Positions 1-64,000 of a DNA stretch of 64,000 nucleotides are shown piece after piece. Position 1 is the stretch's first letter, and each line of letters begins with the position of its first letter. Both the position numbers and the translations under genes were made by a program. The DNA is taken from positions 1,631 through 65,630 of the forward strand of contig JBDRTG010000034.1 in the NCBI GenBank assembly GCA_043824255.1, written 5' to 3'. Source of the stretch: a bacterium. Its GTDB lineage: Bacteria; JAHJDO01. The notes beneath the pieces are model-generated. The model was not told where the DNA came from. It made no database searches and saw only the letters and a list, made by a program, of their open reading frames with translations.

Positions 1-1
1 T

Positions 2-1027
2 GATTCTCTTTCTAATGACCCTTACAACGAAGCTAAGATTACTAAAATTTACTGTAAGTCCGTTAACAAAGTCTCTGCCTTTTTTGCTGATCTTCCTCAT
101 CCATGTACAGTTGCTGTTGAGGCGGTTGGTTTCTACCACTGGTTTTGGGATCTGGTCAGCCCTCTTGCCTCTGATATCTATCTCTTGAATGCTGTTGAAG
201 TCAGACGTTATGCAGGCAGGGACCCTAAGACCGACTCCAGAGATGCCAGACTTATTGCAAGACTTCTTGCTTCCAATGAAATTACTCATAATAGTAAGCT
301 CTCTGTCTTTGTCCCTGATAACAACCTCAGACCTATCAGAGAACTTACTCGCCATCGTCATCAAACTGCCCGTTCTCTCGCTTGCTCTAAAAATAGATTC
401 AGGCGTATTACTCTCAAAGAGAACCTTCCTGGGCCAAGAACTCTTGACGCTCATCATGCTCTCCGCTGGATCAGAGGCTTTGAAAATAAAACTTCTGATA
501 TCCATAAATTTCAGCTTAGACAGCTTACTGATCAAATAATTTCTCTTGAAAGAGATGTATCTGATATTGAAAGACAAATTCTTGATCTTATTAATAAAGC
601 AGGTTATCAATCTCTTATGAAACTCCTTCAAACAATCCCAGGTATTGGTGATGTAGTTGCTTATACTATTATCGCAGAGATCGGCGATTTCTCCAGATTT
701 CAAACTGCTGGACAAATCGCCTCTTTTGCAGGTCTCACTCCCAGAGTCTTTCAAAGCGGTAATTCCTGCAGGCATGGCGGTATTAATAAACAAGGACCTT
801 CCAATCTTAGATGGGCTCTTCAGCAATCCGCTTGGGTTGCTATTAAACATAGCGAGTTTATTAGAAAAGTATTTAATAAAATTAGCAGGAAAGCCGGCAA
901 GAAAAAGGCTGCTTACGCTATTGCCAGAAAGCTTCTTGTCTGGAGCTGGGCTATGGCTAAAAACAATATCGCTTTTAATAAAGACTTTATTAATAAAGAT
1001 AAAGAAAAAACAGAAAGGGCGGCTTAA
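2..1027 (+). CDS. IS110 family transposase (DEDD/RuvC-like N-domain plus Transposase_20 HhH C-domain), N-terminus outside window
   Basis: Frame 2 is open from position 2 and about 95% identical in protein to the 362-aa ORF at 32363-33451. It contains the IS110 C-terminal motif [42 protein letters not shown]. Confidence 0.9.
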   Translation, partial: DSLSNDPYNEAKITKIYCKSVNKVSAFFADLPHPCTVAVEAVGFYHWFWDLVSPLASDIYLLNAVEVRRYAGRDPKTDSRDARLIARLLASNEITHNSKLSVFVPDNNLRPIRELTRHRHQTARSLACSKNRFRRITLKENLPGPRTLDAHHALRWIRGFENKTSDIHKFQLRQLTDQIISLERDVSDIERQILDLINKAGYQSLMKLLQTIPGIGDVVAYTIIAEIGDFSRFQTAGQIASFAGLTPRVFQSGNSCRHGGINKQGPSNLRWALQQSAWVAIKHSEFIRKVFNKISRKAGKKKAAYAIARKLLVWSWAMAKNNIAFNKDFINKDKEKTERAA

Positions 1028-1281
1028 TAATGAAAATATTTCATACTCTCTAGGATTACACCTGCAGCAGTGACCCTGAGACTCTTTTTGAGCATAAGGC
1101 TCAAGCCGTAAAGCTCGATAACGTGAATAAGGCCTGCTACAGGCGTATTTGTTCTCGTGCGGCTCTTGACCGCGAATAGTTGATTGCGACCCTCGAGGGT
1201 TTTTGAGAATATGAAATACTACATTAAAAAGCTGGGAAAGCATTATGTGAAGGTTTTTAAACACGCACAGAAAATCATAGT
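1028..1281 (+). other. Conserved 3' non-coding end of IS copy A (candidate guide/bridge-RNA region)
   Basis: About 254 nt lie between the transposase stop and the element end. They align with 32109-32362 of copy B as conserved blocks interrupted by short variable patches. Confidence 0.4.
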
Positions 1282-1327
1282 TAAAAGCACACATTCTTCT
1301 CCATGTTCGTCTTGTTCTACTTAACAT
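1282..1327 (-). pseudogene. 5' fragment of a prepilin-type gene (leader MLSRTRRTWRRMCAF) interrupted by IS copy A
   Basis: On the minus strand, AAGAGAGAAAG (SD-like) is followed 7 nt later by ATG TTA AGT AGA ACA AGA CGA ACA TGG AGA AGA ATG TGT GCT TTT A, which then runs straight into the IS end. The leader is short and basic and ends in A-F, in the same codon phase as the interrupted gene at 32078. Confidence 0.5.
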
Positions 1328-1421
1328 AGTTTCACTTTCTCTCTTATTTTGCATTTTTTAATCTTTTTCAGGGAAAATATGAGCCACTTCATCCAGTCCT
1401 TTAAAGATTTTCCAGTATCGT

Positions 1422-2219
1422 TTACTGACGTTCGTATTTTTTCATCGTTACTAATTCACGCGGCAGATGTATTTCATAAGGTTCCCACCTAATCCATTCA
1501 CCGCTCAGAAAACCACTGTAATTGCTGTCTTTTAAAAGCTGCACTACTCGTTTATGGTCAATATCTCCTTCGCCAATCGGTACCATGACCAACTTGCCAT
1601 CTTTCTTTGTGACTCCATCATGAAAGTGGACATGCTTAATCCATAATTTAAGTACCTGAAATGCTTCATCTATTGTTGCTTTTTCTACACGGACTGGATG
1701 CATGATATCCCAGTTAACAGCAATTGCTGGGTGATTTACCCTCTTCATCACTTCTGCGAGATGCTTGGGATTACACCAGTGGTCGTGAGTTTCCAGACAC
1801 ACAGTTATATTCCTTTCTGCAGCATGATCGGCAACAGATTGCATGGATTTAACCAGAAGATCAATTGCTTCTTCTCTGGTGGTTCCTTCCGGAATCACAC
1901 CACCAAATACCCTGATTACAGGAGCGCCAACATCAGCTGCCAGATCAATTGATTTATGTGTATCACTAATCATATCCTCATTGGTTGTAGGATTAGCATA
2001 GATGCAGGATGTTGCAATGCAGGAAAAAGCAATACCACTTTCTTTCGACTTTTCTTTGCATTCCTTACGGAAAGATTGGGATGAATCAAACTCAATTTTA
2101 TGCCTATGGTTAGAGCTGATCCGGGGTTCAATGCCATTGTAACCATATTTTTTGGCAACTGCTACCATTTCGTCCAGATTAAGTTCAGGACACGAAAAAC
2201 TCATAAAAGAAAATTTCAT
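1422..2219 (-). CDS. Sugar phosphate isomerase/epimerase (xylose isomerase-like TIM barrel)
   Basis: 265-aa ORF with an AAGGAGG SD upstream. The sequence pattern (MKFSFMSFSCPELNLDEMV..., CLETHD, HFHDG) is typical of AP_endonuc_2/xylose-isomerase-like TIM barrels. Confidence 0.7.
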   Translation of the reverse strand: MKFSFMSFSCPELNLDEMVAVAKKYGYNGIEPRISSNHRHKIEFDSSQSFRKECKEKSKESGIAFSCIATSCIYANPTTNEDMISDTHKSIDLAADVGAPVIRVFGGVIPEGTTREEAIDLLVKSMQSVADHAAERNITVCLETHDHWCNPKHLAEVMKRVNHPAIAVNWDIMHPVRVEKATIDEAFQVLKLWIKHVHFHDGVTKKDGKLVMVPIGEGDIDHKRVVQLLKDSNYSGFLSGEWIRWEPYEIHLPRELVTMKKYERQ

Positions 2220-2326
2220 CTGTAGCCTCCTTATGTTAGTTTTTATAAACTGCTACTAAACTCTAACACTAAAGAATACAGATGTCTTTAGAATAAATCA
2301 CTTTTTTGTTGGATTTTTCACTGTGG

Positions 2327-3172
2327 CTATACTGTTTCAGAGAGAGAAGCCAGAAATTCAGATGGAGTAATTCCTTCTTTTTGCTTGAATATGTAGCTAA
2401 AATAATGAGAGTCTTCATATCCAATAAGAGAAGAAATTTCGGAAATGTTATAATCTGTTTCAATAAGCAGGCGCTTTGCTTGGTTAATTCTTGTACTGGT
2501 AAGGTAATCAATAGGGGATTTACCTGTGATTTTCTTAAAAATATTACCGAAGTATGTTTCGCTTAAATTTGCTTCTCTGGCTATGTCTTTCAGGGTTATA
2601 TCCTTTTGATAGTTAGCTCGTATGAATTTTTCTGCTTTGATTATATTTTTATAACTTTTTATTCTTCTAAATTGAAGTGCATCTCTTGTATTTAGATAAG
2701 CATTTAGAATAAGCCCCAATAGAGCTTTTAACTCTCCACTTGTTATGATAGAAGATGCATCTGATTGGCTACGAATGTGATAGATAATTGCGGAGCAAAT
2801 TGTTCTTGCTTCAATGTCTGCTTTTAGGTGGACAATACGAGGCCATATTTGATTGTTTTTTAGTATAGGTGTTTTCTTCCTCAACTTGTTTGTATTGTAA
2901 AAATCAAAGTGGATGTAGTAACGGGCAAAATTTTCATCTCCTTCTGTATATATATTGAAATTTTCCCCAGGATACACAAGAAGCACATCCCCTTTTTCAA
3001 GGTGATATTCGGCATCATCTACAACTAATGTTCCTCTTCCTGATGCAACAAAATGGAGATCATGGTCAGAACAAACCTGTGTTTTTTTGTTTTTTTCAAC
3101 AAATCCAGGAAGAAAACTGGTTTTTCCTGCAGAATTTACTATTGGAGAAATATTGTTAAGGTCTTTAGTCAT
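2327..3172 (-). CDS. AraC family transcriptional regulator (cupin sensor domain plus C-terminal HTH)
   Basis: 281 aa. The C-terminus (LKDIAREANLSETYFGNIFKKITGKSPIDYLTSTRINQAKRLL...ISEISSLIGYEDSHYFSYIFKQKEGITPSEF) is a canonical AraC double HTH. Confidence 0.85.
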   Translation of the reverse strand: MTKDLNNISPIVNSAGKTSFLPGFVEKNKKTQVCSDHDLHFVASGRGTLVVDDAEYHLEKGDVLLVYPGENFNIYTEGDENFARYYIHFDFYNTNKLRKKTPILKNNQIWPRIVHLKADIEARTICSAIIYHIRSQSDASSIITSGELKALLGLILNAYLNTRDALQFRRIKSYKNIIKAEKFIRANYQKDITLKDIAREANLSETYFGNIFKKITGKSPIDYLTSTRINQAKRLLIETDYNISEISSLIGYEDSHYFSYIFKQKEGITPSEFLASLSETV

Positions 3173-3177
3173 ATTAG

Positions 3178-4389
3178 CTATTCTGCCATGTTCTTTATGA
3201 CTTCATCTCCAAACTCAGAGCATTTAAGAAGCTTTGCTCCATTCATCAATCTTTCAAAATCATATGTAACTTTTTTGCTTAAGATTGCATTACTTATTCC
3301 TTTAGTAATAAGATCTGCAGCCTCCTTCCATCCAATATATCTAAACATCATCTCCCCAGACAATATCAATGAGCCGGGGTTTACTTTATCCATATCTTTG
3401 TATTTAGGCGCTGTGCCGTGAGTTGCCTCAAATATTGCATGACCGGTTTCATAGTTGATATTTCCGCCGGGTGATATTCCGATGCCTCCTACCTGTGCAG
3501 CTATCGCGTCTGAAATGTAATCTCCATTGAGATTCATTGTAGCTATTACATCGAATTCGTCTGTTCTTGTTAATATTTGCTGTAAGAAAATATCAGCAAT
3601 AGTATCTTTTATTAAGATTTTTCCCTGAGGAACGATTCCTTGACATTCGCTCCATGATATAACTTCTTCTGAAAACTCATCTTTTGCCAGCTCATATCCC
3701 CAGTTTCTAAATGCACCCTCTGTATATTTCTGAATATTGCCTTTATGAACAAGAGTTACGCTTTTTCTTTTATTCTTTATAGCATGCTTTATTGCTGCTC
3801 TTATTAATCTTTTACTTCCAGTCTCACTTATGGGTTTCAGGCCTATGCCAGAGTCTTCCCTAATGTGCCATCCAAAAGAATCTTTGCAAAAGCTGATAAG
3901 CTTCTTTACATCTTCTGAATATGCTTGTAGTTCTAGGCCTGCATAGACATCTTCAGTGTTTTCCCGAAAAACAGTAACATCAACCTTTTCCGGGTATTTA
4001 ACGGGACTTGGGACACCTTCAAGCCATTTTACCGGCCGCAGACAAACGTATAGATCCAATAATTTTCTAAGAGTTACATTTAGACTTCTGAAGCCGCCGC
4101 CAACAGGTGTTGTTAAAGGCCCTTTTATTCCTACCAGATATTTCTTGAAAGCATTAACTGTTTGTTCAGGTAGCCATTCTTTTGTTTTTTTATATGCTTT
4201 TTCTCCTGCAAATATTTCTTTCCATACAATTTTTCTCTTGCCTTCATACGCCTCCTCAACCGCAGCGTTAAATACTCTTACCGAAGCTCGCCAGATATCA
4301 GGACCAGTTCCATCTCCTTCAATAAAGGGAATAATGGGCTCATTAGGCACAGATAGCCGCCCATCTTGCATTCTGATTAGATTGTCCAT
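3178..4389 (-). CDS. icd: Isocitrate dehydrogenase (NADP-dependent, prokaryotic type)
   Basis: 403 aa. Motifs: [47 protein letters not shown]. Confidence 0.9.
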
Positions 4390-4391
4390 TA

Positions 4392-6368
4392 TTATTTGTC
4401 CTTTCTTTTTATATAATTTAATAAACCTCCTGCCACTATTATCTGTTTTTCCTTTTCGGTAAAATCATATTTTAACTCAATATCAACATTCTTAGTTTTG
4501 TTTTTCAAAACTAGTTTCGCATTTTTTGTGATTGTTTTCCCTACCGCCCGAATTTCCACAATATCTCCTGCATTTAGATGCTGATATTCATTGGGTTTTA
4601 TGAAGATAAGAGGCAGGATACCAAAGTTTATTAAATTGGTTCTGTGGATTCTTTCTATAGATTTTGCAATAACAGCTTTTACTCCTAGATACATTGGACA
4701 CATAGCTGCATGCTCGCGGCTTGAACCCTGTCCATAACTCAGTCCAGCCACAATAATATTACTATAAGCATCTAATTTATTGTCCTTACATCGGTTCGTG
4801 AAAGATGGATCAATCCCTTCAAATACAAATTGAGAGTATTTTCCAATATTGGAGCGATATTTCAATCTTGATCCTGCAGGCATTATGTGATCAGTAGTAA
4901 TTTCATCTCCTACTTTAATTGCAATTTTGGCATTGATATTTTCAGACAAAGGTTTGTTTTTGGGAGGCTCTCCAATATTCGGGCCTTTATGTATCTTTGT
5001 TTTTTTGCCCTCAGGTGCCGGATGGATGATCATAGTGTCATCTATATGAAATTTCTTTGGTAGGGCAAAAGATGGGAAAACCGGTTCCTTAAGATTACGT
5101 GGGTCAGTGATTACCCCGGACAGGGCACATGCAGCAGCTGTTTGGGGACTTGATAGGTAAACAGAAGCAGATTGAGTTCCCGAGCGACCCTTGAAATTTC
5201 TATTACTGGTTCTGATGCTTACTGCTCCTGTGGCTGGAGCGTGGCTGTTCCCAATACAGAATCCACATACACATTCTGTAATCCTAGCACCTGCATCAAT
5301 CAATGTGGAAAGACTACCGTCATCTGTTAGCATTTTTAATACCTGCCTTGAACCCGGGGCAACTACAAAGCTTACGTCCTGCGGAATTTTATGTCCTTTG
5401 ACTATATGAGCAGCTGTCTTAAGGTCACTGTAGGAAGAATTAGTACAGCTGCCAATGATTACTTGATCTACTCTTTTCCCAGCTAGTTCTCTTACGGGAA
5501 CAACATTTCCCGGGCTATGAGGACATGCAAGCATGGGTTCAATTTCAGCAAGATTAATGTTTATTGCTTTTTCATACTTAGCATCTGAGTCTGCCTTTAA
5601 TTCTTTCCACACACTTTCTCTATTCTCAGCTGCAAGAAATTTTTTTGTAAGAAAGTCGCTGGGAAAGACTGATGTTGTCACGCCAAGTTCCGCACCCATA
5701 TTGGTTATGGTTGCCCTTTCAGGGACGTCTAAGCTTTCAAGTCCACTACCTCCATATTCTATTATAGTTCCAACGTTTCCTTTGGTGCCAAACATCTTTA
5801 AAATTGTAAGTATTATATCCTTTGCGTTTATCCATGGATTTAATTTGCCTTCCAGATTAATGCGGATGATTCTGGGATAACGCAGGGTATATTCGCATGT
5901 TCCCATTGCCACAGCCACGTCCAATCCACCTGCTCCGATAGCGAGCATTCCCATGCCTCCTGCTGTCGGAGTATGGGAATCTGAGCCAAGCAGGGTTTTC
6001 CCAGGCTCAGCAAATCTTTCCAGATGCACCTGATGGCATATTCCATTTCCCGCTCTAGAAAAAAAAGATCCATACTTACAGGCAGCAGTTTGAAGATAGC
6101 GGTGGTCATCAGCATTCTCAAAACTATCTTGAATAGTATTATGATCAACATAACTGACAGATAGCTCTGTTTTTATCTTTTGAATTCCAAGAGCTTCAAA
6201 CTGCAGGTAGGCCATTGTTCCTGTAGCGTCTTGTGTAAGGGTCTGATCTATTTTTAAAGTGATTTCCTCTCCATGAATCGGATTCCCTTTTAAAAGGTGT
6301 GCTTTTATAATTTTTTCTACTACACCTAAACCCAATTTTATGCCCTCCTCATTCTTTAGTTTCTCCAC
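4392..6368 (-). CDS. Aconitate hydratase (short, about 650-aa type)
   Basis: 658 aa. Aconitase Fe-S ligand motifs [18 protein letters not shown] and CGFCIG are present, followed by a swivel domain with [10 protein letters not shown]. Confidence 0.85.
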
Positions 6369-7237
6369 TCTCTTTGATAATAGGCTATGCCGCTATTGTT
6401 AGAAGGATCAGATAGTTTGGGATTATTACTGACAGCAAATTTCATTTGAGCTATGGCTTGTTCCGGTTTTGCCTGTTTTAGATAAACCAGTCCCAGATTG
6501 TAATACGCATAGTAGAATTTCGGGTCGTATTTTATAGCAAGTTTTAATTGTTCCTCAGCTTGTGCCAGCTTATCTTCCTGTAGATATACGGCACCTAAAT
6601 TATTATAAGAAGCAACATGCTTAGGATCATGCTCAATAGCGAGTTTATATTGCTCTTCAGCTTTCTCTAATTTACCCTGTTTCCAATAAATAGCTCCAAG
6701 ATTGTTGTAACTGTCAGAATATTGAGGACTATGCTTTATGGCGAGCTTTAGATTTTTTATGGCATCTGGAGTATTATTTATATCAAAATAGAGTCCAGCG
6801 AGATTAAAATATGCCCAACTATATTTAGGGTCATAAGAAATGGCAAATTTATAATGCTTTGCCATTTCTTCGATTTGCTCAAGTTTTTTATAAATAGACA
6901 TTAAACAACTATAAGCATTGGTATATTTGGGATTATACTTAATAGCAAGCGCGTATTGAGATATTGCCTTCTCCAGTTTATTCTGTTTATCATATATTCT
7001 TCCCAGATTATAATAAGCTTCCACATACACAGGATTACATTTGATGGCAAGTTTATAGTGTTTGACAGCTTTTTTAATTTCTTTACTATCAACGTGTTTT
7101 TCTGCAAGAATGAAGTACTTCTCAGCCTTTTTCCTATTTGTATCCGAGAGCTGAAAAAGCTCTGTGTCTGATTGAGAATAAGAACATGAGAAAGAGGAAA
7201 ACAGGAAAAATATTGCAAATATGGTGATTGCTTTCAT
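6356..7237 (-). CDS. Secreted TPR-repeat protein
   Basis: 293 aa with an N-terminal signal peptide (MKAITIFAIFFLFSSFSCSYS). About seven tandem 34-aa repeats follow, of the type A..YYNLG..Y...G....A...Y..AI...P. Confidence 0.8.
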   Translation of the reverse strand: MKAITIFAIFFLFSSFSCSYSQSDTELFQLSDTNRKKAEKYFILAEKHVDSKEIKKAVKHYKLAIKCNPVYVEAYYNLGRIYDKQNKLEKAISQYALAIKYNPKYTNAYSCLMSIYKKLEQIEEMAKHYKFAISYDPKYSWAYFNLAGLYFDINNTPDAIKNLKLAIKHSPQYSDSYNNLGAIYWKQGKLEKAEEQYKLAIEHDPKHVASYNNLGAVYLQEDKLAQAEEQLKLAIKYDPKFYYAYYNLGLVYLKQAKPEQAIAQMKFAVSNNPKLSDPSNNSGIAYYQREWRN

Positions 7238-8410
7238 CTATATTTTTAATCTTCCAATTTCAGGTAATTTGCCTACTAAAGGTTTTGCATACGCAATAAA
7301 CTTTTCTGTTACATTGTTACCTTTCTCGTTCATATAGTTTCTGGGCATGCCTCGTGTATTTTTAGCAACAGAATGAAGAGGGGTTATGAAAAGCCCTGTT
7401 GCTTTTATTGCAACACTTCCATCTTTGAGATCGCTTTCCACAGCACTCTTTACTGCAAATTCTCCAACACGTCTTGCTTCTTCTGCATCCTTTTCAGAAA
7501 CAATACCGGGAAAGCATCTTTGTAAATAGCCAAATGTATCAGCTCTTGCTCTGAGCTTGCCTGGAATATTTTGTTTAATAAGTTCTATCAGCATATCTCC
7601 AAGTCCTCCGGAGCCGCTCAGTTGTACATTTCCATGGGCATCCTTAACTCCGGATTGAAAAATCGGGTTGCCTTTTTCATCACTTATTCCTTCAGAGACC
7701 GCTACCTGACATCTTCCCAGTTTGTTATAAACATCTTTAACATCTTGTATGAACTTCTCCTTTGAAAATGGAATTTCAGGCACATAAATCAGATGGGGAC
7801 CATCGTTTTTATGCTGTCTGCCAAGAGCAGAAGCAGCAGTTAAAAACCCTGCATGTCTTCCCATAATAATATTAACTTTAATTCCGGGTATAGCCCCATT
7901 ATCAAGATTATCACCCATTATTGCCATTGCAACAAATTTTGCCGCAGAACCATAACCTGGGCAGTGGTCAGTAACGAGCAGGTCATTATCAATAGTCTTT
8001 GGTATATGGTAAGACGTTAAATCATAGCCTGACTTGTTTGCAAGTTGATTTATAATATCTGCTGTTTCTGCTGAATCATTGCCTCCAATATAAAAGAAAT
8101 ATCTAATATTATTCTTCTTGAATATCTTAAATATTTTTTCGCATTCTTCTTCAGTAGGTTTTTTTCTTACAGAGCCAAGTGCAGCAGATGGTGTGTTAGC
8201 TACTTTTTCAAGAACTGAGGAGTTCTGTGCTCCTAAATCAATAAAATTCTCATCAAGTATTCCTTTTATGCCATGCCATGCACCATAAAATTTTTGAATT
8301 TCCGGATGTTTACCCGCTTCTATTATTGCGCCGACCAAGCTCTGATTAATAACGCATGTTGGCCCGCCTGATTGCCCTATAACAGCATTTCCAATTACCT
8401 TACTACTCAT
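7238..8410 (-). CDS. 6-phosphofructokinase, PfkA family, probably PPi-dependent
   Basis: 390 aa with SD AGGAGG. Motifs: GQSGGPTCVIN, IGGNDS (Asp at the position that is Gly in ATP-dependent enzymes), PKTIDNDL, MGRHAGFL. Confidence 0.8.
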   Translation of the reverse strand: MSSKVIGNAVIGQSGGPTCVINQSLVGAIIEAGKHPEIQKFYGAWHGIKGILDENFIDLGAQNSSVLEKVANTPSAALGSVRKKPTEEECEKIFKIFKKNNIRYFFYIGGNDSAETADIINQLANKSGYDLTSYHIPKTIDNDLLVTDHCPGYGSAAKFVAMAIMGDNLDNGAIPGIKVNIIMGRHAGFLTAASALGRQHKNDGPHLIYVPEIPFSKEKFIQDVKDVYNKLGRCQVAVSEGISDEKGNPIFQSGVKDAHGNVQLSGSGGLGDMLIELIKQNIPGKLRARADTFGYLQRCFPGIVSEKDAEEARRVGEFAVKSAVESDLKDGSVAIKATGLFITPLHSVAKNTRGMPRNYMNEKGNNVTEKFIAYAKPLVGKLPEIGRLKI

Positions 8411-8421
8411 TTAAAATCCTC

Positions 8422-10422
8422 CTATTTCTCTATTATTTCCAACGCTTTCTTATATACATTGTCAGCAGTAAACCCGAACTTTTCTGCTAATATTTCATAC
8501 GGGGCAGAAGCTCCAAATTCATCAATTCCAAGCACTTTTCCATCTAATCCTGCATATTTGTACCATCCTGCAGTTGAGCCAGCTTCAACTACTAATCTCT
8601 GCCTGCATAATGATGGGAGAACTTTTTCAATATATGATCCAGACTGTGCTTCAAATATTTCCACACTTGGTATATTCACAAGTCTTACGTTATGTCCTTC
8701 TTTATTCAGTCGCTCTGTTGCTTCCATACAAATACTGACTTCAGAGCCAGAGGCAATAATAACAAGTTCTGGTACTCCGGACTTGCTATCTATTAACACA
8801 TACGCCCCTTTCGAAAGGTTTTTTGCTGATGGATATTTATTCCTGTCAATTACAGGAACTTTTTGTCTTGTTAGGAGAATTACAGTTGGCCCATTTTTGT
8901 TTTTAAGAGCCTCTATCCATGCAGCAGGTGTTTCAGAGGCGTCAGATGGCCTTATTACTGTTAAGTTTGGTATCAAACGAAGTGAAGCTGCTTGCTCAAC
9001 GGGTTCATGAGTTGGACCGTCTTCTCCAACAAAAATGCTGTCATGTGTAAAAACATAGATTACCTGCTGCTTCATAATAGCTGCAAGCCGTATAGAAGGT
9101 CTCATATAGTCTGAAAACACAAAGAAGGTAGAGCCGTATGGAATAATGCCCCCAAAAAGGGCCATGCCATTCAATACTCCGCCCATGCAGTGTTCCCTTA
9201 TACCAAAATGCATGTTACGTCCACTGAATTCCCCTCTGTTTATAGATTCGTATTTTTTTAGGATTGTCTTTGTAGATGGAGCAAGATCTGCTGAACCGCC
9301 GATAAGAAAAGGAACTTTTTCTGCAATAGCCTGCATTACTTCACCAGCAGCATTTCGTGTGGCAACAGGTTTGTTTTCAAAGCTGGGTAAAGCATCTGCT
9401 ATGTTTTCCGGGATTTCTTTATTCAGCCAGTTGTTCAAGATCTCTGCTTTTTGTGGGTATTTTGTTTTATATTCTCCCAGCTTGTTCTCCCAGTCTTTAT
9501 AGATTAAAAGTTTTTTCTCATTACATTTTTTAAAGATTTCCTTTGTTTCTTCTGGTATATAAAAAGCAGGTTCAAGAGGCCAGCCCAGGTTTTGCTTTGT
9601 CAGTTTTACTTCTTCTTCTCCTAAAGGCTCGCCGTGTGCAGATGCTGAGTCCTGCTTATTAGGAGATCCTTTTGCTATATTGGTTCTGCCTATAATTAAT
9701 GTTGGCTTGTTTTTTTCTTTTTGAGCTGATTCAATCGCTTTTGCAATTTCCAGAAGATTATACGGGTCAATTTTTATTACTTGCCAGTCATATGCTTCAA
9801 AGCGTTTCCCTACATCTTCACTAAAAGTAAGAGAAGTATCTCCTTCAATAGTAATGTGATTATCATCATAGAAGTATATAATATTTCCAAGCCCAAGATG
9901 TCCTGCAAAAGACGCTGCCTCTGCACTAATACCTTCCATTAGATCCCCATCGGTTACTATGCCGTAAATATAGGAGTCAAAGGGTTTAATATGGTCTGTA
10001 TTAAACCTGTTTTCAAAGATTTTTGCTGATATTGCCATACCAACCCCATTTGTAAATCCCTGCCCAAGAGGACCGGTTGTTGTCTCAACTCCTGGTGTCA
10101 TCCCATATTCAGGATGTCCCGGAGTCTTACTATCCCACTGTCTGAAGTTTTTAAGTTCTTCAAGTGATAAGTCAAACCCGCTCAAATGAAGCAATGAGTA
10201 AAGAAGCATTGAACCATGTCCACCGGAAAGAACAAATCTATCTCTATTTATCCACGTAATATCCTTAGGGTTGTATCTTAAAAATCTGGTCCAGACTACA
10301 TATGCATAATCCGCAACTCCCATTGGAAGCCCAGGGTGCCCTGAATTGGCTTTTTGTACAGCATCTACTGAGAGCATTTTTATTGTATTTATTGAGAGAG
10401 TATCTTTTTTATCAAATTGCAT
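8422..10422 (-). CDS. tkt: Transketolase (full-length, single polypeptide)
   Basis: 666 aa. Motifs: SGHPGLPMG, GHGSMLLYSLLHLSG, GDLMEG, THDSIFVGEDGPTHEPVEQ. Confidence 0.95.
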   Translation of the reverse strand: MQFDKKDTLSINTIKMLSVDAVQKANSGHPGLPMGVADYAYVVWTRFLRYNPKDITWINRDRFVLSGGHGSMLLYSLLHLSGFDLSLEELKNFRQWDSKTPGHPEYGMTPGVETTTGPLGQGFTNGVGMAISAKIFENRFNTDHIKPFDSYIYGIVTDGDLMEGISAEAASFAGHLGLGNIIYFYDDNHITIEGDTSLTFSEDVGKRFEAYDWQVIKIDPYNLLEIAKAIESAQKEKNKPTLIIGRTNIAKGSPNKQDSASAHGEPLGEEEVKLTKQNLGWPLEPAFYIPEETKEIFKKCNEKKLLIYKDWENKLGEYKTKYPQKAEILNNWLNKEIPENIADALPSFENKPVATRNAAGEVMQAIAEKVPFLIGGSADLAPSTKTILKKYESINRGEFSGRNMHFGIREHCMGGVLNGMALFGGIIPYGSTFFVFSDYMRPSIRLAAIMKQQVIYVFTHDSIFVGEDGPTHEPVEQAASLRLIPNLTVIRPSDASETPAAWIEALKNKNGPTVILLTRQKVPVIDRNKYPSAKNLSKGAYVLIDSKSGVPELVIIASGSEVSICMEATERLNKEGHNVRLVNIPSVEIFEAQSGSYIEKVLPSLCRQRLVVEAGSTAGWYKYAGLDGKVLGIDEFGASAPYEILAEKFGFTADNVYKKALEIIEK

Positions 10423-10464
10423 TTCTGTCTCCTTGATTTTTGTGTCTAATTTATAGCGTATGGT

Positions 10465-10493
10465 TTTTTATCATAAAAAAAAATTCGTGTCAA
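10465..10493 (-). promoter_or_regulatory. Candidate sigma70-type promoter for tkt
   Basis: On the minus strand, TTGACA (10493-10488), a 17-nt spacer, then TAAAAA (10470-10465). It lies about 40 nt upstream of the tkt SD (AAGGAGAC) and ATG. Confidence 0.35.
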
Positions 10494-10511
10494 GAAAAGC
10501 GCATGTAAGCT

Positions 10512-20073: not shown

Positions 20074-20538
20074 CTAACCAGCATGTAAAAATTTGTTTCC
20101 CAATACTATTATTTGGAGGGTTAGATTGGTATAGATTCCTGCAACTGCATCATCAAGCATTACTCCCCAGCCATGAGGGAGTTTCTCTGCCATCTTAGCA
20201 GGAAATGGTTTAAGAATGTCGAATATGCGGAATAGTATGAAGCCTGTTATAATATAAAACGGACAAAAAGGTACTATTGCCAATGCTATGAGAATTCCAA
20301 AGACCTCATCAAGAACAAACTTCCTACAGTCTTTTTTCCCAAATGCTTCTTCTGCTTTTTTACCAATAAGGATTCCTGTAATGAACAATAAACCAAGTAC
20401 TAGACAATATAATCTCAAGGAATGCTGAGACAGAATCAAATATAGTCCCAAGCCTGCTAAACTACCAATAGTTCCGGGAGCGTATGGCGAATATCCAATA
20501 AAGAAAAAAGATGATATTAGTCTAATCAAATTTTTCAT
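20074..20538 (-). CDS. pgpA: Phosphatidylglycerophosphatase A
   Basis: 154 aa. Motifs: FFIGYSPYAPGTIGSL, FDILKPFP, DDAVAG. It overlaps pgsA by 4 nt. Confidence 0.8.
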   Translation of the reverse strand: MKNLIRLISSFFFIGYSPYAPGTIGSLAGLGLYLILSQHSLRLYCLVLGLLFITGILIGKKAEEAFGKKDCRKFVLDEVFGILIALAIVPFCPFYIITGFILFRIFDILKPFPAKMAEKLPHGWGVMLDDAVAGIYTNLTLQIIVLGNKFLHAG

Positions 20539-21164
20539 TGATGAGAAGCTTCTCTAATAAGATCTTTGTGCTCAATCATATACCCAATACCAGAGATGAC
20601 AGAGAAGATCACTACAATACCCATGATCCATGTTAGGAGAGAGTGCATCCAAATATCCAGTGGTTTAGCATGCCATAGGACGTTTTCCCATGAATTAAAC
20701 ACTATCATAGTATCTCTGATGCAAAGAGCAATAAGTGTTATTATTATAGCTGTAATCTGAGAGATCGTTTTATGCTTACCAAGTAGTCCTGCAGTTATTA
20801 TAATACCTTTCATAGCTGCCAGATTGCGAAGGCCTGTAATGATAAATTCTCTACTTATTATTATAACAACCATCCATGAGGGAAAGAGTTCCATACCAAT
20901 GAACACAATAAGAGCAGACGTTACAAGTAATTTATCAGCAACAGGGTCCATTAATTTGCCAAAATTGGTTATCTTCTTTTCCCTGCGAGCAATAACTCCA
21001 TCAAAAAAGTCAGTAAGGGATGCCAGAATAAAGATAAGCAATGCTAGATATTTACCAACCGCAATGTGGATTAAGTCATTAGAAACATGGTTTATCAACA
21101 GGGCAATAATAAGAAATGGAATAGCCAGTATACGTATGAATGTTAATTTATTCGGCATGTTCAT
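20535..21164 (-). CDS. pgsA: CDP-diacylglycerol--glycerol-3-phosphate 3-phosphatidyltransferase
   Basis: 209 aa. Contains the CDP-alcohol phosphatidyltransferase motif DFFDGVIARREKKITNFGKLMDPVADKL. Confidence 0.85.
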   Translation of the reverse strand: MNMPNKLTFIRILAIPFLIIALLINHVSNDLIHIAVGKYLALLIFILASLTDFFDGVIARREKKITNFGKLMDPVADKLLVTSALIVFIGMELFPSWMVVIIISREFIITGLRNLAAMKGIIITAGLLGKHKTISQITAIIITLIALCIRDTMIVFNSWENVLWHAKPLDIWMHSLLTWIMGIVVIFSVISGIGYMIEHKDLIREASHQ

Positions 21165-21994
21165 TATGGTTTTTTTATCCCCTCTTTAGTTACAATAACC
21201 CCTTTAAAAACCTCTCCTTTTTTACCAAGGATAGGCATTTTTTTGCCATTTAACTCTATTGCAACACCCCCTGCATTTCCTATCCTGAAAAGGAATTTCT
21301 CTTTGGCATACCATACTTTTTCATCTCCCTTATGTAATGTGCCGCCAAATAATTTTTTGCCGTCAGCAAGGATTCTAACCCATGTTTTGTCTATTGCTGT
21401 GAATCTCAATTCCAGCAGCTCGCTTTCGCTTTTAACATATTTATCAAGAGCAGATTGATTTTTTAAGGGGAAAATATCTTTTTCATCGGATATGACAGTA
21501 TTTACAGAAGTAGGTTTTTTATTTGTAATTCTCTCTTTGATTGTGATATTGGTATCGTCTGTTACTAATGGTGAATCCGCTATATCAATATCAGGGTAAT
21601 TAAGCGTTTCTTTGAGCGTAATTCTGTCAACAGTATTGACAAAAGGTCTAATCGTAAAAATGATTGCTATAAATAATACTAAAATTAATCCTGCAACGGA
21701 AAGAAACAATAGCTTCTTTTGTGTTTTCCTGTCCGGACTTTTTTCTCTATAATTTTGAGAAGGTTTGGAGTATTGATCATACTGCGTTAGGAGTTTTTCT
21801 GTATCTAAGCCAAGAAAGCTTGTATATCCTCTTAAAAATATTCTTGCATATTCCGGGGATGGCAGACTGTCAGCAGTGTCATTCTCCAATGCTCTAAGGT
21901 ATGCAGGACTTATTTTTATTTGTGTATATACATCTTGAAGCCTTAATTTTTTTTCAAGCCTTGCTTTTTTTAAGACTTTGCCAATAGATTCCAT
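21164..21994 (-). CDS. RodZ-like cytoskeleton protein (HTH, TM segment and DUF4115 domain)
   Basis: 276 aa. It has an N-terminal XRE-type HTH (LKKARLEKKLRLQDVYTQIKISPAYLRALE), a single TM segment and a C-terminal beta domain (WVRILADGK...G.L.KGD...). Confidence 0.65.
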   Translation of the reverse strand: MESIGKVLKKARLEKKLRLQDVYTQIKISPAYLRALENDTADSLPSPEYARIFLRGYTSFLGLDTEKLLTQYDQYSKPSQNYREKSPDRKTQKKLLFLSVAGLILVLFIAIIFTIRPFVNTVDRITLKETLNYPDIDIADSPLVTDDTNITIKERITNKKPTSVNTVISDEKDIFPLKNQSALDKYVKSESELLELRFTAIDKTWVRILADGKKLFGGTLHKGDEKVWYAKEKFLFRIGNAGGVAIELNGKKMPILGKKGEVFKGVIVTKEGIKKP

Positions 21995-22000
21995 GATTTC

Positions 22001-22270
22001 TTAAAATTTCCTTAGTTGTTTTAATAATTTGTTTATTTTGGACTTAATAAGCACTCTATCATCCTTAAATATTCTGTATTGTTCTTTAATATAATCTGAT
22101 ACTTTACTTGATTCTTCCAATTTCTTATATCTCTTATCCAATTCAAAAAGTTGCACCTGAAGAGAATTAACACTTTCCCTCAGAGTATCTCTTTCGTTTT
22201 TTATCTCCTGTATCTTTTGAAGTCTTTCCTGGATTTTTTGGTCTAAAACTTCTAATTTCTCGTCCAGCAT
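22001..22270 (-). CDS. Small coiled-coil protein (ZapB/DUF904-like)
   Basis: 89 aa with a heptad-rich Leu/Glu/Lys sequence, lying directly downstream of pheT. Confidence 0.35.
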   Translation of the reverse strand: MLDEKLEVLDQKIQERLQKIQEIKNERDTLRESVNSLQVQLFELDKRYKKLEESSKVSDYIKEQYRIFKDDRVLIKSKINKLLKQLRKF

Positions 22271-22274
22271 TTTC

Positions 22275-24626
22275 CTACTTTCTTAAAGTAATATCTAATT
22301 GTGATATAAGCTGACACTCTATCTTTGAATGCGCCTGATTTACTTCCTCATCAGTAAGCGTTCTCTTATTGGAACGATAGCAAATTGAATAGGCCATACT
22401 TTTGTGTTCAGAGAGAATTTGTTTGCCGCGATATATATCAAATAGTTTTACGTCTTCAACAATCTCTCCACCAGCTTTCCACATTATGTTCATAATATCA
22501 GCATTAGATACGTTTTCTTTAATAGTAAAAGCTATGTCGCGCTCACTGGCCGGGTATTTGGGAACTGCCTTAAAAACAGGGGATAGGTTTATGTGTTTTG
22601 ATAAATTAGAGAACCCAATCTCAAGAATAAACACCTTTTCATCAATGTTGTATTTCTCTAATACATTACTGCTAATTTCTCCTATTATGCCTATATTGCA
22701 TCCCTGGATATCTATGCTTGCTGAGCAATCAGAAGTAAATACTTGGTGCCTTTTATAGTATAGGCAATGATCTTTAATCCCAAGTTTATACAAAATTGTT
22801 TCTAATATGCCCTTGATGTCAAAGAAAGAAACGTTTCCCACAATCCCACAGCATAGGTATGTTTTTTCATGATATGAAGAATTATTTTCAAAGAATACCT
22901 GCCCAAGTTCATATAATTTAATTTCAGAAAGAGACCTGTTTAAGTTTCTCTTAATTACACTCAGCATCTCAGGTATTAGGCTTGTTCTCATTATATTTTG
23001 GTCATCTCCCAGAGGATTAGTAATTTTTACTCCATCAGAAGACAGCCCCGTTTTATCTAGGTTTTCTGAGTTGGTAAAACTTGAGGTGTATATCTCGGCC
23101 ATGCCACATGAAGACAATATGTTCTTCAAAGCATCTGTTTGTTTTTCAAACTCTCCTTTGCCACATGAACTGGTTTGTCCTCGAGGCATTGTAGTATCAA
23201 TGTTGTTGTATCCATAGATGCGGGCAATTTCTTCAATCAGGTCTATTTCTCGCCTAATATCCCGCCGATATGTAGGAACCAGTACCCTGATATTATTTAA
23301 ACTATCCTGTTTGATTTCAAAACCCAGGTTTAGCATTATATGCTTTAACTTGTTTTTGGGTATGTCAATACCTAAAATTCGTTTTATTTGCTGAGTTCTA
23401 AGTTGTATGTTTTGCTTATTGAATTTCTTTGGATAGATGTCTACAATCCCTTTTACTGATTTTCCCTGTGTGGTCTTTTCTATGAGGTAGGCTGCTCTAT
23501 AAAGCGCAGATACAACTCCATTTGGATCCACGCCTCTTTCAAAACGATACGATGATTCTGAAGATAACTCTAATGTTTTAGACGTCTTTCTTATGCACCC
23601 GGCATGAAAACAAGCGCTTTCTAGAAAGATATCTGTTGTTTGCTTATCTATCTCGGAACCAACGCCTCCCATAATACCTGCAATGGCAATAGGAGCTTTC
23701 TCATCTGCTATAACCAGCATATCCCGAGAGAGCTGTCTTTTGCTCTCATCCAGAGCAACAATAGACTCATTTTGTCTTGCCCTTCTTATAGTAATTTGTT
23801 TACCTGATATTTTGTTGTAATCAAATGCATGAAGAGGCTGCCCTGTTTCCATCAAAACATAGTTCGTTATGTCAACAATATTATTTATAGGACGGATATT
23901 AACAGCTTTTAACCTATTCGCAAGCCATGATGGAGAAGGCTCTATTTTAACGTTGCGAATTATTCTCCCAGCATACCTGGAGCATAAGGAAGTGTTCTTT
24001 ATTGATACGTCTATTAATTTCTCGATCTCTTTATTCGTACTGCATTTTTTTAGTACCTGAGGATATTTAACATGTTTGTTCGTCAGTGTCTCAATCTCTC
24101 TTGCTATACCAATTATGCTTAAACAATCACCCCTATTGGCTGTAACTTCTATATCTAAAACAGGTTCAGCCAAGTTTAGAACATTTTCAATAGATTCTCC
24201 CAATTGCTCGTTCTTTGAAAGAATCATAATCCCTTGATGCTCGTCTCCAAGACCAAGCTCCTTTTTTGAGCAAAGCATGCCGTATGAAGTTATGCCTCTG
24301 ATTTTTGTCTTTTTAATATGCATACCTGTTGGCAGTTTAGCGCCTATAAGGGCTAAAGGAACACGATCTCCTATCCCTACGTTTTTTGCTCCGCATACAA
24401 TGTCAAGGATTTCATTTGATGTATCTACCTTGCATACAGTCAATCTGTCTGCGTTAGGATGTTTTTCTATCTGCTTGATTTCTCCGACAATGACATTATC
24501 TAACTTAGCCGCGGAGGTTTTAACATCAACAACCTCGAGTCCTGACATGGTTAATTTTTCTGCAATTTCTTCAAGGGATAATTTTATATCTATATATTCC
24601 TTCAACCAATTATAAGGGACCTTCAT
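22275..24626 (-). CDS. pheT: Phenylalanine--tRNA ligase beta subunit
   Basis: 783 aa. It has the N-terminal tRNA-binding domain (GEIKQIEKHPNADRLTVCKVD), the B3/4 and B5 domains, and a C-terminal anticodon-binding domain. Confidence 0.95.
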   Translation of the reverse strand: MKVPYNWLKEYIDIKLSLEEIAEKLTMSGLEVVDVKTSAAKLDNVIVGEIKQIEKHPNADRLTVCKVDTSNEILDIVCGAKNVGIGDRVPLALIGAKLPTGMHIKKTKIRGITSYGMLCSKKELGLGDEHQGIMILSKNEQLGESIENVLNLAEPVLDIEVTANRGDCLSIIGIAREIETLTNKHVKYPQVLKKCSTNKEIEKLIDVSIKNTSLCSRYAGRIIRNVKIEPSPSWLANRLKAVNIRPINNIVDITNYVLMETGQPLHAFDYNKISGKQITIRRARQNESIVALDESKRQLSRDMLVIADEKAPIAIAGIMGGVGSEIDKQTTDIFLESACFHAGCIRKTSKTLELSSESSYRFERGVDPNGVVSALYRAAYLIEKTTQGKSVKGIVDIYPKKFNKQNIQLRTQQIKRILGIDIPKNKLKHIMLNLGFEIKQDSLNNIRVLVPTYRRDIRREIDLIEEIARIYGYNNIDTTMPRGQTSSCGKGEFEKQTDALKNILSSCGMAEIYTSSFTNSENLDKTGLSSDGVKITNPLGDDQNIMRTSLIPEMLSVIKRNLNRSLSEIKLYELGQVFFENNSSYHEKTYLCCGIVGNVSFFDIKGILETILYKLGIKDHCLYYKRHQVFTSDCSASIDIQGCNIGIIGEISSNVLEKYNIDEKVFILEIGFSNLSKHINLSPVFKAVPKYPASERDIAFTIKENVSNADIMNIMWKAGGEIVEDVKLFDIYRGKQILSEHKSMAYSICYRSNKRTLTDEEVNQAHSKIECQLISQLDITLRK

Positions 24627-24636
24627 TACGCCTCCG

Positions 24637-25644
24637 CTAAAACTGTCTTAAAAATCTTAGATCGTTTTCAAAAAACATTCGTATATCATGAACGTGATAT
24701 TTTATCATAGCAATTCTCTCAATACCCATGCCAAATGCAAATCCGCTATACTTTTCTGCATCGTAGTGCACCATTTTGAATACTTCTGGATCCACCATAC
24801 CCGCGCCTCCTATTTCAAGCCATCCTGTATTTTTGCATATTCTGCACCCTTTGCCTTTGCAATTGACACAGGAGAACGCATACTCTGCGCTTGGTTCAGT
24901 AAAAGGGAAAAAGTCAGGTCTAAATCTGATTTTTGTCTGCCTGCCAAATAGCTGTCTTGCAAATACTTCCAGAACGCCCTTCAAGTCTCCAAACGTGATA
25001 TTTGTATCTACAGCCAATCCTTCCACTTGATGAAATATTGGAGAGTGTGTAGCATCAGTTGCGTCTCTTCTGAAACATCTGCCAGGAGCAATTACTCTTA
25101 CAGGAGGCTTTTGTTTTTCCATAACACGAATCTGAACCGGGGATGTATGTGTGCGCAGTAAGTCTTTGTTTGTTATATAAAATGAATCATGTTCATCTCT
25201 GGCCGGATGGTCCGTCGGTGTATTAAGTGCTTCGAAATTGTAGTATTCTGTTTCTATTTCAGGACCTGTTACTGTCTCAAAACCCAAGCCAAAGAATATC
25301 TCTTTGATTTCTTGAGTGATAAGTGTAAGGGGATGTTTAAAGCCAATTAGAGGCTTGATTCCTGGGAGAGATATGTCTAATTTTGCTTCAGTTCTTTTTA
25401 CTGATTTGATACTGGCAAGCTCCTCGCTAATTCTAGCACTTATATTAGTTTTTAAATTATTTAACAATCTGCCAAATACTGGTTTTTCACTATTTGATAA
25501 TGTTGAAACTTGTTTTAACAGAGATGTGACAATCCCTTTCCTTCCGAGGTATTTTACTCTTATTTCTTCCAGATGCTCAGGAAGAGAAATGTTCTTAATT
25601 TCAAAATTGAACTTTTCTTCTATTTCTTTAATCTTTGCTTTCAA
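24637..25644 (-). CDS. pheS: Phenylalanine--tRNA ligase alpha subunit
   Basis: Class II aaRS motifs: FRRDATDATHSP, FRPDFFPFTEPSAE, GAGMVDP. The start is placed at TTG 25644, which has an AAGGGTGGG SD. The ATG at 25719 would overlap the divergent tilS start. The exact start is uncertain. Confidence 0.9.
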   Translation of the reverse strand: MKAKIKEIEEKFNFEIKNISLPEHLEEIRVKYLGRKGIVTSLLKQVSTLSNSEKPVFGRLLNNLKTNISARISEELASIKSVKRTEAKLDISLPGIKPLIGFKHPLTLITQEIKEIFFGLGFETVTGPEIETEYYNFEALNTPTDHPARDEHDSFYITNKDLLRTHTSPVQIRVMEKQKPPVRVIAPGRCFRRDATDATHSPIFHQVEGLAVDTNITFGDLKGVLEVFARQLFGRQTKIRFRPDFFPFTEPSAEYAFSCVNCKGKGCRICKNTGWLEIGGAGMVDPEVFKMVHYDAEKYSGFAFGMGIERIAMIKYHVHDIRMFFENDLRFLRQF

Positions 25645-25698
25645 TATTCCCACCCTTATTTTCTTTTTTAGATGCTTCTTAAGTGATAATATAACAAT

Positions 25699-27141
25699 AT
25701 GAAAAATATGTCCAAACAAAAGGTATTGAAAAACATTCAGGATTATAGAATGCTTTCAAAGGGAGACGGGTTACTAGTCGGTGTCTCCGGAGGGCCTGAT
25801 TCTGTGGCTCTTTTGTATCTTCTCATGGAACTCAGGGATAACTACAATCTTCAGCTTTATGTAGTTCACTTAAATCATATGCTTAGAGGAAATGAATCCG
25901 ATGAAGATGCTGGATATGTGAGAAGATTGTCAAAAAAATTGAAACTTCCTGTTTTTATTGGGAAGAAGGATGTAAGAAAATTTGCAAAAGCAGACAAGCT
26001 ATCCTTGGAAGAAGCTGCCAGAATTCAGAGATATGAATTTTATAAACAAATAGCAGATAAATTAAATATAAGAAAAATCGCTTTAGGTCACACTGCAGAT
26101 GACAATGCTGAAACTGTACTCATGAGACTGCTAAGAGGAGCAGGGCAACAGGGACTAATAGGCATTTATCCTGTCAGACATATTGGTAACCTAAAAGTTA
26201 TTCGTCCATTACTGAATATTTATAGAAGAGAGATTGAATCGTTTCTGAAAGAGAAAAAAATCAGTGCGCGTACTGATTCCTCTAATGCTGATAATAAATT
26301 TCTCAGGAATAAAGTCAGATTAGAACTAATTCCCCTTTTAGAAGAAAACTATAACCAAAACATAAAGCAGGTGTTAATTAATACTGCTGATATTTTAAAA
26401 GAAGACAATGAATATCTAGAAGAGATTACAAAGAAATTTTATAGCCAGGCTGTCTTGAAGCAGGGAAAAAAGGGGGAATTCAGCGATGCAAATGATGAAA
26501 GTATACATTTAAGCATTAAAAAAATCGAAGATTTTCCTTTAGCAATTCAGAGAAGAGTTCTTAGATATGGGATTAAAGAGCTGCCTGGAACTCTAAGGCA
26601 GATTACATATCAACATTGGAATGAAGTATTAAAGCTGCTAAACAGTAATCTAGCTTATGGGTATATAGATCTGCCTAATGGATTAATAGTAGAACGGCTG
26701 CGCAGGGAGTTAGTTATTCGCAGAGGCAAGGCACAGAATATATGCAGCATAATCTATCCTGTTAAGATTCCTGGGGAAACTCTTATTCCTGAGTTTGGAG
26801 TAAAACTAATCTGCGCAATTTTCAAGAGAAGAAGTAATCTCAAATTCTCCACGCAGAATCAATATCAAGAGAGTTTTGATTATAATAAGATTAAGAAACC
26901 TGTTTTTATAAGAACTCGGAGAGAGGGAGATACATTTCAACCATTGGGAATGAAGGGAAAAAAGAAGATAAAAGATTTTCTTATAGACCAAAAGATTCCT
27001 CAGCCTGAAAAAAACAAGGTATTGCTTCTAACCGATAAAACTAGTATTATTTGGGTTGTAGGTTTTAGGATTAGTGAGAGGTTTAAAGTGACTGCAAAGA
27101 CAAAACAAGTTTTGAAAATGAACATTTCCACTTTGGCTTGA
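25699..27141 (+). CDS. tilS: tRNA(Ile)-lysidine synthase
   Basis: 480 aa with the PP-loop VGVSGGPDSVAL, a TilS substrate domain and a C-terminal domain. Confidence 0.9.
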   Translation: MKNMSKQKVLKNIQDYRMLSKGDGLLVGVSGGPDSVALLYLLMELRDNYNLQLYVVHLNHMLRGNESDEDAGYVRRLSKKLKLPVFIGKKDVRKFAKADKLSLEEAARIQRYEFYKQIADKLNIRKIALGHTADDNAETVLMRLLRGAGQQGLIGIYPVRHIGNLKVIRPLLNIYRREIESFLKEKKISARTDSSNADNKFLRNKVRLELIPLLEENYNQNIKQVLINTADILKEDNEYLEEITKKFYSQAVLKQGKKGEFSDANDESIHLSIKKIEDFPLAIQRRVLRYGIKELPGTLRQITYQHWNEVLKLLNSNLAYGYIDLPNGLIVERLRRELVIRRGKAQNICSIIYPVKIPGETLIPEFGVKLICAIFKRRSNLKFSTQNQYQESFDYNKIKKPVFIRTRREGDTFQPLGMKGKKKIKDFLIDQKIPQPEKNKVLLLTDKTSIIWVVGFRISERFKVTAKTKQVLKMNISTLA

Positions 27142-27149
27142 CAAAACTC

Positions 27150-27178
27150 TTGACACAAAAATGATTATGTAGTAGACT
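27150..27178 (+). promoter_or_regulatory. Candidate promoter for the GntR/LacI-type regulator locus
   Basis: TTGACA (27150-27155), a 17-nt spacer, then TAGACT (27173-27178). A second TTGACA at 27138-27143 overlaps the tilS stop. Confidence 0.3.
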
Positions 27179-27209
27179 AAGGTATGTAAGCCATACAATA
27201 GAAGGCAAT

Positions 27210-28358
27210 ATGTGCGAAATAAGTTTTAAAAAACAAGATGTTGTTCCTGTTTATAAACAACTAAGAGAATATCTTAAGAAGGAAATCAAGACGGGGCGAC
27301 TCTCTAAAGGAGCTAAGCTATTATCTGAAATAGACCTGGCAAATAAATGTTCGCTCAGTCGTGACACGGTGAGAAAAGCCCTGAATGAACTCATAAATGA
27401 GGGATTACTGGTAACACAACAAGGTAAGGGGACATTTATAAGCAAACCAAAGAAACTAGTATCTCGGGGTAATAATGAAATAGCTGTCTTACTTCCTGCT
27501 TTAAGTGTTGGACAATCTTATAGCCAGATTCTGGATGGAATAAATGATTATTTAAGACCAAGGAATTATAATCTTGTTCTGTATTTGAGTACAAGTAGTG
27601 AAGCAGAGGAAGCAAAATGCATAAAAGCACTCCTGCATAAAAAAGTAGAAGGTCTAATCTGGGTCATTTGTGCATATACACAGAATAAATCTTGCGACAA
27701 TATAAGAAAAATGATTCAAAGTGCTGTTCCTTTTGCACTTGTTGATAATTACAATAAAGATATAAAAACAAATAAGGTGATTGTTGATAATTTTCTAAGT
27801 ATATACCAGGCAGTGGAATATCTTATAAAATTTGGACATCAACAAATTGGCTTTATAATTAGAAGCACTACTTCTTCAAGTGTAAATGATAGATTGAGTG
27901 GATACAAACAAGCTCTCAGAGACTCTGGGATTAAATTTAATCCCAAATTCATTGTAGACACCTATAAAAAAAGTGAAACAGAAGTCAGGCAGATACTAAA
28001 AGCATTATTAACTGAAAAAAAACGCCCAACTGCTATTATTAATCTTGCTACCTTTGATTATCTGCAGTTTATTGTACGCATAATTAGTAAATTAGGTTTG
28101 AAGATACCTGACAATATATCATTAATCCAGATGGAAAATACCGAAGGACTTCTCTGTGATCCTTCTCTCACTTTTATTGATTATCCCACTTATGAACTTG
28201 GATATGAGGCGGCTAAGTTATTACTGAACAAAACCATGAAAAGTAAGAAAAATGAATATGCAGAGATAAGACTAAATGCTGAACTGGTTATTAGAGACTC
28301 CGTATCGGAAGTCTTTTGCGATACTTCTGGCGGTAAAAATTTAAGAAGGTTGGTATGA
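27210..28358 (+). CDS. Hybrid transcriptional regulator: GntR-type winged HTH plus LacI/PBP1-type sugar-binding domain (AraR-like architecture)
   Basis: 382 aa. The N-terminus (PVYKQLREYLKKEIKTGRLSKGAKLLSEIDLANKCSLSRDTVRKALNELINEGLLVTQQGKGTFI) is a GntR HTH. The remaining roughly 300 aa look like a periplasmic-binding-protein fold. Confidence 0.75.
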   Translation: MCEISFKKQDVVPVYKQLREYLKKEIKTGRLSKGAKLLSEIDLANKCSLSRDTVRKALNELINEGLLVTQQGKGTFISKPKKLVSRGNNEIAVLLPALSVGQSYSQILDGINDYLRPRNYNLVLYLSTSSEAEEAKCIKALLHKKVEGLIWVICAYTQNKSCDNIRKMIQSAVPFALVDNYNKDIKTNKVIVDNFLSIYQAVEYLIKFGHQQIGFIIRSTTSSSVNDRLSGYKQALRDSGIKFNPKFIVDTYKKSETEVRQILKALLTEKKRPTAIINLATFDYLQFIVRIISKLGLKIPDNISLIQMENTEGLLCDPSLTFIDYPTYELGYEAAKLLLNKTMKSKKNEYAEIRLNAELVIRDSVSEVFCDTSGGKNLRRLV

Positions 28359-29131
28359 AAAAATGTATTTTAAATTCAGGTATTTTTATTATACCGTTTC
28401 TTATAGTAGGGATTTTAGGATTTTCGTGGTGTAAGAGAGAACTTGAGATATATGTTTGTCACTATACAGATGAGAAAATAACAATTGATGGAATTTTTGA
28501 TGAATCGTGCTGGAGAAAGGCAAATAAAATTAAGTTCTATCATTTAGAGAAAACACATACAGAGCCCCAGCGGCATCCTGCCCCATTTTCTCCAACAACT
28601 GCAAGACTCCTCTGGGATAAAGAATATCTCTATTTTGCAATGGAAGCAGAAGATAAAGATATTTGGGGAACAATAACCGAGCACGATTCTGTTCTATGCA
28701 ACGAAGATGTTCTGGAGATATTTTTAAAGCCCAGAGAAAATAAATATTCCTATTATGAGTTTGAAATAAGTCCTAAGAATGTAACATGGGACTTATTTTA
28801 TCCAAGCCGCGGAGTATCGGCTGGTGGTCCTTTTCAAAAAAGATGGTCAAAATATGAGTCAAATCTGAAGAGTGCAACAAAGGTGTATGGAACACTAAAC
28901 AAGTGGAAGGATAAAGATGAAAAATGGACTCTTGAGGTAGCAATACCTTTTTCATCGTTGAAAGAAGTTATTGCCGGGACGCCACGTAACGGTGAACAGT
29001 GGCGTTTCGCATTGTGCAGATATGACTATTCTGTTTACTTGGAAAATTACGAGTATTCGAGTAGTGCACGTCTAAGTCTAGTATGGTTTCACAAATATGA
29101 GGACTACAATATCCTAGAGTTTAGAAAATAA
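28355..29131 (+). CDS. Secreted or membrane-anchored carbohydrate-binding family 9-like protein
   Basis: 258 aa with an N-terminal hydrophobic anchor. The motifs IDGIFDESCWRKA, LLWDKEYLYFAMEAEDKDIW, EIFLKP and YYEFEISP are typical of CBM9-like/DOMON-like domains. Confidence 0.6.
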   Translation: MKKCILNSGIFIIPFLIVGILGFSWCKRELEIYVCHYTDEKITIDGIFDESCWRKANKIKFYHLEKTHTEPQRHPAPFSPTTARLLWDKEYLYFAMEAEDKDIWGTITEHDSVLCNEDVLEIFLKPRENKYSYYEFEISPKNVTWDLFYPSRGVSAGGPFQKRWSKYESNLKSATKVYGTLNKWKDKDEKWTLEVAIPFSSLKEVIAGTPRNGEQWRFALCRYDYSVYLENYEYSSSARLSLVWFHKYEDYNILEFRK

Positions 29132-29154
29132 TCAAATAAAAATGGGAGGTTATT

Positions 29155-32037
29155 ATGTATTACAGAAAAAGATATATGGATTGGGTTGGTGCTCTGGTTT
29201 TTTGTTCTATCATATTGGGGACGGTATTTTGCAAAGCGGAGAATCAAAACTTAGTGAAAAATCCAAGTTTTGAGGATGGACTCTGGGGCTGGAAAATGAA
29301 GCTCAGTGGAGATATAGCAGGTCGTGAAGACGACTTTATTTTCGAGACAACAAAAGAGGAAACAATAGATGGTAAATACTGCGTAAGAATGGTGTGGCCA
29401 GAAAAAATCCCCTGTGAGAATAGTACATCGCATCTTATTCAGAGAATAGATAAAGAATTTAAAAAAGGAGAAAGATATCGATTCAGTTTCCATGCAAAGT
29501 ACACGCTTCCAAGATATCCGAAGACCAACTATAAGATTTGTCGTTTAAGTTTCAAGAAATTGCAGGGAGGATTCAAGAATATAGACTTCAGAGAGAATAT
29601 AGCGTCATCTGGCTGGAAGAAATATAGCCTTGATTTTACAATAGAAAATGATGCAGAATGTGTGTATGTATACTTTTTTTCTCGTGTTAATGGTGAGACT
29701 ATATTAATTGATGATGTAAAACTTACTAAGATCGAAGAAGTTGAAGTAAAAGAAAAGAAGAATCCTGTAAAGAGTAGCAGTTATGCCGATATGCAGTTTT
29801 TTAAGTCTAGCCACAGCTCTGTTTCCTTCAAGGAATTACCTGATAAGTTGTTGTTTGCAAATTCCCATATTGGTCTTGGTTTTTACAGCAAAAACTATGG
29901 TTTTGCCCAATCCAGCATGTATAGTGTTGATAAGGATACAGACTTTTTGTTTCAAGATTTTCCGAAAGACAGGGCTCTCTGGCAGATAGTCTTAAGACGC
30001 GATAAGGGGAAAGATTCCGGAGAAATAATTTTGGACAATTTCAATCCTTCAGTTACCTCCTATAAGAGGGAAATAAATAATGACTGTAGCATCTTACATC
30101 TTTATTGGAAAGATCTAGGTGTTGCGGGAAAAAATGGTGCTCTGGATGTTGAAGTTACAGTCACATTGCAAAAAGATAATCCGTTATCCTTTTGGCGTAT
30201 CAATATTCAAAACAGGAGTAAAGTATACGGTATATGGCAGGTATTTTTCCCTATTATAAAAGTGGCTTCGATAGATGAAACTCCTGAAGATGACTATTTT
30301 ATGTTCTGCAAGGACCGCGGCAGACTCATTAAGAATCCCTATAATGCCCCAAAGGGTTTCAGGCATGGTTTGCATGTCGATGGAAGTTTTCCAGGCACAC
30401 TGGATATGCAATTTCAGGCTCTGTATGATGAATCCGGTATAGGTTTATATTTAGCAGCTTATGATGACAAATATTATTTCAAACGTTTTAGAGCAATACA
30501 AGATTCTGAAAACAATACAATAGAATTTAAATTTGGACATAATCCACCCAATATGGGTTATCCAGATGAAAATTACAGTTTACAGTACGATATGGTAATA
30601 GGAGTATTCTCAGGTGACTGGTACGATGCATGCCAGATCTACCGCAAATGGGCGATAAAACAACCATGGTGCAAAAAAGGTCCCTTAATTACAAGAGAAG
30701 ACATTCCCACATGGTATAAAGAAGCACCTGTGATGCTTAAAAACAACTCACCTGGTGGAGAGCCAGCAATTGCTTTAAACAGGGATCATTTCTTAGAATT
30801 TTTAGAATTTACAGGTGTTTCATTACCATCCATATGGTATGAATGGCCTAAATGTATTCCAGCTATGACTGCTTTTCGTATTGTTGGAGGTGGGACTACT
30901 CATAACGGCAACTATCCTAAAATTTCTTCCATTCCAGGTTTTGCCGAAGCATGCAAGACTATATCTGAAGCAGGAGGTTATCCTTCAGCATATGTCTGTG
31001 CAAGCATCTATGACCAGGGTCGTAACAATAATGCGCCTTATGCTAAATGGGCAGAACCATATGTCTGTAGGGATGTTAATCTAAAATTGATGTATTATCC
31101 AAAATTGCCAGTATGGCTGATGTGTACATCCGCTGAAGAGTGGCAGAACAGGATAAAAGATATATGTGTTGCGTTGGTAAAAAATGAAAATGTCAAAGGA
31201 ATATATCTGGATACACTTGATGGTGGAGGACCGCACTGTTTTAATACAAGCCATGGGCACTCTCATGGCGGAGGAAACTATAGAGGTTTGGGGGAAAGGA
31301 AACTCGCCAAGAAGGTTCGAGATGCTATAAAATCAATAGATCCTAAAGTTTTCATTACAGGTGAAAATCCAGCTGATTTTATGATTGATGTAATAGACGG
31401 GATGTTATACTCATATACCTATTTTCCCGGATTTATTCCTGTCCCGATGTTCGCTACTGTGTATAATGATTATATCCCAAGATATGGTAGGACGGCGCAT
31501 TTTTTTAATAAGGATTCGTTTTATTGGGAAACTGGATCTCTTTTTGCCGAAGGAGCACAAATGGGAAGGATGCGTATTGACACAGATTCTATAACTGAAC
31601 CAAAATATAAAGAAGAAGCAACGTTTCTCAAAAGACTAATTAACTATTATAAAAAAGAAGTAGGGGGTAATTACCTTTGCTATGGGCAGTTACTTAGACC
31701 AATAAGATTTTCAAAGCCTGATACTTTGCCCGTAGCATCATTTAAATTTGAAAGAAAATTTGAAGAAGAAGTTAAATTAAAAGCACTTTTTGGTGGTGTG
31801 TTTAAAAGTGCTACTAATGAAGATATATGTATTTTTATTGTAAATGCTTCTAATAAAAAGGTGGAATTTAGTTTCAACTTGGATTGCAAGAAGTATAATG
31901 TTCCATCTAATAAAGAGGTAAAAGTATGTAAGGTATCCGAAACCGGGGATCGAAAATCTCTTAAAACCTGTGGGGAGATTTTTGAATATTCTGATACAAT
32001 AGGTGCTCGTGACATTATTATGTTAGAATTAAAATAA
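29155..32037 (+). CDS. Large secreted putative glycoside hydrolase (N-terminal CBM4/9/22-like beta-sandwich; C-terminal TIM-barrel-like domain of unknown family)
   Basis: 960 aa with SD GGGAGG and a signal peptide. The N-terminus (NLVKNPSFEDGLWGWK) is typical of CBM_4_9. The C-terminal region contains IYLDTLDGGGPHCFNTSHGHSHGGG. The family assignment is uncertain. Confidence 0.5.
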   Translation: MYYRKRYMDWVGALVFCSIILGTVFCKAENQNLVKNPSFEDGLWGWKMKLSGDIAGREDDFIFETTKEETIDGKYCVRMVWPEKIPCENSTSHLIQRIDKEFKKGERYRFSFHAKYTLPRYPKTNYKICRLSFKKLQGGFKNIDFRENIASSGWKKYSLDFTIENDAECVYVYFFSRVNGETILIDDVKLTKIEEVEVKEKKNPVKSSSYADMQFFKSSHSSVSFKELPDKLLFANSHIGLGFYSKNYGFAQSSMYSVDKDTDFLFQDFPKDRALWQIVLRRDKGKDSGEIILDNFNPSVTSYKREINNDCSILHLYWKDLGVAGKNGALDVEVTVTLQKDNPLSFWRINIQNRSKVYGIWQVFFPIIKVASIDETPEDDYFMFCKDRGRLIKNPYNAPKGFRHGLHVDGSFPGTLDMQFQALYDESGIGLYLAAYDDKYYFKRFRAIQDSENNTIEFKFGHNPPNMGYPDENYSLQYDMVIGVFSGDWYDACQIYRKWAIKQPWCKKGPLITREDIPTWYKEAPVMLKNNSPGGEPAIALNRDHFLEFLEFTGVSLPSIWYEWPKCIPAMTAFRIVGGGTTHNGNYPKISSIPGFAEACKTISEAGGYPSAYVCASIYDQGRNNNAPYAKWAEPYVCRDVNLKLMYYPKLPVWLMCTSAEEWQNRIKDICVALVKNENVKGIYLDTLDGGGPHCFNTSHGHSHGGGNYRGLGERKLAKKVRDAIKSIDPKVFITGENPADFMIDVIDGMLYSYTYFPGFIPVPMFATVYNDYIPRYGRTAHFFNKDSFYWETGSLFAEGAQMGRMRIDTDSITEPKYKEEATFLKRLINYYKKEVGGNYLCYGQLLRPIRFSKPDTLPVASFKFERKFEEEVKLKALFGGVFKSATNEDICIFIVNASNKKVEFSFNLDCKKYNVPSNKEVKVCKVSETGDRKSLKTCGEIFEYSDTIGARDIIMLELK

Positions 32038-32100
32038 CTGAGCAGTCTACTTATAAAACTTAAGAGGAGATAAACTCATGAGACGATTAAGGAACATGTT

Positions 32101-32108
32101 TGGTTTCA
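32101..32108. repeat. 8-bp direct repeat TGGTTTCA at the IS junction (left copy)
   Basis: Identical 8-mers at 32101-32108 and 33526-33533 bracket the insert. This is either a target duplication or a shared core sequence. Confidence 0.8.
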
Positions 32109-32362
32109 ACTATGATTTTCTGTGTGTACTAAAAAATCTTCACATAACAATTTCACAACTTTTTAATGTAGTATTTCATAATCTCAAAACCTCTCAATGG
32201 TCGCAATCAACTATCCGCGGTCAAGAGCCGCACGAGAACAAATACGCCTGCAGCAGGCCTTATTCACGCTATCGAGCTTTACGGCTTGGGCCTTATGCTC
32301 ATAAAAGCACTCAAGGTCACTGCTGCAGGTGTAATCCTAGAGAGTATGAAATATTTTCATTA
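32109..32362 (-). other. Conserved 3' non-coding end of IS copy B (candidate guide/bridge-RNA region)
   Basis: It lies downstream of the transposase stop. It aligns with 1028-1281 of copy A as conserved blocks, with variable patches at, for example, 32148-32159. Confidence 0.4.
32112..32124. repeat. Subterminal inverted repeat of IS copy B (3' end): ATGATTTTCTGTG
   Basis: Its reverse-complement partner is CACAGAAAATACAT at 33513-33526, matching 13 of 14 positions with one indel. Copy A has the same sequence at 1266-1278. Confidence 0.7.
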
Positions 32363-33451
32363 TTAAGCCGCCCTTTCCGTTTTTTCTTTATCTTTATTAA
32401 TAAAGTCTTTATTAAAGGCAATATTGTTTTTAGCCATAGCCCAGCTCCAGACAAGAAGCTTTCTGGCAATAGCGCAAGCAGCCTTTTTCTTACCGGCTTT
32501 CCTGCTAATTTTATTAAATATTTTTCTGATAAATTCGCTGTGTCTAATAGCAACCCAAGCAGATTGTTGAAGAGCCCATCTAAGATTTGGAGGACCTTGT
32601 TTATTAATTCTTCCGTGCCTGCAGGAATCACCGCTTTGAAAGACTCTGGGAGTAAGACCGGCAAAAGAGGCGATTTGTCCAGACGTTTGAAATCTGGAGA
32701 AATCGCCGATCTCTGCGATAATAGTATACGCAGCTACATCACCAATACCTTGAATTGTTTGAAGGAGTTTCATAAGAGGCTGATAACCCGCCTTATTAAT
32801 AAGGTCAAGAATTTGTCTTTCAATATCAGAGACATCTCTTTCAAAAGAAATAATCTGATCAGTAAGTTGTCTGAGCTGAAATTTATGGATATCAGAAGTT
32901 TTGTTTTCAAAGCCTCTGATCCAGCGAAGAGCATGATGAGCGTCAAGAGTTTTTGGCCCTGGAAGGTTTTCTTTAAGGGTAATACGCCTGAATCTATTTT
33001 TAGAGCAAGCGAGAGAACGGGCAGTTTGATGACGATGTCGAGTAAGTTCTCTGATAGGTCTGAGGTTATTGTCGGGGACAAAGACAGAGAGCTTACTATT
33101 ATGAGTAATTTCACTGGAAGCAAGAAGTCGCGCAATAAGTCTGGCATCTCTGGAGTCAGTCTTAGGGTCCCTGCCAGCATAACGCCTGACTTCAACAGCA
33201 TTCAAGAGATAGATATCAGAAGCAAGAGGGCTGACCAGATCCCAGAACCAGTGATAGAAGCCAACAGCCTCAACAGCAACTGTGCATGGATGAGGAAGGT
33301 CAGCAAAAAAGGCAGAGACTTTGTTAACGCATTTACAGTGAATTTTAGTAATCTTCGCTTCCCTATAAGGGTCATTAGAAAGAGAATCAGTTACAGCAAT
33401 AGTCATAGAATCCTTATGAAGATCCACACCAGCGTACGTAATTGTATCCAT
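32363..33451 (-). CDS. IS110 family transposase
   Basis: 362 aa. The N-terminal DEDD domain begins [15 protein letters not shown]. The C-terminal motif is [42 protein letters not shown]. An AGGAGG SD lies upstream. Confidence 0.95.
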
Positions 33452-33512
33452 TCTTTTGCCTCCTGTTTTAAGGTTAAATTACCTGTTTATCGTTTTCGCC
33501 ATTTTATCCTAG

Positions 33513-33526
33513 CACAGAAAATACAT
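33513..33526. repeat. Subterminal inverted repeat of IS copy B (5' end): CACAGAAAATACAT
   Basis: This is the inverted partner of 32112-32124. Confidence 0.7.
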
Positions 33527-33533
33527 GGTTTCA
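33526..33533. repeat. 8-bp direct repeat TGGTTTCA at the IS junction (right copy)
   Basis: Identical to 32101-32108. Confidence 0.8.
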
Positions 33534-34189
33534 CCTTGATAGAGCTTTTGGTTGTGATTGCAATAATCGCGCTTCTCGCGTCAATGCTTTTGCCTGCTTT
33601 GATGCAGGCAAGGGAGATGGGGAAAAGAACAAAATGCCTTAGTAACCTGAGACAATTAGGCATGGCTATCCAGATGTATGTCGATGACTATGATGGTTGG
33701 TTCCGTCCATATTATGTCAGTACATGGAGTGATTACAGGTGGAGATATTGGCCAAATTCTCTTGTTTGTCCGGGTTATATAAAAAATCCTGATGTATTTT
33801 ATTGTCCTTCTCTGGCGCCATTTAATGGTAGTAATGTGAATTCTAAATGGAATGGAGCTTATTTCGACGCTGTTCCCCTAACTTATGGATTGAGGAGATG
33901 GGGTATAGGTGATGAGCCTATTTTCAAGATAGAGAATCCGTCAGCTTATTTCATTCTGGTAGATAGTGTATTAGATATTCCAGGAAATGCAGAGCATATG
34001 CTACAGGTCTACAATGTTGATGACGCTGGTCAAGCTGTTCATGTTCGGCATAATGAGAGGGCAAATACTTTATTTGCTGACTGGCATGTAGAGGCGAAAG
34101 AAGAAAGCTATTTTACTGATTTGGGTTATGATGTGTATCCATGACTCATTTAACCTTCAAAGAAATTTAACTAAAATATGAGGCTGAAA

Positions 34190-35434
34190 ATGACAGTTAA
34201 AGTGGGAATAATAGGTACAGGTGGTAGAGGAATCGGTTTTATAAGACATATAAATGAACGCAAGGATGCTCTTATAACTGCATTGTGTGATCCGAATCAT
34301 GTGCGTATGAAGAAAGTTGCAGAATTAAAGATTGAAGGTGTTCCCTTATGTATCCACAAGCCGCAACTTTATACTACTATAGGGGATATGCTAAGTTCTG
34401 AAGAGTTGGATGCGGTTATAATCACAAGTCCTGATTATTGCCATGAGGCTAATGCAATTGATGCTTTAGAAAAAGACATTTTTGTGCTTATAGACAAACC
34501 GCTTGCTACCACTACAGAGGGATGTATGAATGTACTTAAGGCAGCTAAGAAATCTAAAGCTACTGTTATGATAGGGTCTAATCTACGTCATGATCCAACA
34601 TTAATGAAGGTTAAGGAAATTGTCTCCAAAGGGGATCTGGGACGAATATTCATGATAGAGAACAGAGAATTCTACGATGGCGGGAAAACATATCTTGCGC
34701 GCTGGAATGGAAAGCAGAAGTACAGCGGTGGATTATGGGTTCATAAAGGAACTCATGATTTTGATATTTTTAACTGGTTAAATCAGGGTGGAAAGCCTCT
34801 CAGAGTCTCTGCATTTGCAGAAAGAAGTGCCTTGAGAAAAGAGGAAATCCCATTCAAAATTAAACCTAAAAAACCAGTTGGGCTAACCTGTACAGAATGT
34901 AGTTATAGAGATATTTGTCCTGATTTTGTTGCCCGAAATACTAAATTATGGGGTAGAGAAGCACAGGCAGTTGATAAATACGCAAAGGATCTTTGTATTT
35001 ATACTTCAGATGCTGATGTTTATGATAATGGTATCGCAATTGTAGAATATGATAATGGGGTTAGGGCTTCACATCTTGAATGTTTTGTAACTTCTTTATC
35101 AGATAGGCTATATACCATTGTTGGAACTAAAGGACAGCTCTCTGCCAGCTTACATGATAGAAAGATCGAAATTCGACCACGTTGGGCAAAAGATGTTACT
35201 GCAACTACAATAGAAATTCCTAAGGTAAGGGGAGGTCATGGTGGAGCTGATACTGGATTAACAGAGCGTTTTTTGGAAGTGGTGAGGGAAAAAAGGGAAC
35301 CTTCTTCCTCGCTTATTGATGGTACATTTTCTGTTGCGATAGGGGAGGCTGCAGAACACTCATGGCGCGAACATCGAATGGTTGAAATATCAGAAGTTCT
35401 GGATGTAAATAACAATCTCCTTAAGAAAGGATGA
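34190..35434 (+). CDS. Gfo/Idh/MocA family oxidoreductase
   Basis: It has the N-terminal Rossmann motif VGIIGTGGRGIG and the EKP-like motif (IDKPLA). The start at 34190 is preferred because GAGG lies 6 nt upstream; the ORF is open from 34178. Confidence 0.8.
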   Translation: MTVKVGIIGTGGRGIGFIRHINERKDALITALCDPNHVRMKKVAELKIEGVPLCIHKPQLYTTIGDMLSSEELDAVIITSPDYCHEANAIDALEKDIFVLIDKPLATTTEGCMNVLKAAKKSKATVMIGSNLRHDPTLMKVKEIVSKGDLGRIFMIENREFYDGGKTYLARWNGKQKYSGGLWVHKGTHDFDIFNWLNQGGKPLRVSAFAERSALRKEEIPFKIKPKKPVGLTCTECSYRDICPDFVARNTKLWGREAQAVDKYAKDLCIYTSDADVYDNGIAIVEYDNGVRASHLECFVTSLSDRLYTIVGTKGQLSASLHDRKIEIRPRWAKDVTATTIEIPKVRGGHGGADTGLTERFLEVVREKREPSSSLIDGTFSVAIGEAAEHSWREHRMVEISEVLDVNNNLLKKG

Positions 35435-36504
35435 GCACAATAATGACTCCAAAGGAAAGAGTTGAAGCAGTACTTCTTTCTCGTCAGGCAGATCATGTGC
35501 CTTTTACAGTTTATGAGAATAAGATTCCACAGTGTGAATGTGAAAGAGAGCTGAGAAATGAGGGATTGTGTATAGTAAATCGCATAAAGGTTTTTAAAAC
35601 TGAAACACCTGATGTAAAGACTCAGAGTATTCACTGTATTGATGAGAAGGATGGTGTCTCAAAAATCAAGACTGTGTATAAAACTCCTCATGGAGATCTT
35701 TCTACTATAAATGTTCCTGCAGGATTTACTACATGGCATGAGGAGCTAATTTTTAAAACTCCTGATGATTACAAAGCAATCGAGTTTATGATTAGAAACA
35801 GACAATATAGAGCTGACTATGAGCCAGTCGTAAAACAGATGAAGTTAGCAGGAGGCGATATTATTTTCAGGGCAGGGATTGGATACGAACCCATGCAGGA
35901 AATAATTCACTCTATCATGGGGATTGAGGTTTTTTCCCTTGAATGGATGGACAACAGAGATGAAATAATGAAATTGTATGATGCTCTTGTGGAAGATAGA
36001 AGGAAGATATATCCAATAGTAGCTGAGTCTCCTGTGCTTCATGCAAATTATGGAGGCAACGTTACACCTGAAATAGTTGGTTTGGAACGTTTCAAAAAGT
36101 ATTATGTGTCCCATTACAATGAATGCGCAGAAATTATGCACAAGCATGGAAAGCTGTTGGGGACACATCTTGACGCAAATAATAAGCTACTAGCTGATGC
36201 TGTTCGGGAGACTGATCTTGATTATGTTGAAGCTTTTACTCCTCCGCCTGACTGCGACTTAAGTGTTGAGAAAGCATTGGAAATATGGTCTGAGAAGAAA
36301 TTATGGATAAACTTTCCATCATCAGTCCATCTTTCAAGCATAGAAGTTATTGAAGATACGATGCGAAAGATATTAAAGGAATCCGGTGATGGCACAAGAC
36401 TTATTGTTGGTATTACAGAAGACGTTCCAGAAGATCGCTGGCAGGAGAGCTTTTCAGCTATTGTAAAGGTCTTGAATACAGATGGAATGTTGCCTCTTTC
36501 CTAA
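35431..36504 (+). CDS. Uroporphyrinogen-decarboxylase (URO-D)-like family protein of unknown specificity
   Basis: 357 aa. The N-terminal PKERVEAVLLSRQADHVPF and the overall pattern resemble URO-D/MtaA-like TIM barrels. It overlaps the upstream gene by 4 nt. Confidence 0.45.
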   Translation: MSTIMTPKERVEAVLLSRQADHVPFTVYENKIPQCECERELRNEGLCIVNRIKVFKTETPDVKTQSIHCIDEKDGVSKIKTVYKTPHGDLSTINVPAGFTTWHEELIFKTPDDYKAIEFMIRNRQYRADYEPVVKQMKLAGGDIIFRAGIGYEPMQEIIHSIMGIEVFSLEWMDNRDEIMKLYDALVEDRRKIYPIVAESPVLHANYGGNVTPEIVGLERFKKYYVSHYNECAEIMHKHGKLLGTHLDANNKLLADAVRETDLDYVEAFTPPPDCDLSVEKALEIWSEKKLWINFPSSVHLSSIEVIEDTMRKILKESGDGTRLIVGITEDVPEDRWQESFSAIVKVLNTDGMLPLS

Positions 36505-36593
36505 AAAGTTTGTCCTAGGATTCTCTGTTGTCTTTTTACAATGTGTATGCTAACATTCGCGGTATAATTTAAATAGGCATAAGGAGCGAAGAA

Positions 36594-38453
36594 TTGAGCA
36601 AATCCAAATTTAATAAACCCAAATTAAACAAATTTAATAAAACATTAGCTATCTGGCTTGTGCTTGGAATAATAGTAATTTTCTTTGTCCAGTTCTCGCA
36701 AATGCAGGGTAAGAGTACAAAAAAGATTGTATACAGTCAATTCATAGCAGATATTAATGCTGGCAGTGTGAAAAATGTTGAAATAGCAGGTAAGAATATT
36801 TCAGGACAATATGTCACTGGGGATAAATTCACGACATATGCAATAGAAAATCCAGATTTATGGAAGTTTCTAAAAGAGCATAATGTTGAGGCAAAAGGGA
36901 AACCGGAGACAAGTGTATGGCAACAACTAGTAGTAGGCACAATTCCATTTTTATTATTTATAGGCTTTCTGTGGTTCTTTGTATATAGACAGATGCAAGC
37001 TGGTGGCAAGCAAGCATTTTCCTTTGGTAAAAGCAGAGCCAAGATGATAAAGGAAGATAGACCTAAAATAACTTTTAAAGATGTAGCAGGTATAGATGAA
37101 GCAAAAGAGGAACTACAGGAGATAATAGAATTTCTAAAGACCCCAGAGAAATTTCAGAAATTAGGTGGTAAGTTACCAAAAGGAGTATTGTTGATGGGGC
37201 ATCCAGGCACAGGAAAGACGCTCTTGGCAAAGGCAGTTGCTGGAGAGGCAAAATGTGCTTTTTTCAGTATAAGCGGTTCTGATTTTGTAGAGATGTTTGT
37301 AGGAGTAGGGGCATCACGTGTGCGGGACTTATTTGAGCAGGGAAAAAGGAATAGTCCGTGTTTGATTTTTATAGATGAGATTGATGCAGTAGGTAGGCAG
37401 CGCTTTGCTGGTCTTGGCGGTGGACATGATGAAAGAGAACAGACCCTAAATGCTTTACTTGTGGAAATGGATGGATTTAATACAAAAGAGGGTGTAATTT
37501 TAATTGCTGCAACAAATCGGCCCGATGTGCTGGATCCAGCACTTCTGAGACCCGGTAGATTTGATAGAACTATTATGGTTGAGATGCCAGATATCAAAGG
37601 CAGAATGGGTATATTGAAAGTTCATACAAAGAACCTTATACTTGGCAAAGATGTTGCTCTTAATGTTGTTGCAAGAGGGACGCCTGGTATGTCAGGTGCA
37701 GATCTGGAGAACCTATGTAATGAAGCTGCGATTGTTGCATCAAGAAAGAATAAAAGCAAGATTGGAATGTCTGATTTTGAGGAAGCCAGAGATAAAGTGA
37801 TGATGGGAATAGAGCGAAAAAGTCTTGTTATTAGTGATGAGGAAAAGAAGATTATTGCCTACCATGAAGCTGGGCATACATTGGTTCAGTATTACTTACC
37901 TGATTCAGATCCAATTCATAAAGTTTCAATTATTCCAAGAGGAAGAGCTCTGGGCCTGACTCATATATTGCCTGAGAAGGATAAGTACATTGAGAGCAAA
38001 TCGCATTACATGAGTAATCTAGTAAGTTTGATGGGAGGAAGAGCTGCAGAGATTTTAGTGTTTAATAATACATACACAGGTGCTAGGAATGATATAAAGA
38101 TTGCTACAGAGCTTGCCAGACAAATGGTATGTGAATGGGGAATGAGCGAAAAACTTGGGCCTCTTTCATTTGGCCGCAGGCATAATCAGGTTTTTCTTGG
38201 AAGAGATATAACAGAAGAAAGAGAATATAGCGAGGACACGGCAAAGAAGATAGATACAGAAGTTCGCAATCTGGTTGAAAGTGCATATAAACAGGCAGAA
38301 GACACTATTAAGAAGAAACGGGACAAATTGGAGAAACTTGTAAAGGAATTGCTGGAGAAAGAAGTAATTGATAGAAAGGATGTAGAGGCTATTCTTGAAG
38401 GAAAATCTGTAAAGAAGAAACCAGTAAATAAATCTCGTAAAAAGAACTCTTGA
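36594..38453 (+). CDS. ftsH: ATP-dependent zinc metalloprotease FtsH
   Basis: 619 aa with a TTG start after AAGGAGCG. Motifs: Walker A GHPGTGKT, Walker [10 protein letters not shown]-type ([11 protein letters not shown]), the SRH, and the zinc motif HEAGH. Confidence 0.95.
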
Positions 38454-38468
38454 TTCAGATAATTCCCC

Positions 38469-47447: not shown

Positions 47448-48401
47448 ATGGGAAAGCTACATGAAGAGGAAATGAGAAAAGTATATGCATTAACATTAAA
47501 CGAGTTAATTAAGGAAAATCCTCAGGTTATGGTTGTGGAGGCTGATTTAAGTAAAGCGTCCGGAACAAATCCCGCTGTTTTAAAAGAACATCCGAAAAAC
47601 TTTGTTAATGTAGGCGTTTCAGAAGCAAACATGATCTGTATTGGAGCAGGTCTGGCTTCAGAGGGTAAAATTCCATTCTGTGCCAGTTTTACGTGTTTTG
47701 CGTCCAGACGTGTATATGATCAAGCAACAATCTCCGTAGCGTATGCAAATAATAATGTAAAGATAATCGGGACAGCACCCGGGATCACAGCAGGTCCTAA
47801 TGGCGGGACTCATATGTGCTTTCAGGATCTTGCTATTATGCGCGTAATGCCGAATATGCATGTTTATTCACCATGCGATGTTTATGAACTCCGTTCAGTG
47901 CTTCATTATATGGCTAAAACTAAACAGCCAACTTATATGCAATTGATACGCTCCAAAATGGGGAAAATATTTGACGAAGATTATACATTTAATCCGGAAA
48001 AGGCTGTTGTCGTAAAAGAAGGAAAAGATATCACACTTATTAGCACAGGTTATATGACTCATATTGCCCTGAAATCTCTTCAGGAATTAGAGAAACAGGG
48101 AATTGATGCAGAACTGATTCATTATCCTTCCATAAAGCCGTTTGATGTTGACTCGCTTATTCTATCCGCAAAGAAAACCAAGGGTGTGATAACAATTGAA
48201 AATCAAAACATTCTAGGAGGTCTTGGCGGAGTTGTGTGCGAAGTCTTGAGTGAACATTATCCCACGAAAGTGAAGCGTCTCGGAATTCCGGATAGGTTTG
48301 GTGAAGTTGCAACAGCAGAGTACTTATTGAATAAGCATAAAACAAATGTCAATCATATTATAGATGCAGCAAAAGACATGATGATGAGGTCGAATAAATG
48401 A
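47448..48401 (+). CDS. Transketolase, C-terminal (pyrimidine-binding) subunit of a split enzyme
   Basis: About 317 aa. Motifs: FVNVGVSEANMICIGAGLA and GPNGGTHMCFQDLA. The start at 47448 has GAGGAG 9 nt upstream; the ORF is open from 47439. Confidence 0.9.
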   Translation: MGKLHEEEMRKVYALTLNELIKENPQVMVVEADLSKASGTNPAVLKEHPKNFVNVGVSEANMICIGAGLASEGKIPFCASFTCFASRRVYDQATISVAYANNNVKIIGTAPGITAGPNGGTHMCFQDLAIMRVMPNMHVYSPCDVYELRSVLHYMAKTKQPTYMQLIRSKMGKIFDEDYTFNPEKAVVVKEGKDITLISTGYMTHIALKSLQELEKQGIDAELIHYPSIKPFDVDSLILSAKKTKGVITIENQNILGGLGGVVCEVLSEHYPTKVKRLGIPDRFGEVATAEYLLNKHKTNVNHIIDAAKDMMMRSNK

Positions 48402-49822
48402 CAAAAGATCAAAAAATTATAGGTAAGTTGATAGAGCGTGCCCGCAATGCTCAGGTGCAGATTGAGCATTACTCGCAGGAACAAATAGATGAAGTGTGCT
48501 TATCCGTAGGCTGGCAGGTATACAACGATAAAAACATTCAGGCATGCGCAAAGATTGCTGTTGAGGAAACAGGAATGGGCAATTACAAAGATAAAATTAC
48601 CAAGCATAAGGTTAAGGTTCTCGGTGTTGTTAGCAGTATCAAGGGACAGAAAAGCGTTGGTGTTATTGAACATGACAAAGAAAAGAAGATTACAAAATAT
48701 GCAAAACCGGTTGGTGTGGTTGGCGCCTTAATACCTGTTACGAACCCTACGGCTACACCTGCAAGTAATGCTGTATCCATCCTTAAGGGAAGGAATGCTG
48801 TGATATTTGCTCCTCACCCAAAAGCAAAGAGATCTTGCAAATTGGTATGCGATTTAATGCGTGAGGGATTAAGGAAAGTTGGTGCTCCACAGGATTTGAT
48901 CCAGTACATAGAAGAACCGACTGTTGAACTGAGTCAGGAATTGATGCGTCAGGTTGACTTGGTACTCGCAACAGGCGGCGCTGCAATGGTGAAAGCTGCA
49001 TATTCAAGCGGTACACCTGCATACGGAGTAGGCGCTGGTAATCCCGTGATAATTGTAGCGGAAGACGCAGATATTGAAGATACAGCAAAAAAAATATACA
49101 TTAGCAAAACCTTTGATTACGCTACCTCTTGTTCTTCGGACAACTCAATAGTTATTCATAGAAGTATTTTTGATGCGATGGTAGAAGCTTTTAAGAAAAA
49201 CGGAGGATATTTATGTAATGACGAGGAACGCAGAAAGCTTGAACAATGGATGTGGGTTCCAAGCAAAAAAACAGGCAAGATGGCGCTGAATCCAAAGGTT
49301 ATAGCAGTATCTGCAGTCAAAATTGCTTTTGATGCAGGTATTGATATAGCGGATGATACCAGTATGCTTATGGTAATGGGCAAAAATCCTGGAGAAGACA
49401 GATTCAGCGGAGAAAAACTTTCTCCTGTTATGGCATTGTGGAAATACGAAAATATTTACGATGCCATTGATTGTACAGTTAAATTAACAGAGTATTCTGG
49501 AATAGGGCATTCATGGGGCATCTATACGTTTAACCATGATTATATCGATAAAGTGTCTATGGCAGCTAAGACAAGCCGCATTATGGTCCGTCAGCCGCAA
49601 GCGCCTGCTAATGGCGGAAATTTTTTCAATGGCATGCCTTCAACCGTAACACTTGGCTGCGGTACATGGGGCGGCAATATTACGACTGAGAACATTACAT
49701 GGAAGCATTTTATAAATGTTACATGGGTTTCAGAGCCATTTGAACCTAACAAACCCACTGATAAGGAGATGTGGGGAGAATACTGGCGGAAATACGGGAA
49801 GGGGTTGCGTAACCCCAAATAA
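48398..49822 (+). CDS. CoA-acylating aldehyde dehydrogenase (AdhE-N/SucD(Ck)/EutE-like)
   Basis: 474 aa. The ALDH fold has PVTNPTATP and a catalytic-Cys context FDYATSCSSDNS, analogous to FDNG(I/V)(I/C)C(A/S)SEQS of acylating enzymes. Confidence 0.75.
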   Translation: MTKDQKIIGKLIERARNAQVQIEHYSQEQIDEVCLSVGWQVYNDKNIQACAKIAVEETGMGNYKDKITKHKVKVLGVVSSIKGQKSVGVIEHDKEKKITKYAKPVGVVGALIPVTNPTATPASNAVSILKGRNAVIFAPHPKAKRSCKLVCDLMREGLRKVGAPQDLIQYIEEPTVELSQELMRQVDLVLATGGAAMVKAAYSSGTPAYGVGAGNPVIIVAEDADIEDTAKKIYISKTFDYATSCSSDNSIVIHRSIFDAMVEAFKKNGGYLCNDEERRKLEQWMWVPSKKTGKMALNPKVIAVSAVKIAFDAGIDIADDTSMLMVMGKNPGEDRFSGEKLSPVMALWKYENIYDAIDCTVKLTEYSGIGHSWGIYTFNHDYIDKVSMAAKTSRIMVRQPQAPANGGNFFNGMPSTVTLGCGTWGGNITTENITWKHFINVTWVSEPFEPNKPTDKEMWGEYWRKYGKGLRNPK

Positions 49823-49827
49823 ATTCT

Positions 49828-50955
49828 ATGAAATTGTTTGAGTATCAGACTAAAGAACTTTTTGAGGAATCAGGGATTCCCGTTCCAAAGAGAAAACTTG
49901 TTGATAGAGATGCGGATATTGATGCAGCCGTAGATGGAGTAGGACTGCCCTGCGTTTTAAAGTCGCAGGTTCTTCAGGCTGGAAGAGGTAAAGCTGGTCT
50001 GATTCAGTTTGCTTCAACGAAAAATGAAGCAAGAAAAAAAGCGGCAAAAATCTTTTCATCGCACATAAATATCAGAAAACTTCTGGTTGAAGAAAGGCTT
50101 GATATAGAAAAGGAGTTTTATTTAGCAATTACTATTAATCCTGTTTCCAGCTCAATACTGGTTATGGCATCTTCAGAAGGCGGGGTAGATATTGAAGACG
50201 TTGCAAAGAAGTCGCCGGGAAAAATCGTTAAAGAAGAAATTGATGTTTTTAAAGGATTTTTACCGTTTCAGGTACGCAATGTCATGTTTGGACTTGGTCT
50301 TAAAGGTGATACCTTTAAACAAGGATTAAAAATTCTTTCAAAAATGTTTGATATTTTTTGCAGGTACGATGCGGAATTGCTGGAGATCAATCCGCTTGTT
50401 TTTGCCAGCGATGGTAAGTTAATAGCAGCGGACGCTAAACTTATTATAGATGATAATTCCTCTTTTAGACAAAAACGGTTTACTTTAACAAGGGATTATT
50501 TTGAAAGCGATATTGAATACGAAGCAGCTGAGAAATCAATCCCTTACCTGCAGTTTGACGGAACCATTGGACTCATGTGCGCAGGCGCAGGGCTTACCAA
50601 TACAGTCTATGACCTTATCAATTATTATGGCGGGAGTGTTGCTAATTATTTAGAGTTTGGCGGGCCGAATTATACAAAAGCCGTTCAGGCAATGGAGCTT
50701 ACCTTAAAGAATAATCCTAAAGTTATTTTGATTGTTACGTTTGGAACTATTGCCAAAGCAGATGTAATGGCTCAGGGTATTGCAGATGCAATCAGGAAGT
50801 TGAAGCCAAATGTTCCGATTGTAACTGCGATTCGCGGTACTGGTGAGGAAGAAGCAGATAGAATACTTCGAAATATAGGTCTTGAGCCATTAAAAGATAC
50901 TGAAAGCGCAGTAAAAAAAGCTGTGGAATTAGCGGCAGGAGGAAGCGCAAAATGA
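49828..50955 (+). CDS. ADP-forming acyl-CoA ligase beta subunit (SucC-like ATP-grasp)
   Basis: 375 aa. The N-terminus (MKLFEYQTKELFEESGIPVP) parallels the SucC N-terminus, and the ATP-grasp and ligase-CoA domains are present. Confidence 0.8.
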   Translation: MKLFEYQTKELFEESGIPVPKRKLVDRDADIDAAVDGVGLPCVLKSQVLQAGRGKAGLIQFASTKNEARKKAAKIFSSHINIRKLLVEERLDIEKEFYLAITINPVSSSILVMASSEGGVDIEDVAKKSPGKIVKEEIDVFKGFLPFQVRNVMFGLGLKGDTFKQGLKILSKMFDIFCRYDAELLEINPLVFASDGKLIAADAKLIIDDNSSFRQKRFTLTRDYFESDIEYEAAEKSIPYLQFDGTIGLMCAGAGLTNTVYDLINYYGGSVANYLEFGGPNYTKAVQAMELTLKNNPKVILIVTFGTIAKADVMAQGIADAIRKLKPNVPIVTAIRGTGEEEADRILRNIGLEPLKDTESAVKKAVELAAGGSAK

Positions 50956-51833
50956 GTGTTTTTGTTGATAAAGACACACGTGTTCTGGTTCAGGGAATTA
51001 CAGGCAAAGAGGGCAGTTTCTGGACAAAACATATGATTGGCCTGGGGACTAATGTAGTTGCTGGTGTAACACCGGGCAAAGAAGGACAAGTTGTAGAAAA
51101 CGCAAAAGTATTTAATACAGTACGACGGGCTGTGCGTGAATGTAATGTCAATGCTTCAGTTCTCTTTGTGCCTCCTGCATTTGCAAAGGATGCAGTTTTT
51201 GAAGCGCTCGATTCCGGGATTAAAAAAATTGTTGTTATTGCTGAAGGCGTTCCCGTACATGATGCCATGCAGATACGAACTGGTTCTCGTTCAGTTGGCG
51301 CAATGGTTATCGGCGGAAATACTTCAGGAGTTATCACACCCGAAGTCAGTATGATGGGGATTTTCCCTTACTGGATTAAACGTGTATATAAAAAAGGCAG
51401 TATTGGAGTTATCACGCGCAGCGGTTCTCTTACAAATGAGGTAACTGCCATGGTTGTAAAAGCTGGATTTGGCGTTTCTTCGCTTGTCGGCATAGGAGGT
51501 GATTCTGTTCCCTGCACCAGGTTTACAGAGGTTCTTCCTTTATTTGAGAGAGATAATTGTACTGAGGCGCTTGTAATGATCGGCGAGTTAGGCGGAACAA
51601 TGGAAGAAGAAGTAGCAGAGGAAATTAAATCCAGGCGGTTTACCAAACCGGTAATTGCTTTCATTGCAGGAAGAACTGCTCCTATAGGCAAAAGAATGGG
51701 TCATGCAGGAGCGATTGCAACCGCAGGTAAGGGTACGGTTGCAGGCAAAATTGAGGCATTAAGCAAAGCAGGTGCGCTTATCGCTGAACGGCCAAGTCAA
51801 GTTGGCGAATTAATTAAAACGTGTTTGAATTGA
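50952..51833 (+). CDS. ADP-forming acyl-CoA ligase alpha subunit (SucD-like)
   Basis: 293 aa. Motifs: VLVQGITGKEG, SRSGSLTNE, and the phosphohistidine loop MGHAGAI. It overlaps the beta subunit gene by 4 nt. Confidence 0.85.
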   Translation: MSVFVDKDTRVLVQGITGKEGSFWTKHMIGLGTNVVAGVTPGKEGQVVENAKVFNTVRRAVRECNVNASVLFVPPAFAKDAVFEALDSGIKKIVVIAEGVPVHDAMQIRTGSRSVGAMVIGGNTSGVITPEVSMMGIFPYWIKRVYKKGSIGVITRSGSLTNEVTAMVVKAGFGVSSLVGIGGDSVPCTRFTEVLPLFERDNCTEALVMIGELGGTMEEEVAEEIKSRRFTKPVIAFIAGRTAPIGKRMGHAGAIATAGKGTVAGKIEALSKAGALIAERPSQVGELIKTCLN

Positions 51834-51844
51834 GAGAATTGTAA

Positions 51845-53317
51845 ATGGAAACAAAGAATAACCATAAAAAAAATGGATTAATCATTTTTATTGCACTTGT
51901 CTCGCTATATCTTATCTGTATATTCCCGTATTTCCCGAACTTAAAAACTTCCTCAGGGGATTTGATCGTCTTGAGTTCTGCAGGCAGACTTTCTATAGCA
52001 ATTCTATTCTTTGCTGTGCTTCTGTGGTTTACTGAAGCTCTTCCATTTGCAGTTACAGGTTTGTTCTCTATGGTATTGCTTGCTATTCTCAGAGTTAATA
52101 CATTTAAAGAGATTGTAAAAGCCGGGTTCGGAAATGAGATAATCTGTTTTTTCATTGGGGTTTTGATTATTTCTGCCGCAATAACAAAATCAGGTCTTGG
52201 AAACAGGCTGGCTTCGCTAATTTTACATTGTGTAGGAACAAAAGCTTCCAGAGTTATTCTGGGATTTCTTGTTGTTGGCATGCTCTTGTCTATGTGGATT
52301 ACAGATATGGCGGTTGCTGCTATACTGTTGCCGCTAGGTGTAAGCATTCTGAAAAAAGAGAACATTAAACCCTTGAAGAGTAATTTTGGCCGCGCTCTTA
52401 TGATCTCCTGCGCATGGGGACCGATTATAGGCGGAATTGGCACTCCTGCAGGATGCGGGCCAAACCCGCTTGCTATAGGATTTTTACGTGATTTGGCAGG
52501 TATTAACATTAATTTTATTCAGTGGATGACGATAGGTGTTCCTTCAGCAGTCTTATTAGTCCCGTGTGCATGGATTATTCTGCTGAAAGTATTTCCTCTG
52601 GAAATTAAGGAGCTTTCAATAAGTAAAAACGAGATAAAGAAAGAGTTAGAACATCATGGTTCTTTGAGCAGTAACGAAAAGAAGACTATAGCGATTTTTC
52701 TATTAACCGTTGTTCTGTGGTTGGGAGCGCCTCTGTTAAGAAAAATGACAGGAGGCATTATAAATTTATCTATTTCGCAGATAGCTCTTTTCTCTTCTCT
52801 TCTATTCTTCTTTCCTTTTGTTTCTGTATTAAGCTGGAAAGAGGCTCAGTCTGAGATAGATTGGGGCGGAATAATACTTGTTGTTTCCGGACTTTCTCTT
52901 GGTATGATGCTCTATAAAACAGGAGCAGCAAGATGGCTTGCGTGGGCAATGTTCGGAAAAATAGGGGATGTATCTCCTATTATTCGAATATTTGTTATTA
53001 TTTTGATAGTTTCGTTATTAAAGGTGGCTTTCTCAAGTAATACAGTAACAGGGATTATCATTATCCCTCTCATAATAGCCCTGGCTCAGGATTTAGGACT
53101 AAATCCCTGGCTCCTTGCCGCTCCTGCAGCAATAACCAGTTCACTCGCATTCATTCTTGTAACATCTACCCCTACAAATGTAATCCCATACTCTTCGGGA
53201 TATTTTTCAATCAAGGATATGGCAAAAGCCGGGATAATTATGACTGTAGTAGGCGCTATTTGTGTCACTATAGCCATTGCTGTTATGGGACCAATTACCG
53301 GTGTATATAAATTTTAA
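51845..53317 (+). CDS. DASS/SLC13-family anion (di-anionic acid) : cation symporter
   Basis: 490 aa and polytopic. The two hairpin motifs SMWITDMAVAAILLPLG and SSNTVTGIIIIPL are typical of DASS transporters. Confidence 0.75.
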   Translation: METKNNHKKNGLIIFIALVSLYLICIFPYFPNLKTSSGDLIVLSSAGRLSIAILFFAVLLWFTEALPFAVTGLFSMVLLAILRVNTFKEIVKAGFGNEIICFFIGVLIISAAITKSGLGNRLASLILHCVGTKASRVILGFLVVGMLLSMWITDMAVAAILLPLGVSILKKENIKPLKSNFGRALMISCAWGPIIGGIGTPAGCGPNPLAIGFLRDLAGININFIQWMTIGVPSAVLLVPCAWIILLKVFPLEIKELSISKNEIKKELEHHGSLSSNEKKTIAIFLLTVVLWLGAPLLRKMTGGIINLSISQIALFSSLLFFFPFVSVLSWKEAQSEIDWGGIILVVSGLSLGMMLYKTGAARWLAWAMFGKIGDVSPIIRIFVIILIVSLLKVAFSSNTVTGIIIIPLIIALAQDLGLNPWLLAAPAAITSSLAFILVTSTPTNVIPYSSGYFSIKDMAKAGIIMTVVGAICVTIAIAVMGPITGVYKF

Positions 53318-53338
53318 ATATTGAAAAGGAGAGAAAAT

Positions 53339-53815
53339 ATGATTATAGGTATTGGAGCTGATAAGTCAGGATTTGGATTAAAGGAGGAAATAAAAAATTA
53401 TTTATTAGAGAAGCAGGATATTGAGATACATGATCTCGGGATGACCTCTCTGGATGAATTTAAAGCTTATTATCAAGTTGCGCCTGTAGTGGCGAAAAAG
53501 GTTCAAAATGGCGAAATAGATAAGGGAATACTTGTTTGTGGCACAGGGGCTGGGATGGCTGTTCTTGCCAACAAATTCAAAGGAGTATATACCGTATCTT
53601 GTGAGTCAGTTTATTCAGCAGGTATGGCAAAGGTTGTAAATAACGCAAATATATTGACTATGGGCGCATGGATTGTTGCTCCTCAAATAGCAGTACAAAT
53701 GGTTGAAGCATGGCTGACTAAGAAATTCACAGAGGGATTCGACGAAAACAGGCAGAAATTTCTTACTAATGCTTTTAAAGAGGTTAAAAAGATAGAATTG
53801 GAGGAGATGCACTGA
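53339..53815 (+). CDS. RpiB/LacA/LacB-family sugar(-phosphate) isomerase
   Basis: 158 aa from ATG 53339, with SD AAGGAGAG. Motifs: IGADKSGFGLKEEIK and GILVCGTGAGMAVLANKFKG. Confidence 0.8.
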   Translation: MIIGIGADKSGFGLKEEIKNYLLEKQDIEIHDLGMTSLDEFKAYYQVAPVVAKKVQNGEIDKGILVCGTGAGMAVLANKFKGVYTVSCESVYSAGMAKVVNNANILTMGAWIVAPQIAVQMVEAWLTKKFTEGFDENRQKFLTNAFKEVKKIELEEMH

Positions 53816-54585
53816 TGAAAATTGATTTTCACGCTCACTATATTGACGAACCTGACTATATTGGGAAAATGTTAGAGACTTATGATAATCTTGGTATTGA
53901 TATCATCTGTATGAGTGGTCTTGGCAGTGTTTTTGAACATAAAGATAATAATGACGTTGAAAAAGCTTTTAAAAAACATCCTGATAAAATAATCGGATTT
54001 GCTTATTTTCGTCTTGGTAAGGATCTGCCTGAAGATGTTTTGCGATTTAAAGAGAGAGGTTTTAAAGCCCTTAAGATGACAATGCCTCCTCTTGACTATG
54101 ATGATGAGAGCTTTTTCCCTGTATACGAAAAAGCCGCAGAATTGGGAATGCCTATTCTTTTTCACAGCGGGATATTGGGCCCTCCGAAAAGCAATTATAA
54201 AGGTGTTCCCTCTTCAGTGCATACACATCCGATACATATCGAGAGAATTGCCAGGTCTTTTCCTGAAATAAATGTTATATGTGCTCATATGGGAGTATCA
54301 TGGTTTTCCGAAGCATCGGATCTTGCAAGAATGATTCCTAATTTCTATATAGATATAACTGGTGCGACTCCGGGTTGGCGCGCTCAAAGAAAACCAGAAT
54401 TTTTCAAAGAATATCTATGGTGGGAAGGAGTGTGGGACAAAGTATTATTCGGAACGGATGTCCATTACAGTGAAGTGGAACTTGTTTTGAAAAGAGAAGA
54501 AAAGCTTTTAAAAGACTTATCTCTCAGTGAACATGAAAAAAACAAGTTTTATTCAAATAATGCCAGCTCTATTTTAAAATTATGA
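53815..54585 (+). CDS. Amidohydrolase-2 (TIM-barrel metal-dependent hydrolase/lactonase) family protein
   Basis: 256 aa. The metal ligand pattern is IDFHAH, FHSG, CAHMG, FGTD. Confidence 0.65.
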   Translation: MKIDFHAHYIDEPDYIGKMLETYDNLGIDIICMSGLGSVFEHKDNNDVEKAFKKHPDKIIGFAYFRLGKDLPEDVLRFKERGFKALKMTMPPLDYDDESFFPVYEKAAELGMPILFHSGILGPPKSNYKGVPSSVHTHPIHIERIARSFPEINVICAHMGVSWFSEASDLARMIPNFYIDITGATPGWRAQRKPEFFKEYLWWEGVWDKVLFGTDVHYSEVELVLKREEKLLKDLSLSEHEKNKFYSNNASSILKL

Positions 54586-55502
54586 AATTTTATAGCGCGA
54601 AGATACTGGTTAATAATGCGAGAGATAATGATTATGCTGTACCTGCTTTAAATACAAATGGCGGCTCTTATGATATAGCGCGCGCTGCGCTGGAGAGTGC
54701 TCAAGAGCTGAATTCACCCTTGATCCTGCAGGTATATGAGCCGAATTGTGAATACAGAGGATTTGATTATTATCTGAATTTGGTTGAGTTTCTTTGCAAT
54801 GAACTTGAAATCACTGTGCCTGTTGCTGTTCAGCTTGACCATGGAAAAAGTTTTGCTTCAGTCGTAAAAGCAATGAAAGCAGGATTCAGTTCCGTAATGT
54901 TTGATGCATCTAATTACCCTCTTGATAAAAATATTGAAGAAACTCGTAAAGTAGTGAAAGTAGCTAGTGTTTTGGGCGTTTCGGTTGAAGCAGAAGTAGG
55001 ATATGTAAAAGGAAATGAACCTAAAAAAGAAGCGTTAATAGGTAGAATCCCGGTTCCAGTATTACCGTCTATAACTCCAGCTAAGACAAAAATTGATGAT
55101 GCACTGCGTTTTATTAAGGAAGTGGACATTGATATGCTTGCTGTATCCGTGGGAACAACACACGGGGTTTACGAGAAACAGGAAGAGATTGATTTCAAAT
55201 TATTAGAGAAACTGTGTAATTCTATTTCAGTTCCTCTCGTCCAGCACGGCACATGCGGAATTTCTCTTGATAATATCTCAAGACTTGCACATGGAGGAAT
55301 GGCTAAGATAAATTTTGGAGAACCGTTTAGATTTAATTATATAAAATACTTCAATGAACTAACAGATGAAATGGAGCATTTATGGCATCCATGGAAAATT
55401 ATGCAGGAATGTAAGAATCGCCTGAAGCAGGATATGAAGAAAATAATCTGTGCGCTTGGTTCAAAAGATAAAGCGTCAAATATAATTAACAGGAGGAAAT
55501 AA
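54582..55502 (+). CDS. Class II (metal-dependent) ketose-bisphosphate aldolase family protein
   Basis: 306 aa. Motifs: VPALNTN, QLDHGKS, EAEVG, GTTHG, LVQHGTCG. The last differs from the canonical HGGSG. Confidence 0.75.
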   Translation: MKFYSAKILVNNARDNDYAVPALNTNGGSYDIARAALESAQELNSPLILQVYEPNCEYRGFDYYLNLVEFLCNELEITVPVAVQLDHGKSFASVVKAMKAGFSSVMFDASNYPLDKNIEETRKVVKVASVLGVSVEAEVGYVKGNEPKKEALIGRIPVPVLPSITPAKTKIDDALRFIKEVDIDMLAVSVGTTHGVYEKQEEIDFKLLEKLCNSISVPLVQHGTCGISLDNISRLAHGGMAKINFGEPFRFNYIKYFNELTDEMEHLWHPWKIMQECKNRLKQDMKKIICALGSKDKASNIINRRK

Positions 55503-55504
55503 AT

Positions 55505-56359
55505 ATGAACTATTATGCAAAAACTAAACAAGATCTATTAAATTGCAAGAGTGTTAAATTTACAGTTGTTTCTAACGTGCATGATTTGAATATCAGCATT
55601 GCCCGTGAGATTGCAGATTATATTAAGTTAAAGAATTCTCAGGATGAAAAAACGCATTTAATTCTTCCTGTTGGTCCGTTAGATTATTTCTACCTTGCAG
55701 ATGTCTGTAACAAAGAAAAAATTTCTCTTGAAAATCTTGTTCTTTTTATGATGGACGAATATGTAGGAGACAATGAAGAGATTATTCCGCATGACCATCC
55801 GCTTGGTTTTTATAGTTTTATGAAAAGAAGCTTTGTGGACAAATTAGATATAGATTTGAATTTTAATATACAAAATATAAATTTCCCTGACCCTCATAAT
55901 CCGGAGCTTGTTACTAAGAAGATAGAACAAATCGGAGGCGTTGATATTTGTTATGGAGGATTTGGGATTACAGGACATTTTGCTTTTAATGATCCGCCAG
56001 AACCCGAAGAGACAATGACAGTTGAAGAAATGGGAAATACAAGGGCCAGAGTACTTACTATTTCACGTGAGAGTACTGTTCAGATGGCAATGGGAGGAAC
56101 AAATGGAAATCTCAATATTTTGCCTACTCGTGCTGTAACACTAGGCATGCATGAACTTCTTATGTCAAAAAAAATACATCTTACTTTTATGCGTTCCTGG
56201 CACGCTGGTGTTTTGAGGAGAGCACTTTTTGGGCCAGTAACAGTGGAATGCCCCGGTTCCTTGATTCAGAACCATCCTAATTTTTGCGTTACACTTACAG
56301 AATTGGCTGCACAACCTCCGATTGTAAATGTAGCTCAGGCTACAGGCGAAGAAAAATAA
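55505..56359 (+). CDS. Glucosamine-6-phosphate deaminase/isomerase (NagB)-superfamily protein, divergent paralog 1
   Basis: 284 aa. Motifs: ILPVGP, FMMDEYV, GGFGITGHFAFNDPPEP. Confidence 0.65.
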   Translation: MNYYAKTKQDLLNCKSVKFTVVSNVHDLNISIAREIADYIKLKNSQDEKTHLILPVGPLDYFYLADVCNKEKISLENLVLFMMDEYVGDNEEIIPHDHPLGFYSFMKRSFVDKLDIDLNFNIQNINFPDPHNPELVTKKIEQIGGVDICYGGFGITGHFAFNDPPEPEETMTVEEMGNTRARVLTISRESTVQMAMGGTNGNLNILPTRAVTLGMHELLMSKKIHLTFMRSWHAGVLRRALFGPVTVECPGSLIQNHPNFCVTLTELAAQPPIVNVAQATGEEK

Positions 56360-56382
56360 AGCTATAAATACGGGAGATTACC

Positions 56383-57504
56383 ATGAGTAAAGGGGAAAAA
56401 ATAAGATATGGTATTATTGGGGCAGGGAGTATGGCAAAGGGACATATAGAATCTCTTTTTGAGATCCCTGAAGCGGAAATAACAGCTGTTGCAGATCCTT
56501 ATAAGCCGAGCCTGGACAGTAAAAAGAAATTGATAGGCGAAAGGTATAAGACAAGATTTCTGGATAATTATGAAGACCTTCTGAACATCTCTGAGATCGA
56601 TGCTGTTGTGGTTGCAGTTCCAAACTATCTGCATGCAAATGTAACGATAAATGCATTAAAAGCAGGAAAACATGTTCTATGTGAAAAACCTATGGCAACT
56701 ACAGTTGCAGATTGTGATCGAATGATCAAGGTAGCAAAGAAATCCGGCAAGGTGCTTCAGATAGGATTGGAGTATCGGTCAAGTTCTCTGTATAACAAGA
56801 TATCCCGCATGATTACATCAGGCAGGATTGGAGATATCAAGATGATGTGGTGTAAGGAGTTTCGTGATCCGTTTGCAAAGAAAGTTGATGACTGGATTAT
56901 CATGGAAAAGCATTCAGGAGGGTCGCTTGTAGAGAAGGACTGCCACCATTTTGATATATTCAACTGGTTCATAAATTCAAGACCTAAAAGAGTTGTTGCG
57001 TTTGGTGGCAAGGATGCAGTTTACAGGAATGGAGGAGATAATTTTCTAATGAGGGAGCAGGGATTCTGGGCAGAAAGAAAGGCTTCTGACGCAAAGCCGG
57101 ATGTTATTGATAATGCATGGGTTACTGTTGAATATACCTCGGGAGCAAAAGCAATGCTTGGACTCTGTTTTTTCTTTCCTTTCTCACATGAACTTGAGAT
57201 AGGGGGTATCGGAGACAAAGGAGCTATTATAAGCAGTGATGCAGGGAAAAGCAATGAGGTTAAGCACTATAAACTTAGCAAGGATAAAAGGCACAGGAAA
57301 AGGACGTTCAGTGTTGATATTAATAAGGCGAAAGGGAAATTGTCTCATGGTGGGAATGTATATCTGGAGCACCTTAATTTTATAAAGTCCATTAAAAGCG
57401 GCATTCCGCCCGTAGCTGATGGTGAAATTGGTAAATGGAGCGTTATTGTACCTCTGGCAGCAGAGAGATCAATAAAAGAGGAAAGGATTATTAATATTAA
57501 TTAG
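56383..57504 (+). CDS. Gfo/Idh/MocA family NAD(P)-dependent oxidoreductase
   Basis: 373 aa with the Rossmann motif YGIIGAGSMAKGH and the EKP motif (LCEKPMA). Confidence 0.8.
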   Translation: MSKGEKIRYGIIGAGSMAKGHIESLFEIPEAEITAVADPYKPSLDSKKKLIGERYKTRFLDNYEDLLNISEIDAVVVAVPNYLHANVTINALKAGKHVLCEKPMATTVADCDRMIKVAKKSGKVLQIGLEYRSSSLYNKISRMITSGRIGDIKMMWCKEFRDPFAKKVDDWIIMEKHSGGSLVEKDCHHFDIFNWFINSRPKRVVAFGGKDAVYRNGGDNFLMREQGFWAERKASDAKPDVIDNAWVTVEYTSGAKAMLGLCFFFPFSHELEIGGIGDKGAIISSDAGKSNEVKHYKLSKDKRHRKRTFSVDINKAKGKLSHGGNVYLEHLNFIKSIKSGIPPVADGEIGKWSVIVPLAAERSIKEERIININ

Positions 57505-57516
57505 AGAAAACAAAAC

Positions 57517-59478
57517 ATGAGCACTTACATAAACTTAAAAGATTTTAAAAATATATTAATAGATAAGGGACTAAAAGATGACATTGTCATTAAATTTGCA
57601 GTAGAAGAATTACGTAAATATTTCAATCTTATTTTAAGAAGGCGTCTGTCTGTCCTGGAATGGAGAGAATCAGGGAAGAGCATTATCCTGAATAAAGAAA
57701 TTAATATCTCTGAGAAAAACAGCGATGCCTTCAGCATAAAAGTAGATGAAAAAGGTAATATAATTATTGGCGGAACAAACAGCCGTAGCATACTTTCCGG
57801 GTGTTATGAGTTTTTAGAGAGACTTCTGGATATTAAATGGTATAAACCTGACGAAGAAATTCTTCCCAAAATCCCCAATGAATTAGCACAAAAAGATGCT
57901 TTGAATATCAAGAATAAAGCGTTGCTGAAATACAGGGGTTTTTATCTGGATTCACAGTCCTTTTCTATAAATAAAGACAATATTGTCCGGCTAATAGATT
58001 GGATGGGAAAGAAAAAAGCAAGTTATATACTCGTGTCCGTGGTTCTGTTTGATAAAATCAAGACGTTATTGATTCCCGAAATTAAAAAAAGGGGAATTAT
58101 TCTGGAAGTTGGACATCATGGATTTAATTTTTATCTGGATCCCAATAAATACTTTGATAAACATCCAGACTGGTTTTCATTAGTAAACAATGAAAGATAT
58201 CGCGGTGAATTTGCCTTTAATATGATTAACGATTCTCAAATATGCGTGAGTAATAAGGGAGCAGTGAAAGCATACACGCAGAATTTCTTAAAGTTTATGG
58301 GCGATAATCCGGAGATTGATATATTTGGAGTAATTCCGAATGACGGATTTGGCTGGTGCCAGTGTGCACAATGCAAAAAGATTGAGGGAAAGATGGAATA
58401 TTCTCCATACAGAGATACAAATGTAAGCACAGGACACCCAGATTGTTTTATTGCAAGTGGAAGATATCATTATCTTGTAAGTAAAGTAGCAAGTAAGGTT
58501 AAAAAAGAATACCCGGATAAAAAAGTATCTTTCTGGGCTTATGCAGGAGTGATAATTACGAGTAAATATGTTGACAATTTTGAAGATAATACTGTGCTTG
58601 GATTTGCTCCATACAAGAGATGCTATCAGCACAATATTAGTGACCCAGACTGCAACAGCCGCTTTGAACACATGAACAGTCTGTATATGAATCATTTAAG
58701 CGATTGGAGAAAGAAGTTTCATGGAGATATCATGGTATATGAATACTATTCTAAATATGCGTGGTATTCCTTGCCAAAGATTATTCCTAGTATGATTAGA
58801 AATGAAATCAAGTTTTACAACAAATTTCCTATCCAGGGGATAAGTACAATGGTAGAGTTTGAGAACTGGTTTCCGTATGAGATTAATTTTAATTCTTTCT
58901 TTGATGGAATGTGGGAGAAGGAATTATCCGAGGATAAATGGCTTGATATATATATAAAAACCAGATTTGGCAATTTGGAAAAACAGATTAAAAAGATTTA
59001 TGTAGATATAATAGATCTTATGAAATTTTATGGTAGACTTGGAAGTTATTACCCTCCAGAAGAAATTCAGCATACCATTAAAAGCTTGGATAATATGACT
59101 GAAGAATTAAAAATCTTATACAATAAGACAAAGACAGATAGTCCAGAAGGAATTAACGTAAAGAAATTACTGGATTTAATAAGATACACTCGTATTAGTT
59201 TTGACTTAGCAGAAGAAATTAATGTGTTGTATCTGAATTGTTCTAGTCTCTCCTGTGAAGAAGTTAATAAAATATTAAATAACATTCTTGCAAAAAATGA
59301 GAAGTTAGGAGAATTTGTAGAACGGGAAAACGATACAGGCCTTTTTATACATGAATGGCTTAAACATAAGGAGGAAAAGATAAGAGAAATAGTCAGCGAA
59401 ATCAGAACTCTGGAGAAGGAAGAATCTGCTGATATAAAAAGCAAGGTAAAAGGATTGAGGGATACTTTTGGCATATAA
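57517..59478 (+). CDS. DUF4838-domain protein (GH20b/GH67N-like N-domain plus TIM-barrel-like domain), no signal peptide
   Basis: 653 aa. The patterns GGTNSRSILSGCYEFLERLLDIKWY and GWCQCAQCKK match my recollection of DUF4838 proteins. Confidence 0.55.
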   Translation: MSTYINLKDFKNILIDKGLKDDIVIKFAVEELRKYFNLILRRRLSVLEWRESGKSIILNKEINISEKNSDAFSIKVDEKGNIIIGGTNSRSILSGCYEFLERLLDIKWYKPDEEILPKIPNELAQKDALNIKNKALLKYRGFYLDSQSFSINKDNIVRLIDWMGKKKASYILVSVVLFDKIKTLLIPEIKKRGIILEVGHHGFNFYLDPNKYFDKHPDWFSLVNNERYRGEFAFNMINDSQICVSNKGAVKAYTQNFLKFMGDNPEIDIFGVIPNDGFGWCQCAQCKKIEGKMEYSPYRDTNVSTGHPDCFIASGRYHYLVSKVASKVKKEYPDKKVSFWAYAGVIITSKYVDNFEDNTVLGFAPYKRCYQHNISDPDCNSRFEHMNSLYMNHLSDWRKKFHGDIMVYEYYSKYAWYSLPKIIPSMIRNEIKFYNKFPIQGISTMVEFENWFPYEINFNSFFDGMWEKELSEDKWLDIYIKTRFGNLEKQIKKIYVDIIDLMKFYGRLGSYYPPEEIQHTIKSLDNMTEELKILYNKTKTDSPEGINVKKLLDLIRYTRISFDLAEEINVLYLNCSSLSCEEVNKILNNILAKNEKLGEFVERENDTGLFIHEWLKHKEEKIREIVSEIRTLEKEESADIKSKVKGLRDTFGI

Positions 59479-59509
59479 AAAAACGGCAGAAATAAATAGG
59501 GGATATACC

Positions 59510-60352
59510 ATGAATAGAAGACGGGAAATAAGGAATTTACTGAAATTAACTTCAGAGCAGGTTATAGAAAAAAGCGGAAAGCATTTGGTAGTTGTTTCTG
59601 ATCTTGAGAAATTACACAATCACTTTGCCAACTTCATTGCGTCTGAGATAGAGGGAAATAACAAAAGAAATAAGAGGACAAATCTTATTTTACCAGTTGG
59701 CCCAATAGGGCAATATCCTATTCTTGCCGAGATAATAAATCAAAGAAAAATATGTTTAAGTAAATGCCATTTCTTTTTTATGGATGAGTATTGTGATGAT
59801 AAAGGATATGTAGTTCCCAAAACGCATCCCTTGAGTTTTAAAGGAATAGCAGAAAGAATTTTTCTAAGCAAACTAGATAGAAGTGCTGGTTTAACGGATA
59901 AACAAGTAATCTTTCCTGATCACAGCAATATCAACCTGCTTGCAGACAAAATAGAAAATGCAGGAGGGATAGATACCTGCTACGGCGGTATTGGAATACA
60001 CGGACATGTGGCATTTAATGAGCCTGAGCTAAATATAAAAGAGTCTGATCCGAGGCTTGTTTATTTAAACAAATATACCATTACCATCAATGCAATAAGA
60101 GCAGAAGTAGGGGGGAATCTTGAGACTTTTCCAAATAAAGCAGTAACTCTGGGTATGCGCCAGATTTTAGGAGCAGGACATATCAAATTATGCTGCAGGA
60201 ATGGTACTCCTTATGACTGGGCAAATACTATACTGAGAATTGCGCTTCTTGGGAAACCTGGGGATGATTATCCTGTAACTTATATACGTGACAGAGATTA
60301 TACCATTATAACAGATGAAGACACATTAAAGAGCCCAAAATATGTTGTGTAG
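59510..60352 (+). CDS. NagB-superfamily protein, divergent paralog 2
   Basis: About 280 aa from ATG 59510, with SD AGGGGA. Motifs: ILPVGP, FFMDEYC, GGIGIHGHVAFNEPELN. Confidence 0.65.
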   Translation: MNRRREIRNLLKLTSEQVIEKSGKHLVVVSDLEKLHNHFANFIASEIEGNNKRNKRTNLILPVGPIGQYPILAEIINQRKICLSKCHFFFMDEYCDDKGYVVPKTHPLSFKGIAERIFLSKLDRSAGLTDKQVIFPDHSNINLLADKIENAGGIDTCYGGIGIHGHVAFNEPELNIKESDPRLVYLNKYTITINAIRAEVGGNLETFPNKAVTLGMRQILGAGHIKLCCRNGTPYDWANTILRIALLGKPGDDYPVTYIRDRDYTIITDEDTLKSPKYVV

Positions 60353-60559
60353 AATAAAAGGGAAAAATCAACTTTTGATAACTAAACTGTAACAATCGGC
60401 AAGCAAATTTGAAACAAATGAAACAAACATGTGATATGCTTATCGACTCAACTGGCAGCATGGAAATGATTCAGGAATTTTCTTCATATGTGAGGCGGGG
60501 GCTGGGATATATAAATACGCAATTTATGAAATGGAATTTATAAGATAATGGGGAAATAC

Positions 60560-61336
60560 ATGGAAGTTAGCGATTTCAAAAAGTACGTTTACAATTTGAA
60601 AGGCAGACTTAATCCTGATGAAGGGCTTTTGTTTGGAAACGAGAATAATGGGATTACAGGAATTCAAGTATCTTGGATGGCAAGTCTGGATGCTATTGAG
60701 AGCGCTCAAAGGGTAGGAGCAAATTTAATGCTTGTTCATGAAGCGCTTTTTTACCCATATCCATTTTCGAATAACCCAAGACCAAAGGATTATCTATGTT
60801 GGTCAGTTAATAAGAAAAGAAAGGAATTATTATCTAGATATGAGATTGCTGTAATAAGATTTCATGGCACGCTTGATGAGATATGTATACTTGACGATTT
60901 TGCAAAAGCATTAGGTCTTCCTGAGCCATCAATAGAAGATAAGTTAGTAAAACTATATGACATTGAACCTGTGAGTATAGAAACTATGATAAAAAGAGTT
61001 AAAAAAGCATTGTTATTAGATATAGTCAGAGTTACGCCTTGTGATTTAAAGAAAAAGGCAAGACGTATAGGATTGCCGTGGGGAGGGTTAGGATTGTTCG
61101 TTAATGTAAGTTATCAGGAGAGATTGCTCAAGTATGAACCTGATTTATTCATTGCAGGAGAAAGTGACTGCTATGGTTTTATCTATGCAATTGATGCAGG
61201 TATACCAATGATTGAGACCTCTCATGAAATAAGTGAAAATATTGGACTCAAGAATTTTGCAGATAAATTAAAAAAAGATATAATGGATATTAATATAACT
61301 TTTTATGAAAACAAGAAACCTTGGATAAATTTGTAA
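60560..61336 (+). CDS. NIF3-like (DUF34) dinuclear metal-centre protein
   Basis: About 258 aa. The patterns ITGIQVSWMASLDAIESAQRVGANLMLVHEALFYP and C-terminal ETSHE are typical of NIF3. The ORF is open from 60548. Confidence 0.65.
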   Translation: MEVSDFKKYVYNLKGRLNPDEGLLFGNENNGITGIQVSWMASLDAIESAQRVGANLMLVHEALFYPYPFSNNPRPKDYLCWSVNKKRKELLSRYEIAVIRFHGTLDEICILDDFAKALGLPEPSIEDKLVKLYDIEPVSIETMIKRVKKALLLDIVRVTPCDLKKKARRIGLPWGGLGLFVNVSYQERLLKYEPDLFIAGESDCYGFIYAIDAGIPMIETSHEISENIGLKNFADKLKKDIMDINITFYENKKPWINL

Positions 61337-61344
61337 ATAATATA

Positions 61345-62625
61345 ATGCTTAAACCTGAATCTACACAAGGCAAAACGGATTGGTTTGTTCACGACCGTTT
61401 TGGTCTCTTCATTCACTGGGGCATTTATTCGGTTGCTGCGCGGCATGAATGGGTTAAAAACTACGAAAAAATAACGGATGAGGAATATCAGAAATATTTC
61501 GATCATTTTGATCCTGACCTGTATGATCCGGAGGCATGGGCAAAGGCAGCAAAACATGCTGGGATGAAATATGTTGTCCTGACGACAAAGCACCACGATG
61601 GCTTTTGTCTATGGGATTCTAAATTAACTGACTACAAAGCGACGAATACACCTGCAGGACGCGATCTTCTTAAACCATTTGTTGAAGCCTTTCGGAAGCA
61701 GGGGATTAAAATAGGTTTCTATCATTCGCTGATTGACTGGCATCATCCGGAATTTCCTGTGGACAGTTGTCATCCGCAGCGCGATGATGAGGAATTCAAA
61801 AAACGCACAAAAGAACGTGATATAAAAAAATATGCTGAGTATTTACATGGTCAGGTTCGGGAACTGCTGACAGAATTCGGAAAGATTGACATTTTATTCT
61901 TTGATTTTTCTTATCCTGAATCTCATGGGATGAAAGGAAAAGGCAAAGAGGATTGGCAGTCTGAAAAACTAATTAAGATGATTAGAGAATTAATGCCGGA
62001 TATAGTGATAAATAATCGGACAGAAGTTCCGCAGGATTTCTACACTCCCGAGCAGTTCCAGCCGTGCGGATGGGTTCATGTAAATGAGAAACCTGTTGTA
62101 TGGGAGGCGTGCCAGACATTCAGCGGCAGCTGGGGCTATCACAGAGATAACCTTAACTGGAAGTCATCAGAAATGCTGATCAAGATGCTGATTGATACAG
62201 TGTCTAAAGGCGGAAACATGCTATTGAATGTTGGACCTACAGCGCGTGGACAATTTGAGCCAAAAGTTTTGGAAAGACTGCATGATATAGGTGAGTGGAT
62301 GAGACTTCATTCCCGTTCTATTTACGGCGCAACTCAAAGTGAATTCAAAGTGCCTCAGGACTGTAGGCTTACTCAAAATGGTAACCGTGTTTATCTACAT
62401 ATCTTTTCATGGCCATTTAAACATATTTACATTGATAACATGGCAGATAAAGTTGAATATGCGCAACTGTTAAATGACAACTCTGAGATAAAGATGCAAA
62501 GACACGATCCAAAGAAGGCACACTCTCACATGTCTAAAAAAATAGATCCCAGAACATTAACACTTATTCTGCCGATACAAAAACCGGATGTAACTGTCCC
62601 TGTTATTGAATTATTTTTAAAATAA
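61345..62625 (+). CDS. Alpha-L-fucosidase, GH29, apparently cytoplasmic
   Basis: Motifs: WFVHDRFGLFIHWGIYSV, KYVVLTTKHHDGFCLWDS, plus a C-terminal beta-sandwich. The start is uncertain (TTG 61321 or ATG 61345). Confidence 0.85.
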   Translation: MLKPESTQGKTDWFVHDRFGLFIHWGIYSVAARHEWVKNYEKITDEEYQKYFDHFDPDLYDPEAWAKAAKHAGMKYVVLTTKHHDGFCLWDSKLTDYKATNTPAGRDLLKPFVEAFRKQGIKIGFYHSLIDWHHPEFPVDSCHPQRDDEEFKKRTKERDIKKYAEYLHGQVRELLTEFGKIDILFFDFSYPESHGMKGKGKEDWQSEKLIKMIRELMPDIVINNRTEVPQDFYTPEQFQPCGWVHVNEKPVVWEACQTFSGSWGYHRDNLNWKSSEMLIKMLIDTVSKGGNMLLNVGPTARGQFEPKVLERLHDIGEWMRLHSRSIYGATQSEFKVPQDCRLTQNGNRVYLHIFSWPFKHIYIDNMADKVEYAQLLNDNSEIKMQRHDPKKAHSHMSKKIDPRTLTLILPIQKPDVTVPVIELFLK

Positions 62626-62828
62626 AAAATGGCAAATGTAAATCCACATTGGGTTACAAATAATTTAAATCAGCTCTGGATTTCTTTGCCGAGGGCACAA
62701 AACACCTACATATGGTTTCGTGTTGCATTAAATATTAAACCATGCGGAGGCTGAGAAATCTGCTATCTTAGGCAAAGCAGTTAAGATGTAGGTTGGGAGT
62801 TTTATTTTGCAAATAAGGAGGAGAAAAG

Positions 62829-64000
62829 TTGGTTTCGTCGATGGAAGATAAACAAGTAGGTTTAAAGAGTTTCATAATAGGCGCGTTGCTGTGTTTTCTA
62901 ATCCCAGTAATGGCACACTATTCCATAGATATTGTTCATGGCTCTTATCTGGCAATAGACTTCATGCCTGCGGGAGCAATATTCCTGTTTTTTATTCTTG
63001 TAGGAGGTGTAGCAGTTATACTTAAATTGATAAGCAAAAGAATAGCCCTTAATTCATCAGAGCTTCTGGTAATATACATAATGATGCTTGTAGCCTCTTC
63101 AGTAGCAACAATGGGACTTGGCGCGCAATTATTTCCGATAATCACAGCGCCATTTTACTTTGCAACCCCGACAAACAGATGGGCAGAGTTAATACAACCG
63201 CATATCAAAAGCTGGATGGTGCCACAGGGCAAAGAGGTAATAAGACAGTTCTATGAAGGCATGCCAAAGGGCGCGAGTATACCCTGGTCAGCATGGCTCA
63301 AGCCAATATGTTTCTGGCTAATATTCCTTATGTCTCTATATATGGTAATGATAACAATAATGGTGATATTAAGAAAACAATGGGTAGAAAAGGAGAGATT
63401 GATATATCCGTTAGCGCAATTATCTATGGATATGGTGAAGGATGAAAACGGCTCCATAATAAGACCGTTCTTCAAGAGCAGAATAATGTGGTTTGGATTT
63501 GCCATTCCATTTACAATCAGTTCAATAAACGCTTTTCATCATTATTTTCACTTTATTCCTAATATAAATCTCGTTAATAGCATTCCGATATTTCGTAATT
63601 CTTTAAGCATGATTTTCAGAGTAAGCTTTCCAATGATAGGGTATGCGTACTTTATCAACATGCAGCTGGCGTTCAGTTTATGGTTTTTATGCCTGTTATC
63701 AATAATGATAAAAGGAATCTGTAACATTACAGGTTTTGGATTTAGCGAAAATCTAGGCAGTTATGGAATAAAAGGTTCCCCAATGCTATACCATCAGCAG
63801 ACTGGAGGAATAATAGTATTAGTATTAACAGGCTTATGGATGGCAAGAGAGCATCTTAAGGATGTATTTGGTAAAGCATTCGGACGCAGAAAAGATATAG
63901 ATGATACAGAAGAGATACTCTCCTACAGGGTATCAGTATACTCGCTCTTGATAGGGTTAATTGTAATGGGGATATGGCTATATTTCAGTGGGATGCCCTG
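62829..64000 (+). CDS. Large polytopic membrane protein of unknown function, 3' end outside window
   Basis: The frame is open from TTG 62829 (GGAGGAG 5 nt upstream; an in-frame ATG is at 62841) to the window end. I translated it by hand as (MVSS)MEDKQVGLKSFIIGALLCFLIP..., with many hydrophobic segments. It is absent from the ORF track because no stop falls inside the window. Confidence 0.6.
   Translation, partial: MVSSMEDKQVGLKSFIIGALLCFLIPVMAHYSIDIVHGSYLAIDFMPAGAIFLFFILVGGVAVILKLISKRIALNSSELLVIYIMMLVASSVATMGLGAQLFPIITAPFYFATPTNRWAELIQPHIKSWMVPQGKEVIRQFYEGMPKGASIPWSAWLKPICFWLIFLMSLYMVMITIMVILRKQWVEKERLIYPLAQLSMDMVKDENGSIIRPFFKSRIMWFGFAIPFTISSINAFHHYFHFIPNINLVNSIPIFRNSLSMIFRVSFPMIGYAYFINMQLAFSLWFLCLLSIMIKGICNITGFGFSENLGSYGIKGSPMLYHQQTGGIIVLVLTGLWMAREHLKDVFGKAFGRRKDIDDTEEILSYRVSVYSLLIGLIVMGIWLYFSGMP

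What the first reader, a model, noticed from the sequence alone, without database searches (positions are those of the whole stretch)
1..1327. The second IS copy interrupts a different prepilin-type leader at the same motif, codon phase and orientation
**Junction at copy A.** On the minus strand, AAGAGAGAAAG is followed 7 nt later by ATG TTA AGT AGA ACA AGA CGA ACA TGG AGA AGA ATG TGT GCT TTT A, and then the IS end begins. This is a short basic leader, MLSRTRRTWRRMCAF, ending in A-F.

**Parallels with copy B.**
- The junction 8-mer TGCTTTTA matches copy B's TGGTTTCA at 6 of 8 positions.
- Both host fragments end on codon position 1. Their lengths are 46 and 31 nt, both 1 mod 3.
- In both cases the transposase is antisense to the host gene.

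**Interpretation.** The two leaders differ, so these are independent insertions. That argues for guided, motif-specific integration rather than duplication of a disrupted locus.
Basis: seen in the sequence. Interest (0 to 1): 0.7.

Follow-up and report, generated by a model that had tools for sequence, protein, structure and literature searches.

The report
RNA-guided IS that spares prepilin genes
Two diverged copies of an RNA-guided (IS1111-type) insertion sequence sit at exactly the same codon of two different prepilin-type genes, and the element appears built so that the interrupted gene can still be read straight through it.

Summary
Copy A (window 1-1281) abuts a short basic leader, MLSRTRRTWRRMCAF. 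Its junction, codon phase and antisense orientation match those of copy B (32109-33529).

The interpretation of independent, guided insertion is supported:
- An uninterrupted 213-aa allele of copy B's target exists in a related genome.
- In all 40 distant relatives of the transposase (26-54% identity) whose left flank is visible, the element abuts an antisense FTLIEL motif at the Phe codon.
- The 3' non-coding region folds into a covarying bridge/seekRNA-like target loop, and its variable 9-mer tracks the flanking leader.
- Copy B's 9-mer, GTGCTTTTA, is an exact match to copy A's site.

Targeting by IS110/IS1111 guide RNAs is already known. What looks new:
- **Open frame.** The whole antisense strand of the IS (UTR, transposase gene and guide-RNA region) has no stop codon in the host gene's frame. 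This holds in copies A, B and a third copy inside gspG, in a 38% GC genome.
- **Length.** Inserted lengths are multiples of 3 in 23 of the 24 relatives where both ends could be placed.
- **Cleavage site.** The IS donates its own Gly(-1)-Phe(+1) codons.
- **Sister clade.** A related clade instead carries an outward promoter, ribosome-binding site, ATG and substitute leader.

I infer, but have not shown, a host-sparing design that relies on prepilin peptidase. The DNA left of copy A could not be retrieved.

The parts
1..1281 (+). IS copy A, an IS1111-type element. Its left ~140 nt are cut off by the window edge.
   Evidence: It is a 92% inverted repeat with 32096-33389. The right end ...CACAGAAAATCATAGT stops at 1281.
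2..1027 (+). Transposase gene of copy A. The first 21 codons lie outside the window; the stop codon is at 1025-1027.
   Evidence: PF01548 and PF02371. The full 362-aa product, P0251, is on record for the source contig. It is 95.3% identical to copy B's transposase, with 51 synonymous and 16 non-synonymous codon differences.
1028..1281 (+). 3' non-coding region of copy A, encoding the bridge/seekRNA-like RNA.
   Evidence: A conserved, covarying structure is shared with 22 relatives. No Rfam family matches it.
1061..1077 (+). 5' arm of the stem (P1) that closes the target-binding loop. It pairs with 1129-1143.
   Evidence: Alignment A2, columns 18-34 with 89-105. 90-96% of cells are paired and 10 pairs carry compensatory changes; slid controls give about 40%. 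Copy A has a C·A mismatch here (CCCT against AAGG).
1080..1088 (+). Variable 5' side of the target-binding loop (right-target guide). In copy A it reads GACTCTTTT.
   Evidence: It is homologous to the position that tracks the flanking leader across loci. In copy A it matches its own site poorly, at about 5 of 9 positions.
1118..1128 (+). Conserved 3' side of the target-binding loop (left-target guide), ATAACGTGAAT. It has the same sequence as the ..GTGAA flank, which is the antisense of Phe-Thr.
   Evidence: Nearly invariant, TA[AG][CGT]GTGA[AC], in all clades.
1176..1183 (+). Donor-side guide ATAGTTGA, identical to the right IS end plus junction (CATAGT|TGA).
   Evidence: The variable base covaries with the IS end: T in the window type and the closed clade, A in the GC-rich clade, C in L016.
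1266..1275 (+). Right sub-terminal inverted repeat, CACAGAAAAT.
   Evidence: In copy B the same 10-mer pairs perfectly with the left-end repeat (32115-32124 with 33513-33522).
1282..1327 (-). Host fragment: the start of a prepilin-type gene, MLSRTRRTWRRMCAF plus 1 nt. TAAA at 1282-1285 is the Phe codon TTT plus A.
   Evidence: Leaders of the same type lie at the same junction in 25 relatives.
1335..1345 (-). Purine-rich stretch AAGAGAGAAAG, 7 nt upstream of the leader ATG. It is a possible ribosome-binding site.
   Evidence: Read directly from the sequence. Not tested further.
2..1327 (-). Stop-free antisense reading frame running from the host ATG through all of copy A to the window edge (442 codons).
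   Evidence: No Pfam domain was found in it.
32109..33529 (-). IS copy B, complete. It is 1421 nt, or 1425 nt with one copy of the junction TTCA.
   Evidence: Comparison with the empty site in L052 shows that exactly this segment is the insertion.
32363..33451 (-). Transposase gene of copy B (362 aa).
   Evidence: It contains no TTA, CTA or TCA codons among 30 Leu and 25 Ser, where 16.2 are expected from host codon usage.
32302..32310 (-). Right-target guide of copy B, GTGCTTTTA. This is the exact sense-strand sequence of copy A's junction.
32078..34144 (+). 688-aa open frame: host leader [10 protein letters not shown], then 475 codons of antisense IS, then (KIH)G|FTLIELLVV... and the prepilin-type protein.
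   Evidence: TIGR02532 and PF07963 match residues 481-505 above their cutoffs.

Best explanation
**Shown**
- Copies A and B are separate insertions of one family of IS1111-type, RNA-guided insertion sequences.
- The family is specialised on the most conserved stretch of prepilin-type genes, the leader/mature junction ([G/A]-F|T-L-I-E-L).
- Each element encodes a DEDD transposase and, downstream of it, a structured RNA with an internal loop.
  - The conserved 3' side of the loop (..GCGUGAA) has the same sequence as the Phe-Thr side of the target.
  - The variable 5' 9-mer (NNNNNUU[U/C]A) is complementary to the leader side of the target.
- Insertion is always antisense and lies at or next to the A of the Thr codon.
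- The element brings its own ..CAT GGT TTC (His-Gly-Phe) at its left end.

**Inferred**
- The element is built to spare its target gene.
- In the window type (copies A and B, plus a third copy in gspG) and in several distant lineages, the inserted DNA is a multiple of 3. Its entire antisense strand has no stop codon in the host frame.
- A ribosome starting at the host ATG would therefore make: leader, then about 475 filler residues, then Gly|Phe-Thr-Leu-Ile-Glu.
- The leader of a prepilin stays on the cytoplasmic side of the membrane. Prepilin peptidase could therefore still cut at the IS-supplied Gly|Phe and release a normal mature protein, and downstream genes would escape polarity.
- A sister clade reaches the same end differently. 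Its left end carries an outward promoter, a ribosome-binding site, an ATG and a substitute leader ending in ..HG, in frame with the host Phe.
For: **Target specificity**
- All 40 relatives with a visible left flank show the motif. L016 has the variant FTFLE.
- 25 right flanks encode leaders ending in [G/A]F.
- An empty site exists for copy B.

**Guide RNA**
- Stem P1 is 90-96% paired with 10 compensatory pairs; slid controls give about 40%.
- Matches between the variable 9-mer and the flank: 126 of 152 observed, 113 ± 3 in permutations, P = 8e-5. L027 has both UUUA in the guide and TAAA in the target.
- The donor guide ATAG[N]TGA covaries with the IS end.
- Architecture fits the IS1111 type: the non-coding region lies 3' of the gene, sub-terminal repeats are present, and the top-strand match lies 5' of the bottom-strand match, as described in PMC11187229.

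**Open frame in the window type**
- 442 and 688 codons without a stop.
- The transposase gene has no TTA, CTA or TCA codons. 16.2 are expected, P about 3.5e-9, at the same GC3 as the host. All 39 host ORFs have 5-52 such codons.
- A Bacillus IS110-family transposase gene at the same GC has 17.
- UTR plus non-coding region: P(no stop) = 0.0016.
- The frame survives 96 substitutions between A and B; simulation gives P = 0.028.
- It also survives 90 substitutions between B and the gspG copy.
- Only openness is conserved. Codon differences are 10 synonymous and 57 non-synonymous in the antisense frame, against 51 and 16 in the transposase frame.

**Relatives**
- 23 of 24 complete elements have a length divisible by 3.
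- Non-coding-region lengths are 258, 267, 270, 285, 312, 315, 342, 384 and 390, all divisible by 3.
- There are no frame-0 stops in UTR, coding sequence or non-coding region in winB, L016 and the 18 full-length GC-rich loci.
- Per non-coding region, P(no stop) = 0.007-0.077.
- A 693-nt deletion derivative (L007) is also a multiple of 3 and open.

**Cleavage site**
- The IS-donated -1 codon is GGT, GGC, GGA or GGG (Gly). Less often it is GCC or GCA (Ala) or AGT (Ser).
- The filler is hydrophilic, with no 19-residue window above 1.6 on the Kyte-Doolittle scale.

**gspG copy.** One copy sits in gspG within an otherwise intact gspD-E-F-G..J-K-pilMN operon, with the frame open.

**Sister clade.** Seven distinct left-end variants each carry a ribosome-binding site, an in-frame ATG and a leader ending in ..HG|F. 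One has TTGACA-17-TAAACT facing outward.
Against: - No expression, protein or processing data exist. Cleavage of a leader of about 490 aa by a prepilin peptidase has no precedent that I know of.
- In GC-rich relatives, a stop-free in-register antisense frame over the coding sequence is expected from composition alone. Unrelated IS110-family genes at GC 0.63 or above have 0, 0, 0 and 3 stops. There the case rests on the non-coding regions and on the lengths.
- Exceptions exist.
  - L049-51 (transposase 81% identical) are open but 3n+1 long, so the leader is out of frame.
  - L038 is 3n+2 and closed.
  - In L021, L043 and L045 the in-frame antisense frame closes after 118-180 codons.
- L055 and L056 show the same IS in a non-prepilin site.
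- Identical elements sit in sites with different leader-side sequence (L025/26/28, L032/33/34). The variable guide is therefore tolerant of mismatches.
- Copy A's and copy B's own 9-mers match their own sites at only 5-6 of 8-9 positions.
- The left flank of copy A was never seen.
Confidence: 0.7

Rival explanations
1. These are ordinary knock-out insertions. The IS targets a redundant gene family, and the open antisense frame is a by-product of transposase codon bias and strand composition rather than of selection for read-through.
For: - In-register antisense frames are often open. Unrelated GC-rich IS110-family genes have 0, 0, 0 and 3 stops.
- The coding sequences of the closed-clade loci L002 and L009 also have no in-register stops.
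- A second low-GC IS110-family gene, in L055, has only 1.
- The antisense peptide is not conserved and has no homologues.
Against: - Host GC3 equals that of the transposase gene, yet all 39 host ORFs carry 5-52 such codons.
- The non-coding UTR and guide-RNA region are also stop-free (P = 0.0016).
- Nine distinct non-coding-region lengths are all divisible by 3.
- The -1 codon varies synonymously among Gly codons.
- The closed clade has stops exactly where it carries its own ATG and leader.
Confidence: 0.12
2. The frame is kept open so that host-driven transcription and translation can run through the element. The benefit would be avoiding Rho-dependent polarity on downstream genes, or damping transposase and guide-RNA expression by antisense traffic. 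The product would be a non-functional fusion, not a processed pilin-like protein.
For: - The gspG copy sits in the middle of an operon.
- The frame is open and in phase up to the natural stop codon.
- No precedent is known to me for cleavage of very long leaders.
Against: - The element conserves a small residue (Gly, Ala or Ser) at -1 and donates Phe at +1.
- The sister clade supplies a short, conventional leader with its own start signals, which makes sense only if the protein itself matters.
- The filler lacks membrane-like segments.
Confidence: 0.15
3. The antisense frame encodes a genuine IS protein, an overlapping gene.
For: It is a long open frame conserved in openness across lineages.
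Against: - The substitution pattern is 10 synonymous to 57 non-synonymous.
- There is no Pfam hit and no homologue among 5.8 billion predicted proteins.
- It has no start codon of its own in the open clades.
- It runs across the structured RNA region.
Confidence: 0.02
4. Copy A arose by duplication of the already disrupted copy B locus.
For: Both copies share the same junction geometry.
Against: - The leaders and flanking genes differ.
- The copies are 7.5% diverged.
- An empty-site allele of B exists.
Confidence: 0.01

Closest known systems
IS1111-group elements of the IS110 family with seekRNA/bridge RNA (ISEc11, ISPa11, ISKpn4, IS4321/IS5075; IS621 for the IS110 group). Sources: PMC11187229, PMC11208160.
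   Same: - DEDD transposase with the GL-P----SG motif.
- Long non-coding region 3' of the gene.
- Sub-terminal inverted repeats.
- Orientation-specific insertion at one short sequence.
- Internal RNA loops with one segment matching each strand of the target. The top-strand match lies 5' of the bottom-strand match.
- Natural diversification of the guide.
   Different: - The target is a protein-coding motif of a gene family, the prepilin leader/mature junction. Known targets are REP elements, attC sites or transposon ends.
- The whole element is stop-free in the host frame and 3n long, or carries an outward expression cassette with a substitute leader.
- No such property turned up in the papers searched.
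Self-splicing introns and inteins (from general knowledge).
   Same: They are selfish elements that insert in conserved coding sequence and neutralise the damage because the insertion is removed from the gene product.
   Different: Here removal would be done by a host enzyme, prepilin peptidase, at a site the element brings along. It would not be done by the element's own RNA or protein chemistry. There is no sequence or structural relationship. This is an analogy only.
Rickettsia palindromic elements and other small mobile repeats translated in frame within genes (general knowledge; reviewed in PMC2229807).
   Same: Mobile DNA inserted in frame and translated as part of the host protein.
   Different: Those are non-autonomous elements of 100-150 bp that remain in the mature protein. 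Here a full 1.4-kb autonomous IS would be translated on its antisense strand as a disposable N-terminal extension.
Piv, the DEDD invertase of Moraxella type IV pilin genes. It is a relative of IS110/IS1111 transposases (mentioned in PMC11187229; cited in PMC11208160).
   Same: A DEDD recombinase acting inside type IV pilin coding sequence.
   Different: Piv inverts a resident segment to switch pilin variants. It is not a transposing element, and no guide RNA or read-through design has been described for it.
Insertion sequences with outward-facing promoters, and integrating elements that carry a replacement copy of the gene end they displace (general knowledge).
   Same: The closed clade's left end carries an outward promoter and restores the displaced 5' end of the gene.
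   Different: The replacement is a whole translational start: ribosome-binding site, ATG and leader ending in Gly, all in frame. In several copies a poly-G run lies in the promoter spacer.

Membership tests
IS110 family (DEDD, RNA-guided transposase) | Transposase with the DEDD_Tnp_IS110 (PF01548) and Transposase_20 (PF02371) domains | tested here: met
   (E = 2.6e-12 and 5.7e-28). NF033542 at 244.7 bits against a cutoff of 140. IS621 transposase 8wt6 at E = 3.7e-19.
IS1111 group | The longer non-coding region lies downstream of the transposase gene | tested here: met
   254 nt lie 3' of the gene and 78 nt lie 5' of it in copy B. The criterion is taken from PMC11187229.
IS1111 group | Sub-terminal inverted repeats of 7-17 bp | tested here: met
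   A perfect 10-nt pair, ATTTTCTGTG / CACAGAAAAT, lies 6-7 nt inside both ends.
IS1111 group | C-terminal GL-P----S(T)G motif | tested here: met
   [12 protein letters not shown] is present in both copies.
IS1111 group | seekRNA with a top-strand match 5' of a bottom-strand match, overlapping in the target | tested here: met
   The loop is closed by a covarying stem. The 5' 9-mer is complementary to T[G/A]AA plus the leader side (P = 8e-5). The 3' side ..GCGTGAA equals the left target. The RNA itself was not detected.
IS1111 group | Circular intermediate and RNA-dependent transposition | not testable with these tools
   Needs an experiment.
Rfam families | A match to a curated covariance model | tested here: not met
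   No hit at gathering thresholds. Only a chance-level ALIL match at E = 0.73.
Prepilin-type (type IV pilin-like) protein: copy B target | N-terminal cleavage/methylation domain with G(-1), F(+1), E(+5) and a hydrophobic helix | tested here: met
   TIGR02532 at 28.6 bits (cutoff 16.3) and PF07963 at 31.4 bits (cutoff 21.2). The reconstituted protein equals P0119, annotated as such.
Prepilin-type protein: copy A target | The same domain, continuing after the leader | not testable with these tools
   Only MLSRTRRTWRRMCAF is in the window. A(-1)F leaders are common at this junction in relatives. The left flank could not be retrieved.
DUF1559 / H-X9-DG prepilin-associated family: copy B target | PF07596 or TIGR04294 above cutoff; an H-X9-DG box near the C-terminus | tested here: inconclusive
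   PF07596 scores 20.9 bits against a cutoff of 23.3. TIGR04294 is not listed. The C-terminus reads [12 protein letters not shown], that is H-X9-DW. The closest homologues carry PF07596.

The most novel reading that the evidence does not exclude
An autonomous insertion sequence has evolved to be translationally transparent. It inserts only into the cytoplasmic leader of prepilin-type proteins. It keeps its whole antisense strand, including the region that encodes its guide RNA, as a stop-free in-frame filler. It also supplies a fresh Gly|Phe cleavage site. The host's prepilin peptidase would then remove the IS-encoded polypeptide and the target protein, even GspG of a type II secretion system, would stay functional. 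Relatives solve the same problem with an IS-borne promoter, ribosome-binding site, ATG and substitute leader.
Probability: 0.45. Interest if true: 0.9.

Novelty: new variant of a known kind. Interest (0 to 1): 0.8.

Why it matters
RNA-guided IS110/IS1111 elements are under intense study as genome-editing tools, and their natural targets have been described as intergenic repeats or parts of other mobile elements.

This lineage shows three things that I did not find described:
- It targets a conserved protein-coding motif shared by a large gene family across several bacterial phyla.
- Its guide segment diversifies among near-identical copies in one genome.
- It carries sequence-level signs that an IS is selected to leave its target gene expressible.

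If the read-through and cleavage model holds, the consequences would be:
- A third route, alongside introns and inteins, by which selfish DNA hides inside genes. It would be directly testable with a peptidase assay.
- Evidence that prepilin peptidases tolerate very long leaders.
- A constraint on the guide-RNA region, which would have to fold as RNA on one strand and stay stop-free on the other.
- Reason to rethink annotating these interrupted genes as pseudogenes.

Tried and rejected
**The DNA left of copy A: not recovered**
- Exact-protein look-ups returned only a 956-nt read-assembly contig, or nothing.
- The syntenic locus in a related genome (L053) has different genes at that position and no prepilin gene.

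**Searches that found nothing**
- The antisense polypeptide against 5.8 billion predicted proteins gave no hit, so database fusions could not be counted.
- Rfam has no model for this RNA.
- The literature searches found no description of IS110/IS1111 elements targeting prepilin genes or being kept open in frame. This covers only the held library.

**Ideas I dropped**
- I first read GACCTTGA (GACCCTGA in copy A) as an extra guide against the Thr-Leu codons. I rejected this because the segment is conserved across clades and pairs with AAGG as part of the closing stem.
- I first took TGAA as a 4-nt duplicated core. Where the right junction is TAAA, the left junction is still TGAA (L013, L016, L027, L047, L049). 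The Gly and Phe codons on the mature side are therefore IS-borne, and the shared core may be as short as one base.
- I did not find a convincing guide for the left IS end in the second loop.

**Evidence I downgraded**
- The open coding sequence in GC-rich relatives is not counted as evidence, following the control.
Full report
**1. The observation**

Window 1-1281 is the right-hand ~1.28 kb of an insertion sequence, cut off by the window edge. A complete second copy lies inverted at 32109-33529. The two form a 1294-nt inverted repeat at 92% identity (alignment).

The protein is an IS110-family DEDD transposase. It carries PF01548 and PF02371. It matches NF033542, 'IS110 family RNA-guided transposase', at 244.7 bits. 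It also matches the solved IS621 transposase at E = 3.7e-19.

Next to copy B it reads ATG AGA CGA TTA AGG AAC ATG TTT GGT TTC A, then the IS end. The fragment lengths (46 and 31 nt), the 6-of-8 match and the antisense orientation are all correct.

**2. Copy B is a true insertion into an intact gene**

I joined the two halves of copy B's host gene and searched with the result. This returned a 213-aa protein, P0119, at 99% identity and full length. It is annotated as a prepilin-type N-terminal cleavage/methylation protein. Its locus, L052, has the same neighbouring genes. Its DNA reads ..ATGTTTGGTTTTACCTTGATG.. with nothing inserted. In the window the same sequence is split by 1425 nt.

The mature half matches TIGR02532 and PF07963 above their cutoffs. 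It matches DUF1559 (PF07596) just below cutoff. Only one FTLIEL-type motif exists in the 64-kb window.

**3. The targeting holds across the whole clade**

One scan of a genome collection and one of a metagenome collection with the transposase gave 45 loci at 26-54% identity. They come from MAGs labelled Acidobacteria, Verrucomicrobiota and Limisphaerales, and from environmental metagenome contigs.
- In all 40 loci where at least 17 nt of left flank is present, the element abuts ...[I/V]-L-E-I-L-T-F read antisense. The junction is always ..GTGAA| followed by NCC(T)ATG... L016 has the variant FTFLE.
- In 25 loci with a right flank, that flank read antisense is a short leader ending in [G/A]F. 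Examples are MRKGF, MSQRKKAF and ..RRAF.

Copy A's Ala-Phe ending is therefore ordinary for this target.

Closer copies were found by protein search.
- A copy whose transposase is 97% identical to B's sits in gspG, inside an otherwise intact gspD-E-F-G..J-K-pilMN operon (L047, L048).
- A relative at 81% identity sits in DUF1559 and Laminin_G_3 genes (L049-51).
- Two contigs show the window-type IS in a non-prepilin site, the loop of a hairpin next to another IS110-family element (L055/56). Specificity is therefore high but not absolute.

**4. The guide RNA**

The element has the IS1111 layout described in PMC11187229:
- 254 nt of non-coding DNA downstream of the gene, against 78 nt upstream;
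- 10-nt perfect sub-terminal inverted repeats;
- the [10 protein letters not shown] motif.

The non-coding region folds below shuffled controls (z = -2.8). In an alignment of 23 diverse copies a long stem is 90-96% paired, with compensatory changes at 10 pairs. Slid controls give about 40%.

That stem closes an internal loop with two sides.
- **The 3' side** is nearly invariant, ..TAGCGTGAA... It has the same sequence as the ..GTGAA flank.
- **The 5' side** is a 9-mer ending in TT[C/T]A. It varies between copies and is complementary to T[G/A]AA plus the leader side of the target.

Over 19 loci the 8-mer matches its own flank at 126 of 152 positions. Permuted pairings give 113 ± 3 (P = 8e-5). 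Within the GC-rich clade alone, P = 0.003. L027 has both TTTA in the guide and TAAA in the target.

A second conserved segment, ATAG[N]TGA, equals the right IS end plus junction and covaries with it: T, A or C in three clades. Rfam has no model that matches.

The 9-mer is the most variable short segment among near-identical copies:

| Copy | 9-mer |
|---|---|
| B | GTGCTTTTA |
| A | GACTCTTTT |
| gspG copy | ATTCGTTTA |
| L055 | GCGCCTTTA |
| L049 | GTGCCTTTA |

Copy B's 9-mer is an exact 9-of-9 match to copy A's junction (TGT GCT TTT A). Copy A's own 9-mer matches its site poorly, and copy A also has a mismatch in the closing stem. A simple reading is that site A was chosen by a B-type RNA acting in trans, or present in A's ancestor. 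This is an inference.

Identical elements sit in sites with different leader-side sequence (L025/26/28, L032/33/34). The variable guide therefore tolerates mismatches.

**5. The unexpected part: the element does not break the reading frame**

Copy B lies inside a single 688-aa open frame (32078-34144, +). It runs [10 protein letters not shown], then 475 codons of antisense IS, then KIHG, then FTLIELLVV.... Copy A is open for all 442 codons from the host ATG to the window edge. The gspG copy is open too: MSKKGF, 475 codons, KIHG|FTLIELMLVV...

The antisense codons are in register with the transposase codons, so the gene must avoid TTA, CTA and TCA.
- It has none among 30 Leu and 25 Ser codons. 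Host synonymous usage predicts 16.2 (P about 3.5e-9), and GC3 is the same (0.31-0.32).
- All 39 host ORFs in the window have 5-52 such codons.
- An unrelated Bacillus IS110-family gene of the same GC content has 17.

The untranslated 78-nt and 258-nt regions are also stop-free (P = 0.0016 by dinucleotide shuffling).

The frame survives 96 substitutions between A and B. About 3.4 new stops would be expected, P = 0.028. It also survives 90 substitutions between B and the gspG copy.

Only openness is conserved. In the antisense frame the differing codons are 10 synonymous and 57 non-synonymous, against 51 and 16 for the transposase. The filler has no Pfam domain and no homologue among predicted proteins. 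It is hydrophilic and has no membrane-like segment.

**6. The same signature in relatives**

Of 24 relatives where both ends could be placed, 23 have an inserted length divisible by 3. The lengths fall into 12 distinct values between 1362 and 1611 nt, plus a 693-nt deletion derivative.

WinB, L016 and the 18 full-length GC-rich loci have no frame-0 antisense stops in UTR, coding sequence or non-coding region. The other two frames have many. The non-coding-region lengths are 258, 267, 270, 285, 312, 315, 342, 384 and 390, all multiples of 3.

A caveat applies. For GC-rich genes an open in-register antisense frame is expected from composition alone (0, 0, 0 and 3 stops in four unrelated controls). 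In those lineages only the non-coding regions (P(no stop) = 0.007-0.077 each) and the lengths count as evidence.

Exceptions:
- L049-51 are open but 3n+1 long, so the leader M..RRAF is out of frame.
- L038 is 3n+2 and closed.
- In L021, L043 and L045 the in-frame antisense frame closes after 118-180 codons.

**7. The element donates the cleavage site**

The first three bases of the left end are ACC, GCC, CCC or TCC, which encode Gly through all four codons. Less often they are GGC or TGC (Ala) or ACT (Ser).

Where the right junction is TAAA, the left junction is still TGAA (L013, L016, L027, L047, L049). The Phe codon on the mature side is therefore also IS-borne. The crossover lies at or next to the A of the Thr codon.

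From general knowledge, prepilin peptidases cut after a small residue, usually Gly, before Phe. They do so on the cytoplasmic face of the membrane, where the leader stays.

**8. A sister clade uses a different fix**

The 51-54% identical, AT-rich relatives are L002/9/14, L008, L012, L013/40, L015, L039/41/42 and L046. They have stops 17-37 codons into the element.

Their longer left end carries, facing outward, a ribosome-binding site, an in-frame ATG and a short leader ending in ..(K/Q)(E/Q)HG directly before the host Phe. There are seven distinct variants, for example GAGGAGG-N6-ATG, giving MFKKMVSKSKNIVSQIQHG|FTLIELLV. In L013 the scan finds TTGACA-17-TAAACT on that strand. Several copies have 8-11 G in the promoter spacer.

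Two different devices with the same outcome argue that keeping the target protein expressible is what is selected.

**9. Mechanism and confidence**

- **Shown by sequence comparison:** RNA-guided-type, orientation-specific insertion at the Phe/Thr codons of prepilin-type genes; independent events for A and B; conservation of an open, in-phase antisense frame; an IS-borne Gly-Phe.
- **Inferred:** translation from the host start across the IS; cleavage by prepilin peptidase; little or no harm to the host. This is plausible because the leader is cytoplasmic, but it has no precedent at this length.
- **Rivals:** a compositional by-product; avoidance of polarity or antisense self-regulation without a functional protein; an overlapping IS gene; duplication of a disrupted locus. 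They are weighed in the rival section.

**10. Comparison and novelty**

The element meets the tested criteria for the IS1111 group of the IS110 family, so it is a member of a known kind. The target class and the frame-preserving architecture were not found in the papers searched. The comparisons with inteins, introns and in-frame Rickettsia repeats are analogies only. Piv, a DEDD relative that recombines inside type IV pilin genes, is a notable parallel.

**11. Limits**

The left flank of copy A was not seen. No expression data are available. The organism is known only as an unclassified 'bacterium' MAG; the homologues that carry names come from Omnitrophota, Lentisphaeria and Verrucomicrobiota.

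Noticed in passing
L013 172-200 (minus strand); also L008, L039-L042, L040 and L046 left ends: The outward promoter-like site in the left end of the closed-clade elements (TTGACA-N-TAAACT/TAGACT) has a run of 8-11 G in its spacer, and the run length differs between copies. This resembles a slipped-strand phase-variation switch for the re-armed prepilin gene.
   Followed up: partly
L047 3515-5400 (and L048): A copy whose transposase is 97% identical to copy B's interrupts gspG, the major pseudopilin gene, inside an otherwise intact type II secretion operon (secretin, gspE, gspF, [IS], gspG, ..gspJ, gspK, pilM/N). The host frame stays open through the IS.
   Followed up: yes
window 32302-32310 compared with window 1282-1290: Copy B's variable guide 9-mer (GTGCTTTTA) is an exact match to copy A's insertion site. 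Copy A's own guide and closing stem look degraded. This suggests mobilisation in trans, or decay of the guide after insertion.
   Followed up: partly
L009 1609-1640: The right flank of this element is the left end of another copy, so the two lie in tandem. Insertion regenerates a target-like GTGAA|ACC site, which would favour tandem arrays.
   Followed up: no
L007 2919-3612: A 693-nt internally deleted derivative has both IS ends. It is still a multiple of 3 and stop-free in the host frame.
   Followed up: partly
L049, L050, L051: Three metagenome contigs share the same right flank (the DeoR side) but have different genes on the left flank. This indicates either IS-mediated rearrangement or assembly chimeras. 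L050 and L051 carry a 42-nt hairpin insertion in the left end. These elements are 3n+1 long although open in the mature-side frame.
   Followed up: partly
L055 150-2814; L056: The window-type IS is inserted in the loop of a perfect hairpin (ATGTCCCTACA..TGTAGGGACAT) just upstream of a second IS110-family transposase gene. That gene has only 1 in-register antisense stop at GC 0.42.
   Followed up: no
window 29155-32037 and 34178-36504: Copy B's target gene sits between a 960-aa protein and GFO/IDH/MocA-type oxidoreductases. The ortholog of the 960-aa protein carries CBM_4_9 and DUF6259. The pilin-like gene is therefore embedded in what looks like a carbohydrate-utilisation locus.
   Followed up: no
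window 44809-45046 and 15415-15489: Three adjacent tRNA genes, plus one more elsewhere, were found by the Rfam scan. They are unrelated to the finding.
   Followed up: no
   Followed up: no

Follow-up and report, generated by a model that had tools for sequence, protein, structure and literature searches.

We analysed a 64,000-nucleotide stretch of bacterial DNA (the window), in which a gene for a pilin-like protein is interrupted by an insertion sequence. The 5' fragment of this gene (32078..32107, plus strand) begins with the ATG at 32078 and encodes a ten-codon prepilin leader with a target-derived GGT TTC (Gly-Phe) at its end, and the 3' part (33533..34144, plus strand) continues to the stop codon. 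Direct reading placed a Shine-Dalgarno sequence, AAGAGGAG, upstream of the first part at 32062..32069 (plus strand), as stated in the initial annotation of the locus, and the same sequence precedes the uninterrupted allele described below. Between the two gene parts lies an IS110-family, IS1111-type insertion sequence of 1425 bp, or 475 codons (32108..33532, minus strand), whose ends were set by comparison with the empty site and are slidable within the shared GGTTTC(A). In the list of open reading frames, the host leader, the 475 element codons (read antisense to the transposase) and the pilin-like body form one continuous frame of 688 aa (32078..34144, plus strand).

When the 1425 bases were removed in silico, the rejoined gene encoded a protein of 213 aa with matches to N_methyl (PF07963, 29.2 bits; cut-off 21.2) and to the prepilin cleavage/methylation domain TIGR02532 (25.8 bits; cut-off 16.3), in agreement with the earlier proposal that it combines a prepilin leader with an N-methylation motif. 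The host leader, MRRLRNMFG|, has the features of a class III signal peptide, namely a short hydrophilic leader with a Gly/Ala end, followed by Phe and a hydrophobic stretch, with Glu at +5. DUF1559 (PF07596) was matched barely above its threshold (24.1 bits vs. a cut-off of 23.3) and over residues 35-64 only; the same domain is present in homologues that are about 40% identical to the rejoined protein. The C-terminal H-X9-DG box proposed initially proved to be H-X9-D-W, and the H-X9-DG family model was absent from the NCBIfam matches of the rejoined protein.

An uninterrupted version of the gene in a syntenic genome (GCA_018812485.1, contig JAHJDO010000020.1, locus L099) demonstrates that the empty site, ATGTTTGGTTTTACCTTGATGGAGC, exists. 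Its product (P0137, 213 aa) is identical to the rejoined protein at 99% of residues over 100% of the length, the 3' part in the window taken alone is likewise 99% identical to P0137, and the ten-codon leader of P0137 is the same and runs directly into TLMELL. The neighbouring genes are the same at the two loci, DNA identity is 99% in the right flank and 88% in the left, and the window exceeds the empty site in length by exactly 1425 bp. Occupied and empty alleles of one gene are thus both present in related genomes. The initial annotation had looked to related genomes for an uninterrupted gene of this kind, and the allele, together with the transposase profiles given below, bears out its description of an IS110-family element inserted in frame into a prepilin-type gene, with the Gly-Phe codons on one side and the Thr codon on the other. 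In the 64,000-nt window, the occupied site was the only one matching GGNTTYACNYTNATHGARYT.

The transposase/recombinase gene of the element (32363..33451, minus strand; 362 aa) matches the NCBIfam model NF033542, 'IS110 family RNA-guided transposase', at 244.7 bits (cut-off 140), and the Pfam domains DEDD_Tnp_IS110 (PF01548, 53.6 bits) and Transposase_20 (PF02371, 98 bits). Its exact sequence had no record in an exact-sequence lookup, and the DNA of the element had no match in a plasmid collection. Elements of the IS1111 type are recognized by sub-terminal inverted repeats of 7-17 bp and by a longer non-coding region downstream of the transposase (PMC11187229, PMC11208160), and both are found here. 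A repeat near the transposase-distal end, ATGATTTTCTGTG (32112..32124, plus strand), pairs with the reverse complement, ATGTATTTTCTGTG, of a repeat near the transposase-proximal end, CACAGAAAATACAT (33513..33526, plus strand); the two agree at 13 of 14 positions with one indel, and each lies a few bases in from its junction. Homologous inverted repeats in relatives read TATGTTGCTC and CTATGTAGGG. The long non-coding end 3' of the transposase (32108..32362, minus strand), where the predicted guide RNA lies, extends 252 nt beyond the stop codon at 32363-32365, vs. 81 nt for the short non-coding end on the 5' side (33452..33532, minus strand), and both ends are free of stops in the pilin frame. 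The window element is a member of the IS110 family, IS1111 subtype.

An 8-bp repeat, TGGTTTCA, does bracket the insert as first reported (32101-32108 and 33526-33533, with a spacing of 1425 bases), but it is not a target duplication, since the right-hand copy is constant and the left-hand copy varies. The right copy, CATGGTTTC, is fixed within the element lineage, whereas the left copy depends on the host (GGGTTT, GGATTC, GCGTTC and others), so that in the relative L007 the two copies differ (GGGTTT vs. GGTTTC). Insertion position and orientation are the same in all loci, and no true target-site duplication was found in them. The right copy is instead a motif mimic carried by the element: CAT GGT TTC (His-Gly-Phe; 33524..33532, plus strand) restores the G|F cleavage site immediately before the host Thr codon, and it is the same in the window, in L007, L012 and L017 and in clade C, regardless of the host gene. 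In all clades the left junction reads TTY|A(A/G/T)CTATG and the right junction TTC|ACN. An A follows TTY in donor and target alike, and junction comparison therefore places the crossover zone at 32108, with Y-A as the likely core. The empty allele reads TTT at this place, as opposed to TTC at both junctions in the window, a difference that could be a strain polymorphism or the result of repair of a mismatched core.

The insertion in the window is one of many at this motif. About 35 relatives from two collections, with transposases 35-97% identical, all lie at the GF|TL(I/V)EL position, in genes that are unrelated to each other (GspG, type IV pilin-like, DUF1559 and LamG). In L007/L008, a 97% identical transposase occupies the same codons of gspG in a type II secretion operon, with the junctions MSKIKVQMSKKGF|NYDF...AQKIHGF|TLIELMLVV, and the element copies are 93.6% identical to that of the window. 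An element remnant adjoins a third DUF1559 paralogue (P0127/L098), and LamG and DUF1559 bodies stand at the junction in L009 and L010. The initial suggestion that the target is a conserved coding motif is thereby upheld in gspG, in the third DUF1559 paralogue and in relatives down to about 35% transposase identity, whose flanks read GF|TL(I/V)ELLVV in many different genes. The same junction is found in dozens of independent contigs and is not due to chance. Most of these loci are on short contigs from metagenomes, which stop at the repeat, and chimeric assembly could therefore account for some of the junction pairs. A scan of a genome collection of species representatives returned distant relatives only (at most 51% identity). 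L009-L011 share one left flank but have different pilin bodies, which hints at shuffling and could equally be an assembly artefact; we set this flank aside as evidence of shuffling because paths through a 1.4-kb repeat are unreliable in short-read assemblies.

The choice of site would lie with a bridge/seekRNA encoded 3' of the transposase, which RNAalifold predicts at 32195..32335 (minus strand) with two internal loops. The alignment of 11 clade-A sequences, including the window, gave 30 pairs, 12 of them with compensatory changes, and the homologous region of 13 clade-C elements gave 44 pairs, 24 of them compensatory. Rfam at gathering thresholds over the window reported four tRNAs only and no bridge RNA family. 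One internal loop would hold two guides, one resembling the sense strand of GGY TTY A and the other complementary to TTC ACN CTN, so that the Gly-Phe-Thr-Leu codons would be read by RNA, and U at codon third positions would tolerate synonymous changes by G-U wobble. The 5' side of this putative target loop, AGUGCUUUUA (32302..32311, minus strand), is like GGYTTYA, the Gly-Phe codons in sense orientation followed by A, and its clade C equivalent is CCGGUUUUA. The 3' side, AUAGCGUGAA (32263..32272, minus strand), has the complement TTCACGCTAT, which corresponds to Phe-Thr-Leu codons. In the window this guide matches TTCACCTTGA imperfectly (5 bp, one mismatch, then 3 bp made up of a G-T wobble, A-T and a U-G wobble). 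In relatives the target guide follows the right flank; L027, L029 and L040 each match at 9/9 positions, and the pairings include GAGGGUGAA-TTCACCCTC, GAAUGUGAA-TTCACATT and, via wobble, GAGUGUGAA-TTCACGCTC. A change of guide accompanies a switch of target from TTCAC... to TTCAG... in retargeted relatives (GAGACUGAA-TTCAGTCTC and CAGGCUGAA-TTCAGCCTG), and sister lineages with an altered guide have their site at another N-terminal motif, xF|SLRTLL. The second loop would match the element's own end: within the 3' side of the putative donor loop, GGAUAGUUGAUUGC (32203..32216, minus strand), AUAGUUGA is identical to the element end CATAGTTGA (32113-32106), and in 17 of 18 elements the donor guide AUAGNUGA covaries with the element end (N = U, A or C; AUAAAUGA in L033). 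Covariation shows that the guides of this predicted bridge/seekRNA can explain target choice, and the guide sequences indicate that target specificity is programmable.

Two further candidate guides were considered. The conserved GACCUUG, which corresponds to ACC TTG and lies in the 5' half of loop 1, was rejected as a third guide because RNAalifold pairs it with an invariant UAAGG in the basal stem and because clade C does not have it in the loop; the GACCUUG-UAAGG pairs are themselves invariant, and hence prove nothing either way. A left-hand donor guide on the 5' side of loop 2 (CGUAUUUGUUCUC; GAUCUCAUGGG in clade C) showed only a 5-nt match, CAUGG, in clade C.

The strand of the element that is read in the pilin frame is kept open. 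In the window this frame has 0 stops, vs. 23 and 44 in the other two frames of the transposase region and 4 and 9 in those of the non-coding ends. Viewed from the transposase, TTA, CTA and TCA are missing from all 30 Leu and 25 Ser codons; in the host genes of the window these three codons make up 35% of the Leu and 22% of the Ser codons, which gives a P of about 4e-9, and every other window ORF of at least 250 aa contains 5-52 of them. The 13 complete copies listed represent 12 distinct elements, with L007 and L008 counted as one; they measure 1404-1557 bp and have lengths that are all multiples of three, and in none of the 13 is there an in-frame stop between the host leader and the host Thr codon. 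Excluding the window, these 12 copies (11 distinct elements) span deeply diverged clades. Exceptions to the open frame exist among the relatives, with 34 stops in L012, 28 in L017 and 11 in L067, and 1-2 in L019, L022 and L033. One could ask whether such a layout is simply a by-product of base composition and of a codon-aligned antisense frame, with no selection involved. Consistent with that, 11 of 47 transposase genes from GC-rich, non-targeting relatives also lack the three codons, and in high-GC clades about one quarter of unrelated IS110 transposases lack them by chance. However, the proportion in the present clade is 18/24 (Fisher P = 4e-5 against the 11/47), and the window element, at 40% GC, still has none. 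Furthermore, the non-coding ends are free of codon constraint, yet taken alone they have 0 stops in the pilin frame vs. 41 and 63 in the other two, and all 12 distinct complete elements are divisible by three in length. The codon, length and non-coding-end counts already contradict the compositional explanation, to which we attach next to no probability.

It is also improbable that the element uses the long antisense ORF as a gene of its own, coding for a regulator or accessory factor, say, and that the continuity of this ORF with the host gene is incidental. Gene callers do predict these antisense ORFs as proteins of about 390-455 aa (P0124, P0125, P0128, P0131 and others). However, the polypeptide has no Pfam domain, its composition tracks GC content (rich in Ser, Lys and Phe at 40%, in Gly and Ala at 65%), and the segments derived from the non-coding ends differ between elements both in sequence and in length (252-387 nt). 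Both junctions are phased with the host gene in 12/12 distinct complete elements of differing length, which would be needless for an internal gene, and the window element has no internal ribosome-binding site with a start codon. We considered an internal start in the window element and rejected it, as the nearest in-frame ATG, 39 codons 5' of the Thr codon, is not preceded by a ribosome-binding site.

An open frame may spare the host gene. Given a length that is a multiple of three and a stop-free reverse strand, ribosomes starting at the host ATG would read through 475 element codons into the pilin body. The prepilin peptidase site, ...H-G-F|T-L-I-E-L..., would stand intact at the right junction after insertion; the site as rebuilt by the element, AQKIHG|FTLIE, retains Gly at -1, Phe at +1 and Glu at +5. 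The element-encoded polypeptide would then act as an oversized cytoplasmic leader and be cut off, and the mature protein would be normal. Prepilin leaders are variable in length, some being 'very long', end in Gly or Ala, and are located in the cytoplasm, where the peptidase acts (PMC10191384). The element-encoded polypeptide has no hydrophobic segment, its 19-residue Kyte-Doolittle average never exceeding 1.6 (the pilin anchor reaches about 3), and in the window its net charge is +49. As leaders are cytoplasmic and the peptidase works on the cytoplasmic face, it is plausible that this polypeptide behaves as a leader. Its removal would make the insertion nearly neutral, which would explain the spread of the element through the gene superfamily. 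The initial annotation had spoken of safe landing sites; our reading is stronger, in that the element appears to be built for an open host frame along its full length. We put the probability of this overall explanation, with guide-targeted in-frame insertion, read-through and leader removal, at roughly 0.6. A point against the leader model is that a polypeptide of 470-520 residues may be costly, degraded or prone to aggregation. To our knowledge, the prepilin leaders described so far are tens of residues long, and one of 470-520 residues would have no precedent.

A competing view is that the frame is kept open only against Rho-dependent polarity or mRNA decay, so as to protect downstream genes, while the fusion itself is non-functional or degraded and the pilin-like gene is knocked out. 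Two loci could be read in this way. The L007 element in gspG is located 5' of further intact pseudopilin and assembly genes in one operon, where polarity would matter, and L035, which is retargeted to xF|SIRELL, has a transposase that also lacks the three codons although no peptidase site is known at that motif. L035 also raises the possibility that selection is for a tolerated N-terminal cytoplasmic extension generally, and not for cleavage. Many of the targets, however, including the gene in the window, appear to be single and are followed by unrelated genes, and polarity offers no reason for the in-frame rebuilding of a peptidase-type ...(K/R)xxHGF|T site. Nor does it account for a subclade that lost the open frame, whose members carry at the same end of the element -35/-10-like boxes, a ribosome-binding site and an ATG of their own, together with a Lys-rich leader (ending in ...SQKEHGF) that is fused to the body; these promoter-like boxes and leader are an independent pointer to rescue of the host gene. 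Three related elements with Ala-Phe or Pro-Phe ends, and not Gly-Phe, are likewise among those without an open frame. On balance, polarity as the sole reason for the open frame seems unlikely. The leader explanation can be extended to a proposal that this clade has evolved protein-level removal, the antisense leader extension of 470-520 residues being cut at the element-borne His-Gly-Phe as a counterpart of inteins, with a sister design that supplies its own promoter, ribosome-binding site and replacement leader. We advance this proposal tentatively, at somewhat less than even odds.

The presence of occupied and empty alleles of the same gene in related genomes also fits a reversible on/off switch, in which the gene is turned off by insertion and recovered by precise excision, as reported for IS492, and the properties of the frame are secondary. 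IS110-family recombinases do excise precisely as circles (PMC11208160, PMC11187229). A switch would have no need of a stop-free antisense strand of 1.4 kb or of a length divisible by three, both of which are strongly maintained, and we regard it as rather improbable that switching is the main explanation. Switching and leader removal are compatible, and one does not exclude the other.

The closest known systems are the seekRNA/bridge RNA elements of the IS1111 group, such as ISEc11, ISPa11, ISKpn4 and IS4321/IS5075 (Siddiquee et al. 2024, PMC11187229; Durrant et al. 2024, PMC11208160). The window element resembles them in its DEDD transposase (PF01548, PF02371), in its sub-terminal inverted repeats, and in a long non-coding end 3' of the transposase that encodes a structured RNA (predicted, in our case). 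As in that group, the target is matched by two short segments of the RNA, one for each strand, which overlap at the crossover, the top-strand match lying 5' of the bottom-strand match, and insertion occurs in one orientation at one position of a repeated target. The known targets named in the initial annotation, however, are non-coding repeats (REP, attC and transposon terminal repeats), whereas the target here is a conserved protein-coding motif read as codons. In these two papers (PMC11187229, PMC11208160), the targets of IS4321 and ISPa11 are mentioned in the text, while Tn21 terminal repeats and attC sites appear only in the titles of cited works. The window element also differs in carrying a coding mimic (His-Gly-Phe) and a fully open, host-phased antisense strand, neither of which was found in PMC11187229, in PMC11208160 or in literature searches; the searches likewise returned no published description of an insertion sequence that combines a host-phased open reverse strand with a carried cleavage site. 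If our reading is correct, the targets to which RNA-guided IS110/IS1111 elements can be tuned include a conserved coding motif and not just non-coding repeats, and the phasing of the reverse strand with the host gene, together with a carried copy of the cleavage site for trimming, would be a new mode of sparing the host. It could explain how such elements persist and multiply in the huge prepilin-like families of Planctomycetota, Verrucomicrobiota, Omnitrophota and their relatives, and even in gspG. The leader model further predicts, for secretion biology, that prepilin peptidases are able to cleave substrates whose leaders run to hundreds of residues. For genome engineering, these elements would offer natural bridge RNAs under overlapping coding constraints and a natural retargeting from Phe-Thr-Leu to Phe-Ser-Leu. 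They also set an annotation trap, as gene callers report the transposase in some cases and a giant 'pilin' fusion in others.

Several other systems share single features with the window element. In Moraxella, segments of type IV pilin genes are inverted by Piv, a DEDD recombinase with a relationship to the IS110 transposases, and we know of no guide RNA or translated insert described for it. Piv thus belongs to the same recombinase superfamily and acts inside type IV pilin genes, where it swaps pilin bodies behind a constant N-terminal part, but it (references 14 and 23 in PMC11208160) is a domesticated invertase that acts on fixed sites and is not mobile. Mobile DNA that persists in open reading frames by keeping the frame, and is translated together with the host protein, recalls the Rickettsia palindromic elements (RPE). 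These were reportedly described by Ogata et al. in 2000 as selfish repeats located in frame within coding genes and translated. Unlike the family in the window, which is complete, autonomous, 1.4-1.56 kb long, read antisense and placed where a host peptidase could remove the polypeptide, RPEs are non-autonomous, about 100-150 bp long, and stay in the mature protein. Inteins and self-splicing introns are likewise selfish elements in conserved gene sites whose harm is avoided by removal after transcription or translation, but removal in the present case would fall to the host signal peptidase at a site rebuilt by the element, and not to splicing chemistry of its own. IS110 members of the IS900/IS901/IS902 type insert between the ribosome-binding site and the start codon; they too have a target that overlaps 5' gene-expression signals and a single orientation. 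Their sites, however, are upstream of the coding sequence, and we are aware of no description of in-frame translation of these elements. The IS621/IS110 group shares RNA-guided recombination of a circular donor with its target, two internal loops, and left and right guides that each include the core. The window element differs from this group in that its RNA is at the opposite end, its guides follow the reverse strand order with respect to the transposase, and it has long inverted repeats. Transposase identity between the two is low, and no IS621-type Rfam match was found. In the predicted circular intermediate of the window element, the ends joined by eye would give TTGAAA, 17 nt and TAGGAT 5' of the transposase.

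Reading of the window between 31900 and 34300, together with the ORF listing, bore out the initial annotation's placement of an IS110-family element in frame at the G|F-T motif of a pilin-like gene (here and below, | marks the insertion and cleavage junction). On the plus strand, a ribosome-binding site read in the sequence (AAGAGGAG, 32062-32069) lies 5' of an ATG at 32078, from which the host gene runs for ten codons, the last two being GGT TTC (32102-32107). A second GGT TTC begins at 33527 and is followed by ACC TTG ATA GAG and the rest of the pilin-like body, to a stop at 34144. The repeat TGGTTTCA occurs on the plus strand at 32101-32108 and 33526-33533, two copies 1425 bases apart. The minus strand encodes a 362-aa transposase (33451 to 32363; ORF listing and profile matches), assigned to the IS110 family by NF033542 of NCBIfam (244.7 bits, cut-off 140 bits) and by PF01548 and PF02371 of Pfam. 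In profile searches the rejoined protein of 213 aa matches the prepilin N-terminal methylation motif and is barely over threshold for DUF1559; in place of the H-X9-DG box proposed for its C-terminus it has H-X9-D-W. The only Rfam matches in the window are tRNA genes, a cluster of three (44809-45046) and an isolated one (15415-15489), unrelated to the insertion.

A protein search with the rejoined sequence found an uninterrupted version of the gene in a related genome, an outcome that goes in favour of the initial annotation's reading on the refuting condition set there. The database protein P0137 (213 aa) is 99% identical to the rejoined protein over its full length, and NCBI lists it as a prepilin-type cleavage/methylation protein. 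Its locus (L099; GCA_018812485.1, JAHJDO010000020.1) has the same neighbours as the window, a ~960-aa CBM_4_9/DUF6259 protein upstream and a GFO_IDH_MocA oxidoreductase downstream, and comparison with its empty site, ...ATGTTTGGTTTT ACCTTGATGGAGC..., sets the insert at exactly 1425 bp. DNA identity between the two loci shifts sharply at the element, from 88% in the left flank (window 29145-32108) to 99% in the right flank (33534-36600), and near the junction TTT and ATG in L099 correspond to TTC and ATA in the window. A recombination boundary, or a mismatched core that was repaired, could lie behind these differences and the identity step.

The same junction recurs in other genes. A transposase 97% identical to that of the window (P0001, in GCA_030652805.1) lies within gspG of a type II secretion operon, with the junctions MSKIKVQMSKKGF|NYDF...AQKIHGF|TLIELMLVVIIIG...; a 246-nt remnant of the window's element adjoins a third DUF1559 paralogue (P0127, locus L098); and a relative with 81% identity is flanked by LamG-domain and DUF1559 bodies. 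Scans of genome and metagenome collections gave 86 further loci, and the majority of loci lie on short contigs whose ends fall at the repeat. In almost all relatives with at least 35% transposase identity and enough flank, ...HGF|TL(I/V)ELLVVIAII is encoded opposite to the transposase, 60-270 nt upstream of where that gene starts, and none of 47 more distant relatives (27-32% identity) has an HGF|TL(I/V)EL-type flank. The earlier suggestion that a conserved coding motif is the target is strengthened by gspG, DUF1559 and LamG genes and by a family of relatives, and, judged from these flanks, the prepilin motif is the target across a whole element family. Three contigs from three samples (L009, L010 and L011) have one left flank in common, made up of small ORFs and a DeoR regulator, and different pilin-like bodies (LamG, DUF1559) to the right of the 81%-identical element. 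That left flank (GTGCTTTTA) is not a leader and fits the 5' target guide described below at 8/9 positions; the pattern could reflect copy-to-copy recombination, with shuffling of pilin bodies, off-target insertion or assembly chimeras.

The 8-bp repeat described as bracketing the insert is present at both junctions, but across loci it proved to be donor/target similarity and not a duplication. Among the motif-targeting lineages (clades A, B and C, the window element being in clade A), the right-hand copy does not vary with the host gene inside any one lineage, being CAT GGT TTC in clades A and C and ATA GGC TTC in clade B, and the left-hand copy differs at codon third positions (GGGTTT, GGATTC, GGCTTC, GCGTTC and others). 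Therefore the right copy is part of the element, the left copy is target sequence, and in the junction comparison the strand crossover falls within TTY-A. The non-coding ends of the window element measure 252 nt downstream of the transposase and 81 nt upstream, and its sub-terminal inverted repeats are ATGATTTTCTGTG versus ATGTATTTTCTGTG. A long downstream non-coding end and sub-terminal inverted repeats define the IS1111 subgroup (PMC11187229, PMC11208160), and the element, judged by those features that could be tested here, is one of the IS1111-type RNA-guided elements. Joining 32106-32113 to 33500-33533 as a hypothetical circle junction would place, as read by eye, TTGAAA, 17 nt and TAGGAT just upstream of the transposase, boxes that fit the junction promoters known for circle-forming elements; the -35 position of the integrated element reads GTGAAA, and clades B and C have TTGAC(A/G) 10-14 nt from the distal end.

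Downstream of the transposase, a conserved fold with two internal loops is predicted, with 44 pairs (24 compensatory) in 13 clade C elements and 30 pairs (12 compensatory) in 11 clade A elements, the window's among them. The 3' side of the second, donor loop (AUAGNUGA) equals the transposase-distal element end and covaries with it, as AUAGUUGA with CATAGTTGA in clade A, AUAGAUGA with CATAGATGA in clade B, AUAGCUGA with CATAGCTGA in clade C and AUAAAUGA with CATAAATGA in the relative at L033; guide and end agree in 17 of 18 elements. In the first, target loop, the 3' side has a 9-10-mer that is complementary to sense-strand TTC ACN CTN and covaries with the flank: GAGGGUGAA with TTCACCCTC at locus L027 (9/9), GAAUGUGAA with TTCACATT at L031, and GAGUGUGAA with TTCACGCTC, via a U-G wobble, at L032 and L037-L039. 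The 5' side of this loop resembles sense-strand GGY TTY A (CCGGUUUUA in clade C; AGUGCUUUUA in the window, 32311-32302), with U residues at codon third positions. The fit of the window's own target guide (AUAGCGUGAA, 32272-32263) to its site (TTCACCTTGA) comprises 5 bp, a mismatch at the Thr third position and three more pairs, namely a G-T wobble, A-T and a U-G wobble. Relative to the transposase, the match to the top strand comes 5' of that to the bottom strand. This is the order reported for IS1111 seekRNAs and the reverse of that in IS621 (PMC11187229, PMC11208160).

Sister lineages in which guide and motif have both changed constitute, as far as sequence comparison goes, a natural retargeting experiment. 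Five relatives (L023, L024, L029, L035 and L040) have ...(H)(G/S)F|S(L/I)R(T/E)LLI.TT..AV, a conserved N-terminal membrane-anchor motif and not a prepilin one, on the opposite strand upstream of the transposase. The L040 and L029 lineages lie at this other N-terminal anchor motif, xF|SLRTLLI.TT, and their guides match it at 9/9 positions (GAGACUGAA with TTCAGTCTC and CAGGCUGAA with TTCAGCCTG, respectively). The predicted bridge/seekRNA seems to read the codons of the target motif.

On the plus strand, the ORF listing has one uninterrupted 688-aa frame from 32078 to 34144. Across the transposase gene the pilin frame is codon-aligned on the antisense strand and can therefore stay open only if the transposase has no TTA, CTA or TCA codon. 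There is none among its 30 Leu and 25 Ser codons (P about 4e-9), the reference being 38 other long ORFs of the window (37.7% GC), in which these codons account for 35% of Leu and 22% of Ser and number 5-52 per ORF. All 13 complete copies (12 distinct elements, since L007 and L008 hold the same copy in gspG) have lengths divisible by three (1425, 1425, 1527, 1449, 1404, 1473, 1503, 1509, 1536, 1557, 1473, 1461 and 1476 nt) and no stop from the host leader to the host Thr codon; leaders at left junctions include MDPRKRTGF|SYVG..., MTHARHSTRRAF|NYVG... and MNAQSSRRRPHSWGF|SYVE.... The open frame is common to deeply diverged clades. Within the non-coding ends, where no transposase is encoded and the count is thus independent of its codon bias, stops number 0 in the pilin frame versus 41 and 63 in the other two. 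Transposases free of the three codons make up 18/24 in the motif-targeting clade versus 11/47 of non-targeting relatives (Fisher P = 4e-5). Neither chance nor base composition can account for the open frame.

The frame has been lost at L067 (11 stops) and at L019, L022 and L033 (1-2 stops), and the elements at the latter three end in Ala-Phe or Pro-Phe. The 11 distant relatives free of the three codons (L044, L051, L053, L054, L060, L071, L072, L076, L079, L083 and L086) have no prepilin flank and in some cases have long antisense open frames; high GC alone may account for them, or in-frame insertion may be more widespread and extend to other targets. At L028 (2-3265) the antisense frame is open for 1088 codons and the right junction, ...RPLHGF|ISVGAVRQ, is the start of another copy; here one element appears to have inserted into the other's His-Gly-Phe mimic, giving an in-frame tandem. 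Among the entries of public protein sets are 'proteins' of ~390-455 aa translated from the antisense strand of IS110-type transposase genes (P0124, P0125, P0128, P0131, P0133, P0135 and P0136), as well as fusions such as P0134, which joins an antisense part ending ...EGV| to a DUF1559 body. Gene callers that choose the read-through frame are an annotation hazard.

The element-encoded polypeptides contain no Pfam domain and no 19-residue segment with hydropathy above 1.6 (the pilin anchor reaches ~3), and their composition tracks GC content; the polypeptide of the window has a net charge of +49. At their C-terminus is (K/R)-x-x-H-G-F, and the host's T-L-I-E comes immediately after it, which retains Gly -1, Phe +1 and Glu +5. 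Prepilin leaders are hydrophilic and cytoplasmic, differ in length and have Gly or Ala as their last residue, and the active site of prepilin peptidase is on the cytoplasmic face (PMC10191384). An N-terminal extension therefore need not cross the membrane. We infer, as the best explanation, that translation turns the element into an oversized leader, which is then cleaved away; a normal mature protein would remain, and with the leader removed the insertion would be nearly neutral. We know of no precedent for leaders this long, at roughly 470-520 residues and, for the window's element, 475. The general principle may instead be that a cytoplasmic extension is tolerated before an N-terminal membrane anchor, cleavage being a bonus at prepilin sites. 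In its favour, the relative at L035, retargeted to xF|SIRELL, still has a transposase without TTA, CTA or TCA.

For transposition the element has the machinery of known IS1111-type RNA-guided elements. Its proposed way of sparing the host stands a substantial chance of being new in kind. Full-text literature searches of limited reach found no IS110/IS1111 element linked to prepilin or DUF1559 genes and no insertion sequence with a host-phased, stop-free antisense strand. Several systems are near in idea: Rickettsia palindromic elements, short repeats that are translated in frame; inteins, which are removed after translation; the IS110-related invertase Piv, a recombinase that rearranges Moraxella pilin genes (cited in PMC11208160); and IS900-type insertions, which adjoin start codons.

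In the subclade nearest the window element (L012, L013/L093-95, L017, L034 and L097; 47-55% transposase identity), the antisense frame has stops and the element has a different design. On the pilin strand, its transposase-proximal end has a TTGACA box, poly-G (G9-G16), a -10-like box, a ribosome-binding site and an ATG. This outward-facing, promoter-like end lies on the minus strand at L012:100-250, L097:1530-1686 and L034:540-812, with 11, 16 and 9 G, respectively. The ATG opens a Lys-rich leader ending ...SQKEHGF|T (MSAPFKKSLSQKEHGF, MPVNPKKSVSQKEHGF, MFKKMVSKSKNIVSQIQHGF or MFREKVISRKSHGF), its final part encoded by the inverted repeat. When elements are compared, identity on the element side is 0.79-0.97; exactly at TTC|AC it drops, and the host side has 0.55-0.73, so the replacement leader is the element's. 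Since two different designs would both deliver a complete prepilin, the comparison argues for selection for host-gene rescue rather than mere avoidance of polarity. The length of the G-tract alters the -35/-10 spacing, as in phase-variable fimbrial promoters, and may include homopolymer assembly error.

Follow-up and report, generated by a model that had tools for sequence, protein, structure and literature searches.

The locus

The present work concerns an insertion sequence (IS) found in a 64,000-nucleotide stretch of bacterial DNA, hereafter called the window. The IS interrupts a pilin-like gene, which is a member of a carbohydrate-related gene cluster with all genes on the same strand. An earlier note, made from the sequence alone, had pointed out that the whole element is free of stops on its antisense strand, that it adds a multiple of three nucleotides, and that a 688-aa open reading frame (ORF) spans it. 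We confirm these statements, with 0 stops in 1425 bp. The features are collected in Table 1.

Table 1. Features of the element, the interrupted gene and the second copy (positions in the window).
Feature	Positions	Strand	Remarks
Composite 688-aa ORF	32078..34144	+	Host prepilin leader, 475 IS-added codons, pilin body
Host Shine-Dalgarno (SD) sequence AAGAGGAG, ATG (32078) and prepilin leader	32062..32107	+	Opens the frame that passes through the IS
7-bp repeat GGTTTCA, left copy	32102..32108		Gly-Phe codons; recombination core or target duplication
IS110-family (IS1111-type) IS, 1425 bp	32109..33533	-	Transposase antisense to the pilin gene
3' non-coding end with candidate guide (seek/bridge) RNA, 254 nt	32109..32362	-	Host frame stop-free
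Promoter-like site TTGAGA-16-AATACT	32170..32197	-	Outward, at the transposase-distal end; consensus match only
Transposase CDS, 362 aa	32363..33451	-	PF01548 and PF02371; TTA, CTA and TCA absent
Transposase 5' leader with SD, ~75 nt	33452..33526	-	+ strand coding ends just before the regenerated Gly-Phe
Pilin-like body, DUF1559 type	33527..34144	+	In frame with the IS antisense frame
IS copy 2, transposase on +	1..1281	+	Cut by the window start

The transposase contains PF01548 (E = 2.8e-14) and PF02371 (E = 4.2e-28), both exceeding the gathering scores, i.e. the DEDD (RuvC-like) N-terminal and the IS116/IS110/IS902 C-terminal transposase domains of the IS110 family, and its relatives are annotated as 'IS110 family transposase'. 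The insertion has the character of this family as well, being site- and orientation-specific with a short core and without classical long terminal inverted repeats; the sub-terminal inverted repeats (ATTTTCTGTG, 32115-32124, and CACAGAAAAT, 33513-33522) are only ~10 bp long. With 254 nt located 3' of the CDS and ~75 nt at the 5' end, the layout is that of the IS1111-type elements, which have their non-coding region downstream of tnp (PMC13604230). The right copy of the direct repeat GGTTTCA is at 33527-33533, and because this 7-bp repeat flanks the insert, the borders of the IS can be slid by 7 bp. A search of plasmid DNA with the IS gave no match.

Starting from the pilin SD and ATG, the ORF passes through the antisense strand of the IS into the pilin body, where it runs on for 205 codons after the right junction. 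Across the IS, the host (+) frame has 0 stops and the remaining five frames have 10-57. The insert of 1425 bp corresponds to 3 x 475, and its excision in silico gives back MRRLRNMFG/FTLIELLVV (here and below, the slash marks the prepilin cleavage site). In the 688-aa ORF, Pfam places N_methyl at residues 481-505 and DUF1559 at residues 510-539, and the same search finds no family in the IS-derived insert. The sole hydrophobic segment is the pilin helix.

The gene that hosts the second copy has its prepilin start (MLSRTRRTWRRMCAF) at 1327-1282 of the minus strand. At the DNA level this copy is 92.6% identical to the copy at the centre of the window, and the protein differs by 4.7%, close to the ~5% quoted previously. 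The antisense frame, which had been described as open in both copies, is indeed open here over all 442 visible codons from the host ATG at 1327, with 25 and 51 stops in the other two frames.

Stop codons and chance expectation

The open + frame is codon-aligned with the transposase (33451..32363, -). Our codon table reproduces the codon-by-codon reading reported before: leucine is encoded by CTT (22), CTC (6), CTG (1) and TTG (1), and serine by TCT (14), TCC (4), AGC (5) and AGT (2), and TTA, CTA and TCA do not occur at all. In the host genes, TTA and CTA make up 24% and 12% of the leucine codons, consistent with the statement that the host uses TTA freely, and TCA 24% of the serine codons. 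Synonymous shuffling within the transposase is uninformative, because no TTA, CTA or TCA is present to be shuffled, and the expectations were calculated from two nulls, one based on host codon usage and one, more conservative, on the third-position frequencies of the element itself. The host-usage null predicts 16.7 such codons against the 0 observed (P(0 stops) = 2e-9), and the null with the element's own A3 frequencies predicts 6.6 (P = 5e-4). For comparison, antisense stops number 8.4-28.5 per 362 codons in 27 host ORFs, whose longest open antisense run is 135 codons.

It was also noted before that A-ending codons are still used in the transposase. They are present, but they are rare in all four-fold families, at 12% compared to 29-47% in the host. 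The objection that an overall NNY codon bias could produce the open frame has therefore some force for this element, but it does not hold for the relatives, nor can it account for the non-coding ends. The latter are stop-free in the window element as claimed. Among dinucleotide shuffles, 23% are stop-free for the 82-nt 5' end and 0.8% for the 254-nt 3' end.

Relatives of the element

We now turn to the relatives, which come chiefly from a metagenome scan (a scan of genome contigs yielded 6 loci) and form 72 clusters at 90%, with GC3 of 0.22-0.90. The antisense frame has 0 stops in 52 of the 72 clusters, where the summed expectation is 391. Among the 14 clusters with GC3 below 0.55, ten have 0 antisense stops. 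The frame is open in relatives at 97%, 81% and 26-54% identity, and in the very AT-rich lineages the probability of 0 stops under the own-A3 null is only 1e-8 to 1e-15. In three relatives (L020, L056 and L058) the TTR codons are all TTG, while the other two-fold purine-ending codons are 81-88% A-ending. The GC-rich relatives have expectations of only 1-9 antisense stops.

The same null gives 11, 11 and 15 stops for closed lineages in which 16, 10 and 21 are observed, and six outgroup IS110 elements are likewise neutral, with 6-24 observed and 10-23 expected. Of 54 elements, 45 have a non-coding 3' end without stops in the relevant frame, whereas the other frames are open in 4/54 and 2/54. In 21 clusters the path can be followed completely in frame, from the host ATG across the IS and on into the pilin body. 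An open antisense frame is thus common to a large clade, and its conservation there, together with the nulls, strongly supports the earlier impression that the pattern is selected: stop codons have been selected against.

Target site and architectures

In the loci with a readable junction, the IS interrupts a prepilin-type motif at its Gly-Phe codons and is oriented antisense to it. The usual target is the codons of prepilin G/FTLIELL, and a few sublineages use a related N-terminal motif. The insertion core is GGTTTCA or GGCTTCA and the IS terminus is CATAGNT. The insertion points lie within coding sequence, at a depth of 8-25 or more codons, and most relatives have a host leader that ends with (G/A)F and shares the frame of the antisense ORF. 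Large families of DUF1559 paralogues account for many of the targets, and there the loss of one copy may cost little; in one relative (L007) the target is a T2SS gspG gene in the middle of its operon. The earlier note had overlooked that the target is the G/F cleavage-site codons of the prepilin, at which the IS either rebuilds the junction or supplies a substitute leader.

The non-coding 3' end contains two conserved blocks, at 32258-32277 (GCTCGATAGCGTGAATAAGG) and 32202-32219 (CGCGGATAGTTGATTGCG), that are kept across clades. Its ATAG[N]TGA covaries with the IS terminus CATAG[N]T in 53 of 53 cases, and its GTGAA block matches the target. RNAalifold calculations on the 3' core yield a single hairpin of only 4 bp, and a full guide-RNA structure is therefore not claimed. 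No family was found in an Rfam scan of 31900-33700 (E-value mode). At the same place as the promoter-like site of the window element, L056 has TTGACA-17-TATAAT. The promoter-like site of the window element is probably used after circularisation, which fits the expression mainly from the circular form that is described for the family (PMC13604230).

Two architectures were found. In the lineage of the window element, the insert is a direct fusion of length 3n that re-enters the pilin body in frame. In the alternative, the open frame stops at an IS-borne SD-ATG and the prepilin leader is rebuilt. The stop and start codons overlap as ATGA (L052, L053, L056, L058), as ATGTTAA (L050) or as ATGTTTAA (L020, L028). 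In each case a GGAGG SD is located 6-9 nt upstream of the ATG, and the IS supplies a leader, for example MKKKFSKSIFSKPHG/F. Gene callers place the starts of intact N_methyl prepilin ORFs at these IS-borne ATGs, and in several lineages the antisense ORF is a discrete frame of 462-510 aa with its own stop. The two ORFs of the stop-restart relatives have the form of a translationally coupled pair, the SD of the second lying within the first, a description that is inapplicable to the direct fusion in the window.

It is important to mention the exceptions. For the relative at 81% identity (L009-L011) a single right-hand junction is available, and there the open ORF does not share the frame of the host leader. 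Two coupling steps are needed in the L020 lineage, and L013 and L016 have a gap of ~45 nt between the end of the long ORF and the SD-ATG in place of an overlap. Finally, one GC-rich subclade, marked by the junction '...ATAGCATTCAC', is out of frame and carries 1-2 stops.

Lineages with a closed frame

All six closed elements (10-21 stops) have a conserved TTGACA-N16/17-TAAACT block upstream of the IS-borne SD-ATG, although in one of them (L099) the -10 is weaker and was missed by the scan. The block was looked for in the open lineages, and none has it. The antisense ORF of the closed subclade is fully decayed, yet its elements are present at several different sites. Loss of the open frame is confined to elements that have an outward promoter-like block of their own, a contrast that represents a single evolutionary event and in which the block was recognised by consensus matching. 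These lineages constitute a clean natural experiment.

Proposed explanation and alternatives

The explanation that we favour, and consider fairly probable on the basis of the sequences, is that host ribosomes read through the IS, and that this translational pass-through prevents polarity and rescues the target gene. A guide RNA would direct the IS into DNA encoding the conserved prepilin N-terminus G/FTLIELL, and the transposase is always antisense to the target gene. The opposite strand is kept stop-free in the frame of the host gene over the guide-RNA region, the transposase gene and the 5' leader, and for that reason ribosomes starting at the host SD and ATG could cross the 1.4-kb insert. 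As translation would then remain coupled to host transcription, neither the pilin body nor the downstream genes of the operon should suffer Rho-type polarity, and ribosomes would be brought to the pilin body. In the window lineage (3n) this would give one fusion protein with the Gly-Phe prepilin-peptidase site regenerated; in the other lineages the pass-through ORF would stop on or near the IS-borne SD-ATG-leader and a normal prepilin would arise by termination-reinitiation. Antisense translation, the prevention of polarity and continued pilin function are what we infer in this scheme. Among the three explanations offered by the earlier note, the best fit is that polarity or premature termination is avoided, as the frame starts at the host ATG, finishes either within the pilin body or with a coupled restart, and is lost only together with the gain of the outward block. 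Polarity would be of consequence both in the same-strand cluster of the window and in the gspG operon of L007.

A more far-reaching version can be put forward only tentatively, and we regard it as rather doubtful. The IS would act as a protein-level intron: having inserted at the prepilin-peptidase cleavage codons, it would be translated as a cytoplasmic leader of ~485 residues and cut off at the regenerated Gly/Phe, leaving the mature pilin unchanged and the insertion silent, and the sister lineages would reach the same end by stop-restart with the IS-borne leader. By the same logic, an antisense frame that passes host translation on, over the element, to the displaced host gene would explain hed of IS900 (see below), and other IS110-family elements inserted within or beside gene 5' ends may generally work in this way.

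Another option is that the antisense ORF encodes a protein with a function of its own, for example a transposition regulator or some factor of use to the element, made only behind an active host start. We consider this unlikely, although a precedent exists in IS900, for which a complementary-strand ORF spanning the whole element has been summarised (PMC8141618), and although the frame is kept as an ORF across very divergent relatives and is a discrete ORF with its own stop in several lineages. The comparison of the two copies, which had been suggested as a check in terms of dN/dS, gives 67 differing codons; 57 of these are non-synonymous and 10 synonymous in the antisense frame, compared to 16 and 51 in the transposase. 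The antisense identity is also far lower than that of the transposase in every pair (85% vs 97%, 57% vs 81%, and 26% vs 54%), and the antisense residues are conserved no further than the transposase requires. Purifying selection on the antisense amino acids, which would mark an overlapping protein-coding gene, is thus not seen. In addition, the insert has no Pfam domain, a large part of the ORF runs opposite to a structured-RNA region, and the ORF has wholly decayed in a subclade that is still present at several sites. A real antisense product, as considered in the earlier note, finds no support in these results if a functional protein is meant: the encoded amino-acid sequence is unconserved, and therefore only translatability is selected.

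The open frame could alternatively serve the regulation of the element, if ribosome-covered read-through controlled transposase or guide-RNA expression, by transcriptional interference or by blocking or permitting antisense pairing, and thereby tied transposition to the activity of the target gene. The fixed orientation, because of which host transcription always opposes the transposase gene, and the outward promoter-like site at the transposase-distal end, which fits expression from the circular form, are in line with this. Interference, however, requires transcription and not an in-frame continuation. The frame lock to the host ATG, the re-entry into the pilin frame and the ending on SD-ATG-leader would be left unexplained, and so would the coincidence of outward promoter gain and frame loss. 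We therefore judge this reading improbable.

That codon bias (a preference for NNY or T-ending codons, or a GC-rich origin) or chance produced the open frame, with no selection on it, is scarcely credible, since the rarity of A-ending four-fold codons in the window element and the low expectations in GC-rich relatives, which speak for it, are outweighed by the own-A3 nulls here and in the other AT-rich lineages, the exclusive use of TTG, the cluster survey, the same frame-specific depletion in the non-coding ends, and the neutrality of sister lineages and outgroups of similar composition.

Relation to known systems

The closest likeness to the pass-through frame is hed of IS900 from Mycobacterium avium subsp. 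paratuberculosis, which is summarised as a complementary-strand ORF over the whole element without RBS or start codon (Doran et al. 1997, in PMC8141618). The two cases share the IS110 family, an ORF opposite to the transposase and a dependence on host signals for expression at an orientation-specific site. The window element has 0 stops over 1425 bp behind the host SD and ATG at 32078, and the second copy and the relatives are of the same kind. Literature searches on IS110 combined with prepilin, with DUF1559 and with antisense ORFs returned nothing relevant except hed. Doran et al. are said to have found IS900 at translation-initiation signals, between RBS and start codon, whereas the window element and its relatives are inserted inside the coding region. 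The host genome of IS900 is GC-rich, a setting in which long antisense ORFs readily arise, while the trait described here is selected in AT-rich hosts. Unlike IS900, the window element is of the IS1111 type, with the non-coding region downstream of the transposase gene. Finally, hed has no assigned function, whereas the frame here is the continuation of a host ORF and leads back into the target gene or to its restart. Pass-through would give the antisense ORFs of hed type in the IS110 family, unexplained since 1997, a function that can be tested.

The RNA-guided IS1111 and IS110 types (Siddiquee et al. 2024; Durrant et al. 2024) have in common with the present elements the DEDD transposase, the orientation-specific short core and a guide-like segment that covaries with the terminus. 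The target here is, in contrast, a protein-coding motif in many paralogous genes. In term searches of these two papers, antisense reading frames and prepilin targets were not mentioned.

The Rickettsia palindromic elements and other intragenic MITEs inserted in frame are also mobile DNA inside genes, with the frame kept open and translated within the host protein (PMC10969869). The window insert resembles them in its length of 3n, its stop-free host frame and the host ORF continuing downstream. The palindromic elements are, however, ~150 bp long, non-autonomous and encode a small peptide, compared to an autonomous 1.4-kb element with a transposase and a guide-RNA region that are both stop-free, and they fuse, whereas some lineages here stop and restart instead.

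IStrons, group I and II introns and inteins are selfish in-gene elements that neutralise their own insertional damage. They do so by splicing of RNA or protein; here the insert would be translated through or followed by re-initiation, with no splicing, and we hypothesise that the extra peptide is removed by the prepilin peptidase. Translational coupling by ATGA stop/start overlap is well known from operons, and so are outward-facing promoters from IS elements. The difference from operon coupling is that the upstream 'gene' is here a spacer of ~460 codons without a conserved protein, and the downstream one is a host gene rebuilt by the IS.

An autonomous transposon under long-term selection for a translatable non-coding strand would represent a new damage-limiting strategy, distinct both from splicing, as in introns, inteins and IStrons, and from safe-site targeting. 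The translatability of the strand constrains the codon usage of the transposase and even the guide-RNA region, and stop avoidance at the codon level can mimic dual coding without a second protein. Gene callers are confused at such loci, where the 688-aa fusion ORF competes with the transposase. For the design of cargo for bridge- or seek-RNA recombinases, it may be relevant that natural family members can enter coding regions without truncation.

Some further observations were made in the survey. At similar protein identity, the synonymous-site divergence is 0.34-0.49 for open pairs and 0.44-0.65 for closed ones, a difference too strongly confounded by composition to indicate additional constraint. 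In a hydrophobicity test of the long-leader version, a TM-like segment is found in the antisense peptide of 0/38 fusion-type elements and of 7/30 others, a result that is confounded by GC content and phylogeny and is given little weight. The net charge of the antisense peptide is positive only in AT-rich lineages.

Openness of the antisense frame

The insertion sequence (IS) in the window adds 1425 bp, bordered by a 7-bp repeat GGTTTCA, and its deletion in silico regains MRRLRNMFG/FTLIELL (slashes mark junctions). Within the IS, the frame of the interrupted pilin-like gene (host frame) contains no stop, compared to 10-57 in the five remaining frames. It is codon-aligned with the transposase, whose 30 Leu and 25 Ser codons include no TTA, CTA or TCA, the antisense stops. 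The second copy, with 92.6% DNA identity and a protein difference of 4.7%, is stop-free over all 442 visible codons. The earlier note had described a stop-free antisense strand of 1425 bp within a 688-aa ORF, a transposase lacking these three codons, and two open copies differing by about 5% in protein, and all of this is reproduced here.

Coordinates of the features in the window
Feature	Position	Strand	Description
Composite 688-aa ORF	32078..34144	+	Good SD/ATG, then antisense of transposase gene, then prepilin-type body
IS110-family transposase gene	33451..32363	-	
Second IS copy	1..1281		Inside another prepilin-like start (MLSRTRRTWRRMCAF/)
Conserved 3' blocks	32202-32219 and 32258-32277	-	Cross-clade conservation
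Sigma-70-like promoter, outward-facing, transposase-distal end	32170-32197	-	TTGAGA-16-AATACT

By codon count, the host ORFs of the window use TTA or CTA for 35% of Leu, in line with the free TTA use ascribed to them, and TCA for 24% of Ser. With this usage, 16.7 antisense stops are expected in the transposase and 0 are seen (P(0) = 2e-9). Such stops number 8.4-28.5 per 362 codons in 27 host ORFs, where the longest open antisense run is at most 135 codons. A-ending codons had been said to be used elsewhere in the transposase; some are, but they are rare (12% in four-fold families). Since the element generally avoids them, its own third-position frequencies were also employed as a null, which gives 6.6 expected stops (P = 5e-4). 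The avoidance spans all families of four-fold and three-fold degeneracy (GCA 1/36, ATA 1/30, GTA 2/17), although the host prefers A-ending codons; two-fold purine-ending codons still favour A, and the depletion exceeds what stop avoidance needs.

We now turn to the relatives, about 100 loci (L-numbers) gathered from exact-protein look-ups, a protein search and single scans of genomes and metagenomes. Antisense stops are absent from relatives at 97% and 81% identity and from most at 36-54%. Clustering at 90% identity yields 72 clusters, of which 52 lack any stop (summed expectation, 391); below a third-position GC (GC3) of 0.55 the fraction is 10/14. The very AT-rich L056, L058 and L020 (GC3 0.22, 0.36 and 0.41) have none, with 13.4, 18.4 and 19.0 expected (P0 = 1e-10 to 1e-15). 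For lineages bearing stops, the same null accounts for the numbers, observed and expected being 16 vs 11 (L012), 10 vs 11 (L014) and 21 vs 15 (L015), and for six outgroup IS110 elements on plasmids the null is in the right range (6-24 observed, 10-23 expected). A GC-rich subclade does not keep the frame and carries 1-2 antisense stops.

In the non-coding 3' ends of 54 distinct elements, the ORF-contiguous frame is stop-free in 45/54 and the other frames in 4/54 and 2/54, and this openness is not explicable by codon bias. For the 254-nt 3' end in the window, 0.8% of dinucleotide shuffles are stop-free. The suggestion that the pattern looks selected is thus upheld by both nulls, the family-wide openness and the 3' ends. 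There is strong evidence that the window IS is under selection for the open frame, the function of which should be testable.

A real antisense product, one explanation offered earlier, is not borne out. The two window copies differ in 67 codons (9, 8 and 53 changes by transposase codon position); 51 of the changes are synonymous for the transposase, while 57 alter the antisense residue. The antisense identity is far below the transposase identity in every pair compared, Pfam gives no match in the 475 inserted residues, and the conserved RNA-like region, reversed, makes up much of the antisense ORF. From these comparisons we conclude that selection acts against stops and not on the antisense sequence.

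Proposed pass-through mechanism

Rho-type polarity is avoided when translation remains coupled to transcription. In the mechanism that we propose, host ribosomes would initiate at signals belonging to the target gene itself and traverse the element by translation, which would stay coupled to transcription across 1.4 kb. This should avoid polarity and would deliver ribosomes to the pilin body, the prepilin remainder downstream, by fusion or re-initiation. The gene contexts agree with the pass-through reading: the window target lies in a same-strand cluster with an oxidoreductase gene 34 nt downstream, and in L007 the element has targeted gspG, which is a mid-operon gene of a type II secretion system. 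L007 and L008 (GCA_030652805.1, SRR13727525), the 97% relative, represent the same insertion in a gspG-like pseudopilin gene in two independent data sets (gspE, gspF, IS/gspG, then gspJ, gspK, pilM/N).

The closest precedent for the antisense frame is hed of IS900, a complementary-strand ORF that spans the element without RBS or start codon and has no assigned function (PMC8141618). A functional analogue is offered by MITEs translated in frame, such as the Rickettsia palindromic elements (RPEs; PMC10969869); the window IS is RPE-like in that the host ORF continues past the insert without a stop. A literature search of incomplete coverage gave no link of IS110-family elements to prepilin targets or selected antisense frames.

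Target site and architectures

All elements with a readable junction lie antisense inside prepilin N-terminus codons. On one flank, the host start and a leader ending in (G/A)F are followed by the IS terminus (...F/NYDFL, ...F/NYVVL, ...F/IYVARQ); on the opposite flank, the IS end immediately precedes G/FTLIELL. A few sublineages target the related SFSLRTLL: in a GC-rich subclade (5' junctions of L060, L066, L068, L069, L072, L091) the site is shifted to ...H/SFSLRTL(L/F)VVV, with junction catAGTTTCAG. L080 is located in a hybrid GFTLRTLLV, and it and the SFSLRTL-targeting elements have 1-5 antisense stops each.

In architecture A (fusion), the antisense frame enters the pilin body without a stop, through ...KIHG/FTLIELL in the window and ...KSNIG/F or ...PLHG/F in GC-rich clades; in 21 clusters it can be followed all the way from the host ATG into the pilin body. 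It is a speculation that the 485-residue extension might be cleaved off at the regenerated Gly/Phe. The pilin helix is the sole hydrophobic segment of the fusion, and a wider hydrophobicity test of this idea was confounded.

In architecture B (stop-restart), a long ORF of about 460-510 codons from the host ATG terminates on a GGAGG-ATG supplied by the IS, with which a new prepilin leader of typical form begins (MKKKFSKSIFSKPHG/F). The stop/start overlaps are ATGA (four lineages), ATGTTAA (one lineage) and ATGTTTAA (two lineages), and intact N_methyl prepilin ORFs beginning at these IS-borne ATGs are predicted by gene callers. As the IS-side leader is conserved with the IS and the other is site-variable, the substitute leader belongs to the element. 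For some lineages the scheme requires two steps of coupling, or leaves 45 nt between stop and restart. At the 3' junction of L020, L021, L023, L026 and L028, the frame of the host leader runs for about 27 codons and ends at ATGGTAA, overlapping the start codon (ATG) of the long antisense ORF, so that three reading frames are coupled in series.

In the 81% relative, the host leader is out of frame at the single right-hand junction seen. Its metagenome contigs L009, L010 and L011 share an identical right-hand flank with differing pilin-like genes on the left, which suggests either chimeric assembly or recombination between copies of the IS; the 5' leader of L010 and L011 is longer by a 42-nt insertion.

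Closed subclade

L012, L014, L015, L099, L100 and L105, which form one subclade, have 10-21 antisense stops, the neutral number. All six carry a conserved TTGACA-N16/17 (G-run)-TAAACT block, weaker in L099, that immediately precedes the IS-borne SD-ATG-leader on the antisense strand; it is absent from their open sisters and all other open lineages examined. An element able to drive the pilin body itself may find the open frame dispensable, such that it decays, a reading based on a single evolutionary event and a promoter that is a consensus match. In the open sister lineages L013, L101 and L103, an inverted repeat CTCCTCC...GGAGGAG in the antisense strand of the 5' leader immediately precedes the IS-borne SD (GAGGAGG) and could form a hairpin masking or mimicking the SD.

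Non-coding 3' end

In the IS1111-type subgroup, the non-coding region lies downstream of tnp (PMC13604230). Blocks in this 3' end are conserved over GC 0.31-0.69. One of them, ATAG[N]TGA, covaries with the terminus CATAG[N]T in 53/53 cases (A-A 21, C-C 19, T-T 13), the behaviour expected of a guide segment, and it is probably that of an IS1111-type seek/bridge RNA. No Rfam family matched this candidate RNA, and its full structure was not recovered. The covariation includes independent switches, e.g. L088 within the 'C' clade. The promoter-like site of L056 is a perfect TTGACA-17-TATAAT at roughly 60 nt from the 3' end of the IS; the distal site would drive the transposase only once circularisation joins both ends.
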